Positions 1 to 64,000 of a stretch of 64,000 nt of DNA are shown piece after piece. Source of the DNA: a virus (lineage: Duplodnaviria; Caudoviricetes); the IMG/VR virus record IMGVR_UViG_3300020577_012633, positions 59,216 through 123,215 of that record; one strand, written 5' to 3'. The position numbers and the translations under genes are program-made. Under the pieces are notes generated by a model. The model did not search any database. It saw only the letters and a list, made by a program, of their open reading frames with translations, and was not told where the DNA came from. Every line of letters begins with the position of its first letter. Position 1 is the first letter of the stretch.

Positions 1-110
1 GATTCATGGCTTCATAAACTCTAATCGTGCCTTTCGAAGAATGTATGAACCAATCTTGATTGAAAACCTGCAAAACGATACAATTATAATTAGGCGTTGA
101 TAAAAGATCA

Positions 111-428
111 TTACCAGAAAGCTGAGTAATCTGAGAAATCGGAATTTTCGTCAAATTTGTCTGCCAGTTCTGCAAGAACAACGGCGTGACATCCTTTGGG
201 TAAGCAAAAACAACCAAGTCTTTTTCCTTTTATTTCATGAAGATCTGCTATTAAATTTGGCTGGGCTAATATCCAAAAAGAATATAGTCTAATCGCTTCG
301 TCTCTTGACTCAACTATAAACTTAGCTTTGCTTTTAGGATCATGACTGTATGGATTTCCCCACTTCGATCCTCTGCCAACATCAATATCAAAAGGTTCTT
401 TATACCGATTTACAGCTATTGTTAGCAT
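111..428 (-). CDS. DUF4326-like protein
   Basis: GRGSKWGNPY and LGCFCLPKGCHA motifs; start moved to MLTIAV (428). Confidence 0.75.
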   Translation of the reverse strand: MLTIAVNRYKEPFDIDVGRGSKWGNPYSHDPKSKAKFIVESRDEAIRLYSFWILAQPNLIADLHEIKGKRLGCFCLPKGCHAVVLAELADKFDENSDFSDYSAFW

Positions 429-1041
429 TTTCGTCAGCCCATTCAGATTCTTCTGTCTTATGTTCTGGTCTATGATGATCAAAAGGTTTCCATAAAGAAC
501 CTTCTTTGGCCCATTTAATTCTTGGATCTTCCCATTTCTTTTTAGACATGATATTTTTAACTTCATCAATATTTATTGGAGAATAATTATGGCAATCAAC
601 TCCTACATCAAATGCTTGAGCAGATTCATCATCAGGTAATCCTCCGTGACTATGACCATAAAGATGCCAAGATCCATAATGGGATTTATTCCAAACTTTC
701 AAAGCATAATGACAAAGAACAATATCTTTGTGTTGACCATCAATTTCTGTCTTCAATGTCAACATATCATAAACACCAGAGAACAAGGGGCTATTGTATC
801 TTATTCTGTCATGATTTCCTAAAATGAGTACAATAGTTTTACAATTGATAGCATTTCTAAAATACTCTACTCTATTTTTAGCAAAATCTCCCAAATGAAA
901 TAATCTATCATTGGGGTTGACTTTTGAATTAATATTTTCTATAAGCTTTTCATTCATTTCATCTACAGAGACAAATGGTCTCTTTGAATATTTAATAATA
1001 TTTGCGTGATCAAAATGAGTGTCTGAAATAAACCAGTCCAT
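400..1041 (-). CDS. Calcineurin-like metallophosphoesterase
   Basis: SDTHF, HLGDF, GNHD, GHSH motifs. Confidence 0.9.
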   Translation of the reverse strand: MDWFISDTHFDHANIIKYSKRPFVSVDEMNEKLIENINSKVNPNDRLFHLGDFAKNRVEYFRNAINCKTIVLILGNHDRIRYNSPLFSGVYDMLTLKTEIDGQHKDIVLCHYALKVWNKSHYGSWHLYGHSHGGLPDDESAQAFDVGVDCHNYSPINIDEVKNIMSKKKWEDPRIKWAKEGSLWKPFDHHRPEHKTEESEWADENANNSCKSV

Positions 1042-1160
1042 AAACAAAATCCTTTCATTGGCGAGTTTCATCTTCTGCCTCGCCTTTTTACATTGTTATT
1101 GAGTTATTATCGGCAACGTGGTTGCAAAAGAACAAATAAACACAAGCCGATATTTGTGTC

Positions 1161-1877
1161 ATGGAAACAATTATACCAAAAATATTTCACCAAATATGGC
1201 TCAATGGGAAACTTCCTGAAGAACATTGTTGTTTTAGAGATCATATGTTAGAACTGCATCCTGGATGGGAATATAAACTTTGGACAAAAAGAAATATGCC
1301 CAAACTCATAAATCAAGATATTTTTGACAAATGGCCTGAAATGTGTTTCAAAGCTGATGTACTTAGATATGAAATATTGTACAAATTTGGAGGGATTTAC
1401 ATAGATACTGATTTTTTGTTCTACAAAAATATAGAAGAATGTATGCAAAAGGAATATCTTATAGTCAATGAATTTGATGAACCGTATTTTCATGCGGGTT
1501 GTTATCATATGACGAATAATTGTCTTATAGGAGCTGTTCCAAAAAGCGCATTAATGCAATATGTTGTATACAAACTAAGAGAAAGTATGCAAAGATATGA
1601 GGAATTAAAGAACAAATATAATCATTTTGATGCAGGTCTTTCAACTGTTGGTCCATATTTTTTTGACAAATGCGTAGAAGAGATTATTGGAAGAAGTTTC
1701 TCTTACGATACAAAATATTTCTGTCCATTTAGACCTCATGATTTGCCTCATAAACAATATGAAAATTTTCCTGATGCATACGCAATTCATTTATGGAATA
1801 ATAACTGGAGAACCTATGGTGGAGCTGAAGTTTATAAAACTCTTCCATGTTACAAAAGAAAACATGGAATAAAATGA
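1161..1877 (+). CDS. Glycosyltransferase, GT32/OCH1-like
   Basis: IPKIFHQIW, ADVLRYEILYKFGGIYIDTD (DxD). Confidence 0.9.
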   Translation: METIIPKIFHQIWLNGKLPEEHCCFRDHMLELHPGWEYKLWTKRNMPKLINQDIFDKWPEMCFKADVLRYEILYKFGGIYIDTDFLFYKNIEECMQKEYLIVNEFDEPYFHAGCYHMTNNCLIGAVPKSALMQYVVYKLRESMQRYEELKNKYNHFDAGLSTVGPYFFDKCVEEIIGRSFSYDTKYFCPFRPHDLPHKQYENFPDAYAIHLWNNNWRTYGGAEVYKTLPCYKRKHGIK

Positions 1878-2551
1878 TACCAAAAATATTCCATCAGATA
1901 TGGTTTGAAGGTAAAATTCCAGAACCGTTTTTTTACTTTTCTGAACATTTAAAACAACTTCATCCTGGATGGGAATATAAGTTTTGGAATATAAATAATA
2001 TGCCAGAACTTATTAATCAAGAAGCATTTGAATTTTACAACAATGTAATATTCAAATCTGATATTCTTAGATATGAAATGCTTCATAAATTTGGAGGAAT
2101 ATATGTCGATTTTGATTTCCTGTTTTATAAAAATATAGAACCGTTAATAACAGATGATTATTTTTTAGTTTTTGATGTTGACAACTTGCATATAAATAAC
2201 TGCATTATGGGATTCTCAAAAGAAAATGAAATAATAAAATCAGTAATTGATGAAATACCAAAATCACTCGCAATTGCTAAACAAATAAAAAACGGAAGAG
2301 ACAATTTACAAGTTGGATTAAATGCAGTTGGTCCAAGATTCTTACAAAGAACTATTTCAAAGTTTGATAAAATCAAATTTATTGACAGAAAATTCACTCA
2401 TCCATTCGGAACAGAAGAGGTAATAGAAAAACAATTAAATGAGTTTCCAGACTCTTACGGAGCGCATTTTTGGAGTTCTCATAATGGAACATATTTTATA
2501 GAAGCTCATAAAAAGCTTCCATGCTACATCATGCGTGAGAATGTTCACTAA
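1874..2551 (+). CDS. Glycosyltransferase, GT32/OCH1-like (tandem paralog)
   Basis: IPKIFHQIW, SDILRYE..FGGIYVDFD; ATGA overlap with upstream paralog. Confidence 0.9.
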   Translation: MIPKIFHQIWFEGKIPEPFFYFSEHLKQLHPGWEYKFWNINNMPELINQEAFEFYNNVIFKSDILRYEMLHKFGGIYVDFDFLFYKNIEPLITDDYFLVFDVDNLHINNCIMGFSKENEIIKSVIDEIPKSLAIAKQIKNGRDNLQVGLNAVGPRFLQRTISKFDKIKFIDRKFTHPFGTEEVIEKQLNEFPDSYGAHFWSSHNGTYFIEAHKKLPCYIMRENVH

Positions 2552-3797
2552 GAGATACAGGTCCACCAGTTTTATCATCGAGATCAAAATTGGCGTCTAT
2601 GAAATTTATTACCTCTTGAGGATCAATGCCTTTGTTAAAGACAATATTTGGTCCATGATTGTCAAGATATACTGCATATAGATTGCCAAACTTAGCAAGC
2701 CCATTTGAAGTATTTTGACCGCACTGGTGAGAGCCACATTCGTATTCTCTTTGAGAAACAGTAGGAACAAGATCTCTTGGGTTTTGTTTCAACGGACAAT
2801 GAAAATGTACAATACAATCGCAATCTGGATGTTCTGCAAAAACAATACGTTGAGATTGTCCGCCTACGGAAGGTTTAGCGCCATAAGCAATAACTCTATC
2901 CGGCCCATCAGTCTCAATCTTTACAAGACCATTCTTTTCAATATCATTGAAGTTTGTTTTGCGAATAGAAGTCAAGAAAGTTGTTGGACCAATTTTTGCA
3001 GCAAAATGGCCGACAGTCGCCCCACTAGGACCAACCTTATATGCTCCATTTGCAACACAATAGTCTACAACCGTTCTAAGAACCTCAGGAACAAGATCTG
3101 ACTTCCAAGGAATAGGATCGCCAGCTATGACAGTAGAACGAGTAAAAGTAAGATGAGAACGAAGTTTAGTCATTTCAACAAGACCGCGAAGAGCTGCATC
3201 TCTGTCAAAGGTAACGTGATATCTTGCTTCTTCTGGCGTGATGACCATATTCAATCGCGTCTTTACGTCATTTGCAAGGACAAGGTTACAAGAAGCTTTC
3301 TTGCAAAGATCAAGACCTGCAATATATTGTTCATCTTCTGTTGCGTTACAGGTAGTCTTAAATCCAACAAGGAAAATATCCTTGCGACTATATTTTTCTG
3401 CGCGGAAAAATTTAATCACTTTCTTTTTCATGGATAGATCAATTTTATAACCATTCAAATTCCTTGAATTTAATCTGGTTTCATATTTACCAGGAGAATT
3501 TTCTCCAACCTTTCCTTCATAATCACACATAGCGCAAGAAAAGAAAACAATCTTGACGTTCAAATCAGAGACTATATCCTTTACCCATGCTTCAACATCT
3601 TCATTTGTTTCCATAGCAGAGCCAGGATCTGCCATTTTAGTTAGGCACATTGAGGTAGTCATGCTAGGAATCAATTCTTCGCAAAGAGATTGAAGCTTTC
3701 GTGCTGTTTTACCATAAGCAGGAGCGCACAAAGCTAAATGAGCAGTGACATGAGAAACAGTTCCGCCGCCAAAGATAGCGATTTTCTTGGGGTTCAT
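2529..3797 (-). CDS. CoaB/DFP-like domain fused to class II aldolase/adducin domain
   Basis: GGGT, AMCDY, LVGFKTT, LVLAND in N-half; CIVHFH and LDNHG in C-half. Confidence 0.65.
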   Translation of the reverse strand: MNPKKIAIFGGGTVSHVTAHLALCAPAYGKTARKLQSLCEELIPSMTTSMCLTKMADPGSAMETNEDVEAWVKDIVSDLNVKIVFFSCAMCDYEGKVGENSPGKYETRLNSRNLNGYKIDLSMKKKVIKFFRAEKYSRKDIFLVGFKTTCNATEDEQYIAGLDLCKKASCNLVLANDVKTRLNMVITPEEARYHVTFDRDAALRGLVEMTKLRSHLTFTRSTVIAGDPIPWKSDLVPEVLRTVVDYCVANGAYKVGPSGATVGHFAAKIGPTTFLTSIRKTNFNDIEKNGLVKIETDGPDRVIAYGAKPSVGGQSQRIVFAEHPDCDCIVHFHCPLKQNPRDLVPTVSQREYECGSHQCGQNTSNGLAKFGNLYAVYLDNHGPNIVFNKGIDPQEVINFIDANFDLDDKTGGPVSLSEHSHA

Positions 3798-3801
3798 TAT
3801 T

Positions 3802-4647
3802 TTAACTCCAATAAGTGTAAATGCAGGGACGCAATTCGTTTACGGTTTTTGCCCAATCTTTGAATAATCCAACGTAATAAGTCCACAGAATGACAGATGC
3901 ATGAATTTCAGGTCGATATGTTTCATTCATTTTAATAATATCAGCATTAGAAAGAGATGGTCTTATTTTTTCGCTGAAACGTCCTGTAAGAATATTATAT
4001 GTTCCGCCATTTATTCGATCAGGAAAAAATTCAAGATTATTTTCCATTAAAAAAGGAAGATCATGTACTAGATTTTCTTTAACAATTCTGATTTTATCTT
4101 TGTACGGAATTCTTATCATCATTCCATAAGGGTATATACCACAGAGACCAGTCCTTTGATCAAGCCATTGAATCTTTACATCTACTGAACCACCAGCTTC
4201 ATAGTAATCAATCATATCATCGCTGCGATAAAATGATTTTTGTTCTGGAGGTATAATACCAAAAACGTTTGGAAATCCGAACTCTCCGCAGTAAGCAAAT
4301 CCTAGATGGAAAATGCTTTCTATTTTAGACTTCTTTTCATTTTCAGGTAAAGCCATGAAATCTTTGGCATATTGATAAATACCCCAATTTATGCCAGAAA
4401 TATCTCCTTCCGAAGGACCATTTGCTTGCGCAAGTATTTCTTTGTGTTCTGAAAGCTTAGACTCGTCTAATATCCATTGAAGAAATGGAATAAACATCCT
4501 ACGAGGACGCTCATAATCTTCATCATCATATTCCTCTTTTATTCCAAGCATCCATTCCTGGAATCTTGAATCTGCTAGTCTTGTTTTTTTGTTTGTTACA
4601 ACGTTATCAAGAGCATAGCAAAGGTGTTTTTTAATCCTCATTCCCAT
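3802..4647 (-). CDS. Hypothetical protein
   Basis: 281-aa ORF abutting neighbours. Confidence 0.6.
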   Translation of the reverse strand: MGMRIKKHLCYALDNVVTNKKTRLADSRFQEWMLGIKEEYDDEDYERPRRMFIPFLQWILDESKLSEHKEILAQANGPSEGDISGINWGIYQYAKDFMALPENEKKSKIESIFHLGFAYCGEFGFPNVFGIIPPEQKSFYRSDDMIDYYEAGGSVDVKIQWLDQRTGLCGIYPYGMMIRIPYKDKIRIVKENLVHDLPFLMENNLEFFPDRINGGTYNILTGRFSEKIRPSLSNADIIKMNETYRPEIHASVILWTYYVGLFKDWAKTVNELRPCIYTYWS

Positions 4648-5306
4648 TAGGATCTCATCCTTAGTCCTTCAACAGCCCATTTTCCACTAACAAACTGTGG
4701 ATTTAATATTTCATGTTTCAAACCAATCGTAACGATACTACAATTCCCAGGAGTATCAATTGAGTCAAATTGCTCAACTGACAAATGCATAAATCTCATT
4801 ACAAAACATTTAATAATCATGCCGTGAGTAACAATTACAACGTCTTTCGTTGAGCCGTTTGGACCAATTTTTCTTTTCAGTTGTCTCATCATTGAATCAA
4901 GGAAGGTTGCGCATCGCTCAAAGCAATCTGCTCCGCTTTCGCCACCATCCATACGATACCAAAAGAAACCTTCATGTTCTCTTTTGTCTTTTTGGCTTTC
5001 AGGATCTCCATAGCCAAAATCAACCTCTCGCAAACGAGGATCTTCATAGACTCTTAGATTGTCTGTGTCTTCAGTAAAACCTGCTCCAACTTTTATGAAA
5101 TGCATTGTTTGTCTTGTTCTTTTGTAAGGAGAACAATATAGTAATGAGTCCTGTAGGAATTCTTTTCCTAGTAATTTGCCAGCATTTAAAGCTTGATCTA
5201 CGCCTTCAGGTTCCACAATAGGAATCTGATGGTTTGGCATATCTTGATGCTTAATAAGCTTAGCATTTAATGCAGAAAGAGCATGACGCACAAGTTTAAT
5301 CTGCAT
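4647..5306 (-). CDS. Histidine phosphatase (phosphoglycerate mutase family)
   Basis: LVRHA, SPYKRTRQT, LREVDFG, GES, VTHG. Confidence 0.9.
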   Translation of the reverse strand: MQIKLVRHALSALNAKLIKHQDMPNHQIPIVEPEGVDQALNAGKLLGKEFLQDSLLYCSPYKRTRQTMHFIKVGAGFTEDTDNLRVYEDPRLREVDFGYGDPESQKDKREHEGFFWYRMDGGESGADCFERCATFLDSMMRQLKRKIGPNGSTKDVVIVTHGMIIKCFVMRFMHLSVEQFDSIDTPGNCSIVTIGLKHEILNPQFVSGKWAVEGLRMRS

Positions 5307-5938
5307 GATATTTATCCAAGTTTCGCAGGATCAAAATTAAACTGTTTTTTGTATTTTACTTTAAGATCCTCGAAAACTTCTTTCGAGATCTGTTCCCATT
5401 CTGATTGCTTAATTCCTTTTACACCTTGAACACTTGAAACAAAATCAGTAGTTCCACTTATCATAAAATCTGAGGGCAAATAAATATTTGCAATAAGCAT
5501 TTTTGTATTATTTTCATCGTTCATGAATCCCATTACATACAAAAGAGCAGGGTTTTGATTTTCTGTATTTTTAAACTTATAAAAACAACCTTCTTTAAAG
5601 TTGTAGACACGAGTAGTTGGATCATCTTTTGTTGGGTCTATATTATCTGTGCCGCAATCTTCGCATGGATAAGACTGAGGATGTCTTTTTTGTACTACAG
5701 TACAATCTTCGTCTCCATACTTACAACCATGAACGATGCAACAATGTTCTGTGTGAACGTCTTTAGCCATTGTTGTTTTTTCTTTTCTGTATAAGTATGC
5801 CAAGAACAGAATCGGCACGGACAGCAAGTATTTTATCATATACCCCTGTTTCTTTATTCCAAACAGGAACATGAAGCATTTTTACCGTCTTAGCCTCGGT
5901 TCTGCAAATAGGACAGATTTTGGTTTCTTGTTTTTCCA

Positions 5939-7516
5939 TTATGCGGAAAATTCGACCAGGTAACGAAGCTGATGCTGATCTCGATCAAAAGTAATGAACT
6001 CGTTGTTCATAACCTGACTTACATTTGCCTTTCCAAAAATACAGTGGTGGCCCTTTGGAGGTTCAGTATAACCGCGAGGACCAGGAGCTACGAAAGGATT
6101 GCCAAGTGCAGTATCAGAGACGAACATGAACGCATGGCGACCAGCAACGGAACCTCCTCCGCCGCCCCAACGAGAATATCCAGAAGTATAGCCAGCGCTC
6201 TTTTTCCAGTCATCAGCCCAATATAGACCGCCTCCGAACATAGCACCAGTAATAACAACGCCAACGAGAGTCTTAGGAAGGCGAAGGTTCTCTCGAAGAA
6301 TACCAGGAACGTTCACAGAGCGAGTTCCGTGGAACATCATAGAAACGTTAGCTTTTTCATAGAAAGGAGCTTCATTCGGGTCAACATCATTGCGAGAATG
6401 AGGTTGGTGCAAAGCTTTTTCTGAAATCTTTGATTTACTGGCAGCGATTTCTTTGATAGCCTTTCGCCATCCATCAACATGAGCAAGCTGACGAACAGCC
6501 CACATGTTATGAATCTTCATTCCTCCAACGTCACTATGACGATTTCGCGTAGCATTAGGCATCCATCCAAGAATAAACTTGCCACGCTCCGATTTAGGAT
6601 CAATATAGGCCATTTCAATGTTGAAACCAGCAAGAGGATCAACATCTTTATCAAGGCCCATGTCAACAGCATATAGAGCAGACTCGAAAGCATCGAGATC
6701 CTGGTCCCATGCAGTAATGTTGTCTTTATTCAAAATCCAGTTAACATCGCCAACTCGCTTTACCTTCGGAATACGAGAGTAAAGATGGTTGGTGAGAGCC
6801 TTAAGCTCTGTATCATTCATCTGGTCTTTTTCATTATCGCCAACTGCTTTGACCCGCTTACGAGCTTCGGTCAAGATTTCTCGACCTTCATCAAGAGATG
6901 CCTGAGTTGGGATATTGCCACCTTGAACAACAGTCTTTGCATAAGCAACAGTACCTACGTTCATATCTCTCATCAATTTGAGAGTCTGCTCGTCCCATTT
7001 TGGCTTTGTATTTACGTTAGCTGTTGAAGTATTTGTAACCTGAGCCGTCTTTTTTGCTCCGTCATTGAAAGCAATCTTTTTTGCATCAGGAAGACCAGTT
7101 GTACGAGTTGCAAGAGGACGAACAAGATAGCAATCCTCTCCAGATTTTGCTTGGAGAACTTTGCGACCAGCAATGGTTGTCCATTCACCTCTTTTATCAT
7201 TCTTGGAATGAAGCTGTTTTTCGTATTCGCGTTGCGCTTCATCTTCACTACCGCATTCAACAAAAGTGAAATCAGCTTTTGTTGCGCCAGTGCGACCCCA
7301 TTCAAAATATGCGAACCAGGAATTGGTTTTTTTACTCTTTACCACTGATCCGTGGTAATATTTGTTTGAATCTTTTCCGTCCTGCGTAAAGCAACCCATG
7401 TCAGCAAGTTTAGTGCCTGAGAAATTGCCGTCTTGGGTAGCGGGAGGACCAAAGCATTCAAAATCATCAACCGTGTGACCTTTAGGAAGCGTGCCTCGAC
7501 CAAGTTTGGTTGCCAT
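5939..7516 (-). CDS. WGR-domain PARP-like ADP-ribosyltransferase
   Basis: EWGRTG (WGR), helical regulatory-like region (LYSRIP), FHGT / GAMFGGGLYWAD / NNEF = H-Y-E triad. Confidence 0.88.
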   Translation of the reverse strand: MATKLGRGTLPKGHTVDDFECFGPPATQDGNFSGTKLADMGCFTQDGKDSNKYYHGSVVKSKKTNSWFAYFEWGRTGATKADFTFVECGSEDEAQREYEKQLHSKNDKRGEWTTIAGRKVLQAKSGEDCYLVRPLATRTTGLPDAKKIAFNDGAKKTAQVTNTSTANVNTKPKWDEQTLKLMRDMNVGTVAYAKTVVQGGNIPTQASLDEGREILTEARKRVKAVGDNEKDQMNDTELKALTNHLYSRIPKVKRVGDVNWILNKDNITAWDQDLDAFESALYAVDMGLDKDVDPLAGFNIEMAYIDPKSERGKFILGWMPNATRNRHSDVGGMKIHNMWAVRQLAHVDGWRKAIKEIAASKSKISEKALHQPHSRNDVDPNEAPFYEKANVSMMFHGTRSVNVPGILRENLRLPKTLVGVVITGAMFGGGLYWADDWKKSAGYTSGYSRWGGGGGSVAGRHAFMFVSDTALGNPFVAPGPRGYTEPPKGHHCIFGKANVSQVMNNEFITFDRDQHQLRYLVEFSA

Positions 7517-7650
7517 TTGAGATTCTTTCAAAACAGGTTTTAGTTGGAGATCTCAAACGATCTCTCGCACACCATATTTTAGCCAAAAAAGTCTAGAGTC
7601 AAAGGCTGAGCAAGTGACAGAACAATAAAGTTTCTTCAGGTTCTTTTATT

Positions 7651-7926
7651 TTACTTCATTTTATTTTTAAAATATCCAATACTAAATCCCATGCTTAGGA
7701 ATTCAGAAAGATTTCTTTTTGCATCTTTATTATTTATTCCAGAAAAAACAACGCCCTTTGTATCTATCCCTTCAGGGAATCTTGATAAGCATTGATCAAA
7801 TATGTCTTTTATAGAATCTCCAACAAGAGTTATAGAATCATCTGAATCTGTAACGAGTTGGCATACAAACCTTGGAGGGCCAGGAATTTTTAAGATTTCA
7901 AAATCAAAAGCTTTCATTCTTTTCAT
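7651..7926 (-). CDS. Hypothetical protein, paralog of 8377-8625
   Basis: DSITLVGDS..IF...RFPE...FSG shared with 8377-8625. Confidence 0.6.
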   Translation of the reverse strand: MKRMKAFDFEILKIPGPPRFVCQLVTDSDDSITLVGDSIKDIFDQCLSRFPEGIDTKGVVFSGINNKDAKRNLSEFLSMGFSIGYFKNKMK

Positions 7927-8376
7927 TATTGTTTTCTTTTATATGAGCATCATAGAGATCAGATACTAGCTTTATCAAATCTTCTTTTGAGTTGAATTCA
8001 ATAGAAAATCCAGGAATCCACAATTCCATATCTCCATCTTTCTCTTTTACTATAAATCTATTTACGTCTTTCATTTCTCTATCAGTAATTCCAAGACCAC
8101 CATTTATAAACATAAATACTCCTTATACTAGATCATTGAATCCTATATCATTTTCTATATATTTATCTTCGCAAGATTTATATATAGCATCATAAAGCAA
8201 TTTAGGAATACTTAGAAGAAACTTTTTCCCATCTTTCTTTTCGACAATAATAGTTCTTTCTTTATCATCGGTAGATATAATAGATTTTATTTCATTCCAA
8301 TCAGATTGACTAAAACTATTTAATTTTAGTGGAAATGGACATTCCAGAGATCCTAAATCTATATCAAGATGCTTAT

Positions 8377-8625
8377 TCATTGTTGATTGTACCTGCTAAT
8401 AAGATGCAAAAACTCATTAAGATACTGTTGTGATTCTTCTTTCGTTTGTCCAGAAAACCCAATAGCTTTGAATGGAAATTTTTCTGGAAATTTGCGAGAA
8501 AATTCAAAAAATATATGAGATACGGAATTTCCTCCTATTGTTATAGAATCATTATTTTCTAATATGAATTGTAAAACAATCGGAAATTCAAATTGCTCAT
8601 CATATTCATGTATATTATTTTCCAT
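8377..8625 (-). CDS. Hypothetical protein, paralog of 7651-7926
   Basis: DSITIGGNS..IF...KFPE...FSG. Confidence 0.6.
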   Translation of the reverse strand: MENNIHEYDEQFEFPIVLQFILENNDSITIGGNSVSHIFFEFSRKFPEKFPFKAIGFSGQTKEESQQYLNEFLHLISRYNQQ

Positions 8626-9229
8626 TGTGATTTTGTTGACAATATGAATACATCGCTATCCCTGAAGCAACTCCAACATTTAAACTTCTAACACTTCCAA
8701 ATTGCTTAATATATACAATCTCTTTACATTCATTTATTACATCAGATGTAAGACCTACAGTTTCCTGACCAAAACACATAATAACATGTTTTTCTTTTGG
8801 CCAAACGTATTCGTCTAATGGTTTGGCATTAGGCAGATCATCAAATCCTATAAATACATTATCGCCCATAATATCTTTGATACTATCAATATGTATTATG
8901 TTTTCATAATGATTTGTTCCTACCGCCCCTCTGGAATCAAATTTTCTTTTGCCCAAAACATAAAGATTCTTACCTAGAAACGCATTTGAATTTCTGATAA
9001 CGCTACCTATATTGAAATCATGAAAATGATTTGTTATAAGGACTGAAAAATTGTGTCTCTTTGTGTCAAGCTTTACCTTGATAGCATCTGTTGTCCAATA
9101 TTTATATACATCAATTATGTTTCTTTTATCTACCTGACATTTCTTTTTACATTCATAAGCTTCATCTATAGTGCTATAACGCTTCTTACAAGAAGTGCAT
9201 TGAAATTTTATTGTTATTTCAGTTGTCAT
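8615..9229 (-). CDS. SpoU/TrmH family RNA methyltransferase
   Basis: NIGSVIR, FGQE..GL, SLNVGVASGI. Confidence 0.9.
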   Translation of the reverse strand: MTTEITIKFQCTSCKKRYSTIDEAYECKKKCQVDKRNIIDVYKYWTTDAIKVKLDTKRHNFSVLITNHFHDFNIGSVIRNSNAFLGKNLYVLGKRKFDSRGAVGTNHYENIIHIDSIKDIMGDNVFIGFDDLPNAKPLDEYVWPKEKHVIMCFGQETVGLTSDVINECKEIVYIKQFGSVRSLNVGVASGIAMYSYCQQNHNGK

Positions 9230-9288
9230 AAAAGAATAACGACCAAACAAAAAGAAAAGACCATGAATTCACCTTATAAATTTTGCAC

Positions 9289-9319
9289 AAAAAGAACAAG
9301 ACTGCTCTCGCAGTCTTGT
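9289..9319 (-). terminator. Intrinsic terminator after porin
   Basis: ACAAGACTGC-GAGA-GCAGTCTTGT hairpin followed by a U-rich tract. Confidence 0.75.
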
Positions 9320-9341
9320 CTTTGGATAATCTTATAAACGA

Positions 9342-10526
9342 TTAGAACAAAAGTTGGAACTGCATACGGAATGACATTTCGCCATCGCCAGTAGATCCAA
9401 GAAGTCCTGTATTAGAAAAATTCGTCATATTTGCGAGATTCGAAGTATCATCGAATGAATAGACCATATCCGTAGTAATCTTTGCAGCCTGCCCATAAAG
9501 GTAGTAATTCAAACCAACAGTTGCAAATGCGAAATTGTTATTTGAAAAGCCTCTTGCCGAATCAGCAAAAACTTCATCATAGCGAACAAATGGTTCAATT
9601 CTTTCTGTAACTCTGTATCCGCCTTGAGCAGCTAATCCAAAGTCTTCATATGTTGCAGCAGGATCTTCAACACTTCGTCCAACGCCAGAAACAAACGCAT
9701 TCCATCCATGATTCTTCCAAGTCAAATCACCTGTGTAAGAATATGAAGTGCTTTGAGTTGAGCCTTCTTGATAATGGAATGCAGCTCCAGCTAGCAAAGC
9801 ATTCTCGTCATTAGTTTCAGAAGTAAACTGGCTAAAATCTCCGTTATTTCCCAAAATGGAATATTCGCCTCTTACAGTAAGAGCAGTATTAGATTCAGAA
9901 GGATCTGTATATTCTGTGTTGACTGTATTAAAGCCATCAGAAACAGCTCCAACCAAACGGAAACTATCAGTATTGTAAGATAGCTGAACTCCCTGAGAAC
10001 GTCCTTGACCAAAAACGTAAGAAACGATAGAACGATCTATTGCAAGCTGATAGCGATCAGAAACATTAACTTCCTTCATAAAAGGAAGCTTAAACTGTCC
10101 AACCTGGAATCTGCCACCATCAAAAGCCCTAATACCTGCATAAGCATCAAACAAAGTAAAATTTCCGCCTTGGCGATTAAATCCGCCTTCTAGCATGAAA
10201 TCAATTTGTTCATTTATATTTCCGCTAAAACGGATTCGAGCAAGAGGATCACTAAATCCTACATTGTTATCACTATTGCCTTCGCGGTTTGTATTCCAAG
10301 TATAACGGAACTGCACATCACCGCCGATATTCAATCTCGCTCCATTGCCATTAGTAATGAAAAAGCCGTTGGCATCATGACCTGAACTATTCAAATTAGA
10401 ACGAGACTGAGCATCTGCTACCAAAGCAGCATTCTGCAATCTTGCAACATCTGAAGTCTGTCCGATTGCAACAGAACCAAGAAAAACAGAAATCCCAAAG
10501 AAACCTAAACTAGAAATCTTTCTCAT
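9342..10526 (-). CDS. Outer-membrane porin (phosphate-selective porin O/P-like)
   Basis: Signal peptide, QFRY, DAY, GQFKLPF..E, C-terminal Phe. Confidence 0.8.
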   Translation of the reverse strand: MRKISSLGFFGISVFLGSVAIGQTSDVARLQNAALVADAQSRSNLNSSGHDANGFFITNGNGARLNIGGDVQFRYTWNTNREGNSDNNVGFSDPLARIRFSGNINEQIDFMLEGGFNRQGGNFTLFDAYAGIRAFDGGRFQVGQFKLPFMKEVNVSDRYQLAIDRSIVSYVFGQGRSQGVQLSYNTDSFRLVGAVSDGFNTVNTEYTDPSESNTALTVRGEYSILGNNGDFSQFTSETNDENALLAGAAFHYQEGSTQSTSYSYTGDLTWKNHGWNAFVSGVGRSVEDPAATYEDFGLAAQGGYRVTERIEPFVRYDEVFADSARGFSNNNFAFATVGLNYYLYGQAAKITTDMVYSFDDTSNLANMTNFSNTGLLGSTGDGEMSFRMQFQLLF

Positions 10527-10767
10527 TTCAAAATCCTTTAATTGGGTAATTACAAAAATTATACTAAACCTACCCTGGTCTAATATAAATAAACTAAGCC
10601 ATACGAAAAGGTATCGGCTGATAGCGAACGCTAACTCCTTAGCATTCACACAATCTCTTTCGGCTTTTGATGATATTTTTCTTTAGGAATAGAAACAGTC
10701 ACATTTGGGTATGTTGTACATAAATCTTTACAAAATGAAATTTTAGGCTAAATTTTGCCAAAAATCA

Positions 10768-10962
10768 TTATTTTATTTTTTCATTTGGATTGTATTCGGT
10801 TCTTCCAGACTTAAGAGAATCCTTGATATAAGGAAAGCACAGTCTGCATTTTGTGCCGCATTTTAAGTTTTCTTGAACTTCCTGTGCGGACCAATTTTTT
10901 TCTTTTGCAATAGAAAGAATTTCGCTAAAAGTTTTGTTGAAGCATATACATTTGTTTATCAT
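10768..10962 (-). CDS. BFD-like [2Fe-2S] protein
   Basis: CIC...CGTKCRLC. Confidence 0.7.
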   Translation of the reverse strand: MINKCICFNKTFSEILSIAKEKNWSAQEVQENLKCGTKCRLCFPYIKDSLKSGRTEYNPNEKIK

Positions 10963-11003
10963 TAAAAAGCCATTCAAGATTTCTCTTGAGTGGCCCTTGT
11001 GTT

Positions 11004-11456
11004 TTAGGACTCGAATTCTTCAAGATGAGCAAGCATATTGTCGATCTGATCAGGAGTCAGCCCAATAGATTTCACATCATCAGGAGTTGCATACGGATAT
11101 CTTGCGATTGCGTAAGCAGCTTCAATGCCCATGCTATTAAGGGCATGGCATCCTTCAGGAACAAAATTCAATTTTCCAAAAACAGGATATCGCTGAGGCT
11201 CAGGCTTAGGACCAACAATTTCAAAGCCGGTTTTCTGACCATTCTCATTACGATACCACTTACGAAGAATGCGATTCTGGGGTTCTTTGCGATTCCATCG
11301 CTCCCATTCTGCATTACGACGAAGAGCCTTCCAGTAGAAGCTATAGAGTTTCTTGAGCTTCTTGAAAGTATCGAAATCGCAAGCATGATAACCCCAACGA
11401 CCTTGATAAGTATTCTGGTTGAACTTATTCTTCTGTGCATTCTGAATCGTAGTCAT
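11004..11456 (-). CDS. Hypothetical protein
   Basis: 150-aa ORF with RBS. Confidence 0.6.
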   Translation of the reverse strand: MTTIQNAQKNKFNQNTYQGRWGYHACDFDTFKKLKKLYSFYWKALRRNAEWERWNRKEPQNRILRKWYRNENGQKTGFEIVGPKPEPQRYPVFGKLNFVPEGCHALNSMGIEAAYAIARYPYATPDDVKSIGLTPDQIDNMLAHLEEFES

Positions 11457-11476
11457 AAATTTTCCTTTTTCTAAAA

Positions 11477-12040
11477 TTACTGGTTTCCGTACTTTTCTTT
11501 GAGACGAGCATATTCTTGTTTATCATGCTCTTCATTTAACAGTTTCATTCTTTCTTTTTCTTGCTGTTCTTCTTGTTTCTTTTTTTGCTCCTTTTCTAGT
11601 TTTTGTTTTTCCTCGTTTGCAAGCCTAATTGCTGTCGCATTTTTCTTTTTCTGGTTAACTATATTTAAGAGTTCTTCCCGATGTTCCCAGTCAGTCGGAG
11701 TATCTAGAGTTCCGTTTTCTCCGCTAATACAAAAATTTTCATCAGTGAAGCTATATTTTGAAATAATCAGGTGTGAATATTCGTATTCAGGATCATGTTC
11801 TTTGGTCCGAGACTTAGCGATGCTTTCTTCAAACTCGCTATAGTATTTGCATCTGTGAACTTCATCATAGAATTCTCTATCAAGTTTAACAATATGATTG
11901 GCGATATCTTCAAGAGAATTGAAAATTTCAGTTACCATATTGGCATCCTTGGAGTGCCGCCAATCGCACTCGCCTCTGAAATAACTTGCAAGTTCGCAGT
12001 TATTGATATGACTGATAACGATGACAGGAAAACTGTTCAT
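11477..12040 (-). CDS. Hypothetical protein (C-terminal coiled coil)
   Basis: 187-aa ORF. Confidence 0.55.
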   Translation of the reverse strand: MNSFPVIVISHINNCELASYFRGECDWRHSKDANMVTEIFNSLEDIANHIVKLDREFYDEVHRCKYYSEFEESIAKSRTKEHDPEYEYSHLIISKYSFTDENFCISGENGTLDTPTDWEHREELLNIVNQKKKNATAIRLANEEKQKLEKEQKKKQEEQQEKERMKLLNEEHDKQEYARLKEKYGNQ

Positions 12041-13206
12041 GATCTATTCTCCATATTTGATAAGTTCAAAAGTTGATATTTACGAAAAAGATTTCTCTTT
12101 TTAGAATCAGCAGGAATCGGTTCTGTGGCAATGGCAGTCACTTCGTAATCCTCACAATTATTGTTTATTGATGAAACAGTCGATACTACATTGTATGGAG
12201 GTTTATTATGACAAACATTACCGTTGGATCTTCCTTTGGGAAATGGAAAGTCATCTCTGTTGGGCATAGACCCGAAGGAAGCCTTTCTAGGGCCAAATAT
12301 TTTCTTTGTGAATGCCAATGTCCTGCTAAAACTAGAAGAATGGTTATAGGGCGTAGTCTTCGCGAGGGAACTAGCAAAAGTTGTGGATGCATTGGTCCAT
12401 CTCAAAATACTGGGAAAAATGAAATTAACAAAACGTATGGAAAATGGACGGTTCTTGATGAAGCTAAAAAACCTGTTCATATAACTGGAAGAGGTAAGTA
12501 TTTTTTGTGCGAATGTTCTTGTATTCATAAGACTAGAAGAATCATTTCTGGTCACGCACTCCGTAGCGGAGGATCTAATAATTGTGGCTGTAAATGGAGA
12601 TATTCGATTAGAAATGTAGACGCTCCATTTAATATGTTGCTTGGAAATTATATAAACAGCGCGAATAAAAGAAACAAGTCTTTTAACTTGTCTTTGGATG
12701 ACATTAAGCGTCTTTCGCAAGATATTTGTTTTTATTGCGGACAACAACCAATGGCAACTTTGAAGCCATTTGGCAAGCATAATTTTGTTTATAATGGTAT
12801 TGACAGGATAGACAATTCTCTTGGATATACCATTAAAAATTGTGTTTCTTGTTGCAAGAACTGCAATACCGCAAAACTTGACATGAACGTTGACCAGTTT
12901 AAGAATTGGATTACATCGGTCTACCTGAGACTTTGTAAGTGAATTCGAATTTCTTGGTCTATCAGGTTCTTGAAACTTGGCGACCTGAATGCCATAATAT
13001 TGGAGACGATCGTGAGCTTTCAAAAGCTCGCTTTCGTTCTTTACGCCAATAAGAACAAGATGAGGATGTTCTTGGTTCTAACCAGGAGCAAAAGCTCTGA
13101 TTGCCTCAATCACAGCGTGTGCGCTTTGAACAGCGATCTGCGACTGCGAGAGGTCTTCTCTAACGAGAACGTACATGTAAACAGTTTGTGATTGTACCTA
13201 CGTCAT
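12037..13206 (-). CDS. Pth2-like (peptidyl-tRNA hydrolase II-like) gene with two in-frame TAG and an 807-bp in-frame insertion; recoded gene or pseudogene
   Basis: Manual translation MT*VQSQTVYMYVLVREDLSQSQIAVQSAHAVIEA..G*NQEHPHLVLIGV..FQEPDR[insert]DYEVTAIATEP; AGGAG RBS and promoter upstream. Confidence 0.7.
12208..12942 (+). CDS. HNH-type homing endonuclease inserted antisense in the Pth2-like gene
   Basis: Two CECxC..SCGC repeats, CFYCG, GIDRIDN..GY..NCVSCCKNCN..K. Confidence 0.85.
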   Translation: MTNITVGSSFGKWKVISVGHRPEGSLSRAKYFLCECQCPAKTRRMVIGRSLREGTSKSCGCIGPSQNTGKNEINKTYGKWTVLDEAKKPVHITGRGKYFLCECSCIHKTRRIISGHALRSGGSNNCGCKWRYSIRNVDAPFNMLLGNYINSANKRNKSFNLSLDDIKRLSQDICFYCGQQPMATLKPFGKHNFVYNGIDRIDNSLGYTIKNCVSCCKNCNTAKLDMNVDQFKNWITSVYLRLCK

Positions 13207-13227
13207 ATTTTGTCTCCTAAGTAAGTC

Positions 13228-13251
13228 TATCGTCATTTTTCCCAAAGTCAA
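13228..13251 (-). promoter_or_regulatory. Putative promoter (TTGACT ... GACGATA)
   Basis: -35-like hexamer plus the recurrent GNCGATA motif upstream of the RBS. Confidence 0.55.
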
Positions 13252-13308
13252 GCCTTGTTGGAATTTTTTGTGAAAATTATTAGTGTTAGTAATCTATTTT
13301 TACAAGAT

Positions 13309-14226
13309 TTACGAAAGAATCCAGTTGCAAATTCTTTCCAGCAAACTTTTCTTTTTTACTTCCGGTTTTGGTGACACTGAAGGATTCATTGAGAATTTGC
13401 CTTCATTTAGTCCATCTCTTATCATTTTAAGACCAATTAGGTGGGATTGAACTCTCAAAGATATTGTTTTGCCAATATCTGCATATTCGTAATATTCTGA
13501 ACCAAAAAAATCATCGCCATAATCTGACAAAAATTGCACCCAATTAAATTCGGTTTCACAAGCTCCGATTGCCTCGTGACGCAAATCTTCAAAAACGTTT
13601 TTATTTTTAATGACTTCGTAACGATAATCAGTCTTATTCAAAGACTCCCACTTCCCGCTCGTATAAAGATCTCTGAGATAATCTTTAGAAACGGAAATTA
13701 TTTTATTTTTCTCGTCAGCAGAAAGATCTTTCCAAGCTTTATAACCATCTTCAGTATAAAGAACAGCCATTTCAGGATATTTATTTTTCAATACATCTTC
13801 AATATGTCCATCAAGATAAAGATCGCTAAACAAAGAATCGCCTTGATCTTCTCCAAAAGTATGAGTTTCAATGTATTGTTTTACAAAATCAATAGCAACT
13901 TCTTGATTCCAGGTTTTGCCTCTTTCTCCACAAGAACTTGCTCGGCATTTCCCGTCAAAATAGTCCAAATCACAACCGCCTAAAAAGTTTATACTAATAG
14001 GAGAACCCCAACTATATACAGCTTCTCCCAGATCACCAGAAACAAAAAGAGTAGCAGAATTCTGGTCAATATAGTAAATAACAGCAAAGTTCCAATCGCC
14101 GGGCTTTTTCCATTTAATTTTAATTATGTTACCATCTTCAGAATAAGTAAAAGTAGGAACATGGTCTTTAAACCAGTTTTCTCGTATATTTTTATCTTCT
14201 CTTTTGTAAATCTCATACTTGCTCAC
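13309..14226 (-). CDS. Hypothetical phage protein
   Basis: 305-aa ORF. Confidence 0.6.
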   Translation of the reverse strand: MSKYEIYKREDKNIRENWFKDHVPTFTYSEDGNIIKIKWKKPGDWNFAVIYYIDQNSATLFVSGDLGEAVYSWGSPISINFLGGCDLDYFDGKCRASSCGERGKTWNQEVAIDFVKQYIETHTFGEDQGDSLFSDLYLDGHIEDVLKNKYPEMAVLYTEDGYKAWKDLSADEKNKIISVSKDYLRDLYTSGKWESLNKTDYRYEVIKNKNVFEDLRHEAIGACETEFNWVQFLSDYGDDFFGSEYYEYADIGKTISLRVQSHLIGLKMIRDGLNEGKFSMNPSVSPKPEVKKKSLLERICNWILS

Positions 14227-14551
14227 AGATCAATTCTCCGAGTTTCTGAGTATGGAGTCTGGTCACAAGAAGGACATGCAGGATAAACGAAACCATCACA
14301 TGAAACCATGTTCTTGTCAAGTCTCAAAGAAAAATCATAAATCTTTCCACAAGCACAATGAATAGAACCTTCTCCTGCATCATTATCTGAAATAGTTCTA
14401 TGATCAAATTTGGTAATATTGACTTTACTTACGATCTTCATTGGATATGACCTTTTTAGGCTTGTGTTTTCTGAAAATAAACTTAACAGGCTTTGGAACT
14501 TCCTTTTTCGGTTCTTCTTTATTATTTTGAGAATCTTTCACAGATTATTCC

Positions 14552-14761
14552 TTATTTTTTGTGTCCTAATTTATTGAAAATAGAAAGAGCTTCTTCAACA
14601 GAAACTCCATGTCCTGCAATTGCTATTTTGTCCTTTGGAAATTCAAAACCAACACGGATTTTTCCTTGTCCAATACTGACAATTTTTATTTCTCCAATCT
14701 TCTTACCGTCTTTAGTATAAAGAGTTGAAGTTTCCTCAGGTTTCATTGTAAAAACCAACAT
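14552..14761 (-). CDS. CsrA-like protein (divergent)
   Basis: MLVFTMKPEET...IKIVSI..GKIRVGFEFPKD resembles CsrA. Confidence 0.55.
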   Translation of the reverse strand: MLVFTMKPEETSTLYTKDGKKIGEIKIVSIGQGKIRVGFEFPKDKIAIAGHGVSVEEALSIFNKLGHKK

Positions 14762-14766
14762 AACTT

Positions 14767-15144
14767 TTACTCCTTCAAAGAAGCAAGATATGCATAAAGA
14801 TCTTCAACAGAATCAAACACTGGAATTTTTAGAAAATTTGCAATATTAATTTCTCTTTCAACACCAGAGCTTTCTCCTGGAAGGCGAAGGACCGCATGAC
14901 AAAGAGGAAGGAAAGACATGCAATAAGCAAGCCAATCTTCATAGCTACGAGGTATGATGCAATGGTAAAAATGCGTCCACAACATATTGACAGGAACGCA
15001 TTTTCCTTCATCCATCAACCTGTTAAACATCTTTACTGAAATGTTAATGTTTACAGCAGGATCAGGCTTGGTGTATGGAGAACAAATGAAAACACGTTTC
15101 TTGTTCTTTGAATTCAGCAGGATTTGTTCAGCAGTAAGTTCCAT
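14767..15144 (-). CDS. DUF4406/nucleoside-deoxyribosyltransferase-like protein
   Basis: VFICSPY, C.AVLRLPGESSG..RE, IPVF. Confidence 0.7.
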   Translation of the reverse strand: MELTAEQILLNSKNKKRVFICSPYTKPDPAVNINISVKMFNRLMDEGKCVPVNMLWTHFYHCIIPRSYEDWLAYCMSFLPLCHAVLRLPGESSGVEREINIANFLKIPVFDSVEDLYAYLASLKE

Positions 15145-15158
15145 TTTAACCTTTCAAA

Positions 15159-15233
15159 TGCCCTCGGCGGGACTCGAACCCACAACTCTCAGAATTTTAG
15201 AGATTCCGGTTCTGCCAATTGAACTACGAGAGC
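15159..15233 (-). tRNA. Amber suppressor tRNA (CTA)
   Basis: Full cloverleaf; anticodon arm GGAAT-CTCTAAA-ATTCT. Confidence 0.88.
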
Positions 15234-16617
15234 AATATCAGTCACCTTCAAACGAAAGAGAAAAAGGCTTTCTCCACATTCCGTAATTGTTCTTAATTTT
15301 CATACCATCAATAACTTCCTGGGGAGGAGAATTTGGAATGATAGTACACTGGTCTTCATGAACATTGAAGTCTCTATCTCCTTCGGCAGTTTTCGGGTCC
15401 ATGACCTTGTAAATAGCGCCAAACCAGGAGAAAGCAAACTTACCGTCATCACACTTCCACCAGCCAATATCTCCAATTGCATCACGATTCTTGCGAATCC
15501 TTCGCATAAGAGAAAGCGCCTCTTTAGAAACTTTAACCATTTCCTTAGAGTTTATAACAACGCATCCAAGGTTATCGTTCCCAGTAGGAAAGAAACCTTT
15601 GTTCTTCTTATGAGAAGAAGGACAAAAGACAATCTTGCCATCAATAGCAAAAATATTTACAGTAAATGGATTTGCCTTTTTTGTTGGTTTTTTGGTTTTT
15701 GTTTTACTGGTTAGAATTTTTGAACCAACATTTTTATTTTTTACTGTCATATTCTTATTTCCCGTACCAAGCCGCGATTGGTTTAATAATAGCAAAAGCT
15801 GACCAACAATGATAAACATAGCCAAAATCGTGACAATTCATTCTAAAACCTTTACCAATCGTCCCGTCAAAATCTTTAATTTCTTTTTCCCAATTATTAT
15901 CTAGATCAAAGTCATTCAAGTTTGCATTTTTCAACCATGCAATTACAAAATCTTTCCAGTCGATATCAAAAGTTTTTACTTCTATTTTTCTGGCTTCAGA
16001 ATTAATCGTAAAATATTGGTCTTTTGGGTCAGTCCAAAAAAGAACAAGACCTTTTCTTGGTACAATAGTATAATGAGAGGCTCCTTTAGGACAAAGAGCA
16101 GACAAATAATCAAGACACGCATTTAGTGTCTTATAATCGCCTCTAATATCGAATAATATGTTATTCATTTTATTCTGGATCTTTTTCAATAGCGACAGAA
16201 TGACCTGCTAATCCAAAGAAAACAACATCCGCAATTGAAAGCATGAACTCTCTATGTGGAGTCCTCTTAAACTCATGCAGGAATACTTCGCAATTTTCAG
16301 CCTGAACGGCAGCTTGTTCCAGCCTAGCTTTGATCTTTTCAATTTGACCGCTATTTATGGCGATAGAACGATCAGCAAGAAGCTGTGTCATCTTGCTTCT
16401 AAAATATTCTTCTTGCTCTTTGTAAAAGGAAACTTTTTTAGTAGCAGCCTCTATCAGCAAAGAACCTGGATATGTAAATTTCCATGTTTCCCGATTTCTG
16501 TCTTTGAATTCACTGTACATTTTAAATTCCTTTTTGAAGTTTTTCTTACTCTAAATTCGCCTTGAAAAGTCTAGGGCCAATTTTGTTGATGGAGGCAATC
16601 TCAATAACCAGTCTGTA

Positions 16618-17850
16618 CTAAATGGTAATTTTATCTTTTGCTACCAGCATTGATTTTACGCAATCTCTTCGAGATCCTGAACTAACATAAACTCTCAACA
16701 CATTGCAAGATTTTGCAACAGTATGTATAAGATCATTATACCCTGAAACTTTTACAATTTCATTGTTATTCTTTATTTCTACATCAGGAGGAATTTGATC
16801 AATATGAGTTATTGCAACCTGATGTGAAACTGAAATTTTACTTGTATATGTTTGCTGCAAATCATTTTCTATGGTTTTTGACAAAAGATCCACATCCAGA
16901 CATCCAAAACGCAATTTTCCCTGAAATTCATTTGGAACATTAGTGCTATCTTTATAGGAAAGATTAGGATCTTCTGTTGGAAATGGACCAAGACCATGAC
17001 GAGTCATGTAAGCTCTAGTTACATATACCGTATCAAGATTTTTGATTTCAAATTCTTTGCAAAGACTAAGTACATTTTTTAGACCTGTTTTACTTCTTGT
17101 TACATGCGGGAAAAATTCATGATCTTCATCTAACAGAAGACCTTGAGCGCCTTCAAAAACAACAGATTCTGCTTGAGAGTCTTCAAGAACCTCTTTATCG
17201 TCAACTATTGTGCTATTTTCAATAAAAAGCTCAATATCACTAATGAAATTCTCTAAAAGATTATCTGAATCAAATATTTCAAAAAACTTTTTATCTGGTT
17301 TTAGGTTAAGCTGTTCAATACGATTTCGGAAATACCCGTCTCTTAGATGTTCGTATTGTCTTTTTCTTTCTATACGATCTAAATATGTTGCAATAGTTGT
17401 ATGATATGTATCGTTTATATTTTCTATTCCACCAAGAAATCTGGTGACGGTTTCATTAATACCCATTCCACAAGAACCATGTTTATTATTTCTTTCTCTC
17501 TCAACCTGTTGATTTATCAACATATCATATGGAAGAGTCATGCAAGCAAGATCAGAAACAAACAATTTAGGTTTTTTTATGCCTATTCCATTGAGTATTT
17601 TGAATTCTTTTTTCCAGAGTATTGGATTGATGATAAAGTAATGACTTAGAAAAGTAGCAGCCCCAGCTAAGGAGCCGCTACCAAAGTGACTGAAAACATG
17701 GCGCAAACCTTCAGGAGTAACAACAGTATGTCCTGCTTGAGCGCCACCGTTATATCTGACAACCAGCGTATCATTGGAGCTAAAATAATCGGTCATAAGG
17801 CCTTTGCCTTCATCACCAAAGTTCGCTCCAATGATCGCTGTAGCCTTCAT
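16618..17850 (-). CDS. purA: Adenylosuccinate synthetase
   Basis: GANFGDEGKG, GGAQAGHT, FEGAQG, TRHG.GPFPTE. Confidence 0.88.
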   Translation of the reverse strand: MKATAIIGANFGDEGKGLMTDYFSSNDTLVVRYNGGAQAGHTVVTPEGLRHVFSHFGSGSLAGAATFLSHYFIINPILWKKEFKILNGIGIKKPKLFVSDLACMTLPYDMLINQQVERERNNKHGSCGMGINETVTRFLGGIENINDTYHTTIATYLDRIERKRQYEHLRDGYFRNRIEQLNLKPDKKFFEIFDSDNLLENFISDIELFIENSTIVDDKEVLEDSQAESVVFEGAQGLLLDEDHEFFPHVTRSKTGLKNVLSLCKEFEIKNLDTVYVTRAYMTRHGLGPFPTEDPNLSYKDSTNVPNEFQGKLRFGCLDVDLLSKTIENDLQQTYTSKISVSHQVAITHIDQIPPDVEIKNNNEIVKVSGYNDLIHTVAKSCNVLRVYVSSGSRRDCVKSMLVAKDKITI

Positions 17851-17865
17851 AACGATTCCTTACGA

Positions 17866-18771
17866 TTAGAGGCGAATGAGGTCGGTATTTGAACTAGAAG
17901 CCTTATCGAGGTTCTTGATTGCGTTACGAACAACAACAGAAGTAGTCCCGTCCCAGCTATCCGCAACCTTATCAGCATCCTCGCCTTCGATAACCTGAAT
18001 GGTTGAAACAATTACTTCTGCCAACTTGGATTCGTCAGGAATTACAATAGCTCGCTGGCCAAGCAAGTCACGCCATACTTTTATAGCGCCCTGTGTTTCG
18101 GTAGCGCCGGTCTTAACAATGATATGGAAGACTTCCCAGTTCTTCTCAGCCAACTTGAGAAGATCTTTAATGGACATATCCGACTCAACATCATCACCAA
18201 AAAATTGCTTGATTTGGCTCTTGGAAAGCTTGATTGGGCATTCGTCGCCAACGGTAAAGAGATAACCCTTGCGCTTGCGCTTGGTGATGGCATCGCATTT
18301 GGTCTTATTAGCAGCAAAATACCATAGAATCGGGTACGATTCGCCACCGTTTCCTCCGCCGTTTCCTTCGATGTATATTTTTTCAACCTGCTTGGTGATT
18401 TCGGTAACACCAGCTTCAAATTGAGTCACTTGAATCGGAGCGCGATCACAAGTTGCGTCTCCAATACCTGCAATAAGAATATGAGGATCAGATACAGGCT
18501 TTCTCTCGTAAATTTCCTTCATGACAATACCAAGACCTTTCTTGATAATGTCTTCCGCAAGACGACCCATAGAGCCAGTTTCATCAACGCCAATAATGAG
18601 AGGAGTTGAATTAGGATTCTTGTCTGAATCAACAGATTCACGGAACTTGAACTTAGAAGGATCAAGTCCGTTATCCATGCCAGAACTTGTAAAAATAGCA
18701 GATGCTGGTTTAGATGAAACTGAAGAACTATAGCTGGTCCAATCACTTGCGTCAAAACGTGTGCCGCCCAT
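17866..18771 (-). CDS. vWA-like domain protein
   Basis: GVDETGSMG MIDAS-like motif, GGGNGGESY, FTVGDE. Confidence 0.75.
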   Translation of the reverse strand: MGGTRFDASDWTSYSSSVSSKPASAIFTSSGMDNGLDPSKFKFRESVDSDKNPNSTPLIIGVDETGSMGRLAEDIIKKGLGIVMKEIYERKPVSDPHILIAGIGDATCDRAPIQVTQFEAGVTEITKQVEKIYIEGNGGGNGGESYPILWYFAANKTKCDAITKRKRKGYLFTVGDECPIKLSKSQIKQFFGDDVESDMSIKDLLKLAEKNWEVFHIIVKTGATETQGAIKVWRDLLGQRAIVIPDESKLAEVIVSTIQVIEGEDADKVADSWDGTTSVVVRNAIKNLDKASSSNTDLIRL

Positions 18772-18774
18772 AAA

Positions 18775-19803
18775 CTACTCCTTGTAAATGTCGCTATCTT
18801 TTACCGTCATTTCAACGAAGCGACGTTCGCCGAAACTTTTATCTCTTACTTTTTCCCATTTTTTATATTCTTCAAAAGCATTACCGTTATTTGAATTTCT
18901 TAAGAAGTTTATAAATGGCTTCGGAAAAGAATCGTCATGTAATAGATTCATACCTGTTGAATCACCAAGACATTCTAAACCCACTTGTTTAATCAAAGTT
19001 AGATCCAAAACAGGATCAGCTATTTTTTTATCAAATATATCTGATGGACAATTATTCTTGGAATGAGCTGGTAAAGCAACAAGATTTTTGCCGGCAGTTT
19101 GAGAATACCACCATCCTCCATAGAGCAATACACTATGGAATTTTGGAGAAATAAAACAAGTTGTAGTTGAAATGGCATTATGCGTAATGCCAATTGTTCG
19201 CATATAACATGCTAAGTTATGCAAAGAACTCATAATCCAAGCAACATGCTTTGGGTCAATCGGACCAAGAAAATCAATTACATCTTGAAGCAAGAAAACA
19301 TCTGGAGTTTTCGCCAACACTAGAACAGATTTGCCGTCAGATGTTTCAAAATTATCAAGAACTACAGGCAAATATTTTTCAATTTCTTTTTTCAGTTTAT
19401 CATCTTTGTAAACAAAGGAATGTTTTATAGTTTCAAGACCTCTACCGAATAGGTCTTTTGCAGAATTGTCAACAATATAACAAAGGACTCTTTTACCATA
19501 GGCGACTTCACCTAGTTCAAAAGCCCTTTTGCGAAGATATTTTATTGTTCTGATTTTACTATCAGCGCCTTTGAGTACAAGAGTATTAGGTTCTGCCCAG
19601 GTTTTGTTTTTTATTTTTGAATTAACGAGATCGTATAATTGTCTAATATGTTCTACTATTTTACCTGAATTTTTTGATTTATTTACATCAGGATGCCATT
19701 TTAGGAGAAGCTTCCTAAAAACAGCTTTAGCATCTTCTTCTGAATTAGGAAAAAGACGTTCTGGTTCGCTATTTGGGATACTAAGAATTTCTTCTTCTGT
19801 CAT
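18775..19803 (-). CDS. J-domain (HPD) protein with kinase-like C-terminal region
   Basis: KWHPD; HVAWI..THNAI..LYGGWWY. Confidence 0.65.
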   Translation of the reverse strand: MTEEEILSIPNSEPERLFPNSEEDAKAVFRKLLLKWHPDVNKSKNSGKIVEHIRQLYDLVNSKIKNKTWAEPNTLVLKGADSKIRTIKYLRKRAFELGEVAYGKRVLCYIVDNSAKDLFGRGLETIKHSFVYKDDKLKKEIEKYLPVVLDNFETSDGKSVLVLAKTPDVFLLQDVIDFLGPIDPKHVAWIMSSLHNLACYMRTIGITHNAISTTTCFISPKFHSVLLYGGWWYSQTAGKNLVALPAHSKNNCPSDIFDKKIADPVLDLTLIKQVGLECLGDSTGMNLLHDDSFPKPFINFLRNSNNGNAFEEYKKWEKVRDKSFGERRFVEMTVKDSDIYKE

Positions 19804-20610
19804 ATAGGCTAATGCTTTCCTAAAAAAGTCATTTTCAAAGACTCATCTCTTCTACGGATTTTGAGTCTCTTTTCTTGTTTCTTTGTTTTTTTTCGCTTTG
19901 ACAACAGTTTTGTGTCTTATTTGCATTATGTTACTGGATGTTCTACCGCTATGCGATTTAATTATACTTGCAACAAAAGCAAACACAGCCGCTATTATAC
20001 AAGTAAAAAGAATCCAAATAACAATTTTTATCTGGTCTGCGGTCAACCCGTAAGGGTGAAGTTCGGAAAACTTTTCGTTCATTTCATGTAAGTGTATCAA
20101 AGACATTTCCACTTTTTTGATATTTCGTGTCTATTTGAGCATTTACAAACGAATGGGATAGTCAGTAGAAATAAAGTAAGAAATCAGGAAATAAAATACA
20201 AAAAAAACAATACATATAATTATAGCAACTATAATTGATGAAGCAAATAAAAATAAACTAAACATCAAAGTCTTTTCAAGTTCTTCTATGAAGTTTTTCA
20301 TCTAACAATCCTGAGTTTTTTCTCTAATACTTCTATTTTTAGTTTCGATGAAATATTTTTGCCAGCAAAATTCTATATTGACTTAGAATTTGAGCTGACT
20401 GTTCTATTCCCTGGTCTTTTGTTTCCAGTGACGAAAACTCATTCCAATCTTTTCCAGCCAATTCTCCAGCTTTATGATACAAATTGAGCAACAATTCCCT
20501 TTCTTCTGGGCTACCTTGTGATTCTATCCAAGCTTCTTTTCGAGCTTGAATATAAGCACATAAACTTTCGTTGTCTCCATATCCAACATTCATTTATTTC
20601 ACCAAAAAAT

Positions 20611-20838
20611 GAGCAAGAACAACAAGGCCTCATAAATGCCGTTCTGTTTTTATCCTATCATTTCTCTAATGGCCTCAACCCGTCCTCATAGAGCCACCGA
20701 CACTCTCAGACTGTTTGAGTTGCTACTTAGGTTGTTCAATCGACTTTTCAGGTCTCCAACCGTAGGTGGAGTAGCGGCAATTTTCCTCACGTCTTTTTCA
20801 AGATGGTGCGATAGGCCGGGCCTCGTTGTCCTATGCTC
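20611..20838 (-). ncRNA. rnpB: Minimal RNase P RNA
   Basis: CR-I GAGGAAAAUUGCCG and CR-V ACAGAACGGCAUUUAU form P4 with a bulged U; P1, P2 (CCUAUCG/UGAUAGG), P3, P5, P15 and CR-IV AGAGAAAUG present. Confidence 0.85.
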
Positions 20839-21234
20839 GTAAATATCTTAGCGATTTATCGACAAGAAAGCAATCCTTATTGCATTTTTTGTGGTTTTCT
20901 AAAAAATCGGGATTTATCAACATTCAAGTATTGAATTTTCATCTGGTTTTGGTTGCATAGGAAGGTTTTCCGGTTTATAAAAAACACCTATCATAGAATG
21001 ATTAACTAAAAATCTATAATATTTATATTTATCATTAAAGACTGACCAGCAACCAGTTTGATTCAGTTTCAGATTCATAAAAAATACAATATCTTTTTCG
21101 TTACTGGAAATGTTATAAGAAGAACCTCCAAATAATAAATCATTATAAAGACTATTAGCTTTACCTCCAACTACTATTTGGTTATAATTAGAATCTGAAT
21201 TTCCGCCATTCAAAATAAAGTTTTCCATTTTATA

Positions 21235-21867
21235 TTACTCTATTTTATAAATTAAATAACTTCCTGAAACAATAGTTGAGCTAAAATCCATAGGATATAT
21301 TCTTGATTGTTTTGTTTTCAAAGATATAATTCCAGAAGAAGATGTTTTAACAATACCGTCTATGTAAAAATAAAAATACTCATTTTCAGCATGAGACTCT
21401 AAATTAATTGAAGTTCCATAATCGGTTTCAATTAAATAATTGCCTTTAGGTCTTGTTGAATTTGAAATTATTTCATTAGTTAAAATTCCTGAACTTCCAA
21501 TTGGGGAATTAATTCCAAACAAAAAACTTGCATTAAAACTTGAATAATAGTTTGTATTTATTTTTATATAAGATTGAATGCGATAATTTTTATTAGCTTC
21601 AGCTTCAAATGACAATTCATTAATAGAATACCATTCTGAATCCAAAACTATATTTTGATTATTTTGTTTTACTATTTTTGAAAATAAACCAGGAATAAAT
21701 TGAGAAGGAGGTAATACATAAGACAAAGAGTTCCATCTAGAAACTCCGTCTCCAATCTTGAAAAAATTTGAGCTAGTTTCAAATCCTATTTCTCCGCTTA
21801 GAAGAATAGGATTATGTAAAGACCAATTTGCAGCAGAATCGTGTCGAATTTGTATATTTGTTGCCAT
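21235..21867 (-). CDS. Tail-fibre-like protein with Mtd-N/hyaluronidase-N-type domain
   Basis: IQIRHDSAANW..NPILLSGEIGFET..FKIGDG..WNSL.Y. Confidence 0.7.
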   Translation of the reverse strand: MATNIQIRHDSAANWSLHNPILLSGEIGFETSSNFFKIGDGVSRWNSLSYVLPPSQFIPGLFSKIVKQNNQNIVLDSEWYSINELSFEAEANKNYRIQSYIKINTNYYSSFNASFLFGINSPIGSSGILTNEIISNSTRPKGNYLIETDYGTSINLESHAENEYFYFYIDGIVKTSSSGIISLKTKQSRIYPMDFSSTIVSGSYLIYKIE

Positions 21868-22234
21868 ACTACATATTACTGTAGTATTAATTATTCATCC
21901 TTCTTGCGAAAAGAAAAATTTGGTTTCCATCCATTTTTAAAAGCTCTAATTCAAATTTTAGTATTTCCCTATGGCAATTTACACCATTTTCAACAATATC
22001 TCCGTAAACCATCATACTTCGCAATGGATCTTGTGCATGTTCAGATTTAAGTTCTTTTCTTATTCTTTCTTTTATATGTTCAGGAAGTTGATTATAAAAT
22101 TTTCCTGGTTTTCTTTGTGGATCTAAAATATTTCTTTTGATAGATGAAAGATATCCAAATTTTACTTCACCATCATTTCGTGCTTGTTCGCAAATATCTA
22201 AAAACAAAGATTGTATGCTTATTTCCATATTAAT

Positions 22235-23323
22235 TTATATTCCCAATTTATTCGTCTCTCCAGAATTTCCAAAGAACCAATGTTCATTTGCTGTAACGTG
22301 TCCTTTTCTAACAAATTTTGCTATAGACCTTGAAAAATCTTTATAATGAAAACTATCGGCCAACCGAACAACGTATCCCTCACAGTCCTCACCATTTATT
22401 ACTGGTTTATAAAGTTCTTTAATCGTTTTTTCATTCCATATTCCTCTATAAATAATCGGTACTATTGGAATGCCAAGAAGTTGAAACCATTCGTTAGTTG
22501 TATCCCAATCAAGACAAATTAGATTGTTCCAAGCTGAAATCCCATAGCAATAACTTTCCAAATTCTTATATGGAATGGAATGTTTTGCATAAAGATTTTC
22601 TACAACAAATCTCATGTTCTCAGGAATATCATGACAAATATTCCCGTGAAAATTCTTTATCCAACTTTTTGACCAGTGTTTCTTATCTGCTAAAGAACGA
22701 GCATGAATATAGTCATTATACATTGTTGTATTTTCACCATCCATCTTGATGGTTACTACAACCTCTTTGCCATTAAATATGTCTATATTCTTTATAATGC
22801 GATCATCGTCAGTAGCTCCAGGAGACCAAGGCAAATGCCAAGTTCTTGGATACTTTACATAACGACTAAATAAATTAAGTACATTGCCTTCGTTCAATAC
22901 TTTTTGAACAGAAATATCATCAAAAAGCTCGCCTCTGAGTCTTGTCCCATTGGGCATAATAGGATTAGCCCATTTATCATACACTTGATCATCGTAAAGA
23001 TGTTCTGGTATAATCTTATCTTTTTCTAGGATTCCGCAAGCTGCTCTAATCTCTTCAACACATAAAATTGTCATTTCAGCTTTGATATGACATTCAGGGC
23101 AAAGGCTAGAGCCGTTGTTGATTAGATATCCACCGAAAGTTTCCGGGTCTATCCATAGTCGTCTTTCTAAGATATGATGAGCATCGAGATTCGTCTTAGT
23201 TGATGTCTTAAGACAAATAACGCATTTGTGATCATCACGAGCAAAAACCTTCTCTCTAAATTCGTTTCTAGAAAGAATTTTCCGTGACCGATTTACATAG
23301 TTGTTTGAATTTGACTTCATCAA
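22235..23323 (-). CDS. HNH domain fused to ATP-dependent RNA ligase (start uncertain)
   Basis: CVIC..AHHI..LCPECH; KYPRTWHLPWS, KMDGEN, EGYVVR, AKFVR. Confidence 0.85.
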   Translation of the reverse strand: MMKSNSNNYVNRSRKILSRNEFREKVFARDDHKCVICLKTSTKTNLDAHHILERRLWIDPETFGGYLINNGSSLCPECHIKAEMTILCVEEIRAACGILEKDKIIPEHLYDDQVYDKWANPIMPNGTRLRGELFDDISVQKVLNEGNVLNLFSRYVKYPRTWHLPWSPGATDDDRIIKNIDIFNGKEVVVTIKMDGENTTMYNDYIHARSLADKKHWSKSWIKNFHGNICHDIPENMRFVVENLYAKHSIPYKNLESYCYGISAWNNLICLDWDTTNEWFQLLGIPIVPIIYRGIWNEKTIKELYKPVINGEDCEGYVVRLADSFHYKDFSRSIAKFVRKGHVTANEHWFFGNSGETNKLGI

Positions 23324-23999
23324 AATTTCTTTTCATTAGGTTAATGTCCTTATGCGTCCATTGAACATTGCCCTCGATATATCCTTTACTTGAGTCTATG
23401 CGATCAAGAGAAGCAGTTGCGCTACCGTGACTGGTTTTTGGAAAGGAAATCTCCAAACCCGAAAGTGCGCATTTCCCTTTTTGGTCAAGATAGAGTTTCC
23501 AACCATATTGAATAGAAATGGAAAAGTCTAATTTTCGTTTTGATGCCTGAATTCTATACAAGGACCATCTACTTGCATTAATGTCTCCACAACCTTTGAA
23601 TAGCGGATTGCTTTCACCGAATCTGCGAATTTCATTTCTGGCACAGCCGCAAGACTTGACTTCGTTTCGAAGAAGAACCCCAGGTAATCTTTCTACATTT
23701 TTCTTTCCGCAAGAACAATCACACATTGCGATCCATCGTCTTCCCCATTTACCCTCCTTGACTCGCATATCAATGACGGATAATTTACCAAAAACTTTAC
23801 CGATAAGTTCTCCGTTGTATTCAGGAACATCTCGATTTTTTCTATCTATTGCTGAACAATTTTTGCGTTTTCTTAATCTATTTAGGGTGGTTTTACTAAT
23901 ATCAAATTTTGAACATATTTCTTCTATAAACTCCCCTGAACGATAAGCTTCTACTATCGCCTTTTCCTGCGATTCCGTAAGTCTCTTTCCTTTAACCAT
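23268..23999 (-). CDS. HTH + HNH homing endonuclease
   Basis: CDCSCG..SCGC, CALSG, ASLDRIDSSKGYIEGNVQW..N.MK. Confidence 0.88.
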   Translation of the reverse strand: MVKGKRLTESQEKAIVEAYRSGEFIEEICSKFDISKTTLNRLRKRKNCSAIDRKNRDVPEYNGELIGKVFGKLSVIDMRVKEGKWGRRWIAMCDCSCGKKNVERLPGVLLRNEVKSCGCARNEIRRFGESNPLFKGCGDINASRWSLYRIQASKRKLDFSISIQYGWKLYLDQKGKCALSGLEISFPKTSHGSATASLDRIDSSKGYIEGNVQWTHKDINLMKRNFDEVKFKQLCKSVTENSF

Positions 24000-24721
24000 A
24001 AATGCTCCTTTCGACAACATGAAAGGAATACAAAAATGATTAGTCTCATTCCTTCTTAGAAGATATCATTTTTACAAATTGCCATTCACTTGCCATTAAT
24101 TTGTTTATTTGCTTCAATGGCGTAATATGGTTGACTCCATTGACGATTTTTCTTGTCTATAGAAAACAATAAACCCCATATACGATATACAGGAATATCC
24201 CCATCATCAAGATATCTTCCTACAAATCCTCTTGGATTTTCTATCCATCTTTTAATTATTTCTATATCGTTTGGATTATACTTTTCAAGAAGTCTAAGTC
24301 CTTCTTGTTCAAGATATTTAATCTCTATTTTGCTTCTTTGAATAAATTGACCAGAAGCTATTTTAACCTTCAAAAAGGGCGCAACAACAGCATCAACATC
24401 TTTAATATATCTATCTCTTCTTGCAGCTTCTTTTATATCAGAATAAACTGAACCATCATCAGCTTGGAATACTTTTTTCATATTCTCTTACCGTCCTTTG
24501 TTACCGCACAAGTTTTTTGTTCAGCTTCAATATAAGGCAAACCCTTAATCCTAGACTCATGATATTTTTCACAATTAGCTAAAAATTCTGATTTACCAGG
24601 AACTGTATCATGATTATATTGAGCATTAGGATCAATAACTCTCCAAAGTTCAAGATCATTTTCCCAGCAAAGACCATTGCCGCTTTGTTCTTTGTGTTTT
24701 TTAATAGCATTAACCAGTATC

Positions 24722-25795
24722 TCAACTGTTAGTTTTTGCATTTTTCTTAGCTTTCTTTTTAGGTTTATTAGAAATGATTACTTTCTTTTCAGGAGTAGCG
24801 TTATAGCCGTACAAATTATACGGTTGATATTTTTCTTCATGTGTTCTATTTGAATCTTTATCATATTCTATCTTAGCATTTTTGCAGGCTTTAAACTCTG
24901 CTGATAAAGCTGAAAGAAATTTCTTGTCAGAAAAATCCTTGTCTTTGCTAATAATTTCAATAAGATTTTTATGCTGATGATCATAATAATGACGACGACC
25001 AGACATTCGCAAAGCAACAAGTATACGATTCCTTTTAAGCTCAACACCTTCTGAACCAAGCAAAATAAGATGCTGATTAACAATCCATTCTATATCTTCA
25101 CCAGTGTCTGAAATGACTCTAGTTATGTCATGATGCATATTTTGATAATGCAACCATTCGTCAACAACATCTTTGTATTTATCCTGATAATTAATTCTAT
25201 AATGATCCGCATAAAGAATCTTACATATTTGATGTACAATATAACATTTAGAAAAATCTGGATTTTCATAAAGAATAGAAAAACAGGTTCCCTGAATATT
25301 GGCTATTAAATCAGAAAACTCTTTCTTTTGTTCCAAGTATTCATCATTATATCTCCTAAGAGCATAAATGATATTTTCTACTAACTCATATATTTCACAA
25401 ATACATGCAATATCTTTTTTATCAGAGTCCACAAGCAATGACGGAATAGTAAGAACGTCTTTTATTGGATTATATCCATCATTATCTGGTGTAATATCTT
25501 TACTAATTTTACCTTCATCTACCCTTGGAATTGAAGAAGTAACAGCAACAGACCACAAATCTTCATTATCAATAACTACTGGATTATGGCTTGAAGAACC
25601 AAGTAACCAATGAACAGAATTACTTTCTGATCCGAGCAAAGTAGGCCAAAGGTTATTACAGAAAACAATTAATCTTTCAATCTTATCCTTACAGGAATAA
25701 GATAAAGAAAATCCTTTAAGGCTTTCTGCCTTTTCAATTATTTCACGAACACAATAAAGAATTTTACCTGTACGTTCTCTGTTGCTCAGTCCCAT
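24722..25795 (-). CDS. Hypothetical protein
   Basis: 357-aa ORF. Confidence 0.6.
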   Translation of the reverse strand: MGLSNRERTGKILYCVREIIEKAESLKGFSLSYSCKDKIERLIVFCNNLWPTLLGSESNSVHWLLGSSSHNPVVIDNEDLWSVAVTSSIPRVDEGKISKDITPDNDGYNPIKDVLTIPSLLVDSDKKDIACICEIYELVENIIYALRRYNDEYLEQKKEFSDLIANIQGTCFSILYENPDFSKCYIVHQICKILYADHYRINYQDKYKDVVDEWLHYQNMHHDITRVISDTGEDIEWIVNQHLILLGSEGVELKRNRILVALRMSGRRHYYDHQHKNLIEIISKDKDFSDKKFLSALSAEFKACKNAKIEYDKDSNRTHEEKYQPYNLYGYNATPEKKVIISNKPKKKAKKNAKTNS

Positions 25796-26284
25796 TTGAT
25801 GCTTTCTCTTTTTAATGACTTTTTATACTATCTCAGGAGCCATTACATAAATACCTTCATATTCATGACCCGATCTATGAGAAAGAATTGAATATGCTGA
25901 CCATCCATCATTATTTGAAAGTGCTGATTGAATGCTATTCCAAACAATTTTATTTTTCTCATGATATTTCAATTCGCCTTCGTATAATTCCCATATATTC
26001 AAAAGAGCTTCTCTTAATATTTTAGGAGAAGCCTTGCCAGCTTCTTCTTTACTTATTGATGGAAGTTTAGGAAGTTCACTCTTTTCAGGATTTATGTAAT
26101 ACATTTCGCTTTCCAAGCGATCTTTCAATACGCTTAAGCAATATTTTAAAAAATTATCTTCACTTTTGATAAGAACTTCATGATCTCCATGCTTCCCATT
26201 AAGTACAAAAAGAATGATAGAACCTTCAGAAAACCATTTCTGAATATGTTTTTTAGATGGAGTATACGGTGTGAATCCCATAAT

Positions 26285-26884
26285 TTATCCTGGTTTTACA
26301 GCAATATGCCTTGTCCAGAAATCAACTGATTCCATGTACTTATTGCGGTCCAGAGGAACACCAGAGCCTCCCTCAGCTACCCCAAGCGCATTACGCATCA
26401 TAGTTATAGGAGGCAAAGGAGGCTCTTCCAAGGTCATTGTACGAAGAATATTGACTACCGCAAAATCTCCATCAATAGGAGATCCCTCCTTCGCCATTTG
26501 ATCTTTGTCATAAACAATAACACAAAGATATTTAGCGCGAAGAATTAAATTACCATCACTAGAATCTCGTATCAACGCTGGAAGTTCCAAATATCGCGTC
26601 AACACTGGAAGTTCAGTTTCACGACGTGCTTCATATTCGGTCCTAATAAATGGCAAAGCTTCATTTGTAAGTGGAACAATGCCAGCTTGAGCATTCGTCC
26701 AATTTTCAAACCATATAAGAGAACAAAAAGGCGCATATCCTTTTTCAACCTGAACAGGAACTCTTTCGTTTATTTCAGTCCTAAACTGTTCGGGTGTAAT
26801 GCCAGGAATAGCTGGGCTATGTTTTGTCCCATCAAAATGACTAAGAGCGAATTCTGGCAATACGATTTTTAGATAAGCCGCCAT
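26285..26884 (-). CDS. DUF3228-like protein
   Basis: GYAPFC, YEARRETELPVLTR, PITMMRNALG..GGSGVPLDR. Confidence 0.75.
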   Translation of the reverse strand: MAAYLKIVLPEFALSHFDGTKHSPAIPGITPEQFRTEINERVPVQVEKGYAPFCSLIWFENWTNAQAGIVPLTNEALPFIRTEYEARRETELPVLTRYLELPALIRDSSDGNLILRAKYLCVIVYDKDQMAKEGSPIDGDFAVVNILRTMTLEEPPLPPITMMRNALGVAEGGSGVPLDRNKYMESVDFWTRHIAVKPG

Positions 26885-27653
26885 AAAGATCCTTTTATGA
26901 CATGATTGCTGCATGACGTTTTTGAAAAGCCAAATGAATCAAATCTACAGCGTTTATTGCTGATTCAAGTTCAAGTTTTTGATCTGTAGTAAGTCCTGAA
27001 GTATTTAGAACCTTTTCTTTTGTTGATTCTCCTTGCCTGCATATTTTATAGTCAAAATATTCTGCCGCAAGATTTGCAACATCCATTATTTGTTCTTGCG
27101 ATAAAGAAGTACCAGATTTCATGTTTTTCCTTTAATTTTCTCAGACTCTTACTACTATGATATCAAATAAATGATATCCTGTCAAAGAAGTGAACGCCTT
27201 CAGCAGATCCATCCTTAGCTGTAAATGTTTCCAATATTTTAAAATCTCGTCCAACAAAAATCCAGAGGCCACTTCTTTTTAATTTGCCTGGTTCATTTTT
27301 GGCAAAACCTTCCCAGCTTTTTCTTACTTCATCTTCTTTTTCGCCATATACAAAACAATTCCAACGTTGATCTGCTTTTGTCTTGCAGAATATAAAACAT
27401 CTTTCTTTTCTCCATTTTGCATAATGATTTACAGCATCATTTATTGAAGTAAATCGAGTAGAAGAAATAAAATTATCTGTTCTATTCGATGGACTGCTTT
27501 CATGTTCCCATTCACCAGTGTTCTTATCTAAGCAACGGCTCCAATGAACCAACGCCCAGGTATTTTCACTTCTACGTTCAAGCGTAACGTCGAAAAGAGG
27601 GTCAATGATAAATGAATTAGCCATTTCTAGAAATTCATCGTTTGTAAACATTT

Positions 27654-28286
27654 TTACCTCGTAAATTTAGACCACCCTTTTCCTAACACAAAACCGTCTT
27701 TTTGCATCATTTTTTTAATTGATTTATAACCAGCAGGAGTATTTGAAAAACAAATAACATTGATAGGAGAAAGATCCAAACGAAGATGATGAATACTATA
27801 ATTTTCGTTTAATTTCTTTAATTCTGCTTGGATCTCTTCAAGAGATTTACCTCTAAAATCACCAACATCTTCAAATTCGGTTTTGTCTATAGGACTTTGA
27901 TTTGAATAACGACAAGGAGCAAGAATCCTGTTTTGTTTAGCAAGAATTTTTAAATCACGGATTATTTCTTCTTTGCTACTAAAGATTTCAGGAGAAGTAA
28001 CATTGAAAGAAGACAAGAAGCCAAATAAAGAGTAGTCATTACATGAATAAAGCTTATCAAGTTTCCAATCAAGAACTACCAATCCGTATCCATTAGGAGC
28101 AACCCTATTTTGAGATTCAGGAGCAGCGTAAATGTTTGGTCGATTAATAACCTCATCTACAACAGAACGGTCTTTCTGGTATATCCTAGGGTCCATTAAG
28201 ACATAAGGCATGGAATTAGTCCATGTCAATCTTTTATGAACAGACCCATCAGTATCTCGAAATACAAATTGAATAGTTCCGCCCAT
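27654..28286 (-). CDS. Hypothetical protein
   Basis: 210-aa ORF in a gene run. Confidence 0.55.
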   Translation of the reverse strand: MGGTIQFVFRDTDGSVHKRLTWTNSMPYVLMDPRIYQKDRSVVDEVINRPNIYAAPESQNRVAPNGYGLVVLDWKLDKLYSCNDYSLFGFLSSFNVTSPEIFSSKEEIIRDLKILAKQNRILAPCRYSNQSPIDKTEFEDVGDFRGKSLEEIQAELKKLNENYSIHHLRLDLSPINVICFSNTPAGYKSIKKMMQKDGFVLGKGWSKFTR

Positions 28287-28783
28287 TATTACTTCTTTCT
28301 CAGGAAAGGATGATTATCAGCACTAATGTCATAATTGAGCATAAATTCATGCGCCCAATCTTGAGTGTATCCGCATTTATCTGGACAAATCCAGCCTTCA
28401 TTAGTAGCAACAAGGATTGAACGACAATATTTGCCGTCTTTTTGACCGCCGCAAGTGAATGGATGATAAACACCACAGTTTTGGTAATCATTTAGATTTT
28501 TAACTTGTTTATCTGTCCAATTTGCAGGCATTAAAACCTTCCTCCAGACCAAACACATTCGGCTTTGTCGTTATAAACATAGGCTTTGAGCATTTCACCA
28601 GAATGTTGTCTAGCGATTTCGATAGCTTTTTCTAGAGTTTTTTCATCTCCATGATTCAAATCAGATCCATCAAAAGTATCTACGGAAACAACTCTAAATT
28701 TCCCCTTAGGAGCTTTTAATTCAAATTCTTCTCCTGCTGCTCTATTACCACCTTTGCTTATTGGTCTTGGATCGTATGGCATG

Positions 28784-29086
28784 TTATTTCTCGCTTTCAT
28801 TGTTAGCAATAGGCAATCTTGTTGGGTCTGTTATTCCTCTTTCAGCATTAGAAAGAATAACAGCATCAATTCCTAACATTTCAGCTTCTTTTCTAAGCGT
28901 ATTACCTCTCTGTAGTCTATCTTTTCTCATTGTATTACCCAAATGAATCCAGGTTTCTTGAACATCAGGTACTTCTCCTGATTCTTCGCAACGATAACAT
29001 GGTATAGAATCAATAAATTGTCCATATCTATTATATTTTGGTATAATAGCTATTTCTTTTGCGCCTTGACAATCAGGACATATCAT
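28784..29086 (-). CDS. Zn-finger + XRE-type HTH protein
   Basis: CPDCQG/CYRC; TLRKEAEMLGI..LSNAERG. Confidence 0.6.
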   Translation of the reverse strand: MICPDCQGAKEIAIIPKYNRYGQFIDSIPCYRCEESGEVPDVQETWIHLGNTMRKDRLQRGNTLRKEAEMLGIDAVILSNAERGITDPTRLPIANNESEK

Positions 29087-29842
29087 TTTTTGAACTCCCT
29101 TTTTATATTAAAATCAATAAGCATATCTCTAGCGTTTTTTAAATGATCTTTTACTTCTTGTGGTAACTCTGAAAATTCTTGTGGTGTAAGTTCCTCTAGT
29201 TGTAAATCTTTATTGAATCTAGCTATGGTCGTACAATACATACAAATTGAAATGTCGCCTGGAGATGGAGAAACATCTTCTCCTTTTGACTCCGTAGCTC
29301 CATTTAAGGACTTGCCACAACAAAGGCAATTATGAGTTTTATCAAGTTTCAAAATATTAGTCCTTTCTTTTTTGAACTAATCTATTCCCTCTCCAATAAA
29401 ACCTTTTAAAAGGAATATCTGATTTTTCCCAGCTTTTATCTATTTCATCATATGTATCAAGATTCCAAAAACTTTTCTTTTTTCCAGCCAAATTATTGGC
29501 AATTTTCCAAAGTTCAGGAACAACTTGCTTATGCCAATTTATTCCTTTTCCAGGAATACGAACCAAAACAAAATTGAGATTCGTTTCTCCATATGAGAAT
29601 TCTCCGTACATCAAAAATGTATGATATTTAGGAGGCGGAGGTTTGATCTCAATTTCTTTTTTCCAGCACTTTAATTCAGCATTCCAAAAATAAGAAGTTC
29701 TATCAGTTCCAAATCCTTCGCCATCAGGTCTTGTCTCTGGAGGTTTTTTACCAAATGAAAAATCCATAAAATCTTTCTCAACTGCTCTATTCTTTGCAGG
29801 AGAAAGATCAACTAATTTAGTTTCAGGAAGTTTCCAGCCCAA

Positions 29843-31759
29843 TCAAACTCCTGCCATTCTTAGGAATTGATCCTCAGTAATAAGCTTGATCCCAAGCTTA
29901 CGAGCTTTTACTGCCTTGCTAGAAGTGCTATTCAAATCAGCAATTACAAGGTAATTCAAAGTATTATCAACACTGTCATACGGAGTTCCGCCATTATCTT
30001 CAACAATCTTCAGAAGTTCCTTACGAGGCTTATTGGCCGCGCCAGTAAAGCAGAACGAAAGACCTGACAAAGATCCCTTAGAATGAACCTTAGGAGCAGC
30101 CTGACCCTCTTTTACATTAAGAATAGATGCCAATTCTTCAATAGTCTTCCAGTTTGCCTTAAGACTCTTATGAATTCTGCCAGCTTTCGTGTCTTGAAAA
30201 CCACCAAGCTTCAGCAAATCAGATTCTTCCATATTGCGCCAACTGGCAATAGTATAGAATCCTCCATCGACAATATTCTCTGCCTGAGATCTTCCAAGCA
30301 AATCAATAGACAAAGAACCAATCAAATCAGCGAGCGTAACATCCATAGATTTCTTGATTTCATCAAGAATCTTTTTGGACATTTCTTCTCCAAGACCAGC
30401 TTTGACCATTGATTCAACAGTAAGGAAATACAAATCCTTAACGCAAGTTACCGAACCAGCATCAATAAGCTTGTCAAGAGCAGAATCGCCAAGGAACATG
30501 ATTTCACGTTTCTTGATATACTTCATAATGCGTTTATTCAAAACGCCTTCGCAATTGTCGTTAGTGCAACGAAGGAAAGGCCCATCCTGCTTGACAGAGC
30601 TATCACAAGCAGGACATTTTGAACAAGTAATAGTTTTGCGAATTGATCCTTGCTTGACAACGCGAACAATCTTTGGAATAACATCGCCAGCTCGAACAAC
30701 TTCAATATCATCGCCAATTTGGATGCCAAGACGATCAATCTCGTCCATGTTATGAAGCGTTACATTTCGGATTGTTACGCCACCTACTTCGACAGGCTCA
30801 ATCAATGCCACTGGATTGATAGTCCCACGAGTTCCTACGTCCCATGAAACATCAAGAAGCTTACTGAAGCCTCCCATTGATGGAAACTTCCAGGCTCTTG
30901 CCCAATAAGGCAAACCGTCTTTTTCTCCAAGACGATCTTGATGAATTACGTTATCTACGCTAATAACCAGACCGTCAATCTCATAAGCAAGATTGGCACG
31001 GTTAGCTAAAGTCTGATCAACAACCTGTTTTACCAAATTAGAAGTAACAAAATATGTTTGGCTCACTTCAAAACCATTATCATTCAACCAAGTGAGTTTT
31101 TCTTTATAGGTTTGCCATTTTTTCGCGCCAAGAATATTGAAAGCAACACAATGAATGTGTTCAGAATTGCGAGAATCTGTTCTACGAACTGTTCCAGCAC
31201 AGGCATTACGAGGATTCTTGCCTTCTTTATGAAGAAACTTATTCCAGTCAGAAAGACGAAACAAGGCTTCTGCTCGAACAGAAATATCAACTTTCTCATC
31301 AAGTTGTTTAGGAAAGCCTTTTGCGTTTTTAATCGTATGAGTTACATCTTCTCCGACTTCGCCATCGCCTCTGGTAATCGCTTGTACAAATTTACCAGCT
31401 TTGTAGACAAGCTCAATGCTTGATCCATCTAGTTTCCAGTTTACAGAAAGAATAGGATTAGCACCAGTAACAGGAATAATCGAGTTCAACCAAGTTTGAT
31501 ATTCGCCTTCTGAGTTGTTGATCTTTTTCAACGAACCCATAGGAATTTCGTGCTTTACTTCTGTCAATTTATTATCAGAGACAGGAGCGCCAACCGTTTT
31601 CAAAAACGGGTTAGAAGGATCTAATGAAACCAGTTCGTCTTTTGCTATATCAAAAGCAGCATCAGACATTATAGGAGCATCGCTATTGTAGTAGGCGTTA
31701 CAGGCTTCTTTGAGCTTTGAAACCAGATTTTCTACTTTTGCTTTTGTCGTAGAGTCCAT
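29843..31759 (-). CDS. ligA: NAD-dependent DNA ligase
   Basis: KLDG, TRGDG, IDG, Zn finger, HhH, BRCT (FCFTG). Confidence 0.95.
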   Translation of the reverse strand: MDSTTKAKVENLVSKLKEACNAYYNSDAPIMSDAAFDIAKDELVSLDPSNPFLKTVGAPVSDNKLTEVKHEIPMGSLKKINNSEGEYQTWLNSIIPVTGANPILSVNWKLDGSSIELVYKAGKFVQAITRGDGEVGEDVTHTIKNAKGFPKQLDEKVDISVRAEALFRLSDWNKFLHKEGKNPRNACAGTVRRTDSRNSEHIHCVAFNILGAKKWQTYKEKLTWLNDNGFEVSQTYFVTSNLVKQVVDQTLANRANLAYEIDGLVISVDNVIHQDRLGEKDGLPYWARAWKFPSMGGFSKLLDVSWDVGTRGTINPVALIEPVEVGGVTIRNVTLHNMDEIDRLGIQIGDDIEVVRAGDVIPKIVRVVKQGSIRKTITCSKCPACDSSVKQDGPFLRCTNDNCEGVLNKRIMKYIKKREIMFLGDSALDKLIDAGSVTCVKDLYFLTVESMVKAGLGEEMSKKILDEIKKSMDVTLADLIGSLSIDLLGRSQAENIVDGGFYTIASWRNMEESDLLKLGGFQDTKAGRIHKSLKANWKTIEELASILNVKEGQAAPKVHSKGSLSGLSFCFTGAANKPRKELLKIVEDNGGTPYDSVDNTLNYLVIADLNSTSSKAVKARKLGIKLITEDQFLRMAGV

Positions 31760-31962
31760 TGCTTTTTCCTAAAAAATTTCGCTGACCCATATCCTAAATA
31801 TTGTATAAAAAGTCTAGGGATAAGTCATCAAGATTTTCGTCCAAAAACAGAAGACTTTTTACGAAACACAAATAACACTTCCTGAAGAATAGTATAAAAA
31901 CAAAAGATATGCTGTAGTAAGCATATCCTTGGTTGATTTTATTTTCCACTTTTTGTGCAGAT

Positions 31963-33123
31963 TCAAATAACTGTAAATTCAATCCAATTTGTAATGCTGG
32001 ATGTTTTAAAAACATTTGTATCTGGAAAACTATAAGCAGATCTTATCGCATAACGATATTTTCCAGGACTTCTAGGAGACCTAGTATAAGAACTTCTATT
32101 TGAGGGTATTCTTATCATATCTTGTCTAATCCATGAATTATTTATCCATTTTTCTTCAAGTAAATGAAAGACAGTTTCATCTTTTGAATTATCTTGCCAA
32201 ACAAAATAAATACTCTTATCAGATTTAGATGTTCCTCCAAAATTTGAAGGAGAAACTGGTTCTTTAAAATTTCCGTCTACTAATATATAAACATAATCAC
32301 TAATAGCAGAATATGTTATTGAAGAATCTGTTTTAAAAGTTACCTTTTGTAATGGATCTTTTGGATTTACAGATACTTTTCTATTAAAAGACCAATTATC
32401 TTCAGGAGTGGAAATAGCTGAACGTATAGAAAATCTATAATAACCCGGTTGAATAGGATATTCTAATTCTGTTGTATTAGCATTTGCTCTTATATATGAA
32501 GGTAGTCTTGTCCATTTGTCTCCAATATATTGATCTACAATTATATGGAAAGCAGTTTCATTATTTAAAGTATCATTCCATGAAATTTTTACTTTTTGTT
32601 GACCAATACTCTTAACAGATAAACCAGTAGGAGTAATAGCTGTAATAACTCTTGTATCAATTACGAAACTCTCAGTTACTAGATTTGGTCCTCTTGACTG
32701 TATATAATAAACTCCTGACTGAGGAAGAGTTATGTCAAAAAATCCATTTATATTAAGATCAACATCATTAACTGTTGTTTGTTGTTTAAAAACTGTTTTT
32801 ACTTCTTGAGAAGGCAAAGCATACCAATATTTACACTTTCCATCTACAATCACTTCATTTACTGTTTTCATATTAGAGCAAATGGGTTTTTCTTTTTGAG
32901 GAGTTAAGCAGTATATCTGAACAAAATGAGGGCTATTTAATCTTATGACATTATTGCCTAATTTTTCAAAAAGAGGTTTTGAATCATAATTTTCTTGTAT
33001 TGGCATCATTGAAACAAATAATGGAAAATCAAAACCATATAGTTCTGGATCTAATGCAGGATTTTCTACTTTAGATACAGTAGATTTTGAAACCGATACC
33101 ATTTTAATTTTGTCTGATTTCAT
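31963..33123 (-). CDS. Fibronectin type III repeat protein
   Basis: Two repeats W.D...NET.FH...Y.F.IRSA. Confidence 0.65.
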   Translation of the reverse strand: MKSDKIKMVSVSKSTVSKVENPALDPELYGFDFPLFVSMMPIQENYDSKPLFEKLGNNVIRLNSPHFVQIYCLTPQKEKPICSNMKTVNEVIVDGKCKYWYALPSQEVKTVFKQQTTVNDVDLNINGFFDITLPQSGVYYIQSRGPNLVTESFVIDTRVITAITPTGLSVKSIGQQKVKISWNDTLNNETAFHIIVDQYIGDKWTRLPSYIRANANTTELEYPIQPGYYRFSIRSAISTPEDNWSFNRKVSVNPKDPLQKVTFKTDSSITYSAISDYVYILVDGNFKEPVSPSNFGGTSKSDKSIYFVWQDNSKDETVFHLLEEKWINNSWIRQDMIRIPSNRSSYTRSPRSPGKYRYAIRSAYSFPDTNVFKTSSITNWIEFTVI

Positions 33124-33463
33124 TTATATTTCCTTGATCTTTTTGCATTTTATTTATACCGATAACATCTTGAAATAGCTTTATTGAGGCTTTACTTCCT
33201 CCAGCAATAGCAGCAGCAGTTAGAATAAAACCAAGAGTTTTAACTCCTTGAGTATTTGTCATAAAAGATATTACATCTATTTGCCAAAGTTTACATACAA
33301 AAAAGCAAACAGAAAATGCTATAATTTCTTTTATAGCTTTATTCTTTATAAGTTTTATTATATGTTTTTGTTCAAATACTAAAGCTAGTGACCTTTCTAC
33401 AAGGACTGCCAATATTGTTAATAACATAAAAGAATCAAGTATTGCAGTGGTGTTTATTTGCAT
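33104..33463 (-). CDS. Small membrane protein (holin-like)
   Basis: About 3 hydrophobic segments, AGGSK motif. Confidence 0.45.
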   Translation of the reverse strand: MQINTTAILDSFMLLTILAVLVERSLALVFEQKHIIKLIKNKAIKEIIAFSVCFFVCKLWQIDVISFMTNTQGVKTLGFILTAAAIAGGSKASIKLFQDVIGINKMQKDQGNINEIRQN

Positions 33464-34012
33464 ATATTCCCTTTTGTTTAGGCAATAAATCTCTAAGTCT
33501 TTATATTCAAGACAAAAAGATTAACAACCTCCAAGGAAATATCTATCAATTATGATGGAATCTATTACCCATATTCCAGGATCTAGGCCAAGGACATACA
33601 AAAATATCCCATAATTCATGCCTATAAACAAAAAGACCGACTCCGCTACCATCAGGAATCTTCGGAGGAGGGCTTTCTATATTTAGGCCATTATTTACAG
33701 ATTCTTCGTATTGATCACGAAAATCTTGATCTGCTATATCTTGTTTTCTTTGGTTCCCGCCCAAGCAATATTCGCAACGACAGCGCCAAGAATATCTACG
33801 ATCCTTGCACTGTCCTTTTTTTCTTGCTTGTTCTTGCGCGTTATATCTACGAAAAAACCAGGATTCTGGAGTTCCATGATATCCACAAAACAACTGACGA
33901 AATCGTTTTTCAGCAACGATTCGCGTTCTAAATCGACGTTCAGCTCTGTTCATTCATTTTTCCTTTGTAAGTTAAACAACCTACAAAGGAGCAAATGTTA
34001 TCCACCTTTTCA

Positions 34013-35251
34013 TTATGACAATTTCCTAACTATTTTAACGTTTTTCTTTCCCTTTTTAATTATCAAAAATTTATCATAGAAAAACTGATTAATTTTTACG
34101 ATTGGTTCATTTACTTTTGCGCCATTTATTGTTATACCGCCAGATTCGATTATTCGAACTGCATCTGATTTGCTAGTCGCTAATCCGCTTTGAATAAGGA
34201 CTGACACAACCGGAACAGTTTCGCTATCAATGTTTGCAGATCCAAGAACCTTACATGCCAACTCAAATTCTTCTTGGGTTAAATTATCCCAATCTTCGTA
34301 GTACATTGATCTAGAAATATTCCTACATTTGTAGGCTGAATCTTTACCGTGAACAAGTTCTGTCATTTCTATTGCTAGCGCATTTTGCAAAATTCTAGCA
34401 GATTTGTCTTTATTATGTAGTTCTATATTTGTATCAAGCTGTTCATCTGAAGACAGACTAAACATTTTAAATACATTTTCAATTTCATCATCTTCAATAT
34501 TCATCCAAAACTGGAAAAAATCCCATACTGAAGTTTTGGAAGAATCTAGCCAAACTGCTCCTTCAGAAGACTTGCCAAATTTTGTTCCATCTTTTTTAGT
34601 TAGAAGAGGGAAAGTTAATCCGAAAACTTCATTCTTTTTCTTTCTACAAAGCTGTATTCCAGAGCAAATGTTTCCCCATTGGTCATTGCCTCCAATTTGA
34701 AGTATGCATCTAAATTTTTCAAATAGCATATCAAAATCTGAAGCCTGAAATAAAGTATAACTCATTTCGCCAAAGGTAAGTCCACCATTTGACAATCTCG
34801 CATGAATAGCTTCATTTTCTAGCATGTTATTAACAGAAAATCTACAAGCAACATCTCTTATAAATTCTAGTATGCTCACATTTTCGTAAAATGAACCATT
34901 AAAAACAATCTGAAAAGGCGCTCCAACAATAAGAGAACACTGTACTGCAATCTTCTGAGAATTTATATGAATTTCATGTTCAGTAAGTTGAGGCCTATCA
35001 GTTCTCCGACCAGTTGGATCTCCAATCATTGCAGTAAAATTACCAACTAAAATTATTGGCATATGGCCATGCTTAGAAAACCTTTTAAGGGTTATCAATG
35101 CAAGAAGATTGCCTACAGTGAGGCTATCTGAAGTTGGATCAAATCCACAATAGACAGGTATAGTTCTATTATCAATGATTTGAGAGACTTTATCAAAGTC
35201 TGAACATTGAGCAATAAGATCTCTAGACTGTAGTTCTTTAAATAAACTCAT
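34013..35251 (-). CDS. tyrS: Tyrosyl-tRNA synthetase
   Basis: YCGFDPT, GDPTG, QIGGNDQWGNI, KFGKS, C-terminal S4 domain. Confidence 0.95.
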   Translation of the reverse strand: MSLFKELQSRDLIAQCSDFDKVSQIIDNRTIPVYCGFDPTSDSLTVGNLLALITLKRFSKHGHMPIILVGNFTAMIGDPTGRRTDRPQLTEHEIHINSQKIAVQCSLIVGAPFQIVFNGSFYENVSILEFIRDVACRFSVNNMLENEAIHARLSNGGLTFGEMSYTLFQASDFDMLFEKFRCILQIGGNDQWGNICSGIQLCRKKKNEVFGLTFPLLTKKDGTKFGKSSEGAVWLDSSKTSVWDFFQFWMNIEDDEIENVFKMFSLSSDEQLDTNIELHNKDKSARILQNALAIEMTELVHGKDSAYKCRNISRSMYYEDWDNLTQEEFELACKVLGSANIDSETVPVVSVLIQSGLATSKSDAVRIIESGGITINGAKVNEPIVKINQFFYDKFLIIKKGKKNVKIVRKLS

Positions 35252-35542
35252 TTTACCTGCCATTCAACTTCAACTGTTTCTGTATCAATTTTGTACTTGC
35301 CAGAATTTGATCCATACAATTCTGTATCAAGTCCTCTCCAACTTAATGCAATGTTGTGCTTTATTGCAGTCTTTACAAGATGATCTTCTGGAACTTCTTC
35401 AATAGGAACAATGTCCCAAAATGATATATTATTTTTTGAAGAATAATTTATAAGTTCGCAAAGAATACTTCTTTTTGCAGTAAGTGTCCCAAAAATTCCT
35501 TGAATTTTTACTCTTCCTGATTTAGGAGGAATTTCAGCCATT

Positions 35543-36301
35543 TTAATTCCTGTTATTTACAACAAATGGTTCTGCTACTTCAAGAAAACGAGTTACCTTG
35601 TCTAAATCAAGTTTAGAATCATCTTCTGAACGAACTCTTCTTTCGACATCAATCCAAATACGAGAATCTCCAGCCACTAACTTGATCTTTTCAATTTGTT
35701 CTGCTACATTATCTGGAGAAAGGCCTCCAGCATAGCCAGTATAAGATTCCTTAGCCTCAGGCCAATAGGATGGAAGGATTCCAGCTCCTCCTGATAGATC
35801 AAACAATGGGCTTGCGATAATCCCCATTTTCTTAGCTTCATCAAGAAGAGAATTATTTACGTTATCCATCTGAAAAATCAAAGACGAATTATATACTTGA
35901 AGGAATTCTATTCCTCCATAGAAAAACTTTTCCCTATTCAAATTGTGAACTTGAGCATGAAAATTAAGCTGAAATCTTTGGAAAGAATGTAAAATATCAG
36001 ACAAATCTGGAACCATAGGTAATTTATCTTTAACAATAGTCCAGTTACCTTCGCAAATATCTCTTACCCAACGACCACAAATATGACCAGATAGATTTAT
36101 AGTATTAGAATGTTTTCTTTCTTTAATTGCGTTTATAAGACTTTGTATCCACGTTCTTGTTGGGAAACGAAAAGATCCTTCGCTACTCTTTGAAAAAAGT
36201 ATACCCCACTCAACAAAAGGAAATCTAATAGAAAGTTCTATTAGATCCTCTGGTCTAGTGCTATCATCTGCTCCCGTAACGGTTACTCTATCAAGTATCA
36301 T
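35543..36301 (-). CDS. TrpF-like TIM-barrel protein
   Basis: VTGADD, VEWGIL, FDLSGGAG, YAGGLSPDNV, WIDVE. Confidence 0.6.
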   Translation of the reverse strand: MILDRVTVTGADDSTRPEDLIELSIRFPFVEWGILFSKSSEGSFRFPTRTWIQSLINAIKERKHSNTINLSGHICGRWVRDICEGNWTIVKDKLPMVPDLSDILHSFQRFQLNFHAQVHNLNREKFFYGGIEFLQVYNSSLIFQMDNVNNSLLDEAKKMGIIASPLFDLSGGAGILPSYWPEAKESYTGYAGGLSPDNVAEQIEKIKLVAGDSRIWIDVERRVRSEDDSKLDLDKVTRFLEVAEPFVVNNRN

Positions 36302-36698
36302 CTTTCTTCTTTCTTTTTCGGATAAACCCAATATCTCTTTTTTACACATTGTTCAAATGGAATAACCCAGGATGTTCCTTCGCTATCATTAAAGGAATAA
36401 CATTCTAAGTTGCCACTATCCCATCCTCTATTCGGGAAGATGTCTCCACCTTCCCAAACAAACGACATTTCTTTCCCTTTATACATAAAAGATAATTCTG
36501 TTCTTATATACGGAGCATCTTGTGGATTTGACACAGATTTAGTATCTTTTGTATCTAATACATTAAAAGAATGAATTGCAAGAATTGCAAAAATTACACT
36601 ACATAACGCAACGAATACATAAAATATTACATTTTTTGTTTCTAACCAATTAGATTTTGGAGTTCTTGAAACTAAAGTTGGCATCGTGAATTTCCTAA

Positions 36699-36835
36699 AG
36701 GGGTTGACGGGACTCGAACCCGCATCTTCTTCGTTATGAACAGATGCTTTCGGCTTATTACGCCTTTTCCTTGGAGTCTTTTCTAGAACTTATGATCACT
36801 AGATTCTAGATATCCCTCGCTTAAGCTACAACCCC
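36699..36835 (-). tRNA. tRNA-Met(CAT)-like with ~60-nt D-loop insert and a weak anticodon stem
   Basis: GGGGTTG/CAACCCC acceptor, T arm GCGGG-TTCGAGT-CCCGT, loop TTCATAA. Confidence 0.6.
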
Positions 36836-37075
36836 GACTTTAATGCTTTTATCTCATTTAAAAGCTTTTCAATTTCCTTTTCTAAAGAGTTTTCAAATTT
36901 TGGTCTTTTGAATACCAGAAATTCAGCAGCAGTTTCTGCGCACATTTCCCAACCTTGCTCTCCTAAAGAGTTGAGCTGTTTTGTGTACTCTACCGTTGAA
37001 GAGGCTCCGGTAATAGATTGTACTACTTTGTATTCCCAAATCATAATTCACCTAATGGAGCCGAGGGGAATCGAA

Positions 37076-37483
37076 CTATTTCCCAGTAACTATAAAAACC
37101 TGCTCAAGCATCAATCGAGTAATCCTAATGCATTCTTCAGCTTGCCTTTTTGTTGAACTCTTAATGTCATGGTTTGCAATATTTCCATGTTTTCTTAATC
37201 TCGTAAGAGCAGGTTTCATTTTCTTGGAAAGAAGATTAGTGTTGACTATAAAATCAACATAAGCAGCAAAATTCAAACCAACTACCGCGCCTTCTTTAAC
37301 AGCAGCATTCATTATCATTTTCCTGCAAAGCATTGTACATGCCGTATAATGCCCACAAGAAAAAGACGACTTAGCTTCTCTATAAAGAGAATCTAAAGAT
37401 TTTGGAAGTCCATTGATATCAGCAGGAAGATATTTAATAAAACTAGTTACTAGTTGTTTGCTTAGATCAGAAGTTTGAGTCAC
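37076..37483 (-). CDS. DUF4145 (HEPN-like) protein
   Basis: YTACTMLCRK, LRKHGNIANH. Confidence 0.75.
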   Translation of the reverse strand: MTQTSDLSKQLVTSFIKYLPADINGLPKSLDSLYREAKSSFSCGHYTACTMLCRKMIMNAAVKEGAVVGLNFAAYVDFIVNTNLLSKKMKPALTRLRKHGNIANHDIKSSTKRQAEECIRITRLMLEQVFIVTGK

Positions 37484-38021
37484 TTTGTTTCTCCGTAACT
37501 GCTTTGCAAAACTCTATTACTTCTTTGTCGTCAAATTTATTTCTTGCGTAGTTGGCAATCACGGAAACAAATCGAACATTCCCTTGTATGTACCCCTTAG
37601 AGCAGTCTATACGATCAAGACTTGCTCTATTTGTTACGGGTTTACTACTCCATTTAACGGTTCCAAGAGGAAGCTCCATTTGCCAACCAGTAAAAGGACA
37701 AATGCCTTTTTGTCTATCCCAAATCTCTTTCAGATATTCAAGAGTTAGAGTGTTTTCTTTTCCTTGTTCTTTTACTCTTGTTCTGATCCTTGCTAAATAC
37801 CAACGAAAAGGACTAAAATCATCTTGTTTTTTACCTTTTTGAAGGTTTTCAGGTCTTGGCTTAAATAATCCATTTGCAAAGTTTTCTTTTGCCGCGATAG
37901 AAGAGGAACAATCTCTACTACAGAAGTGCCTCTTTTTTCTTTTGATTGTTCTGTTGTATTCTGATACGGTTTTCTTAAACTTCACTTTGCATGAGAAACA
38001 TTCACATTCAAAATAATTCAT
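37467..38021 (-). CDS. HNH homing endonuclease
   Basis: CPFTG, ASLDRIDCSKGYIQGNVRFV..N. Confidence 0.85.
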   Translation of the reverse strand: MNYFECECFSCKVKFKKTVSEYNRTIKRKKRHFCSRDCSSSIAAKENFANGLFKPRPENLQKGKKQDDFSPFRWYLARIRTRVKEQGKENTLTLEYLKEIWDRQKGICPFTGWQMELPLGTVKWSSKPVTNRASLDRIDCSKGYIQGNVRFVSVIANYARNKFDDKEVIEFCKAVTEKQSDSNF

Positions 38022-38104
38022 AACTAGATTCCTCCTAGTTATGAATTACTGTATTATAATGGAGCAGTCCTCTAAAAAATGGAGGAAAGCTCATGTATTT
38101 TTAC

Positions 38105-38452
38105 TGGAGCCGAGGGGAATCGAACCCCTGTCTTTAGCGAATCTTTCAAGCGTTACTACAAGTTTGTTTGATGATTTATCTTATCTCAATGTCTATCATC
38201 AACGAACATACATTGAGAGCATTTTTCTCTTATCTCAAACTGACTTAATGAAAAAGGTTTGGGTCAGTTCCAGCAGATGTTTTTCGCTAAACTCATTATC
38301 TGCGTCAAAAATTTAGCGGGTAGCCTTAATTAGGCTGCCATTGCGAGAGTGCTGTTGCCAGCTAGTTTTTTGCATACTTTTTACGAGTCCAGCATGCTCC
38401 TCGACTTGCAACGTTCTTGTCTAATCCCTAAATCGAATACCAGTACGGCCCC
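38105..38452 (-). ncRNA. ssrA: tmRNA, predicted tag (A)GNSTLAMAA*
   Basis: GGGGCCG/CGGCTCCA acceptor with G3.U70, T arm, internal ORF GGC AAC AGC ACT CTC GCA ATG GCA GCC TAA. Confidence 0.92.
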
Positions 38453-39381
38453 TTGTTTTTTGTTCTCTTCAAACGGTTGACCAGCCCTTTTGACTTTCTT
38501 AATCCTTCTGATCTCAAATGGGGGCGGTCATCTCTGAATTCTCGCATCTTCTTCTGCTTCTGAGCGGCCATGAAGTAATCTCCATAGCCAACGTAATTGT
38601 TGGCTAATTAGATTTCATGGCACGCTCCTTTCTGAGATTTATCATCTTACTTCCTTGGTGTTCTAAATGGATGCCTGTTACCAGGCAAGTTGTCTCTTCT
38701 TATCGGAATTTGCTGACCTGGAACTTTATACTTTTTTGATGGAACATAAACACTTTGTTTTGGAATATTGCTTCTTTTGCTTTTTATTGCTTCTTGGGTG
38801 TATTTTATTTCTAGAGGAGGAGGTATTATCTTCTTCAGGTTTGTTAATTTATCGTATTCTTTCTTGTTATTCTTTTTCAACCATTTCGCATATTTTTCAT
38901 TAGTATTTAGAAGTTGAATAGATCTCTCAGCAAATTTCAACATGTCATTTCTATCATCTCTTTGCATTGCGTCATAAAAATATTGAAGGTTCCATTTTAT
39001 AAGATCAGGTTGTTCAATATATTCGACTTGACGAATAGTGACTATCTTTGCCTCATGCTTGATTGTAGGAGGCAAATGCAAAAAACAAGATATAAAAAGT
39101 GCAGAGAGCATAAATCATTGCGGGGCTTTTCAACCCCGCAACGAAAATTCAAAATTCTTCACAGTTTCTATCGACAAGCAATTTTTTTATAACTGCTCGG
39201 AGAGATTTCTTCATTTCGGTTCTACTATTTTCCACCAAAGTTAAACCAGCGTAAAAAGATTTTTCCGTCTCAAGAACTCTATGCTTTTCTTTAAGGAATT
39301 GCAATACTTCTTCCGTTACGGAATCAATCTCTTTATCATCCGGCATATGTGGACCCATACATGGCATTCAAATATATCCTT

Positions 39382-40194
39382 TTATACCAAACAGGTTGAA
39401 CACTCAGAGCAATACTTTGCGCTAGATTTGCAAGCCTTACCGCAAGTAGGGCATTCAACCTTTTTACGAGTAAGAATAGGAGTAACAACCGCATTTCCTT
39501 GAGTTGTTTCGCCCTTCAATTCAAAGACAATAACATGCTTTGTTGGATTAAGACTCCATAGAGTAGTGCTTCCAAAATTTTGATTTACATGAGATCCTGC
39601 AACAGTTATGCCTGCTTCGTTTTGAGAAACAGTATGACCTCTTTTTACATTCGATTCTTCAACTACAGTAGAACTCTGAAAATTTTGGCTCTTTATGCCT
39701 TTAGTCTTTACAGATCTAAGATTATTTAGAGTCCAATTATCAGGACGAACCCAAGTAGGTTTTGTCTTATAATGATCATCAAAAGTTACTAGAGGACGAA
39801 CAGGATAAGTGGGAAGCTGATTTTCGTATTGGAATTCAATACGAATAATTCCATCGTCAATTCTGTCTCCGCGATGATTGCTTATCTTTTCAGTTTTTTC
39901 GATGAAACGAAAAGCGTTCTTAGCAACATTGCCAGAATCGTCTAGGAAACCTTTGATTTCGCTTTCAGAATTTCCATCAATAACGAGCTGACGATTATTC
40001 AGAACATCTTTTCCATCAACTGTTACTCTTACTGCTGCTCTGCGAACATCGTTATTCTTGAAGCGAATACTATATTCACTTCCAAATGGAAGATAAACCG
40101 CTCGGCTTCCTCCATTATTGATTTCGCGAGCAATCTTCCCATTAACTGCAACTACTGCTACCAAGCCTGCTGTATACATCATAGTATACTCCAT
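39382..40194 (-). CDS. Hypothetical protein with C-terminal zinc ribbon
   Basis: CPTCG..CSEC. Confidence 0.65.
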   Translation of the reverse strand: MEYTMMYTAGLVAVVAVNGKIAREINNGGSRAVYLPFGSEYSIRFKNNDVRRAAVRVTVDGKDVLNNRQLVIDGNSESEIKGFLDDSGNVAKNAFRFIEKTEKISNHRGDRIDDGIIRIEFQYENQLPTYPVRPLVTFDDHYKTKPTWVRPDNWTLNNLRSVKTKGIKSQNFQSSTVVEESNVKRGHTVSQNEAGITVAGSHVNQNFGSTTLWSLNPTKHVIVFELKGETTQGNAVVTPILTRKKVECPTCGKACKSSAKYCSECSTCLV

Positions 40195-40278
40195 TTTTTA
40201 GAGCGTTCCGGCTAGCCGCTCAACCTGTTTTAAGCCGGATGGAACTTCTTTGAGGAACAACCTCTTAGAAGCATGATA

Positions 40279-40306
40279 AGTATATCGTCTTTTTTTCACT
40301 TGTCAA
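40279..40306 (-). promoter_or_regulatory. sigma70-like promoter
   Basis: TTGACA-N16-TATACT overlapping the GACGATA motif. Confidence 0.65.
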
Positions 40307-40612
40307 GAACATTTCACGCTCTCATTTCATTTTTTCCAATTTCCTGCTTATTTTTTCTCCTCTTTTTTCCAGTTCAACAATACATTTATGATAAAATGAT
40401 TTTCTATTCTTGAAATTTTCTTTTTTATCCCAAGTTGCATCCAGGTATGCAATCATCATTTCTTGATTCATGTCTAAAATATTTGCACTTGAAAATATAG
40501 TGTCAATTAGGCTATATTGCTGAGCCTTACAAATATCTTCTGTAGCTAAATAAATATTATTGATATCGCCAAGCGAATTCGCCATTAATAGCTCCTTATT
40601 TTTATGGGAAAA

Positions 40613-40740
40613 TGGACGAGAAGGAATTGAACCTTCAATCTTTGATCGGCGGACCTGCAAAGGTTGTCTAGTTTTCACCAGACTGCGAAGTGAGAGCGGC
40701 AGGTTCCTAATTCAATGTTCTACCTTTGAACTAATCGTCC
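40613..40740 (-). ncRNA. tRNA-like RNA with the anticodon arm replaced by a large structured domain
   Basis: GGACGA/TCGTCC acceptor, D arm GTTC-AAAGGTA-GAAC, T arm GAAGG-TTCAATT-CCTTC. Confidence 0.7.
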
Positions 40741-41548
40741 TCGATATTATATGGTATAAATTCTTCAAAATCTTCAATACAAGCTTCATAAGGTTCAAAA
40801 TCTTCATATGCCAAAAATTCTGCATAAATATTTGTTGGAAAACTAGTTACAGAATATTCTGCTATACGCTTCTCTGTATCTGCTGTAAGTTTGTTTATAA
40901 AAGACGGGTCAATCATACAAGGACCAATTTCTTCTTTTATAATAAAATCAAGTTTTTCATGTTTATTATGTGAATTATTTTCCATGTTTTAAATATTTAG
41001 ACCTTAAAAAAGGTTCTGCGCAAGAATCATAAGGTTGCCAACGATCTTTATAAAATGCATCAAGATCATCAATCTTATCATCTATATCGCTATTTGATGC
41101 CCAACGATCAATGTCGTCCCATTCTCTTTTACATTTAGAGGCATCTTCAGTAAGATGATCACACTCTTTAATAATATTCAATATCTTTTTATTATGCTTC
41201 ATTATTTAAAACGAGTTGTTCTTCTTTAATAACATTTATATAAGCCTTAAATATACCAAAATATTTTCGCATTTCTATATCAATTTTGTTTAAGAAAGCT
41301 TCAGCTTTTTCTGGACTATTAAAGAAAACTCGTTCTCCCCATCTATTATTCGTTATACCCTCAGAATAACTCATGCCAATAACTTTACTAGAATCAGGGA
41401 ATTCACCATTTTTTTGCTTGCAAGCAACTAGCCAAACTTCATCTAATAAAACAGAATTTTTATTTTGTGACATATATTTTTTTCGACTAGAAAACTAGGA
41501 ATCAAAAACGTCTCACATCAATCATTCATAGAATCTATATAAAATTCC

Positions 41549-41627
41549 TCTATGATAGCTTCACGATCATTGATAACTATAAAATTTATCTATGGTCGCT
41601 TCACGATCATTGATAACTATAAAATTT
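41549..41627. repeat. Tandem duplication, 40-bp period, 2 copies
   Basis: TCTATG(A/G)T(A/C)GCTTCACGATCATTGATAACTATAAAATTT twice. Confidence 0.9.
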
Positions 41628-42095
41628 GTGGATATTTCATCATTTGTTATTGGAGGATAAAATTTTAGAACATTATTGCTTATTGAAATAGAATGGACAA
41701 TTCCAAAACCTGATATAATTCTTTGACCTTCTAAAAATCCACTATCTCCTAAAGGAATATCATCAACTTCTTTTCCAAAGGATAGAATAGAATAATCTTG
41801 ATTATTCTTATAATCAATAACAAAAAATATAGTTTCTTTATTAGAATTAGAACAATACATAAGTTTAACATTGTCTTTTATATCTAAGCAATGCCAAACA
41901 TTATCTTTGTAAATTGTCGTATTTTTGATTTGTTGTTTAGCTAAATCAATGTAGTTTTTTGGATCAACGTAAAAATAAAGCAAAAATTCTTTAACTAAAA
42001 GAATTGAAACTATTATCCATATTAAAAAACAAAAAACTATGAAAGCAGTTAGATGTATTTTTTTCATATTCCATTCATCGGAAAATATGAAAAAA

Positions 42096-42701
42096 TCATC
42101 CAATTATAGATTCGTCATCAGCATCGACAAGATCTCTCAAGCAAGCTCTATCGTTCTTGAGAAGTTCATCCTGATTAGGAATAAATTCTTCTCCGTTTTG
42201 ATGTCTTTTGAGTAATCTATCATACATTACAATAGATACAGCAGTTGCTAGATTAAGACAATGCCTAGTAGGAATAACAACCCTTCTATGACAATAGACA
42301 AGTTCATCTCTTCTCAAACTTCCATCTTCAGGTCCAAAAACATAAAGAGATTTTTCTGGATGAACAAAATCATGAAGTTGTTCTGCGCCTTCTTTAAGTT
42401 CAATAGCAACAGGAACAACATCTTTAGGAAACATATCAAAAAACATATCATTCTGTAAAAGTTGAACGTTAGAATACCCTTTCATGCGTTCTTCACGAGG
42501 TATTCTTTCTTTCCCATTAGGATCAAGATTTAGTCTATCTCCACTAAACCATACCTGCTTTATTCCAAAACAAGAAGCAATTCTTATAACTGCTCCAACA
42601 TTTCTAGAAAACTTTGGATTTACCAATGCTATAGCAGGAGATTCTCCGACCTGTGGAGCGTTTTTACCAATCAGCATTTTCTTAACAGCATTGTTTGTCA
42701 T
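42096..42701 (-). CDS. SpoU/TrmH family RNA methyltransferase
   Basis: NVGAVIR, FGPEDG, CLNLATAV. Confidence 0.88.
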   Translation of the reverse strand: MTNNAVKKMLIGKNAPQVGESPAIALVNPKFSRNVGAVIRIASCFGIKQVWFSGDRLNLDPNGKERIPREERMKGYSNVQLLQNDMFFDMFPKDVVPVAIELKEGAEQLHDFVHPEKSLYVFGPEDGSLRRDELVYCHRRVVIPTRHCLNLATAVSIVMYDRLLKRHQNGEEFIPNQDELLKNDRACLRDLVDADDESIIG

Positions 42702-43119
42702 ATTTATACTTCAACAAATTCATCAAAAAGCTGAGAACCTAGATCTTCAGGAGAAGGTATATATTCAAAATTTCTAAAATCTTCAATGCTTTTCAATACA
42801 AGATTATCAATATTTTCTTCTTTTGTATGAAACGCTTTTTGGCCAAAAGCAAAAATAGCTGCATCAATTTCGCTTCTGTCTCTTTTTGGGAATTTAGCAA
42901 TAAGGTATTCAGAAAGCCATCTACCTGAAAAATCACATTTCTTAAAATGTGAAAGATTTACATGAGAGAAAAACTTTTTAGCTTCTGGTCGTGTTTCTAA
43001 CAAATCATGCAAAAATTTTTCTCTAATCTTGAACTGTCCAATTTTACCACTGTACAAAAAGTCTTCTTCATATCTAGCAAGTTGTTCACTAGTAAAAATC
43101 GGAACGCCATTACTGATTA

Positions 43120-43671
43120 TCATTGGTTCAATTCCTCTTTGATTTGGTCTAGAACTTTTCTAGCAGCATCAAAGTCGCTTAGTTTCCCGCCTTTTGCTCC
43201 ACGAGAGAAATGGCAAGATTCGCATAGTGTACGCAGCCAATAACCACCCGAAGCTGAAGTTGTGACAGATTCTTTAGTGCCACAATCCTCGCAAATAAAA
43301 CTGGAGCGATTACATATTTCCTGAAGTTTATCGTAAATCTCTTTACAAAGTTCTTGAGAAGCATGATTGAAACCAATATAAATCGTTAGTCTAGCAAATT
43401 TTTCTTTAATCTGTAATATATGTATTTCTGGACATTGATTTCTATACGATTCAAGCATTTGACAAGCTTCATCTAATAAAGAATACCAACCTTTACCAAT
43501 GCCAAGTCCTCCATTCATGGAGTTCATTGGCTTTCCTCTTTTGATAAATAGTTCCGGGTATTTAGCTTGAAAAGCATCAGCAGCTTTTTCGTCTTCTTTC
43601 CACATTTCAGCATCTACACTCATAATAAACTCTTTATAATTTATAAGGCTCACATACACCACAGAAGCCAT
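43120..43671 (-). CDS. Hypothetical phage protein with C-terminal Zn site
   Basis: GWYSLL, QIKEKF..L.IY, CEDCG..LCESC. Confidence 0.6.
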   Translation of the reverse strand: MASVVYVSLINYKEFIMSVDAEMWKEDEKAADAFQAKYPELFIKRGKPMNSMNGGLGIGKGWYSLLDEACQMLESYRNQCPEIHILQIKEKFARLTIYIGFNHASQELCKEIYDKLQEICNRSSFICEDCGTKESVTTSASGGYWLRTLCESCHFSRGAKGGKLSDFDAARKVLDQIKEELNQ

Positions 43672-44584
43672 ATGTTGAGTATACTGGAGTTTGACATTTA
43701 GGACATTTTCCTATTGGCTTAGGATTTTTCTTTTCAAGACATTCTTTACCGTCACAATCAACTGAATTACAATGGTCGCATCCGGTCAATTTGCCATTGA
43801 TTTCAAGAGCCTTAAATCCATTTCCTTCAATCTTCTGAATACACTTGGTATTCTTATCTTTGTCAAAAATCCAAAAAAGTTCTCCGGTCGGAGGGTAAAC
43901 AAGAATATTTCTTTTCTTATTGTGCCACTCAAAAGGACCAGAGTTTCCAACACTTACCTTGCCATTAATTTCAACAATCTTATCAAAATCACTATGAAGT
44001 TCAATTGGATTACCTTCGCCAAGCTCATACCAAGGACGAGACATTCTACATGGAGGTGGTTTAGGAAGCGGATCTTTACCAGAAAGAACCCTAAACAGCA
44101 AAGCAGAATGATCTGCATCTGCGCTACTGGGTTTTGATTTTATTTTATCAAGCCATAATCCAACTCTCTTAATAGCATAATGAATTTGACTATTGCTCAA
44201 TCCAATAAAACTAAGATTATAAGGCTTTATTATTTTTGAATTTTGCGCAAAAGAAGAAATAGCTTCAATTTCTTCAAGCCTTTGTTTAATCATTTCTGAA
44301 ACAGATGATTCATCAACTTTATGGCAATAAAAAGCATCGCACTTATTTGTTTTCTTTTTCTTTCCAGAAGGTTTGAATTTCGAATCAAAAGCTAACTCGT
44401 AATTAATCAATGAACTTTTCTGATCGCCGGTTTTACCGAATCTTCCTTGATACTGGGAGTTTTCACTTTCGGTAACGAATCTCTTTTCTATAGAAGTTAC
44501 TATCCAATAGCCGCTGTGATAGGCAGTAATTAAGTCTCCTACCTTGATCCCGTTTTCATGATCTACCATATTTAAAAGAGCCAT
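43634..44584 (-). CDS. Hypothetical protein
   Basis: 316-aa ORF. Confidence 0.55.
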   Translation of the reverse strand: MALLNMVDHENGIKVGDLITAYHSGYWIVTSIEKRFVTESENSQYQGRFGKTGDQKSSLINYELAFDSKFKPSGKKKKTNKCDAFYCHKVDESSVSEMIKQRLEEIEAISSFAQNSKIIKPYNLSFIGLSNSQIHYAIKRVGLWLDKIKSKPSSADADHSALLFRVLSGKDPLPKPPPCRMSRPWYELGEGNPIELHSDFDKIVEINGKVSVGNSGPFEWHNKKRNILVYPPTGELFWIFDKDKNTKCIQKIEGNGFKALEINGKLTGCDHCNSVDCDGKECLEKKNPKPIGKCPKCQTPVYSTYGFCGVCEPYKL

Positions 44585-45523
44585 TTTTTACCCTTATCCA
44601 ACAACAATAGATCTAGCTACACCATTATGATTAATCATGGTAATCCTATCATAATCAAAATCGCAAGTTATAAGTTCACCTTCTTCTAAAAGATATACTT
44701 TGTAATCTGGAAATTCTTTTTTAATAGCTTGTAAAGCCTCTTGAGCCGGTTTGCCTTCGTATTTTTCTAAAGCTTTATTTGCTTCTTCAAACTGGATAAC
44801 ACATTGCTCTTCTTTGGTTAGTTTTGATGGATAGCATTGTCTTAGAAAGAAAAATAAAGCCATTGCTGCCCAAATACCTTCAACAGTTGCTGCTTGCCAT
44901 ACTTGTCCAGCTATGCAGGAATAACATACAAAAGATGCTCCCGTAAAATTGAAAAAATGATAGAGTTTACGGGTTCTAATAAGATTAAATGAAAGAAGCG
45001 CATACATTCCTAGTATTTGCGCCGCTCCAACCCAAGCTGCTATTTCAAGATAAATTGACTAGTTCTCCTGCAAAAATTATCAGAGCAACAAAAACGTAAC
45101 CAAGAGATAAATCAAAATATTTCAGGAATTTATTTTTATCTTTTTTGAAAGCATGATATATTGAAATTCCTAGCATAAAAAAACCAATGCAAAGAAAAAA
45201 TATCCCAATTCCATACATAAAAATTTTCATTACAATTTTCCTGCATACGAAAAAGCATTTATACTATCTGAAATGAAAACTTTATTACCTTTAGCTATTT
45301 CAGAAAGAACCTTTATGTGTTTATGCGCAGTCAGTAAACCTGAAGTTTCTTGCTTCAAAGTTTTACGAAGAAATTCAATTTCTTCTTTTAGTTTATTAAT
45401 CTGATTTTCCTGTTCATTCAAAATGTCCGCAACTCGTTCTTCACTAATACCAGACCCATTTTGTCTAAACGTATAGCTGTTGTCGTATGTCAAATAAGCA
45501 TATTCGTAAGTTTTTTTCATAAA

Positions 45524-45611
45524 CGGATGATGCAGGATTCGAACCTGCGTAGGCTTTAGACCTCTCTTGTTTTCGAAACAAGTGCATTAAACCAGACTCT
45601 GCCAATCATCC
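45524..45611 (-). tRNA. tRNA-Ser(CGA)
   Basis: CTTGT-TTCGAAA-ACAAG, long variable arm. Confidence 0.92.
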
Positions 45612-46262
45612 CAATCATAAACCATGTTTTTTGAAGGTTTCAATATCTTGTTTTAGATTTGTCGCCATCATTGTCAAATATATAAGTATTTGACCTTGAG
45701 AACAGGAAGCCCAACCTTTATTTTCAAAATCCAAATAAAACTTGTTTTCTTCTATGTATCTGTGTATTTCTTTTTCTACCTGTAATAGCAAAATAGATAG
45801 ATTTGTAGAAAGTTTATCCATGCATTAACTTGGCATGAATAATTGTATTTATCCTCTATAATTCCTACTCAAATTCTCCAGCAGAAAAAGACCAATCATC
45901 CTCGTCTTTCCATTCCATTTTCCTGCTAACTCTTTCTTCCCAACCTGGATATTTTCTTAAACAATAATCAAAGTGGTTCAATTCTTCATTTTTAGTATTT
46001 TCAACAATCAGGAAAAACTCTTCAACTGAAAACGTTTTCTCGTATTCATCTATTATAGGCCTTTCCATTCCACTATTTTCAATTTCTCTCTTCCAGTCCT
46101 CCCAAGAAATAATATGAGGGATATTATCGACAAGCCCATGAAAAGAGAATTTCCAGCCAGAAGATCTTTTACCTATGTGAATCTTTTCGTGTCTATTACA
46201 AGATTCACATTTGTTTTTTATCAAATAATAGTTAGTACCCATGAATACATCCTTATTTAAGC

Positions 46263-47825
46263 TTATACCAAAACTCTAGCTTCATTCATGGCATCTTTAA
46301 TTTTCGCCTCTTCACCAGCCGCCATAAACTTGGCCAATTTTATTCCCCATCCGGTAAGCTGCGAAGTTGCCCATTCAGACGCTTTATTTACGCAATTGCG
46401 AGGACCATAGGACTGAACAACCTTACCTTGATTGTTGATCATAATAGAAGCTTTTTCGCCATTATAATCAACATGGAACAGGAAACATTCGCCTTTAATG
46501 GCAGTCCTTGAATAACTTGCTATACAATGTCCCATATCAACGCCTTCAGCGATAATCTCTTCAACCGTTTTTAGAAAACGTATATTTTCATTTTCTGGCA
46601 AATCAATAGGAGGCATTTTTGCAGGCATAAGCTTTTCAGCCTCCTGCTCAGCAAGTCTTTCTGCTTCTCTTATAGCATACTCAGCCGCTCTTTGAGGAGC
46701 AAGCCTTACATATTCCTCTTCTCTTCTTATTGCTTCAATGCGTAACAATTCATAACGAGCCTGTCTTATTAAATCTGCATCCTGATGCCAGCGATGAGAC
46801 TTCTCAAGAAGTCCAATTATCTCTCCTTCATGCTTTTGATCGTAATCACAAACATAATTTACAAAGTATTGAATACCTTTATGTCCTCTAAGAGTAAAAG
46901 AGCATGACTTATGCTTTTTTATATAACTTTTCCTGAATAGCTTGAATGCCTTACGAATCTGTTCAGGACTAGATCTCATAAAACAATCAACATGATTTAT
47001 TTTGTCTGGTTGCCAAGAGTTATGCTCATTAGCCATAATTACAGCCATAATTTTAATTCTGTCAAATATAGGCTCACTGAGATGAATTTTATTAAGTTTC
47101 TTGGCAAGATTTACAGGAATGCCACGAGGCCAATTATCCAAAGTCTTATTAAGTGCTTTGTATGTTTTAGGAATGTCTGAAAAAAGAAGACGCCAATTGT
47201 CAGCTTTTCTTTCTACTCTGGCATAATCACCTTCAAACTGGAAAACAATTTTATCTCCATCAAAAATAGATTTATCTAAACAAAGATGAATAGCATTATA
47301 AGTAAGAAGATCGTTTATAAAAGCTTTATTGCTAAAGATCTTAGATTCCATAAGAATACGAGGAACTAAGGCCTTTGGGCCTCTTGTAACAAAGAACTTC
47401 TTATGAATAGAAGAAACTTCTGGTTGAACGTTTTCCAACATACTCTTCCATGCTGGATAAAGGTAATAACCAAGACCCTTTGTGAATTTAGCCTTGGCCC
47501 ATTCTTTAAGCTTTTTACCAGGCAAACATTTAAATTGCGTTTTTCCTTGAGCCGCTAACTTATCAGATCTAATCTGTATCCAGTTAAACATAATCTCATC
47601 TATCATCTTCTCTTTCAAGAGAGGATAGTTCATAATGGAAATAAGATCGCTATGGTGACGAACACCGTTGCGATGAAATTCTATTTCAATGTTATTATCT
47701 ATCTTGATTTTAGCATCAAGAAGACCTTCTCTCTTGATATTACAACCAGTATCTGTTTTCTCTACATTATAGAGAACTGGTTTAGTTGCATCAAAAACGA
47801 AGGTTTTAACTATTTTCTCTGGCAT
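46263..47825 (-). CDS. Large protein with C-terminal PcfJ-like domain
   Basis: IAEG.DMGHCIASY, VQSYGPRN. Confidence 0.65.
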   Translation of the reverse strand: MPEKIVKTFVFDATKPVLYNVEKTDTGCNIKREGLLDAKIKIDNNIEIEFHRNGVRHHSDLISIMNYPLLKEKMIDEIMFNWIQIRSDKLAAQGKTQFKCLPGKKLKEWAKAKFTKGLGYYLYPAWKSMLENVQPEVSSIHKKFFVTRGPKALVPRILMESKIFSNKAFINDLLTYNAIHLCLDKSIFDGDKIVFQFEGDYARVERKADNWRLLFSDIPKTYKALNKTLDNWPRGIPVNLAKKLNKIHLSEPIFDRIKIMAVIMANEHNSWQPDKINHVDCFMRSSPEQIRKAFKLFRKSYIKKHKSCSFTLRGHKGIQYFVNYVCDYDQKHEGEIIGLLEKSHRWHQDADLIRQARYELLRIEAIRREEEYVRLAPQRAAEYAIREAERLAEQEAEKLMPAKMPPIDLPENENIRFLKTVEEIIAEGVDMGHCIASYSRTAIKGECFLFHVDYNGEKASIMINNQGKVVQSYGPRNCVNKASEWATSQLTGWGIKLAKFMAAGEEAKIKDAMNEARVLV

Positions 47826-47840
47826 GTCTGTTACCTCTAA

Positions 47841-47922
47841 AGCCACCGACAGGACTTGAACCTGCAATATCTTTCGATGCCACTTTACAAAAGTGGTCCC
47901 TTGCCATTCGGGTCACAGTGGC
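47841..47922 (-). tRNA. tRNA-Thr(TGT) with long variable arm
   Basis: CCACT-TTTGTAA-AGTGG; variable arm ATC-GAAA-GAT. Confidence 0.85.
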
Positions 47923-49193
47923 GTATTGTTATTATTTTCCTAACAATGCAATTCTTATATTTTCGACTATTCCTGAAAGTTTCCTTTCATCTTCTTTGTG
48001 AGATTGATCACAAAATTCATAACCCATAAGCCCATTCTGCTGCATTCCTCCTATAACAGAAAAAGCTTCATTTACTAAATGATGAACAAGAGCCATTTGT
48101 TGTCCCGTAAAATCAAATTCAGGATTATTAGGATTCCCAGCTCCCATAAAGATTTGATCATCAAACAATATTTTGTCAGCTATGCTTTCAAGAGAATATC
48201 CGCTTCTATCAATAGCTATTTCGAGAACTGATTTCATATAGCAACCTTAGAACAATTCGCCTTTGACTGAATCATTGCACTTTCCAGTTCATTTGCGAGC
48301 TTACGAAGATTATCAGGATTTAAAGATATTCCTATAAGATTAAACTCAGCAGAATTTCTATATGATTGCAAAGTAAGTTTTTGATTGGTATAAATTCCAG
48401 TTTTAGGACCATTTCCATTATCAAAAAATTCTGTTTCAAGAAAAAGAGATTCTTCGCGATCATCATTTGGATTGAAAACGAAAACGTGTTTACCAACATT
48501 TTTGTCTCTATTTGCCATTGCCAATCCTTTACTTAAACAAGAACCTGTGTTTATTCAACCATTCTGCTTCAAGACTAATCTCATCTTCATCATCTTCTAT
48601 TTCTTCATCATCGTCACAATTTTTATCTATTATATCTTGGTCATCACAGCAAGGACCGCACCAAAGAATACCATTCCCGTAATAGTCATTAAGTTCATCT
48701 ATTGAAAAGCCACTTGTTCCGCATTTCTTACATTTCATCTTTATCCTCCTGTTTCTTTGATATATGAATATTTTTTGAGAAAAGAGAAAGCATTCCGCCA
48801 TTAAAGCTTATATAATAATCTTTCTTAAGAATATCAAGAAAAACTTTGGCGTTTGCGTCTTTTATTAATTTTTTCAAATTAGAACAAAAACTTAGAAAAT
48901 CTTTGTCATTTGGCAATAACATAATCATATCCAATAAGAAATTTCTTCTGGAACCATTATTTCTTTATTTTGTTTTGTAGCTTTTTGGGAACTTCCACCA
49001 TATCGGTTTTTTATAAACCGATCTTCTTGAAGACAATAAACAAAATCAGCAGTAGCTAGTTTGTGAGAACTAAGCTTTAGTGATTCTTTGACAGAATCGC
49101 AAACTATGGCAATGGCTTCTTTCATAGTCTTTAATCGTCAATCAAAGACTATATGCTCAAGAAATACACCAAGGAATTTATTTTATGTGCAAA

Positions 49194-49286
49194 CGGTTGA
49201 GGTTGGTATCGAAACCAACTAATCCAATAATCTTTGTTCGTCGGCCTATTTACATAGACATAGATTTGAAGAAAGATTTCTCAACC
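49194..49286 (-). ncRNA. tRNA-like RNA (acceptor + T arm only) with Y-RNA-like motif
   Basis: GGTTGAG/CTCAACC, GTTGG-TTTCGATA-CCAAC, internal GGCCGA-N8-GATTATTG. Confidence 0.6.
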
Positions 49287-49290
49287 AAAA

Positions 49291-49412
49291 TCGCTTCGGA
49301 CGGGATTCGAACCCGCCAACCTCTTCATTATGAGTGATAACCGTCAACAATCGACCTATTCGGTATGTTGGAGTCAACGGGCTTTAGCGCTCTACCATTG
49401 AGCTACGAAGCG
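49291..49412 (-). tRNA. tRNA-Met(CAT) with 48-nt Y-RNA-like insert in the anticodon stem
   Basis: CGCTTCG/CGAAGCG, D arm, CT[insert]TCA-CTCATAA-TGAAG, T arm. Confidence 0.75.
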
Positions 49413-49416
49413 AAAA

Positions 49417-49487
49417 TTGCTAGGAAGGAGTCGAACCTTCATCTCCAAGTTAAAAGCCTGGAATGTTACCAATTACAACACTAGCTA
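49417..49487 (-). tRNA. Atypical tRNA-Lys(TTT)-like
   Basis: TCCAGG-CTTTTAA-CTTGGA and T arm; imperfect acceptor, no clear 8-9 linker. Confidence 0.55.
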
Positions 49488-49642
49488 GCTGTCTTTCCAG
49501 CAGTCCAACCTCGTTTATTGTCATCATTTCAAGCCCATCGGGCTTGTGATTTACTTTAGGAGTATGGTTTATTCCTATCCTCGTTTTGCTCTTGCCAGAG
49601 ACTTATAGGAGTTTGGACTATTCCTTTGGCAATCAAGTTTGT

Positions 49643-50410
49643 TTAATTCGCAAATAATTCCTTCACTTGCAAAGCTGTAGATCGAACACTTCTGAACAGA
49701 TTCAACTGAGGCTCAATAATGTCATAATACAGATCATCAAGCTTATCCTTTTCAACATCCTCAGGGATAGAACTCTTCTCAAGTTCAATTGGCACTTGAG
49801 CATCCAGTTCTTCATAACGAGCTTTTACAACTTCAACAGGAATCTCTCCATGACGAACCTGACGAAGAAAATCCGCGTTAGGCCTAGGAAAAGTAATCGT
49901 GCCTGTCTGTAGAAGCTCAATACACTCTTCAAGCAATCTTACTGCATGGTAAGCATTCTTAATACTGTAACCATAAGCAACAATATGCTCTTTACGTTGC
50001 GCTCCAAGTTTTCTCATTTGCTCGAAATAATCTACAGCCTTTTTCCACTCTCCAAAAGCAAAACCCTGCATTGGCTTAATAAGCTTTTTAGAAACAAATA
50101 GATGTTTATTATCAATTAGTTTCTGACCAGCTTCAGTAATTTCAAGAATATGTTCTTTCGGCGCAAAAAGAATTTCTGCCGTATTAGGACTGAAACGTTC
50201 AAGCAAGTTAAAAAACTTAGGAAAAGACCATATTACTGTATCTGGATCTTTACTTTCATACTGATCCCAGTGACGACGGCCAAGAAGATATTCAGCATAA
50301 GGCACCGCAAAACCGCGAGTATCAATGTCGCTTGTTGGCGTGCTACATCCATAAAGATGAGAACCAGTTCTGACTAGCAAGTCTGGTCTCTTATAAAAAT
50401 CAGCTATCAT
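49643..50410 (-). CDS. Pol-beta superfamily nucleotidyltransferase (RlaP/YcgL-like)
   Basis: GSHLYG..TPTSDIDTRG, PN..EIL, HAVRLL. Confidence 0.85.
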   Translation of the reverse strand: MIADFYKRPDLLVRTGSHLYGCSTPTSDIDTRGFAVPYAEYLLGRRHWDQYESKDPDTVIWSFPKFFNLLERFSPNTAEILFAPKEHILEITEAGQKLIDNKHLFVSKKLIKPMQGFAFGEWKKAVDYFEQMRKLGAQRKEHIVAYGYSIKNAYHAVRLLEECIELLQTGTITFPRPNADFLRQVRHGEIPVEVVKARYEELDAQVPIELEKSSIPEDVEKDKLDDLYYDIIEPQLNLFRSVRSTALQVKELFAN

Positions 50411-50502
50411 AACTTGGTCCTCCTTTCTTCTATGAAATCAACTATTTGAACTTTTGGTTTATCAAATATTCTAAGCAATCTTGTAATAACTCGCAAAAAA
50501 AG

Positions 50503-51071
50503 TCAAGGTGACAGGATTCGAACCTGCGGACTCGTGGACCCTACCATATAAAATCATTAGCCCATTTAATATTCTTTTTTTGCCCGTTTTTAGGCTTTTC
50601 AATTCTCACGCATAACATTCTTTTATTTTCAAATTGTTCTGGCCCAAAACACAGGATTTTATCTATTTTTGGAACATAAACAAGAACTAAATCAATATCT
50701 TTTGAAGAATAAGTATCATGTTTATATTTAGTAAGAGCTGTTTTTCTTGCCATTTCAATTCTAACAGAACCTTCACTATCTTTAGATACTTTCCCGTCTC
50801 CATATTTACATTGAATCTTTAGTATTTTGCCATTATTTTCAATAAGTAAATCGTACACTGATTCTGTTGTGGGTATTGATACTATGAAATCTTTTTCCAT
50901 AGCTCTTTGTTGTATCTTAAGCACTGCTAACTGACCTTTATTATTTGTATTCATTTAAATTCCTATATTAGTATTAGAACCTTGTGGTATAGTTACATAG
51001 GGTTATTGAATATCCTTCTTATACAAATAAAATTACTAACCACGCACTCTACCAAGCTGAGCTACACCCTG
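50503..51071 (-). tRNA. Split tRNA-Pro (reconstructed AGG); halves 51036-51071 and 50503-50543
   Basis: Halves join to CGTGG-TTAGGGT-CCACG; TAG duplicated at the junctions. Confidence 0.8.
50541..50954 (-). CDS. PD-(D/E)XK endonuclease (I-Ssp6803I-like family)
   Basis: KGQLA, VSIP...YDLLIE..KIQCKY, IDLVLVY. Confidence 0.8.
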   Translation of the reverse strand: MNTNNKGQLAVLKIQQRAMEKDFIVSIPTTESVYDLLIENNGKILKIQCKYGDGKVSKDSEGSVRIEMARKTALTKYKHDTYSSKDIDLVLVYVPKIDKILCFGPEQFENKRMLCVRIEKPKNGQKKNIKWANDFIW

Positions 51072-51594
51072 AAAACTTAAGCCTCACTCATACCAATTAA
51101 CATGTAACTTTTTCAATCTCGCAAGCTGTATGATAGTCCTTATCAATAGCTGATTCAATCTCATCCATTTTTTTCAAATAACATTCTATAAGATCAGGAT
51201 CTTCTAGACCATCAACAATATTAGACAAAGAAATCATTTCATCAAGACCTGCTACAGTCTTAAGGATATATTCTTTTTGCAACTGAATAAGCTTTATTTT
51301 CTTTTCGTTATTTTGATTAGTGCTACTCATGTAACATTAATCGTCTTATTTTTTACGAGATTTTAGGCTATCACGCCATTTATCGCTTGTATGATATTGC
51401 CACAAATTACATTTTTTACACTTATAGCCATGTTCATATATCTTTTTCTTTAAATTCAAAATACTAACTAAAGGGTGCAATGCACATTTAACATAAGTCA
51501 TTGTTTTTTTACAATTAGCACACTTTACTAATGTATTTTCATCTACATCTATTACTCGATATAGATTATTCTTTTTACGGATAGATCCCATAAG

Positions 51595-51668
51595 TCAGAA
51601 TAACAGGATTTGAACCTGTAGCCTTCTCGTCCCGAACGAGATGCTCTACCAAATTGAGCTACATTCTG
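51595..51668 (-). tRNA. tRNA-Pro(CGG)
   Basis: TCTCG-TTCGGGA-CGAGA. Confidence 0.9.
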
Positions 51669-51675
51669 AATTTAT

Positions 51676-51981
51676 TTATGAAGAAACTTTTTGAATGGCT
51701 TCTTTTATTTTGGCCTCAGTCTGAAGACCAACTAGCTTTTCAGCAAAAACTCCATCTTTGAAAATTACAATAGAAGGAATAGATGTTACATTATACGTTT
51801 TTGCAAGATCTGTATTTTCTTCAACATTCGCTTTCAAAAAGGTAACATTTGATATTTCTTTAGAAAGCTTTGTTAGAAGAGGCATAAGCATTTTACATGG
51901 CATGCACCAATCTGCCCAAAAATCAACAACAACTATAGGATAGTCTGAAGGTTCAAATTTAGATTCTATTATTTCTTTCAT
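51676..51981 (-). CDS. trxA: Thioredoxin
   Basis: DFWADWCMPC, SIP. Confidence 0.9.
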   Translation of the reverse strand: MKEIIESKFEPSDYPIVVVDFWADWCMPCKMLMPLLTKLSKEISNVTFLKANVEENTDLAKTYNVTSIPSIVIFKDGVFAEKLVGLQTEAKIKEAIQKVSS

Positions 51982-52006
51982 TTTTTACTCACAATAACGA
52001 ACAAAG

Positions 52007-52081
52007 TCAGGGAGACAGGATTCGAACCTGCGACTTCTTGGACCCAAACCAAGCGCTCTAGCCAAGCTGAGCTACACCCTG
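52007..52081 (-). tRNA. tRNA-Pro(TGG)
   Basis: CTTGG-TTTGGGT-CCAAG. Confidence 0.93.
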
Positions 52082-52161
52082 AAAGCCCGTCCTTGATTCT
52101 GGTCACTCTTTCGAGGAGAGCAGAGACGGGAAGTCAGCACGCGTGCTGACATTATATGTTG

Positions 52162-52288
52162 CTGACAAATATAGGGCCGTATCTAGGAGTTTCAGAATAC
52201 TGGAAGCCATTGCTGGATAGTCTCTTTATCTGAGTCATAAAGACCACTTCTACGCATAATGTTAACCTAGAAAACATCGACTTGTCAG
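52162..52288 (-). ncRNA. Y-RNA-like ncRNA
   Basis: CTGACAAGT/ATTTGTCAG closing stem, GTCGA-N9-GGTTAACA. Confidence 0.65.
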
Positions 52289-52304
52289 TGACTACTAAAA
52301 CTAA

Positions 52305-52435
52305 AGACAAATATGTTGTTGCATTTAGCGATCTCAGAAACTGTACCTCATTCCGAGGCTAGGTCATCTCTGATGAACAACCTACTGAACGAACTTCTCC
52401 TATTAGTATGTTAAGCTAAACGCTCCGACTTGTCT
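52305..52435 (-). ncRNA. Y-RNA-like ncRNA
   Basis: AGACAAGT/ATTTGTCT closing stem, GTCGG-N8-GCTTAACA; GTCGATA motif just upstream. Confidence 0.65.
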
Positions 52436-52647
52436 AATAAAGTATCGACATTTCTATAAAGAAATCTCGAACTACACGCTTTTCAACCTTGGGCCGCTAC
52501 AACATTTCCTTTATCATCATATATCAAAACTTTACCATTTTGATCCACTCCAAAAACTCTTTTCCCTTTTGGAGCTTTTAAATCTGTTTCATATTTTTTA
52601 GTCTTATTATTGAACTTTACATTAACTTGTTTGGCTTTTTTCATAAG

Positions 52648-52720
52648 TGGAGACTACGGGAGTCGAACCCGTGACCTTTTGCATGCCATGCAAACGCTCT
52701 GCCAACTGAGCTAAATCCCC
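52648..52720 (-). tRNA. tRNA-Ala(GGC)
   Basis: TTTGC-ATGGCAT-GCAAA; G3.U70. Confidence 0.93.
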
Positions 52721-52744
52721 AAAAAGGAGGGATAAAACCCTCCT
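52721..52744 (-). terminator. Intrinsic terminator after the RF gene
   Basis: AGGAGGG/CCCTCCT hairpin followed by TTTT. Confidence 0.7.
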
Positions 52745-52749
52745 ACTAT

Positions 52750-53500
52750 TTACTTCAATATGATATCAAGATTTCCCTTTATAACATCTTTGATATCATA
52801 TGTTTTCTTGCCTGTCAAATGATCAGAAACATAGCCCTTATAGAAACAATAAGTTCTTCTAGCTCCGCCTCTTCCTGTATTGCTGAGAATGTTTTTACGC
52901 TTTTCAGCATAATCCTTATTTTGTTCAGCAAACTTCATTTCTTGAATACGTCCGCACAGAAGCTCATAAGCATGAGCTTTATTCTGCTGAGGAGAACGAT
53001 GAACCTGAGACTTAACAAAGATTCCTGTTGGAATATGTTTCATTCTACATGCACTCTTGCATGTATTAACTCCTTGACCACCTGGTCCTGAAGCATTTTG
53101 AAACATAATCTCAATGTCTTCGTCTCTAATAATCGCTCCTTTGAAAGCAAATATTGGCAAGATTCCAACTGTTACAGTTGAAGTATGACGACGACCGCTT
53201 CTTTCGGAAGGAGGACATCTTTGAACAACATGCTTGCCTGATTCATTTTCAAAAGCAGATAATACATTTTTACCGCTTATTTCAAGAGTAGAAGAACCGT
53301 AATCAACATCAACAATCGAAATGGTTAGGTTCTTCTTTGTTGCGTATCTAACATATATTTCGGAGAGTTCGTGAACAAAGTTTTTAGCATCTTCTCCACC
53401 CTCTCCTGCTCTTATTTCAATAAGAATAGAAGAAGGGTCAAAGAGACTCCTGTGCCTTATGCTGAAGGCCATCGTTCCAGCGATTTCTGTTACTATTCAT
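52750..53500 (-). CDS. Class I peptide release factor homolog (lacks domain 1) with a predicted +1 programmed frameshift
   Basis: EIRAGEGG, GRRHTS, GPGGQ; AGGAG-TCT-CTT-TGA-C at 53451-53437 in frame with ATG 53500. Confidence 0.85.
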
Positions 53501-54107
53501 AGCAAAACCCTTTCAATTAAAAGTCCACTGGCTTCTTGCAAAAATAACAAGACTACGGTTCGCTTGCCGCTGCGCTACATCGTTGTTTTCATATTGAAAA
53601 CATTAGGTTCTTTAATTGGATGAATGCTGGCGACATCCCCACTCCACTGAACTGTTCCAATACAAAATAAATGGAACTTAGGCTCTCCATTAACTTCTTT
53701 TTCTACTGTCCTGGCTTTTGCATGTATATGAACTTCAGAAGCTAAATGCTCAATATCATTTATGACAACTCTCCATTTGCGACCTTCTGGATCATTTTGC
53801 CATTTGGTATTGAATCTCAAAAGTATATTATCATATTCTATCATGGTAATTCATTTTTTGCTTCTACTTCAATTTCTCTTGAAGAATAACATTCTGATAT
53901 TAATCGAAAATGTTGTATTTTTGGGCCACCAAGACCTTCATATGTTGCAATACGCAGTCCTTTAGTATTATATCCACGAGGAATTCTACAAACAACATTA
54001 TCTTTTGGACCAAAAGGATCTGAATCTTTTTCTATAGACCAACAAAAATCTCCAGCTAAAAGAAGTATTCCATCTTTTGTTATAGGAAGAGACTTTTTCA
54101 TAGTAAA

Positions 54108-54178
54108 CTGACCTACTAGGATTCGAACCTAGGCAACAGACTCCAAAGGACTGCGTGCTACCGTTACACCATAGGTCA
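54108..54178 (-). tRNA. tRNA-Gln(TTG)
   Basis: Loop CTTTGGA, cloverleaf. Confidence 0.9.
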
Positions 54179-54376
54179 ATATAATTATCTTCTTTTGGAA
54201 GACTTTATAGCAAGAAGTGCTTCTTGCATTTTTCTCTTAAGTCTAGCTTGTCTTTTACGATGCCTTTTTGCTGTATTCTTTTGCTTACTTGTCATTTCTT
54301 GCCTTTCTGATTAATTTCTGCGCCAGAAATATAATCATCGTATACATATGATGTAAAATTCAACCATTCACCAAAA

Positions 54377-54447
54377 TAGCCCGACAAGGATTTGAACCTA
54401 GACTAATTGAATCAGAATCAACTGTGCTACCGTTACACTATCAGGCT
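54377..54447 (-). tRNA. tRNA-Gln(CTG)
   Basis: GTTGA-TTCTGAT-TCAAT. Confidence 0.88.
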
Positions 54448-54733
54448 AAAACTTTCCAAACCATTCTTTTACGCTGCCGTCATTCCTGTCGTCTTCATCT
54501 TCTTGCGACATTCTTTCAAACTCTTTTTCTTGATTCTTGTATGCTTCATCATTGAATATTTTCATCATTCTTATGGCATGAGCGTATTTAGAACAAGATT
54601 CTTTATGACCAAAAGCAGGCTCTTCGCTATTATTACAAGTCATTTCTTTGCATTCATCGCATCGAATCTTCCATTGACTCATAACAGCAAAATATGCCTG
54701 CTTCTTTTCTTTATCAGAAATCTCTTCCATAAG

Positions 54734-54807
54734 TGGACCTGACGAGCATCGAACTCGCTTCCTCAACGTTGCGAACGTTGCGCTCTACCCAACTGAGCTT
54801 CAGGCCC
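54734..54807 (-). tRNA. tRNA-Ala(CGC)
   Basis: CAACG-TTCGCAA-CGTTG; G3.U70. Confidence 0.9.
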
Positions 54808-54811
54808 AAAA

Positions 54812-54872
54812 ACCAGTATGTTTGTGAAATAAGGGGTACGTTACAAGTGATAACCTTATTTCTTCGACTGGT
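54812..54872 (-). ncRNA. Minimal Y-RNA-like hairpin
   Basis: ACCAGT-CGAA-GAAATAAGG...CCTTATTTC-ACAAACAT-ACTGGT. Confidence 0.65.
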
Positions 54873-55081
54873 ATTTATTTCAACGACGGTGATGATAGTA
54901 AGAATGAGAATGATAGTAGTACGGAGCTGGTTGCACAAAAATTACAGTTCTTGGAGGTGGGCAATAATATGGCCCACTATCAACAACATAAGTTGTACAA
55001 CCTGTTAAACTCAAACCACAAACTGCTAACAAAAGAAAACAAACTAGTTTTTTCATATCTTCCCCCAAATATACTCTAAAG

Positions 55082-55154
55082 TGGAGCCTGCGAGATTCGA
55101 ACTCGCCGCCTATTGCTTGCAAAGCAATCGCTCTACCAAATGAGCTAAGACCCC
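55082..55154 (-). tRNA. tRNA-Ala(TGC)
   Basis: ATTGC-TTTGCAA-GCAAT. Confidence 0.92.
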
Positions 55155-55172
55155 AATAATCTATCAAACAAT

Positions 55173-55541
55173 TTATTTCTTATTTGATTCTCTTTCTTCC
55201 CAATGTAATTTTTTATGACAATTTGAACACAGAACGTCACACTTTTTCATTTCTTGTTTTATTCTTTTTAGAGAATAACCGTTTTTAATAGCCCAACTTA
55301 TTTCAAAGTCCTTTTCTGCTGAGTCTCTATGATGAAATTCTAGACAAGCTACATGACATTCGGAGCATTTTGCGCAACCATTTATTGTCTTAAATCTATT
55401 TATATATTCGTATCCAATTTTCATGTACTTATCTCTAAGAATAGATGAATTCTTGATATGCTTTTTCTTGTTTTTCTTATACCATTCTTTTTGATATTTC
55501 TTCTGGTAGGCTTTATGGTCTTCAATGTTTTTGTATGGCAT
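55173..55541 (-). CDS. Free-standing HNH endonuclease between tRNAs
   Basis: CAKC, LEFHH, CDVLCSNCHKKLH. Confidence 0.85.
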   Translation of the reverse strand: MPYKNIEDHKAYQKKYQKEWYKKNKKKHIKNSSILRDKYMKIGYEYINRFKTINGCAKCSECHVACLEFHHRDSAEKDFEISWAIKNGYSLKRIKQEMKKCDVLCSNCHKKLHWEERESNKK

Positions 55542-55596
55542 AATTTATATGTCCATATAGGACTTTTGAGTTTATAACTTCAATTTTACTTTCAAA

Positions 55597-55669
55597 TGCG
55601 TTCGGAGGGAGTCGAACCCTCAACTTCGGGCTTAAAAGGCCCTTACTCTGCCAATTGAGTTACAAACGC
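55597..55669 (-). tRNA. tRNA-Lys(TTT)
   Basis: Loop CTTTTAA, cloverleaf. Confidence 0.9.
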
Positions 55670-55742
55670 TATCTTTTACCATCATCGTCAGTCTGTTTTC
55701 GACATTTCATTGCAACACCATTCCTTTTTATATAAACACAAA

Positions 55743-55814
55743 AGCGGCTTCAGGGATCGAACCTAACTTGGGAGATAATGACTCTCCCCAGACCACCAAG
55801 GCCTAGCCAACCGC
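55743..55814 (-). ncRNA. Atypical tRNA-like RNA (6-bp D stem, loop GTCATTA)
   Basis: GCGGTT/AGCCGC, TAGGCC/GGTCTG, GGAGA/TCTCC, GGTTCGATCC. Confidence 0.55.
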
Positions 55815-56095
55815 ATCTTAATCATCTGATTGATCAAACTCAGAATCATCAGATATGTCAAAAGCTCTTGTATAATTTATTCCAATAAATTTAGAAACAT
55901 CCTCTAAGATTTCATCTATTTCTATATGCTCATTACCTTCATTACCGTGATATTCACCAGAAGCTACCTCAAAAAGCATATGCATTTTAGAAATCATTTC
56001 TTGTAAAATCTTTGATACATCCTGAAGACTTGGATCTTCATTATATTTGATATTATTTTTTAATAAATCAATAGCTTCTTGTGGTTTTATCATAA

Positions 56096-56170
56096 AGCTC
56101 CCGGTGGGACTTGAACCCACACACTTCAGTTTTGCAGACTGAGCCATTTGTCCAATTCTGGTACAGGAGC
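56096..56170 (-). tRNA. tRNA-Cys(GCA)
   Basis: TCAGT-CTGCAAA-ACTGA; U73. Confidence 0.9.
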
Positions 56171-56571
56171 AATTCTAAACTAACACCATTTATTCTTATT
56201 CTTATGAAGGGCATTTCTTTTGTTATTTATAAAACTTCGCGCCTTTTTTATTGCAACTTCTTCTGGAAGATTTTGTAGTTTCTTTATTTCTTCTAAGCTT
56301 TTCTTAACTTTATTTGGATCGGTTGAAAGATTTGCAATATATCCAATAACAACAGCAAGCGTTATTCCATTACCTTTAGCATGAGGGCTTGCCCAATCCC
56401 AAATCTTGTCAAAAATTCTCTGTTGAAAAGCAATAGCTTTCCAATTGATTTTAACTTTACAATTATTTTTCTTTCTAAGCAAACGAATTTCTTTTATTTG
56501 TTTAGAAAGAACCTTTTGTTGTTTGAGAAGTTCTTCCAATCGTTTCGATATTTCATCTTGCTCATTCATAA

Positions 56572-56642
56572 AGACCAGATCAGGAATCGAACCTGCGATA
56601 TCAGTTTTGCAGACTGAACCCTTACCACTCAGGCATCCGGCC
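56572..56642 (-). tRNA. tRNA-Cys(GCA)
   Basis: TCAGT-CTGCAAA-ACTGA; U73. Confidence 0.9.
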
Positions 56643-56645
56643 AAT

Positions 56646-56790
56646 AGCTAGTATATTTAATTGGTCTGGGGTTAGCTCTCTAATCTTTCGACTTTGAGAG
56701 GTGCCTTACCGTTAGGCTACCCCGCCATATTTTCAAAAGGCGGGGATAAGATTTGAACTTATAATGTTAACCCATTCCATTCGACTAGCT
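56646..56790 (-). ncRNA. YrlA-like Y RNA (circularly permuted tRNA mimic)
   Basis: Order: stem with GTCGAATG, T arm, closed acceptor CCCCGCC/GGCGGGG, D arm, 3' stem. Confidence 0.8.
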
Positions 56791-56825
56791 GAATTTAGTT
56801 ATCGGCTTTTCAGCCAAAACTAACT

Positions 56826-57143
56826 CTATTTCACTCTTTTATTCCAAGCCTTCACAGCATCTCTTACTAACCAAGCTTCCCAAGGTTCTTTTTTAGAACC
56901 ATTCTTACTATTAGTTACTACGACCTTAGCAGGACATTTTGTACAGAAAGCTTTGACTACTTTATATGAGTCTGTAAAGACTTCGCCGGAATCCCATGAG
57001 CTGTGCCAATTCCTTTCATAATCAAGCTTAATATCAGGTTCTTTGTTGCCGCAAAATGGACAAGGTTTAAGATTACGATGAACTACAGTAAACTTTTGCG
57101 TTCCAACCTTGCTAGTATCAAGATATTCTATATTAGTTTTCAT
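56826..57143 (-). CDS. Lar-like (restriction alleviation) zinc-ribbon protein
   Basis: LKPCPFCG..CTKC..AWNKR. Confidence 0.7.
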   Translation of the reverse strand: MKTNIEYLDTSKVGTQKFTVVHRNLKPCPFCGNKEPDIKLDYERNWHSSWDSGEVFTDSYKVVKAFCTKCPAKVVVTNSKNGSKKEPWEAWLVRDAVKAWNKRVK

Positions 57144-57604
57144 AAACTCAATATATCCCAAGCAGCAGATGCAGCTATAGGACGACTCTTATAAGTACAT
57201 TGACCCGTATTTTCATTTTCAGCCCACCACCAATAGCAGCCAGCTTCGATTTTATGTAAAAGTCTCCAGCCATGAAGTTGTAAAGTGGACCAACAAGAAG
57301 GAAACAAGTCTTCCCTTATTACATCAATCGTTTCAGCTTGAATAATCATTTCTCATCACCATAATCAATTAATTTGCCTTTTTCTATCGTATAGCGGCAG
57401 TTCTCGTTTTGATAACCAAAAACTTTATCAAGTATTTTCTTTTCTTTAAGAGTTATTTCGCCTACATGAAAAAGACCAAAAATATATCCTTGACAAAAAT
57501 CCATAGTTGATTCATGTCCAAGAGCTAATCTATCTGTAATGTTTTTCAACTTTGTTGCATTTTTGTCAATATTCTTTTCGCTTTTATTCATTATTTTTGA
57601 CATA

Positions 57605-58252
57605 CTAAATATTTCCTTTTGGGTTACTCAGAAACAAAAGTTGTTCTCTATCAGAAGTATGATGCTCATATTGTATGGGCCTAGTTTCTACATGATTGAA
57701 CATATTCTCAAACATAGAAATAGGATATAAACCTTCTCTTACTCCAAATACCATTTTACAATCTGGAGTAGCAATCTTTAATATATTTGGCATTATATCT
57801 TCAAGAGGATAATGATATCCTGCACTCAAAAATGACATAATAAAATCTACTTTATCAAGCTTATCAAAACTGTCAACTTCAACATTGAAACATTCAATGT
57901 TTGTGAGATTGTTCATTATGCAGAATTTTTCTGTCATTGATAAATCGTTATATATTCTTTTATTTCTAGAAAAACCGAACATCTTACTATTTATTTTAGC
58001 AGGAAAAGTATTTCCGTCTGCAAGTATGAATCTAGTATCATTCAATTCAGCAACATTTTTTACATAAACAGACATTCTTCCTAATCCGCAACCAATTTCA
58101 AGTAATCTTTTTGGTTTGCCAATAAGGTCAGAAAAAGCAGAATATTCAGCTCTTGATATTTCATCATATGCAGATTTATCAATGTGCAATTGAGAAACAT
58201 GAGCCAAAGCTATTTTCATAAAAGGGGTTGGTATGTCAAATACAAAAAGCAT
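57605..58252 (-). CDS. Class I SAM-dependent methyltransferase
   Basis: LLEIGCGLGR, SFLSAGYHYP. Confidence 0.75.
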   Translation of the reverse strand: MLFVFDIPTPFMKIALAHVSQLHIDKSAYDEISRAEYSAFSDLIGKPKRLLEIGCGLGRMSVYVKNVAELNDTRFILADGNTFPAKINSKMFGFSRNKRIYNDLSMTEKFCIMNNLTNIECFNVEVDSFDKLDKVDFIMSFLSAGYHYPLEDIMPNILKIATPDCKMVFGVREGLYPISMFENMFNHVETRPIQYEHHTSDREQLLFLSNPKGNI

Positions 58253-58255
58253 AAG

Positions 58256-58343
58256 CGGAAGCGACAGGATTCGAACCTGTGGGACTTTTTACATCCGTCA
58301 CCTTTCCAAGATGATGCATTAAACCAGACTCTGCCACACTTCC
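58256..58343 (-). tRNA. tRNA-Ser(GGA)
   Basis: Loop TTGGAAA, long variable arm. Confidence 0.92.
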
Positions 58344-58638
58344 AAAAGACAATTTATTCAAACCACTACTTCCAAGGATCATTTTCTATTTCTGCTCTAT
58401 TTGACATAATCTCGTCAATATTTTCTATTTGATTTCTCAATTTTGCATCAATTTTATCTATAAGTTCCCAAACTTCTTTAGAATACTTATCGTATTCTTT
58501 CTTTGTTAGAAGTTTAAGCCTTCTATCAAAAATTCTTTTTGGATATGTTGTTCCAAGATGAAACATAAGCAACCTGAAAAATTCAAGATGATCTGTTTCA
58601 GCAGCTATTGGTGGTTGTCTTTTTTTCTTTTTCATAAG

Positions 58639-58730
58639 CGGATGGTGTCAGAGTTGAACTGACGGTCGCCTATTAAAGACGACGGCGGTTTAGCAAACCG
58701 CTGGGAAAAACCGACATTCCCGTACCATCC
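58639..58730 (-). tRNA. tRNA-Ser(GCT)
   Basis: GCGGT-TTGCTAA-ACCGC, long variable arm. Confidence 0.88.
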
Positions 58731-59740
58731 ATTCTCAAATGCTAAACTCATGCTTAGCATAAACCTTAATTTCTTCTTCGTATTTTATTCGACTAGAAAT
58801 GATATTCTTTATTTTTTCTCTATCTCTTTTTTGCGTCTTAAGATAATCTTCGTCTCCTCTTGATGAACAAGGATAATCGGTAACATCTCGTATTTTTGCT
58901 ATTCTAATAAACTCAGTAGGAGATAAAAGCCATTTTTCTTTTGTTACTGAAACATCATAAACATTATAAGTACAGGAAGCTCTAACCTTGTTCTTTGTTC
59001 TATAAACAAAATATTCAGAATATTTATCAGGGTATATTGCGCTAAAACAACATGAAATAGAGGGAGCAACGCAAATTCTCTTTATGTCTGGTTCTCTTTG
59101 ATCAGCATTAACAATGCTTCTAGGAACAAAAGTATAACTAGAACCAAGATTTTTAGGAGTAACATGATAATAATATCTTGAAATTTTGCTCTTTATTATT
59201 TTTCGCATAAAATAAAAATCGACAAAGAATATTCACAATATTATACTTTCACAGTATCAAAAAAATAGCTATTCCCCAAAATCATTCCATCTTATTAATG
59301 GATTCCAACTAATATTTAGTTCGTCAAAGAATTCTCTATTAAAACCATCATCTTCAATCTGATCAAACTTCCAATGTGTTTGATAGCCTATCTCTCTAAG
59401 AATATCTTTAATATTCTGCAAAGCCTTGCGATTTCTTTTATTATATTGACTTTCAAACTGACGAACACCAATCTGTACTGAACAAGAATCATGAAGATCA
59501 AGAATAGCACAAGATATAGAAGCTGAAACTTTTAAAAGCATTTCTTGGTAAGCTTTTTCATAGAGAAACTCTTCAGATTCTACTTTTTTTGTTTCTCTTT
59601 TATTTTCAGACTTAATTCTTTCTTCACGAGCTTTTTCTAATTTTTTGCGAGCAGTATCAGCAGTCATTAGTTCAATAGATATTTTATCCATAATCACAAA
59701 TCGACTTAAACTTAGCTTACTGATACAAATTCACCATAAG

Positions 59741-59883
59741 TGGAGACGGTAGGAGTCGAACCTACAATAGTCCTTATCGGACAACCCGGTGTACAGTCGG
59801 GCTTGCTCGCCTTTTCTTTAGCATAATACAACTGATTATTCTAAAGATTGGAACTCGCTTTAGCTTATCCTTGCCGCGTCCCC
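59741..59883 (-). tRNA. tRNA-Tyr(GTA) with large D-arm insert
   Basis: GGGGACG/CGTCTCC, loop CTGTACA, variable arm GTCC/GGAC, T arm. Confidence 0.7.
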
Positions 59884-60183
59884 GTCAATTCAATAGTCTT
59901 TCGAAAGACTACGATACCTCTCTGAACAACATTTCGGATCAACTGCATCTATCCCTGGAATCAAAAGCGTAAAATTATGACTCTTTGGGAAATACTTTAT
60001 CCCGAACCAACCAGTTAAAGGAAAAACAAACCACATCAAAAGCAATTGTCTTCTTACTGTAATATATCCATCCAAAGCAGGATCAACCTTTATCGCAAGC
60101 CTTACAAAAAACCATTGTAAGATAAAAAAGTTTACGAAACCCATAAGAAGCGGTGTTTTTTCATTATTTTGCATATATTCCCT

Positions 60184-60687
60184 TTATGATGGTAATTCTA
60201 AATGTAATTTATCTTGATCTAGGCCGTATTTGGTTGGAGGAGCATTCTTTTTAAGCTGAACCATAGCATTATCGTTTATCAGCTCGGCTTTCGTCGCAAA
60301 GCCTCTATAAGTAAACCTAGCCCCATCTTTCAAACTGCCAGTCATAAGAACATAGTAATCGTTTTCACCAGTGCAATGAGGAGCAGCTAAAAGCCTCCCA
60401 TTTGGATGCTTTGTCTGTTTGACATCGACCTTTTTTCCAGATGGAAGTAAAAGATCCACTCCGCCTTTTCTAGCTCCAATACTAAGATCAGGATACAAAT
60501 TCATTAACTTTGCAAAAGCAAGTTCTGCTGCAAAGCCATCAGTATCAGTTTCTTCATTAGATTGATCGCCAATCTTTTTGTTTTCAACACCAGACGCTCT
60601 TGCTGTCTGATACCTTGCACGGCCAAAAGATACACAAAGCTTTTGTTCATACTCTTCAAGAATTATTTCTATTGGAGCTTTTCTCAT
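60184..60687 (-). CDS. PD-(D/E)XK-like nuclease fold protein
   Basis: AELAFAK, GVDL, VDVKQT. Confidence 0.55.
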   Translation of the reverse strand: MRKAPIEIILEEYEQKLCVSFGRARYQTARASGVENKKIGDQSNEETDTDGFAAELAFAKLMNLYPDLSIGARKGGVDLLLPSGKKVDVKQTKHPNGRLLAAPHCTGENDYYVLMTGSLKDGARFTYRGFATKAELINDNAMVQLKKNAPPTKYGLDQDKLHLELPS

Positions 60688-60770
60688 ATTCTTTTATCGC
60701 CAAAAAAAGAATATTACTCTGCAATCCACAAGCTTCCTCCCGGAATCGAACCGAGTTATCTGAGATACGA

Positions 60771-61433
60771 TTACTCAGACCATCTAGGACAATGAAATTT
60801 ACCGTATTCCTGTATCGCTCCAAACACCATTTGAACTATTTCGGTGCTATGAACGGAAATTATACAAATACCATATGGAAGTTTGGTTTTATTTTGTTTT
60901 TTAGGATAATATTCGCTTTTTATTGTTACTTTTCTTTTGTTTTGAGAAAGAAGATTAAGTGACTTTTTCCAATATTCTTCTACTTCTTCAATAGAAAAAC
61001 CACAATCGAGCCTGCAATTAACTTTCCATATAACCTCTTTACTGGATATATTGAAATGTTTTTGCAAAAAATCTAAAAACACTTTTAACAAGTTGCAATC
61101 AGAATTACAAATTTGTAAACTATTGCGACCTTTTGATCCTTCACCCCAGTAAAGCATGCAACCTGCTATAAAACTTGGATCAAGTTTACGAGCAATGGAT
61201 GCCCCCATTTTTTGCCACTCAAGTCGCTTTGCTAAAGCATCAGAAGATCTTTTTACAGAAGCCATAGTTGAACTTCTTTTTAGTAAAAAAATTTTCTGTT
61301 CCTCAGAAATTAGAATTTCTCTAACCCATAAAGAAACACTAGACTTAGAAACATTAAGAATAGAAGCAATTTGAGTTATTGAAATACCAGATTTCCTGAG
61401 TTCTATTGCTTTATTTTTTAACTTCTTTTTCAT
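60771..61433 (-). CDS. HTH + LAGLIDADG-like endonuclease
   Basis: N-terminal HTH (IASILNVSKSSVSLWV), AGCMLYWGEG, NSD..L. Confidence 0.65.
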   Translation of the reverse strand: MKKKLKNKAIELRKSGISITQIASILNVSKSSVSLWVREILISEEQKIFLLKRSSTMASVKRSSDALAKRLEWQKMGASIARKLDPSFIAGCMLYWGEGSKGRNSLQICNSDCNLLKVFLDFLQKHFNISSKEVIWKVNCRLDCGFSIEEVEEYWKKSLNLLSQNKRKVTIKSEYYPKKQNKTKLPYGICIISVHSTEIVQMVFGAIQEYGKFHCPRWSE

Positions 61434-61499
61434 TTGATACTCTCTTTTTAGAACCTTGTGCTATAGTTATATACTAGGAGTATCATATGAATCCTTCAA

Positions 61500-61574
61500 A
61501 GTTCTTGGCAGGACTTGAACCCGCAACCTCCTTATTACGAGTAAGGCACTCTACCAAAATTGAGCTACAAGAAC
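61500..61574 (-). tRNA. tRNA-Thr(CGT), carried inside the insertion
   Basis: CCTTA-CTCGTAA-TAAGG, complete cloverleaf. Confidence 0.92.
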
Positions 61575-61835
61575 ATATACGAACTCAGCGCATCGCCAGC
61601 AATGCTTAGGAAGCATTTCTTATGAGCTTCATCATCATTTTGTAACACATAGGTATTGAATTCTTATAAGAAAAAGAAAAAGCATGTTTTAGATTTTCTA
61701 TTTTGCGAAAACCATACTCTTTACCTGTCAAGGAAAGTATAGCATAATAAAACAAAATTAGAAATCGCACTGTTCTCATGACAATGTATACAATTACTTA
61801 AAATGTTTTCCTATATGTAAAATAAATTTACATAA

Positions 61836-61908
61836 TAGCGATACCAGGACTCGAACCTGATACTCAGTCTTATGAGGACTGCGCGTTTGCCCGTTACGCC
61901 ATATCGCC
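61836..61908 (-). tRNA. tRNA-Met/Ile2(CAT)
   Basis: CAGTC-CTCATAA-GACTG. Confidence 0.9.
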
Positions 61909-62343
61909 GTCAAATCTTCTTATGTTTTTCTCTATATCTGTCTAAATGTAATATTTCTTTCTTTCTTTTCTCTACAGCAGCTTGAGCATTTTCAAGTGAA
62001 GAAAAACAAGAAAAACTAGCAGTCAAAATTCCATCATGAGAAAGGTTAAATATTTTATTAGGATCTCTATCTTCTGGATACTTCCAAAGACTTAAACTTC
62101 CGCCTTTCAAAATAAACCTAACCATACCAGTTATAATCTTCAAATCCTTACTGTATGGATGAAAATGCCATACCTGCATACCAAGCTTTACATCAACACT
62201 ATCAGCCAACTTATATGGTTTTTTGCGAATGCAAGGTAAATATTTTTTACCATCACGAATCATCTTGTGATATTCTTTTGCATAGCCACATCGCTGACAA
62301 GTCTTGTCATCGTCAAATCTCATTGGCTCGTCAATGTTTGGCA

Positions 62344-63240
62344 TTATAGTATTTTTTCTAAATATTCTTCAATCAATTCTTTACCAGATAAGCCATTAAT
62401 AAATCTTTCTGGAATTGATCTGTATCCGTAAAAAGCACCAGCAAATTGTCCTGCTATTGCTCCAGTTGTATCGGCATCATTACCTAGATTTACAGCTTTG
62501 AGAACAATATCTTCAAAAGAATCGCCAGTAGCAAAAGCCCATAGAGAAGAATGCAAACTACTTACAACATTGAAATCGCCATGAGCTTCTTCTGTGAGAA
62601 AATTTCCATTTGCTATAGCCCTAATCTCTTCATGAAGATCAAGATTTCTAGTCTTTTCCCAATCTTTGTCCAAAACAATCTCTTTGGCTAGACCGTTCAA
62701 CAAACCTGCAAGCACAACTGCCATGTATTCGCAAGCTGATTTGCATACAGGACTATTATGGGTTGTAGAACTTGATTCATTTGCGAAATTTACAATATTT
62801 TCATCATCGAAATACTTTATGCAAACTGGAGCAAGTCTCATGATAGAACCGTTACCTCTAGTATCAACCAGGCTTGATTCCAATTGACCTGTTTGAATAT
62901 AATCTTTAATAGCTTGTCTAGTAGTGCCGCCTATTCCAAAACACTTACCAACAGTCGTATATTTGCCATTATTATACCAATCAACATACTTATCAAGTTG
63001 ATCTTTTCTGGAATGACCATTGGAAAGAGAATCAGCAAGAGCTAAAGCCATGCTAGTATCATCAGTCCATTCACCAGCTTTTGAACCAGGTTGTCCCCAA
63101 TTTCTTGGTTTTCCATTTCTATAACCTGTTACTATGGGAAACGTGCCTGCTTTTTTCTTTTCTATAGGAGTTCCAAGGGCATCTCCAATAGCAAGGCCAT
63201 AAAAACAGCCTTTTTTACGATCACGAATATCTGTTGTCAT
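62344..63240 (-). CDS. ADP-ribosylglycohydrolase (DraG/ARH family)
   Basis: GDALG, WTDDT, GNGSIMR, DADTTGAIAG. Confidence 0.93.
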   Translation of the reverse strand: MTTDIRDRKKGCFYGLAIGDALGTPIEKKKAGTFPIVTGYRNGKPRNWGQPGSKAGEWTDDTSMALALADSLSNGHSRKDQLDKYVDWYNNGKYTTVGKCFGIGGTTRQAIKDYIQTGQLESSLVDTRGNGSIMRLAPVCIKYFDDENIVNFANESSSTTHNSPVCKSACEYMAVVLAGLLNGLAKEIVLDKDWEKTRNLDLHEEIRAIANGNFLTEEAHGDFNVVSSLHSSLWAFATGDSFEDIVLKAVNLGNDADTTGAIAGQFAGAFYGYRSIPERFINGLSGKELIEEYLEKIL

Positions 63241-63274
63241 GTTCAAAGTATAGACAAAAAGAATGCACAAGTAA

Positions 63275-63347
63275 AGCCTTCTGTGGGATTCGAACCCACT
63301 ACCCCTTCCTTACCAAGGAAGTATTCAACCATATGAAATTAGAAGGC
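63275..63347 (-). tRNA. tRNA-Thr(GGT)
   Basis: CTTCC-TTGGTAA-GGAAG. Confidence 0.88.
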
Positions 63348-63368
63348 GTTTAATACAGAACTTATCAA

Positions 63369-63440
63369 AGGCTCCTGAGGGAGTTGAACCCTCGACAAGT
63401 TGCTTAACAGGCAACCACTCTACCGCTGAGTTAAAGAGCC
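63369..63440 (-). tRNA. tRNA-Asn(GTT)
   Basis: GTTGC-CTGTTAA-GCAAC. Confidence 0.9.
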
Positions 63441-63451
63441 ATTAGTTTCAA

Positions 63452-63524
63452 CGGTATGGGACGGTTTTGACCCGCCATCCTTCCACTATTCAAGTGGTCG
63501 CTCTACATTTGGAGCTACCATACC
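63452..63524 (-). tRNA. tRNA-Phe(GAA), atypical D and T loops
   Basis: CCAC-TTGAATA-GTGG; T loop GTCAAAA. Confidence 0.65.
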
Positions 63525-63528
63525 ATAA

Positions 63529-63600
63529 AGTTCTCTCAGAGACTCGAACTCTGCTAACTGGGATACAAATCCAGCCCCTCGCCATCTAGGGTTAGAGAAC
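63529..63600 (-). tRNA. tRNA-Thr(TGT)
   Basis: Loop TTTGTAT, cloverleaf. Confidence 0.85.
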
Positions 63601-63747
63601 GTAACTTGTAGGCTCCTCATGGTTTGGAGTTATTCCTACAAAGCGGTAAATCTTACGAATTACACTCTTGGAGCATCGTTTTATAATGGTGATTCCCATG
63701 CCGACATCACCTGCTAGTATTTTTTCCATCGGTCTAGCTACGATAAG

Positions 63748-63821
63748 CTCCAGGAGCAGGCCTCGAACCTGCACTCACCAAGTTAACAGCTTGGCTGCTT
63801 ACCTACTTTGCATACCCTGGA
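63748..63821 (-). tRNA. tRNA-Asn(GTT)
   Basis: CCAAG-CTGTTAA-CTTGG. Confidence 0.88.
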
Positions 63822-63904
63822 ATGACGCCCTTTTCAATTCTATGATATTAACCCGTTGCCCCGGTACTTCATAGTTTTTATACGAAAAGGATTTGATGCA
63901 AAAG

Positions 63905-63946
63905 CTCCCTGAGTAGGACTCGAACCTACGACATGCGAGTTATTAA
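63905..63946 (-). tRNA. 3' half of a tRNA (Ile-like); 5' half not adjacent
   Basis: ATAA-CTCGC-ATGTC-GTAGG-TTCGAGT-CCTAC-TCAGGGA-G preceded by AT-rich non-tRNA sequence. Confidence 0.7.
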
Positions 63947-63961
63947 TTTTTAAAATAAAGA

Positions 63962-64000
63962 TTAATTTAGTCGAAGTAATTCTTCGTGAACCTCTGCATG
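63962..64000 (-). CDS. Probable C-terminus of an HNH endonuclease (truncated by window)
   Basis: HAEVHEELLRLN* resembles the CxxCHxxxH tail. Confidence 0.5.
   Translation of the reverse strand, partial: HAEVHEELLRLN

What the first reader, a model, noticed from the sequence alone, without database searches (positions are those of the whole stretch)
56646..56790. Circularly permuted tRNA mimic with YrlA topology
Seen 5'->3': AGCTAGT-CGAATG, T arm ATAAG-TTCAAAT-CTTAT, acceptor 3' strand CCCCGCC, 12-nt loop, acceptor 5' strand GGCGGGG, D arm GCCT-AACGGTA-AGGC, an anticodon-position hairpin CTCTC/GAGAG with no 7-nt loop, then closing ACTAGCT. A GCCGATA promoter-like motif lies about 10 nt upstream. 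Known: this T / closed-acceptor / D order is the YrlA layout. The extra anticodon-position arm is a notable variant.
Basis: partly seen in the sequence, partly recalled or inferred. Interest (0 to 1): 0.75.

Follow-up and report, generated by a model that had tools for sequence, protein, structure and literature searches.

The report
Huge-phage Y RNA mimicking permuted tRNA
A 145-nt RNA gene inside the tRNA cluster of a roughly 500-kb bacteriophage folds like a tRNA whose ends have been moved, and it carries the docking motif for the phage's own Ro60 protein, so it is a divergent member of the known Y RNA class and not a new kind of RNA.

Summary
On the minus strand at 56790-56646 lie a 7-bp terminal stem, a T arm, a loop-closed 7-bp acceptor stem, a D arm and an extra GNRA-capped hairpin (MFE z = -4.0).

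Four distinct copies (type A) in related huge-phage contigs, plus a simpler paralogue (type B), give 97.8% paired cells and 10 compensatory pairs.

The 5' strand carries GUCGAAUG, an exact match to the published YrlA Rsr-binding motif GNCGAAN0-1G. The phage encodes a full-length Ro60/Rsr and an RtcB ligase.

The 18-nt module string occurs only four times in 617 kb of two phage genomes. One copy lies in a tRNA-like RNA about 25 nt upstream of rsr.

The YrlA reading is supported, with reservations:
- There is no Rfam YrlA hit.
- The D and T stem sequences differ from the YrlA consensus.
- The gene lies about 80 kb from rsr.
- The "promoter-like" GCCGATA is half of a conserved small hairpin.
- The extra arm has a partial precedent in Deinococcus Yrn1.

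Verdict: a new variant of a known kind, of moderate interest. Interest is raised because the same phages also carry the module on tRNA-like RNAs of normal topology, so both circular permutations coexist.

The scan had noted the same RNA type on other DNA (e1-5466549).

The parts
56646..56790 (-). Whole type A Y-RNA-like gene (145 nt), from the P1 5' strand to the P1 3' strand
   Evidence: Sequence; fold z = -4.04; model R1 boundaries in 4 phage contigs
56784..56790 (-). P1 5' strand AGCUAGU (terminal stem)
   Evidence: Pairs with 56652-56646. P1 covaries between type A and the two type B sequences: 4 compensatory pairs, 100% paired
56778..56785 (-). GUCGAAUG, an exact GNCGAAN0-1G motif (proposed Rsr contact)
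   Evidence: Motif definition in PMC4201824; position. The bare motif is common genome-wide (about 17 per strand expected), so its position carries the weight, not its presence
56768..56783 (-). Conserved 5' module strand CGAAUGGAAUGGGUUA (internal loop plus P2 5' strand)
   Evidence: Invariant in all type A copies, near-invariant in type B and in the rsr-adjacent RNA of G001
56763..56767 (-). Variable-loop equivalent ACAUU, ending in U (U48-like, able to pair with the A15-like base)
   Evidence: Read; conserved-core criteria
56746..56762 (-). T arm AUAAG-UUCAAAU-CUUAU
   Evidence: 2 compensatory pairs against type B
56720..56745 (-). Closed acceptor: CCCCGCC, 12-nt loop UUUUGAAAAUAU, GGCGGGG (7 bp)
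   Evidence: 3 compensatory pairs within type A and 4 across A+B. A 7-bp stem as in M. smegmatis YrlA, which RNase P cuts
56703..56719 (-). UA linker plus D arm GCCU-AACGGUA-AGGC
   Evidence: stem invariant in all six sequences
56676..56700 (-). Extra hairpin CUCUC-AA-AGUC-GAAA-GAUU-A-GAGAG between the D arm and the P2 3' strand
   Evidence: Present in all 4 type A copies and absent from type B. The loop is GAAA or GCAA (both GNRA), with one G.U to A-U change
56653..56674 (-). 3' module strand UAACCCCAGACCAAUUAAAUAU (P2 3' strand plus A/U-rich internal-loop strand)
   Evidence: CCAGACCAA invariant in type A; GACCAAUUA shared with the rsr-adjacent RNA of G001
56646..56652 (-). P1 3' strand ACUAGCU
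56803..56816 (-).
   Evidence: Conserved with pair-preserving changes in 4 phages; no promoter-like site here
56572..56642 (-). tRNA-Cys(GCA) starting 3 nt after P1; its RNase P site would set the Y RNA 3' end
   Evidence: ARAGORN and Rfam. A tRNA-Cys follows type A after 3-4 nt in all four phages

Best explanation
This is a gene for a phage Y RNA of the YrlA type, a non-coding RNA that docks the phage's own Ro60/Rsr ring protein. Inferred steps: it is transcribed as part of the long minus-strand tRNA/ORF array. Its 3' end is set by RNase P cutting at the 5' end of the tRNA-Cys that starts 3 nt after the terminal stem. The terminal stem P1, with the asymmetric internal loop (CGAA on the 5' strand, an A/U-rich strand opposite) and the short GG/CC and UGG/CCA helices, forms the Rsr-binding module. 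The rest folds as a circularly permuted tRNA (T arm, loop-closed 7-bp acceptor, D arm) with the usual elbow contacts available, plus an extra GNRA-capped hairpin. By analogy with characterised Y RNAs, the tRNA-like domain serves as a nuclease-resistant scaffold and effector-binding surface. It would tether Rsr to a host exoribonuclease such as PNPase or to a tRNA-binding factor, within a phage RNA quality-control and repair set that also includes RtcB, a tmRNA and more than 20 tRNAs. Because the acceptor stem has 7 bp, the closed loop may itself be opened by RNase P and the new 3' end given CCA, as shown for M. smegmatis YrlA. Shown here: the sequence, the fold, covariation, conservation, the motif, co-occurrence with rsr, and the shared module next to rsr. 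Inferred: Rsr binding, the processing steps and the function.
For: The structure is real. The fold has z = -4.04. Four type A sequences are 99.4% paired with 3 compensatory acceptor pairs. Six A+B sequences are 97.8% paired with 10 compensatory pairs, 0 of 500 shuffles reach these values, and slid controls give 34-50%.
The RNA is conserved. It is 88% identical to L019 over 213 nt, against about 72-80% for flanking ORF DNA, and it keeps a syntenic position (Ser, Ser..., A, Cys, B, Cys) in four phage contigs.
An exact GNCGAAN0-1G motif lies at nt 6-13.
The tRNA core nucleotides are present: the UA linker, an A14/A15-like AA, GG in the D loop, the UUCAAAU T loop, and a U at the last variable-loop position (against the criteria).
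The phage encodes a full Ro60/Rsr (vWA_Ro60 204.7 bits, TROVE 115 bits, E about 1e-113 to 2nvo, 1yvp and 9nen) and RtcB. The 98%-complete relative G001 also has rsr and a CCA-adding-family enzyme.
The 18-nt module string occurs 4 times in 617 kb: type A twice, type B once, and once in the tRNA-like RNA about 25 nt upstream of rsr in G001. The reversed control gives 0.
Precedents exist. YrlA RNAs were reported in 22 phages, Yrn2-tRNA-Yrn1 form a polycistronic precursor, and a 7-bp-acceptor YrlA is cut by RNase P and gains CCA. phiLo Yrl1/2 bind phage Ro60 through a CGAA bulge and recruit host PNPase.
Against: There is no hit to Rfam YrlA (RF02553) or to the metazoan Y_RNA model, even at E <= 10, for the candidate or its relatives.
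The T stem (AUAAG/CUUAU) and D stem (GCCU/AGGC) differ from the near-invariant YrlA ones (GCGGG/CCCGC and GCUC/GAGC in the Rfam consensus).
The gene lies 83 kb from rsr (79 kb in G001), whereas published YrlAs lie within 4 kb.
The homologue set is small: six distinct sequences in two clades, from one phage lineage, in an alignment fitted to the model.
There are no expression data, and Rsr binding is untested.
The bare 8-nt motif is frequent in coding sequence.
Confidence: 0.72

Rival explanations
1. It is a tRNA-like decoy or processing element that works without Rsr. It might act as a sponge or decoy for host tRNA-targeting nucleases or tRNA-modifying enzymes, or as an RNase P punctuation mark in the tRNA array, with the resemblance to the Y-RNA module being incidental or ancestral.
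For: It sits in the tRNA array about 80 kb from rsr. It abuts a tRNA-Cys. It has a 7-bp acceptor typical of RNase P substrates. Its D and T stems are unlike YrlA's, and there is no Rfam YrlA hit.
Against: The most conserved part is not the tRNA-like core but the terminal module, which is invariant across types A and B while the stems around it covary. That module recurs on the RNA next to rsr and contains the exact published Rsr motif.
Confidence: 0.15
2. It is a circularly permuted tRNA gene that matures into a decoding tRNA, as in Cyanidioschyzon. The ends would be cut and joined (the phage has RtcB), and the acceptor loop would then be opened by RNase P and RNase Z.
For: The permuted order, the 7-bp acceptor and an intact elbow; RtcB in the genome; a CCA-adding-family enzyme in G001.
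Against: There is no 7-nt anticodon loop anywhere. The extra hairpin ends in a GNRA tetraloop, and the P2/P1 region is a conserved bulged stem. ARAGORN and the Rfam tRNA model do not call it. No bulge-helix-bulge motif was seen by reading (not formally searched). Splicing endonucleases are not reported in bacteria.
Confidence: 0.03
3. It is a decaying remnant of two tandem tRNA genes (the T half of one and the D half of the next), or a chance fold with no function.
For: Chen et al. warn that dimeric tRNAs can mimic YrlA, and the region is packed with tRNAs.
Against: The acceptor strands are mutually complementary and covary. The element is conserved better than its flanks in four phages. No tRNA in the window resembles either half beyond the universal loops. 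No shuffle folds as well.
Confidence: 0.03

Closest known systems
YrlA RNAs (Salmonella Typhimurium, Mycobacterium smegmatis, mycobacteriophage ET08; Rfam RF02553; PMC4201824, bioRxiv 10.1101/312249)
   Same: A terminal 5'-3' stem with GNCGAAN0-1G near the 5' end. T arm, loop-closed acceptor and D arm in that order. The UA linker, the D- and T-loop elbow nucleotides and a pyrimidine at the end of the variable loop. The genome encodes Ro60/Rsr. A 7-bp acceptor as in M. smegmatis YrlA.
   Different: No Rfam hit. The T and D stem sequences differ from the near-invariant YrlA ones. There is no V stem-loop before the T arm; instead an extra GNRA hairpin follows the D arm. The gene lies about 80 kb from rsr inside a tRNA array, not within 4 kb.
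Deinococcus radiodurans Yrn1 / Yrn2
   Same: Yrn1 is drawn with an 'anticodon arm' of 5 bp and no V arm. Yrn2-tRNA(Asp)-Yrn1 are made as one precursor, so Y RNAs co-transcribed with tRNAs have a precedent.
   Different: Yrn1 lacks a full D arm and lies next to rsr. Here the D arm is complete and the extra arm is longer (5+4 bp, GNRA loop).
Thermus phage phiLo Yrl1/Yrl2 with phage Ro60 (PMC12135203)
   Same: [quoted passage not shown] PNPase has to come from the host; no RNase PH-type domain was found in G000 or G001.
   Different: The phiLo Yrls lie directly upstream of Ro60, and the passages read do not describe them as tRNA mimics (the term 'tRNA-like' occurs 0 times).
Circularly permuted tRNA genes of Cyanidioschyzon merolae (Soma 2007, as cited)
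   Same: The 3' half comes before the 5' half, the acceptor is initially closed by a loop, and the ends pair in a stem.
   Different: Those mature into decoding tRNAs through a splicing endonuclease. Here there is no anticodon loop, and the host is bacterial.

Membership tests
YrlA-type Y RNA | T arm, loop-closed acceptor-like stem and D arm in that 5'-3' order, enclosed by a stem formed from the RNA's 5' and 3' ends | tested here: met
   Sequence and MFE fold; covariation in P1, the T stem and the acceptor
YrlA-type Y RNA | GNCGAAN0-1G motif near the 5' end (PMC4201824) | tested here: met
   GUCGAAUG at nt 6-13 = window 56785-56778; conserved in all type A and B copies as GYCGAAYG
YrlA-type Y RNA | Conserved tRNA-core nucleotides: UA linker, D-loop GG, T-loop UUC..A, pyrimidine at the last variable-loop position, 15:48 pair | tested here: met
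   UA; AACGGUA; UUCAAAU; ACAUU, giving an A15:U48-type pair. Read against the criteria. This is by sequence only, not by 3D structure.
YrlA-type Y RNA | Nearly invariant D and T stem sequences | tested here: not met
   The Rfam consensus has GCGGG/CCCGC and GCUC/GAGC. The candidate has AUAAG/CUUAU and GCCU/AGGC.
YrlA-type Y RNA | Scores on the Rfam covariance model RF02553 (gathering score 69 bits) | tested here: not met
   No hit at E <= 10 for the candidate or for type A/B in L019. Calibration: the published reference phage YrlA of ET08 reaches only 37.4 bits, so the threshold is strict, but the candidate gets no hit at all.
YrlA-type Y RNA | Genome encodes Ro60/Rsr, and the RNA lies within 4 kb of it on the same strand | tested here: not met
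   Rsr is present and on the same strand, but 83 kb away (79 kb in G001). A paralogous module-bearing RNA does lie 25-550 nt upstream of rsr.
YrlA-type Y RNA | Bound by Rsr; carries tRNA modifications (pseudouridine 55, dihydrouridine) | not testable with these tools
   Needs EMSA or co-immunoprecipitation and modification mapping
Canonical or permuted decoding tRNA | 5-bp anticodon stem with a 7-nt loop carrying an anticodon | tested here: not met
   The extra hairpin is 5+4 bp capped by GAAA/GCAA. It is not called by ARAGORN or the Rfam tRNA model.
Metazoan-type Y RNA (Rfam Y_RNA) | Match to the Rfam Y_RNA covariance model (lower-stem GGUCCGA/UUGACC helix with a bulged C) | tested here: not met
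   No Y_RNA hit at E <= 10. The 5' strand reads GUCGAA without the bulged C.

The most novel reading that the evidence does not exclude
One lineage of roughly 500-kb phages carries the same Ro60-binding module on both circular permutations of a tRNA scaffold. The YrlA-topology RNAs (types A and B) have their ends in the Ro stem and a closed acceptor, and they lie in the tRNA array. Normal-topology tRNA-like RNAs have a free acceptor end and the Ro module, capped by a loop, in place of the anticodon arm; these lie directly upstream of rsr and elsewhere. If all of them bind Rsr, Y RNAs in these phages form a multi-member toolkit made by grafting a Ro-binding stem onto tRNAs. The normal-topology members could be processed by RNase P, given CCA and perhaps charged. 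That would link Ro60 physically to the tRNA repair and translation machinery during infection, and it would offer a living intermediate for how YrlA arose.
Probability: 0.3. Interest if true: 0.78.

Novelty: new variant of a known kind. Interest (0 to 1): 0.58.

Why it matters
Bacterial and phage Y RNAs are known, but their effector side (what the tRNA mimic recruits) and their origin remain open questions. This RNA is a divergent subfamily that the curated Rfam model cannot see. It sits in the tRNA arrays of huge phages that also encode Ro60, RtcB, tmRNA and a near-complete tRNA set.

It offers three natural experiments:
- A 7-bp acceptor predicted to be cut by RNase P.
- An added GNRA arm.
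- Sister RNAs with the same Ro module in ordinary tRNA topology.

These make two questions directly testable: what part of the tRNA mimic matters, and whether YrlA arose from tandem tRNAs or from a module insertion followed by permutation. It also shows that surveys restricted to within 4 kb of rsr undercount Y RNAs.

Tried and rejected
- Rfam scans gave no YrlA or Y_RNA match: gathering on the whole window, E <= 10 on 801 nt around the element, RF02553 on the whole 123-kb record, and E <= 10 on the L019 type A/B region.
- blastn of the region against 50,697 catalogued phages gave no match.
- An exact junction pattern in viral contigs gave nothing.
- The flanking Lar-like ORF and the phage Rsr, used as protein probes in viral contigs, gave nothing.
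- The relaxed pattern CGAANGGAATGG..CCANACCAA in metagenome contigs gave at least 120 matches. The 80 fetched are coding-like chance matches: none scored with model R1, and only 7 have a GTTCRA string. The single metagenome scan was therefore wasted.
- The second viral pattern (module plus T loop) added only one real locus, L149 (type B). L146-L148, L150 and L151 are chance matches, as is L021 from the first viral pattern scan.
- The second GUCGAAAG inside the extra hairpin is not a second Rsr motif; relatives have AAUCGCAAG there, and it is simply a GNRA-capped stem.
- The promoter reading of GCCGATA is rejected.
- Descent from a neighbouring tRNA is rejected.
- The 2014 supplement and the 2020 review could not be read.

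Full report
**Observation.** In order it contains:
- AGCUAGU (P1 5' strand).
- CGAAUGGAAUGGGUUA.
- A 5-nt variable-loop equivalent, ACAUU.
- T arm AUAAG-UUCAAAU-CUUAU.
- CCCCGCC, a 12-nt loop, then GGCGGGG.
- UA, then D arm GCCU-AACGGUA-AGGC.
- A hairpin CUCUC-AA-AGUC-GAAA-GAUU-A-GAGAG.
- UAACCCCAGACCAAUUAAAUAU.
- ACUAGCU (P1 3' strand).

The minimum-energy fold forms every one of these helices. Its energy is -43.8 kcal/mol against -29.5 +/- 3.6 for 200 dinucleotide shuffles (z = -4.04), and no shuffle does as well. ARAGORN and the Rfam tRNA model do not call it. Both call a tRNA-Cys that begins 3 nt after the last base.

**Context.** The window is part of a 123-kb IMG/VR virus record estimated at 24% complete, which implies a phage of roughly 500 kb. 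All genes are on the minus strand. The window holds at least 21 tRNAs and a tmRNA. Outside the window the same record encodes two relevant proteins. One is a full-length Ro60/Rsr of 555 aa (vWA_Ro60 204.7 bits, TROVE 115 bits, E about 1e-113 to D. radiodurans Rsr 2nvo, Xenopus Ro60 1yvp and 9nen). The other is an RtcB ligase. No sigma-70-like promoter or intrinsic terminator flanks the element.

**Homologues and covariation.** I turned that wording into a pattern and searched the viral contigs. Model R1, built from the candidate, then found two kinds of hit.
- Four distinct type A sequences, all with the extra hairpin: the window, L019, L017 and L020.
- Two distinct type B paralogues without the extra hairpin. 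They lie one tRNA-Cys downstream of type A.

Within type A, 99.4% of cells pair and three acceptor pairs change on both sides (CCCCGCC/GGCGGGG against UUCCCCC/GGGGGAA). Over A+B, 97.8% of cells pair and ten pairs show compensatory change (4 in P1, 2 in the T stem, 4 in the acceptor). None of 500 shuffles reaches these values, and sliding the partners drops pairing to 34-50%. The caveats are that there are only six sequences, in two clades, in an alignment fitted to the model.

The extra hairpin keeps a GNRA loop (GAAA or GCAA) and shows one G.U to A-U change. The RNA block is the best-conserved non-tRNA DNA in the neighbourhood, at 88% identity to L019 against about 72-80% for ORF DNA. Neither half of the tRNA-like domain resembles any tRNA in the window beyond the universal loops.

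**The module and its link to Rsr.** Chen et al. [quoted passage not shown] The candidate has GUCGAAUG at nt 6-13. The bare motif is common in this genome (about 17 per strand expected, 55 observed on the coding strand), so only its position counts. What does not vary across types A and B is the module: GYCGAAYGGAAUGG on one strand and CCARACCAA on the other. P1, the T stem and the acceptor covary around it, which is the pattern of a protein-binding site.

In the 98%-complete relative G001 (494 kb), rsr is also present. A 123-nt tRNA-like RNA lies about 25 nt upstream of it on the same strand. Its anticodon arm is replaced by ...CCUGACCAAUUACUU-ACC-GAACA-GGU-CGAACGGAAAGGGUUA.... This is the same module, with P1 reduced to 3 bp and capped by a loop. 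The 18-nt string GUCGAAYGGAAWGGGUUA, allowing up to 2 mismatches, occurs four times in the 617 kb of G000 plus G001: type A twice, type B once, and this rsr-adjacent RNA. The reversed control gives zero. G000 has the orthologous RNA about 550 nt upstream of its rsr, with GUCGAUAGG.

**Membership.** Features met:
- The layout.
- The 5' motif.
- The tRNA core nucleotides: UA linker, D-loop GG, UUCAAAU, and a terminal U in the variable loop allowing an A15:U48-type pair.
- An rsr gene in the genome, on the same strand.

Features not met:
- The Rfam YrlA model gives no hit at E <= 10 for the candidate or its relatives.
- The T and D stems differ from the near-invariant GCGGG/CCCGC and GCUC/GAGC.
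- The gene is 83 kb from rsr (79 kb in G001), not within 4 kb.

As calibration, the published reference YrlA of mycobacteriophage ET08 reaches only 37.4 bits against the 69-bit threshold. I therefore file this as a divergent YrlA-type Y RNA, working like YrlA, and not as a demonstrated member of RF02553.

**Mechanism.** The steps below are inferred.
- The RNA is read through from upstream genes.
- Its 3' end is made by RNase P at the adjacent tRNA-Cys. The spacer is 3-4 nt in all four phages.
- P1 plus the CGAA internal loop dock phage Rsr. This is the geometry described for phiLo Yrl RNAs, which bind phage Ro60 and recruit host PNPase.
- The tRNA-like domain gives nuclease resistance and an effector surface.
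- No RNase PH-type domain is encoded in G000 or G001, so an exonuclease partner would be the host's.
- The 7-bp acceptor matches the one YrlA known to be cut by RNase P and given CCA in vivo. G001 encodes a CCA-adding-family enzyme.

**Rivals.**
- An Rsr-independent tRNA decoy or punctuation element remains possible (0.15).
- A maturing permuted tRNA is disfavoured by the lack of any anticodon loop.
- A tandem-tRNA remnant or chance fold is disfavoured by covariation and conservation.

**What is new.** Phage Y RNAs and the permuted-tRNA description of YrlA are published, and an anticodon-like arm has a precedent in Yrn1. Four things differ here:
- The subfamily is invisible to Rfam.
- It lies in a tRNA array about 80 kb from rsr, conserved in two genomes.
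- It has an extra GNRA arm.
- It coexists with normal-topology tRNA-like RNAs bearing the same module, so both circular permutations occur in one genome.

**Dead ends.** Catalogued phages, flanking-protein probes and the metagenome scan gave nothing usable.

Noticed in passing
L006:13441-13564 (-) = G000 33441-33564, outside the window; orthologue L024:1227-1349 (+) in G001: A tRNA-like RNA in normal topology (7-8 bp acceptor, D and T arms, Rfam tRNA 43.0 and 39.6 bits). Its anticodon arm is replaced by a 65-nt insert carrying the loop-capped Y module. It lies about 550 nt (G000) or about 25 nt (G001) upstream of rsr on the same strand, and is the circular-permutation partner of the candidate.
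   Followed up: partly
window 49291-49412 (-): A second normal-topology tRNA-like RNA (acceptor CGCUUCG/CGAAGCG, D arm GCUC/GAGC, T arm GCGGG/CCCGU). A long arm CCGUUGAC/GUUGACGG encloses UCCAACAU-ACC-GAAUA-GGU-CGAUU. It starts 3 nt after tRNA-Lys, and neither Rfam nor ARAGORN calls it.
   Followed up: partly
window 40613-40740 (-): A 128-nt Rfam tRNA hit (43.0 bits) with 62 nt in place of the anticodon loop, containing GCAGGUCCG paired with a GGAACCUGC-type strand. This may be another Ro-stem-bearing tRNA-like RNA (fold z = -3.4).
   Followed up: partly
window 54812-54872 (-): A 61-nt hairpin between two tRNA-Ala genes: P1 ACCAGU/ACUGGU, with CGAA opposite CACAAACAU, then stem GAAAUAAGG/CCUUAUUUC. 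It looks like a YrlB-type simple Y RNA with the same internal loop (fold z = -2.0).
   Followed up: partly
GUCGGAG or GUCGAUG follows the 5' strand. The motif is inexact and the fold z-scores are only -2.7 and -1.1, so these are weaker candidates.
   Followed up: partly
window 56171-56571 (-): In the relatives a type B Y RNA lies between the two tRNA-Cys genes. In this phage that interval holds an ORF of about 129 aa with no Pfam match, and no type B copy.
   Followed up: partly
window 56803-56816 (-): A conserved 14-nt GAAA-capped hairpin directly after the stop codon of the upstream ORF and 12 nt before P1, with pair-preserving changes in other phages. It may be a 5' processing or protective element of the Y RNA.
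   Followed up: partly
window 56727-56738 (-): The first loop base after the acceptor 3' strand (the discriminator position) is U in all four type A copies, as in the adjacent tRNA-Cys, and types A and B always alternate with tRNA-Cys genes. Any link to tRNA-Cys identity is speculative.
   Followed up: no
window 38102-38452 (-): A phage-encoded tmRNA (Rfam 125.8 bits), which ARAGORN did not call.
   Followed up: no
window 15158-15234 (-); also L017:8424-8503: A tRNA with a CUA anticodon (called 'Pyl' by ARAGORN), so an amber-suppressor-type tRNA, conserved in a related phage. The ORFs nevertheless read open under table 11 in the region examined.
   Followed up: no
window 56826-57161 (-): The upstream 111-aa ORF weakly resembles the restriction-alleviation protein Lar (PF14354, 24.5 bits, below the 28.6 cut-off). 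Its C-terminus is conserved in the related phages.
   Followed up: partly
window 63452-63524 (-): A tRNA called by Rfam (43.3 bits) but not by ARAGORN, between tRNA-Asn and the next tRNA-Asn.
   Followed up: no

Follow-up and report, generated by a model that had tools for sequence, protein, structure and literature searches.

Homing endonucleases are thought to persist in essential genes inside self-splicing introns or inteins, or else between genes. Those of the LAGLIDADG type make site-specific double-strand cuts with 4-nt 3' overhangs, and the single-motif forms dimerise via their motif helices, which brings the acidic residues together. Proteins composed of LAGLIDADG and HTH domains can also be regulators, as is the case for WhiA. 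The intron-borne arrangement in tRNA genes is represented by I-Ssp6803I, a PD-(D/E)XK enzyme located in the self-splicing group I intron of a cyanobacterial tRNA-fMet. Integrative elements targeting tRNA genes carry a duplicated 3' segment that rebuilds the gene. A further arrangement is collaborative homing, in which a free-standing endonuclease lies beside an ORF-less group I intron, e.g., in the cyanophage psbA/F-CphI case.

Collaborative (trans) homing has been discussed in PMC3984707. SegB of phages T4/T6 is a free-standing GIY-YIG homing endonuclease encoded in a phage tRNA cluster, where it lies between genes and recognises a conserved motif of tRNA genes, the T-psi-C arm (PMC2330249; PMC13096335). 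SegB spreads together with the neighbouring tRNA genes in co-infection, with no intron involved, and homologues of SegB show a statistical link to tRNA genes (PMC2330249; PMC13096335). No paper describing a nuclease and a spare tRNA nested in a split tRNA was found, T4 SegB being the closest published system.

A tRNA-Thr(CGT) gene interrupted in its anticodon loop

The window, i.e., the whole stretch of 64,000 nucleotides of phage DNA that was analysed, carries such a nested arrangement on its minus strand. ARAGORN with introns allowed reported a tRNA-Thr(CGT) gene, here called A, that spans c[60731,61614] and contains an insert of 812 nt, in which an intact tRNA-Thr(CGT), here called B, is nested (61574-61500). 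The original prediction of an 812-bp insert in the anticodon loop with a duplicated TCGTAT held in all its coordinates. The features of the locus are as follows:

61577..61614, minus strand: 5' half of the resident tRNA-Thr(CGT) A, positions 1-38, ending in the first TCGTAT (61582-61577); orthologous to the 5' part of the intact L183/L185 gene
61575..61576, minus strand: AT filler of 2 nt between the 5' half and the cargo tRNA, the left cassette edge according to comparison with the empty site
61500..61574, minus strand: cargo tRNA-Thr(CGT) B, intact, without encoded CCA (ARAGORN; Rfam tRNA 62.6 bits)
61434..61499, minus strand: 66-nt spacer and 5' leader of the putative nuclease gene, with a 26-nt motif at 61473-61448
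60771..61433, minus strand: 220-aa protein with HTH (1-44) and a divergent single-motif LAGLIDADG-like domain (~80-214); motif AGCMLYWGEGSK, E98 invariant
60758..60780, minus strand: hairpin in which the final codons of the ORF (GTCTGAG) pair with the 3' anticodon strand and the loop contains the stop codon (RNAfold, -8.3 kcal/mol)
60731..60770, minus strand: 3' half of the resident A, composed of the second TCGTAT (60770-60765) and positions 39-73; 90% identical to L183 5526-5566

The insert (61576-60765) consisted of an 806-bp cassette and the second TCGTAT copy, and was fully accounted for, with tRNA B, the leader and the ORF making up the cassette. One end of the cassette was trimmed to 2 nt of the start of tRNA B and the other lay exactly at the ORF stop codon. 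The two halves of A, when rejoined (72 nt), formed a perfect cloverleaf. Neither half carried a disabling change, all stems were intact, and one derived compensated pair, 29G-41C, spanned the insert. Such undamaged halves together with a compensated pair fit a recent insertion, and they fit continued selection as well.

The ORF end had been described as recreating the 5' anticodon strand. The stop codon TAA indeed directly adjoined the 3' half of A, and GTCTGAG paired with CTCAGAT of this half over 7 bp (-8.3 kcal/mol), but the match was not kept in the parallel locus L094 and is probably incidental or a microhomology.

Empty sites in related phages

Empty-site alleles, proposed as a check by the original prediction, were found in two contigs of related huge phages, L183 and L185, which share the window's gene order Ser-Ser-Thr(CGT)-Met-Thr(GGT)-Asn. 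Both carried an intact 72-nt tRNA-Thr(CGT) gene, 88% (L183) and 86% (L185) identical to the rejoined A, with TCGTAT in a single copy and with flanks aligning on both sides of the insert. Window positions 60730-60770 aligned with L183 5526-5566 and 61577-61644 with L183 5561-5634, the two L183 alignments overlapping by exactly 6 nt, which is the stretch duplicated in the window. The L183 and L185 loci are true empty sites and the cassette has indeed been inserted into a resident tRNA gene; the insertion is not a chance resemblance because the uninterrupted gene is present in both syntenic contigs.

Relatives were retrieved through the D-arm of the 5' half of A. Single-protein searches with two flanking genes returned no relatives, a 20-mer across the anticodon arm of the rejoined A gave only a chance match in a coding region in IMG/VR (L100), and blastn of the region against phage GenBank gave no match. 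None of five related phage records, one of them 98% complete, contained the putative nuclease gene.

The inner tRNA, described as sharing the anticodon of A and differing strongly in sequence, was 40% identical to A and 43% identical to the L183/L185 orthologues. No close copy of B was present in the five related phage records, and a 20-mer of B gave no match in IMG/VR. B is accordingly a foreign tRNA. For the whole cassette, too, neither a second copy nor a close relative was found in IMG/VR.

The 26-nt motif of the leader occurred just twice in the 123-kb record. Its second copy (50999-50974) was located upstream of a PD-(D/E)XK nuclease gene, which splits the tRNA-Pro gene of the same phage and is accompanied by no spare tRNA; the spare tRNA is thus not obligatory. 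For the split tRNA-Pro, no empty site was found in four relatives. Sigma-70-like promoters and terminators were no commoner around the cassette than in shuffled sequences.

The cassette-encoded protein

The assignment of the ORF as HTH and LAGLIDADG-like was supported by Pfam for the former part and by structural comparison for the latter. At E<=1, only HTH_7/HTH_23 were matched by the window protein. No Pfam LAGLIDADG model appeared among its matches at this threshold or among the 25 families to which most of 22 members gave a match at E<=5. Profile matches were limited to transposase- or resolvase-type HTH domains, the match to I-DmoI in PDB being borderline (E ~0.8).

The AF2 model of the 220-aa protein had a pLDDT of 90. 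For residues ~80-214, about twelve LAGLIDADG entries were among the top structural matches, with moderate Z values of 4.4-7.5. They included 7qsu (7.5), I-DmoI (6.5; rmsd 2.3, 78 aligned), WhiA (5.9), E-DreI (5.2), I-Tsp061I (5.1), I-Vdi141I (4.9), I-MsoI (4.4) and I-CreI (4.4), and intein endonucleases were also found among the matches. Foldseek alone gave nothing at E<=0.001. The predicted structure has the alpha-beta-beta-alpha-beta-beta-alpha core fold of LAGLIDADG proteins. Residues G91, C92, M93, L94, W96, E98, G99 and K101 were invariant in 22 diverse members (motif ...GCMLYWGEG.K), and the motif helix terminated in a conserved acidic residue with G as the next residue, as is characteristic of LAGLIDADG.

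A symmetric dimer was modelled via residues 86-98 with an E98-E98 contact, scoring 0.68 in comparison with 0.33 for the best control. Of the solved homodimers, 20 of 30 attained the mark used, as did 1 of 23 single chains. The runs agreed in 100% of contacts and the partner pLDDT was >=82. Such a result may reflect the likeness of the model to solved LAGLIDADG dimers.

Linkage of the family to tRNA genes and recurrence of the nested layout

The protein belongs to a family without annotation, comprising at least 704 clusters, in which the closest homologues were P0002 (57% identity) and P0003 (55%). Members were encoded by huge phages and by several bacterial phyla, including Chloroflexota, Actinomycetota and Armatimonadota. 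A tRNA gene was located within roughly 10-200 nt in about nine-tenths of 178 family loci, with Gly(TCC) upstream in 61, Glu(TTC) divergent in 28, Val(TAC) downstream in 24 and Met(CAT) upstream in 19. On the protein tree, 35 changes of the tRNA label were counted versus about 94 after shuffling. In bacteria, much of this linkage may be due to vertical inheritance.

Family genes occurred in three settings. Some adjoin plain tRNAs, others adjoin anticodon-loop group I introns without an ORF, and others are nested together with a spare tRNA. In Anaerolineae, the gene comes after a tRNA-fMet with an ORF-less group I intron in the anticodon loop (Rfam 58-63 bits), and in L025 it precedes a tRNA-Asn(GTT) with a sub-threshold group I match in the anticodon loop. 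The same group I model found introns beside homologues in L003, L009, L016 and L023. An Rfam scan of 11 'Glu-divergent' loci revealed no group I intron at gathering score, and L025 alone gave its sub-threshold match, in a search of that locus by itself. These contexts suggest that the anticodon loop is the likely target of the family.

The layout of a same-type tRNA and a gene of this family nested in a split tRNA was also identified at three other huge-phage loci, their family branches not being sisters in the protein tree; the original prediction had suggested a search for such layouts with a same-anticodon tRNA. In L094, a Gly(TCC) gene is nested within Gly(TCC); in L087, a tRNA-Gly-like gene is split by Gly(GCC) and the nuclease gene; in L081, a class-II-like tRNA with U73 is split by the nuclease gene and a class-II tRNA-Cys. 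The split tRNA of L094, the only other one with a readable anticodon, has the anticodon of its cargo, and in L087 and L081 both tRNAs are apparently of the same amino-acid type. The 3' remnants in L087 and L081 lack a matching anticodon strand, so their halves cannot be rejoined into a tRNA. Moreover, orphan T-arms were about 3 times enriched downstream of family genes. No empty-site pattern was found for L094.

Proposed mechanism and alternative explanations

The observations are on balance best explained, with somewhat more confidence than doubt, by an intron-less homing-endonuclease cassette that carries a spare tRNA and resides in a tRNA-Thr(CGT) gene native to the phage. As the mobile unit we regard the 806 bp made up of the foreign tRNA B, the 66-nt leader and the HTH-LAGLIDADG-like enzyme gene. 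We infer that the homodimer would act on near-palindromic DNA of the anticodon arm, which in A reads CTGAG-TTCGTAT-CTCAG, and would cut sensitive tRNA-Thr(CGT) genes in the loop. Repair of the break would proceed by copying the cassette from the invaded allele, with homing via the conserved tRNA halves and flanks; the first entry might alternatively have been end-joining capture at a break. The resident gene would be left as two dead halves that would not be rejoined, and ACG codons would still be decoded by B; the anticodon arm of B (CCTTA-CTCGTAA-TAAGG) is different and presumably escapes cutting. Transcription of the nuclease gene probably proceeds together with that of the tRNA array, and tRNA processing would then release it. 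The TCGTAT duplication could represent a 4-nt staggered cut and 2 nt of chance identity; a 6-bp duplication as such is not expected of classical homing or of a 4-nt stagger and looks transposon-like.

The empty sites, the foreign B and the recurring layout lend partial support to the 'destroy-and-replace' homing element of the original prediction, although it seems less exotic than it was framed. By analogy with T4 SegB, it would be a case of intron-less homing in which a neighbouring gene is co-converted, taken one step further. As in free-standing systems of the SegB type, presence/absence polymorphism with conserved flanks was observed and the gene lies outside a self-splicing intron or intein. 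Points against the homing reading are the missing Pfam LAGLIDADG match, the moderate Z values, the existence of WhiA-type regulators, the 6-bp duplication, the undamaged halves of A, the split tRNA-Pro that has no spare tRNA, the possible vertical inheritance of much of the bacterial tRNA linkage and the presence of RtcB in the phage.

Alternatively, the cassette might be mobile and its protein might not be its homing mover, being instead a WhiA-like regulator, a maturase-like relic or a transposase-like protein. Entry would then have occurred by transposition or illegitimate recombination, with tRNA genes serving as safe, highly transcribed sites. Such an explanation is rather unlikely. In its favour, the insert is flanked by a 6-bp direct repeat, profile matches are confined to transposase/resolvase-type HTH domains, Pfam detects no LAGLIDADG domain, structural Z values do not exceed 7.5, and the LAGLIDADG domains of WhiA are among the matches. 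However, no terminal inverted repeats were found at the cassette ends and no DDE or recombinase domain was detected, whereas E98 is invariant in the family and is placed by the dimer model at the axis as in active enzymes. Also against it, the split tRNA has the anticodon of the cargo in L094 and apparently the same amino-acid type in L087 and L081, and family genes adjoin ORF-less anticodon-loop introns, a classic setting for a site-specific cutter.

It is decidedly improbable that a redundant tRNA array merely underwent a single neutral rearrangement, in which a tRNA with its neighbour gene was captured at a random break, untargeted and immobile. Phage tRNA arrays are plastic, single tRNAs are dispensable, and the lack of a second cassette copy or close relative in IMG/VR agrees with a single event. 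A random capture is nevertheless difficult to reconcile with a break in the anticodon loop of precisely a tRNA with the cargo's anticodon, with the trimming of the cassette at both ends, and with the recurrence of the nested design with other family members and other tRNA types.

It is very improbable that the insert is a ribozyme-free intron, with the A halves rejoined by a protein endonuclease and RtcB or assembled in trans, A being functional and B an extra. The phage record does encode RtcB (G000:C1:1932-3062, E 2e-107), the halves of A are undamaged with intact stems, and the second split tRNA of the window is interrupted by a nuclease gene and lacks a spare copy. The T4 Rnl1 family gave no match, and none in the control genomes either. 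On the other hand, no splicing endonuclease (tRNA_int_endo) was found in the 123 kb of the record, which is only 24% complete. The 3' anticodon strand of A pairs with the ORF end instead of forming a bulge-helix-bulge, and the transcript would be severed by RNase P and 3' processing of B. The ends left by such processing are 5'-phosphate and 3'-OH, which RtcB does not join. The halves in L087 and L081, lacking a matching anticodon strand, could not be rejoined in any case. It is also very improbable that the halves of A are alive in a narrower sense, i.e., paired via the acceptor and anticodon stems and sealed by RtcB after excision of the tRNA and mRNA, in common with the other nuclease-split tRNA(s); if true, this would be ribozyme-free, protein-dependent tRNA splicing in a bacterial virus.

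In agreement with the original prediction, no intron core, integrase or transposase was found by cmscan or in the ORF content. A group I or group II intron was rejected: cmscan detected no group I core at E<=1 over 59000-64000 and none at gathering scores in the whole window, and the junction bases were unfit. Any placement of the junction within the TCGTAT repeat gives the same letter for both bases, and a split before the repeat makes the intron end in A; therefore, a U preceding the 5' splice site and a G closing the intron are impossible together. An archaeal-type bulge-helix-bulge intron was rejected as the motif did not form on cofolding of the two junction regions. The only cassette ORF encodes the 220-aa protein, with no room for an integrase or transposase; an integrase island was rejected in view of this and of a repeat of only 6 bp, and an IS element in view of the missing terminal inverted repeats and a transposase likeness at the HTH level only, the 6-bp direct repeat notwithstanding.

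Comparison with known systems

Related phages keep the gene unbroken, and therefore the element seems able to reside in an RNA gene by means of a spare copy and not of a self-splicing intron. The clean empty site and several independent parallels suggest a third solution for RNA genes, in which the gene is broken and a working copy is brought along. The analysis also exposes a large HTH-LAGLIDADG-like family, so far without annotation, as tied to tRNA genes. If its enzymes do cleave the DNA of anticodon loops, they would be a driver of horizontal tRNA gene replacement, would help to explain the mosaic tRNA arrays of phages and would offer compact nucleases with pseudo-palindromic targets.

Like SegB, the window gene is embedded among phage tRNA genes with no intron. 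Unlike the GIY-YIG enzyme SegB, its product combines an HTH with a LAGLIDADG-like fold, and the cassette is located inside an anticodon loop, where it left both halves and carries a replacement with the same anticodon. As in collaborative homing, family members lie beside ORF-less group I introns (tRNA-fMet in Anaerolineae, tRNA-Asn in L025) and the element would protect or repair the gene it targets; in contrast to it, the window has no intron and a second gene would make up for the damage at the DNA level, in place of RNA splicing. The insertion of a homing-endonuclease-type gene in a tRNA anticodon loop is shared with I-Ssp6803I, but the insert has no ribozyme and the enzyme is LAGLIDADG-like. 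The window protein resembles I-CreI and I-MsoI in its predicted one-motif core with a helix ending in an invariant acidic residue, in the predicted symmetric dimer via the motif helix and in a pseudo-palindromic candidate target. It differs from them in the lack of sequence-profile membership, in the added N-terminal HTH and in not being intron- or intein-encoded. A short direct repeat and the proposed preservation of function by element-borne DNA recall the integrative elements that target tRNA genes; however, the cassette has no integrase, its 6-bp repeat rebuilds nothing, and a whole unrelated tRNA is supplied.

The Cassette Is Inserted into a Resident tRNA-Thr(CGT) Gene

The window constitutes the final 64 kb of a 123-kb huge-phage record in IMG/VR (estimated completeness 24%) and carries a long tRNA array on its minus strand. 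With long introns permitted, ARAGORN called a tRNA-Thr(CGT) gene that spans c[60731,61614] and is interrupted by an insert of 812 nt. The split gene is referred to as A and the intact tRNA gene inside the insert as B. The locus is composed as follows:

61614-61577, minus strand: 5' part of A, comprising the acceptor strand, D arm, 5' anticodon strand CTGAG and loop TTCGTAT
ahead of B, minus strand: AT, the 5' start of the insert
61574-61500, minus strand: B, an intact tRNA-Thr(CGT) (Rfam 62.6 bits)
between B and the ORF, minus strand: leader of 66 nt
61433-60771, minus strand: ORF of 220 codons, with a TAA stop abutting the second TCGTAT
60770-60731, minus strand: 3' part of A, comprising TCGTAT, CTCAG, a 4-nt variable loop, the T arm and the acceptor strand

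The original prediction had described the split gene and its insert exactly, including the coordinates, B, the ORF and the position of its stop codon. Upon folding, the rejoined 72-nt A formed a flawless cloverleaf.

Six IMG/VR contigs were retrieved with a 21-mer taken from the D-arm sequence in the 5' half of A. In two of them, originating from related huge phages (L183, 9.7 kb, and L185, 333 kb), the local order of the window, Ser(GGA)-Ser(GCT)-Thr(CGT)-Met-Thr(GGT)-Asn, was found with an unbroken 72-nt tRNA-Thr(CGT), showing 88% and 86% identity to the rejoined A, respectively. Blastn aligned window positions 60730-60770 with L183 5526-5566 and 61577-61644 with L183 5561-5634. These alignments overlap by 6 nt in L183, namely the TCGTAT duplicated in the window. 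The farther flanks of A also aligned with L183/L185 on both sides, including a small ORF running into the 5' end of the tRNA. This ORF of 57 aa (61606-61779, minus strand) ends within the first bases of the 5' half of A and is kept in L185 (7586-7768, 60 aa), and L183 aligns over the same stretch.

The nuclease gene was absent from five related phage records, one of them 98% complete, and no B-like tRNA was found in these five records; thus, the cassette represents 806 bp of foreign DNA, to which the TCGTAT duplication adds 6 bp. Its G+C content (31%) is close to that of the phage (35%). The cassette is an insertion into a resident phage gene, as had been proposed, and the empty-site alleles whose search had been suggested are those of L183 and L185. 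The inner tRNA was likewise rightly described as having the same anticodon and a very different sequence, its identity to A and to the tRNA-Thr(CGT) of L183 and L185 being only 40-43%.

Three differences between A and its orthologues were compensated base pairs and no stem was damaged. Comparison with the paralogous Thr(TGT), used as outgroup, placed the origin of two pairs in the L183/L185 line and of one (29G-41C) in the line of A. The undamaged stems would fit a fairly recent insertion, although they do not prove it. Directly after tRNA-Thr(TGT), three phage relatives carry a tRNA-like gene with the four-base anticodon AGGT as called by ARAGORN (L182 2323-2404, L184 9921-10002 and L187 1162-1243). 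At this position, L183 and L185 have a tRNA with the CTA anticodon ('Pyl'/suppressor), and a CTA-anticodon tRNA is located at 15158-15234 of the window.

The 220-aa Protein Resembles LAGLIDADG Enzymes

The N-terminal HTH (HTH_7, HTH_23) was the sole Pfam signal in the 220-aa protein, and PHROGs and NCBIfam added nothing specific. Among the candidates scored, at least 704 clusters belong to its family at E<=0.001, and most of them are 220-230 aa long; the family has the invariant block GCML.W.EG.K and invariant N110, D112, Q201 and E209. The AlphaFold model was confident (pLDDT 90). Foldseek with this model gave no significant match. An exhaustive structural aligner ranked some twelve LAGLIDADG structures near the top for residues about 80-214 (Z 4.4-7.5) and matched residues 1-44 to resolvase/transposase-type HTHs.

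A two-copy model of residues 78-220 scored 0.68 in comparison with 0.33 for the best control and passed the controls, the dimer-score mark being one reached by 20 of 30 solved homodimers and one of 23 single chains. The contact agreement between runs was 100% and the partner pLDDT was at least 82. The modelled interface is symmetric and formed by residues 86-98, with E98 touching E98, a predicted geometry shared with I-CreI-type dimers. This pass may be caused by likeness to solved structures. Because of the structural matches, the invariant block and the dimer model, the protein can be read as a putative divergent single-motif LAGLIDADG-type enzyme with an added HTH. No LAGLIDADG sequence profile of Pfam was among the matches of the window protein or of the family members compared; the original label of an HTH-LAGLIDADG-like ORF is borne out by the Pfam HTH and the LAGLIDADG-like fold of the model.

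Members of the Family Are Linked to tRNA Genes

The family loci comprised 80 from GTDB genomes, 18 from IMG/VR and 80 from metagenomes. Leaving aside loci truncated by a contig end, nearly all had a tRNA gene within ~10-200 nt of the ORF. These were Gly(TCC) about 35 nt upstream on the same strand (61 loci), Glu(TTC) divergent from the ORF (28 loci), Val(TAC) about 13 nt downstream (24 loci) and Met(CAT) about 90 nt upstream (19 loci), and phage arrays feature many other tRNA types beside family ORFs. Mapped onto a FastTree built from 172 proteins, the tRNA label changed 35 times versus about 94 after shuffling, and much of the linkage may reflect vertical inheritance.

In four Anaerolineae loci (L003, L009, L016 and L023; about 1940-2360), the tRNA-Met and ORF unit is preceded by an initiator-type tRNA-Met (C1 opposite A72, three G-C pairs at the anticodon-stem foot), whose anticodon loop is interrupted by a group I intron (262-291 nt; Rfam 58-63 bits) that lacks an ORF. 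In a Thermoleophilaceae locus (L025, 3218-3537), the tRNA-Asn(GTT) located 30 nt after the ORF has a 246-nt insert that matches the group I model below threshold (31 bits; E 3e-6 for that search). Both settings suggest that the family acts at the anticodon loop. In collaborative homing, alleles lacking the intron are cut at its insertion site by a free-standing endonuclease, and these layouts look like such arrangements in bacterial tRNA genes.

The Nested Layout Recurs and the tRNA Halves May Be Relics

A nested tRNA with a family member is present in three further huge-phage loci. In L094, a 253-kb phage contig, a tRNA-Gly(TCC) is split in the anticodon loop by 838 nt containing a different tRNA-Gly(TCC) and a family member, the stop of which lies 1 nt from the 3' half. 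In L087, the 5' part of a tRNA, covering positions 1-33 with a Gly-like D arm, continues without a gap into a cargo tRNA-Gly(GCC). Next come the ORF, another small ORF and an orphan T arm with an acceptor strand, which shows 7/7 pairing to the 5' part and carries U73; the anticodon 3' strand is missing. In L081, the 5' part is class-II-like and is followed by a leader and the ORF. A class-II tRNA-Cys(GCA) of 85 nt (3171-3255) starts 1 nt after the ORF stop, and beyond it lies an orphan T arm with an acceptor strand that complements the 5' part and likewise bears U73. This 85-nt tRNA combines the GCA anticodon with a long variable arm, and a normal 74-nt tRNA-Cys follows it. The proteins of the window, L094, L087 and L081 are not neighbours on the tree. 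Orphan T arms were ~3x commoner within 450 nt downstream of family ORFs than elsewhere in the loci.

A protein-dependent rejoining of the halves of A is improbable but conceivable, as the phage encodes a full-length RtcB RNA ligase outside the window (G000:C1:1932-3062 of the phage record; Pfam PF01139, E 2e-107), the only hint of such RNA-level rejoining. The remnants in L087 and L081 are decayed, which argues that the halves are relics and not exons. A group I intron was rejected, the junction of A and the insert being incompatible with the U/G rule; Rfam detected none at E<=1 in 59000-64000 and none at gathering scores over the whole window, and its model does detect such introns beside homologues of the ORF elsewhere. 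Cofolding of the junction regions gave no bulge-helix-bulge and revealed a 7-bp hairpin between the 3' anticodon strand of A and the final ORF codons. No terminal inverted repeats were found at the cassette ends and, as originally stated, there is no intron core, integrase or transposase in the cassette, judging by Rfam and its ORF content.

A Second Split tRNA Gene Shares the Leader

A tRNA-Pro(AGG) gene (50502-51071, minus strand) is also split in its anticodon loop, by 495 bp comprising an 80-nt leader and a 137-aa ORF of the PD-(D/E)XK type, with no spare tRNA. TAG is present at both junctions and the ORF stop is at the junction. Placing the split before the TAG repeat would satisfy the U/G rule of group I introns, but a ribozyme core could not be accommodated. 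Four related phage records yielded no intact counterpart. Both tRNA-splitting nuclease genes, encoding enzymes of different folds, are preceded by a 26-nt motif (61448-61473 and 50974-50999, minus strand; 24/26 identical) within ~50 nt of similar leader, which is present in only two copies in 123 kb and may be a shared promoter/leader or reflect module exchange between cassettes.

Among other RNA genes, the window carries a full tmRNA gene (38102-38452, minus strand; Rfam 125.8 bits). A weak tmRNA-like match (59738-59883, minus strand; 19 bits), whose sequence is conserved in L183 and L185 with about 72% identity, may represent a gene for a small RNA. At 40611-40742 (minus strand), a tRNA-like gene scoring 43 bits against Rfam tRNA is interrupted by 57 nt after its AGG anticodon.

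Proposed Mechanism and Known Systems

The foreign unit of tRNA and nuclease gene has the usual layout of the family and occupies the anticodon loop of the phage gene with the same anticodon. The enzyme would, as a dimer, recognise the inverted-repeat DNA of an anticodon arm, with the cut falling in the anticodon loop. Invaded alleles would then template the repair by way of the conserved halves and flanks, and B, having a different anticodon arm, would escape cutting and supply the lost function. Processing of the tRNAs in array transcripts would yield the nuclease mRNA. This mechanism accounts least well for the 6-bp repeat, which could be a 4-nt stagger with 2 nt of chance identity, left from a first end-joining capture.

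No description of a nuclease with a same-anticodon spare tRNA in a split tRNA was found in the full-text literature. An HNH gene adjoining long tRNA arrays has been noted (PMC8421152). Among published systems, T4/T6 SegB comes closest: this free-standing GIY-YIG enzyme, encoded in a tRNA cluster, recognises the T-psi-C motif of tRNA genes and spreads with neighbouring tRNA genes (PMC2330249), and it is statistically linked to tRNAs across phages (PMC13096335). In contrast to SegB, the cassette described here encodes an enzyme of another family, is inserted inside a tRNA gene and carries a spare copy with the same anticodon.
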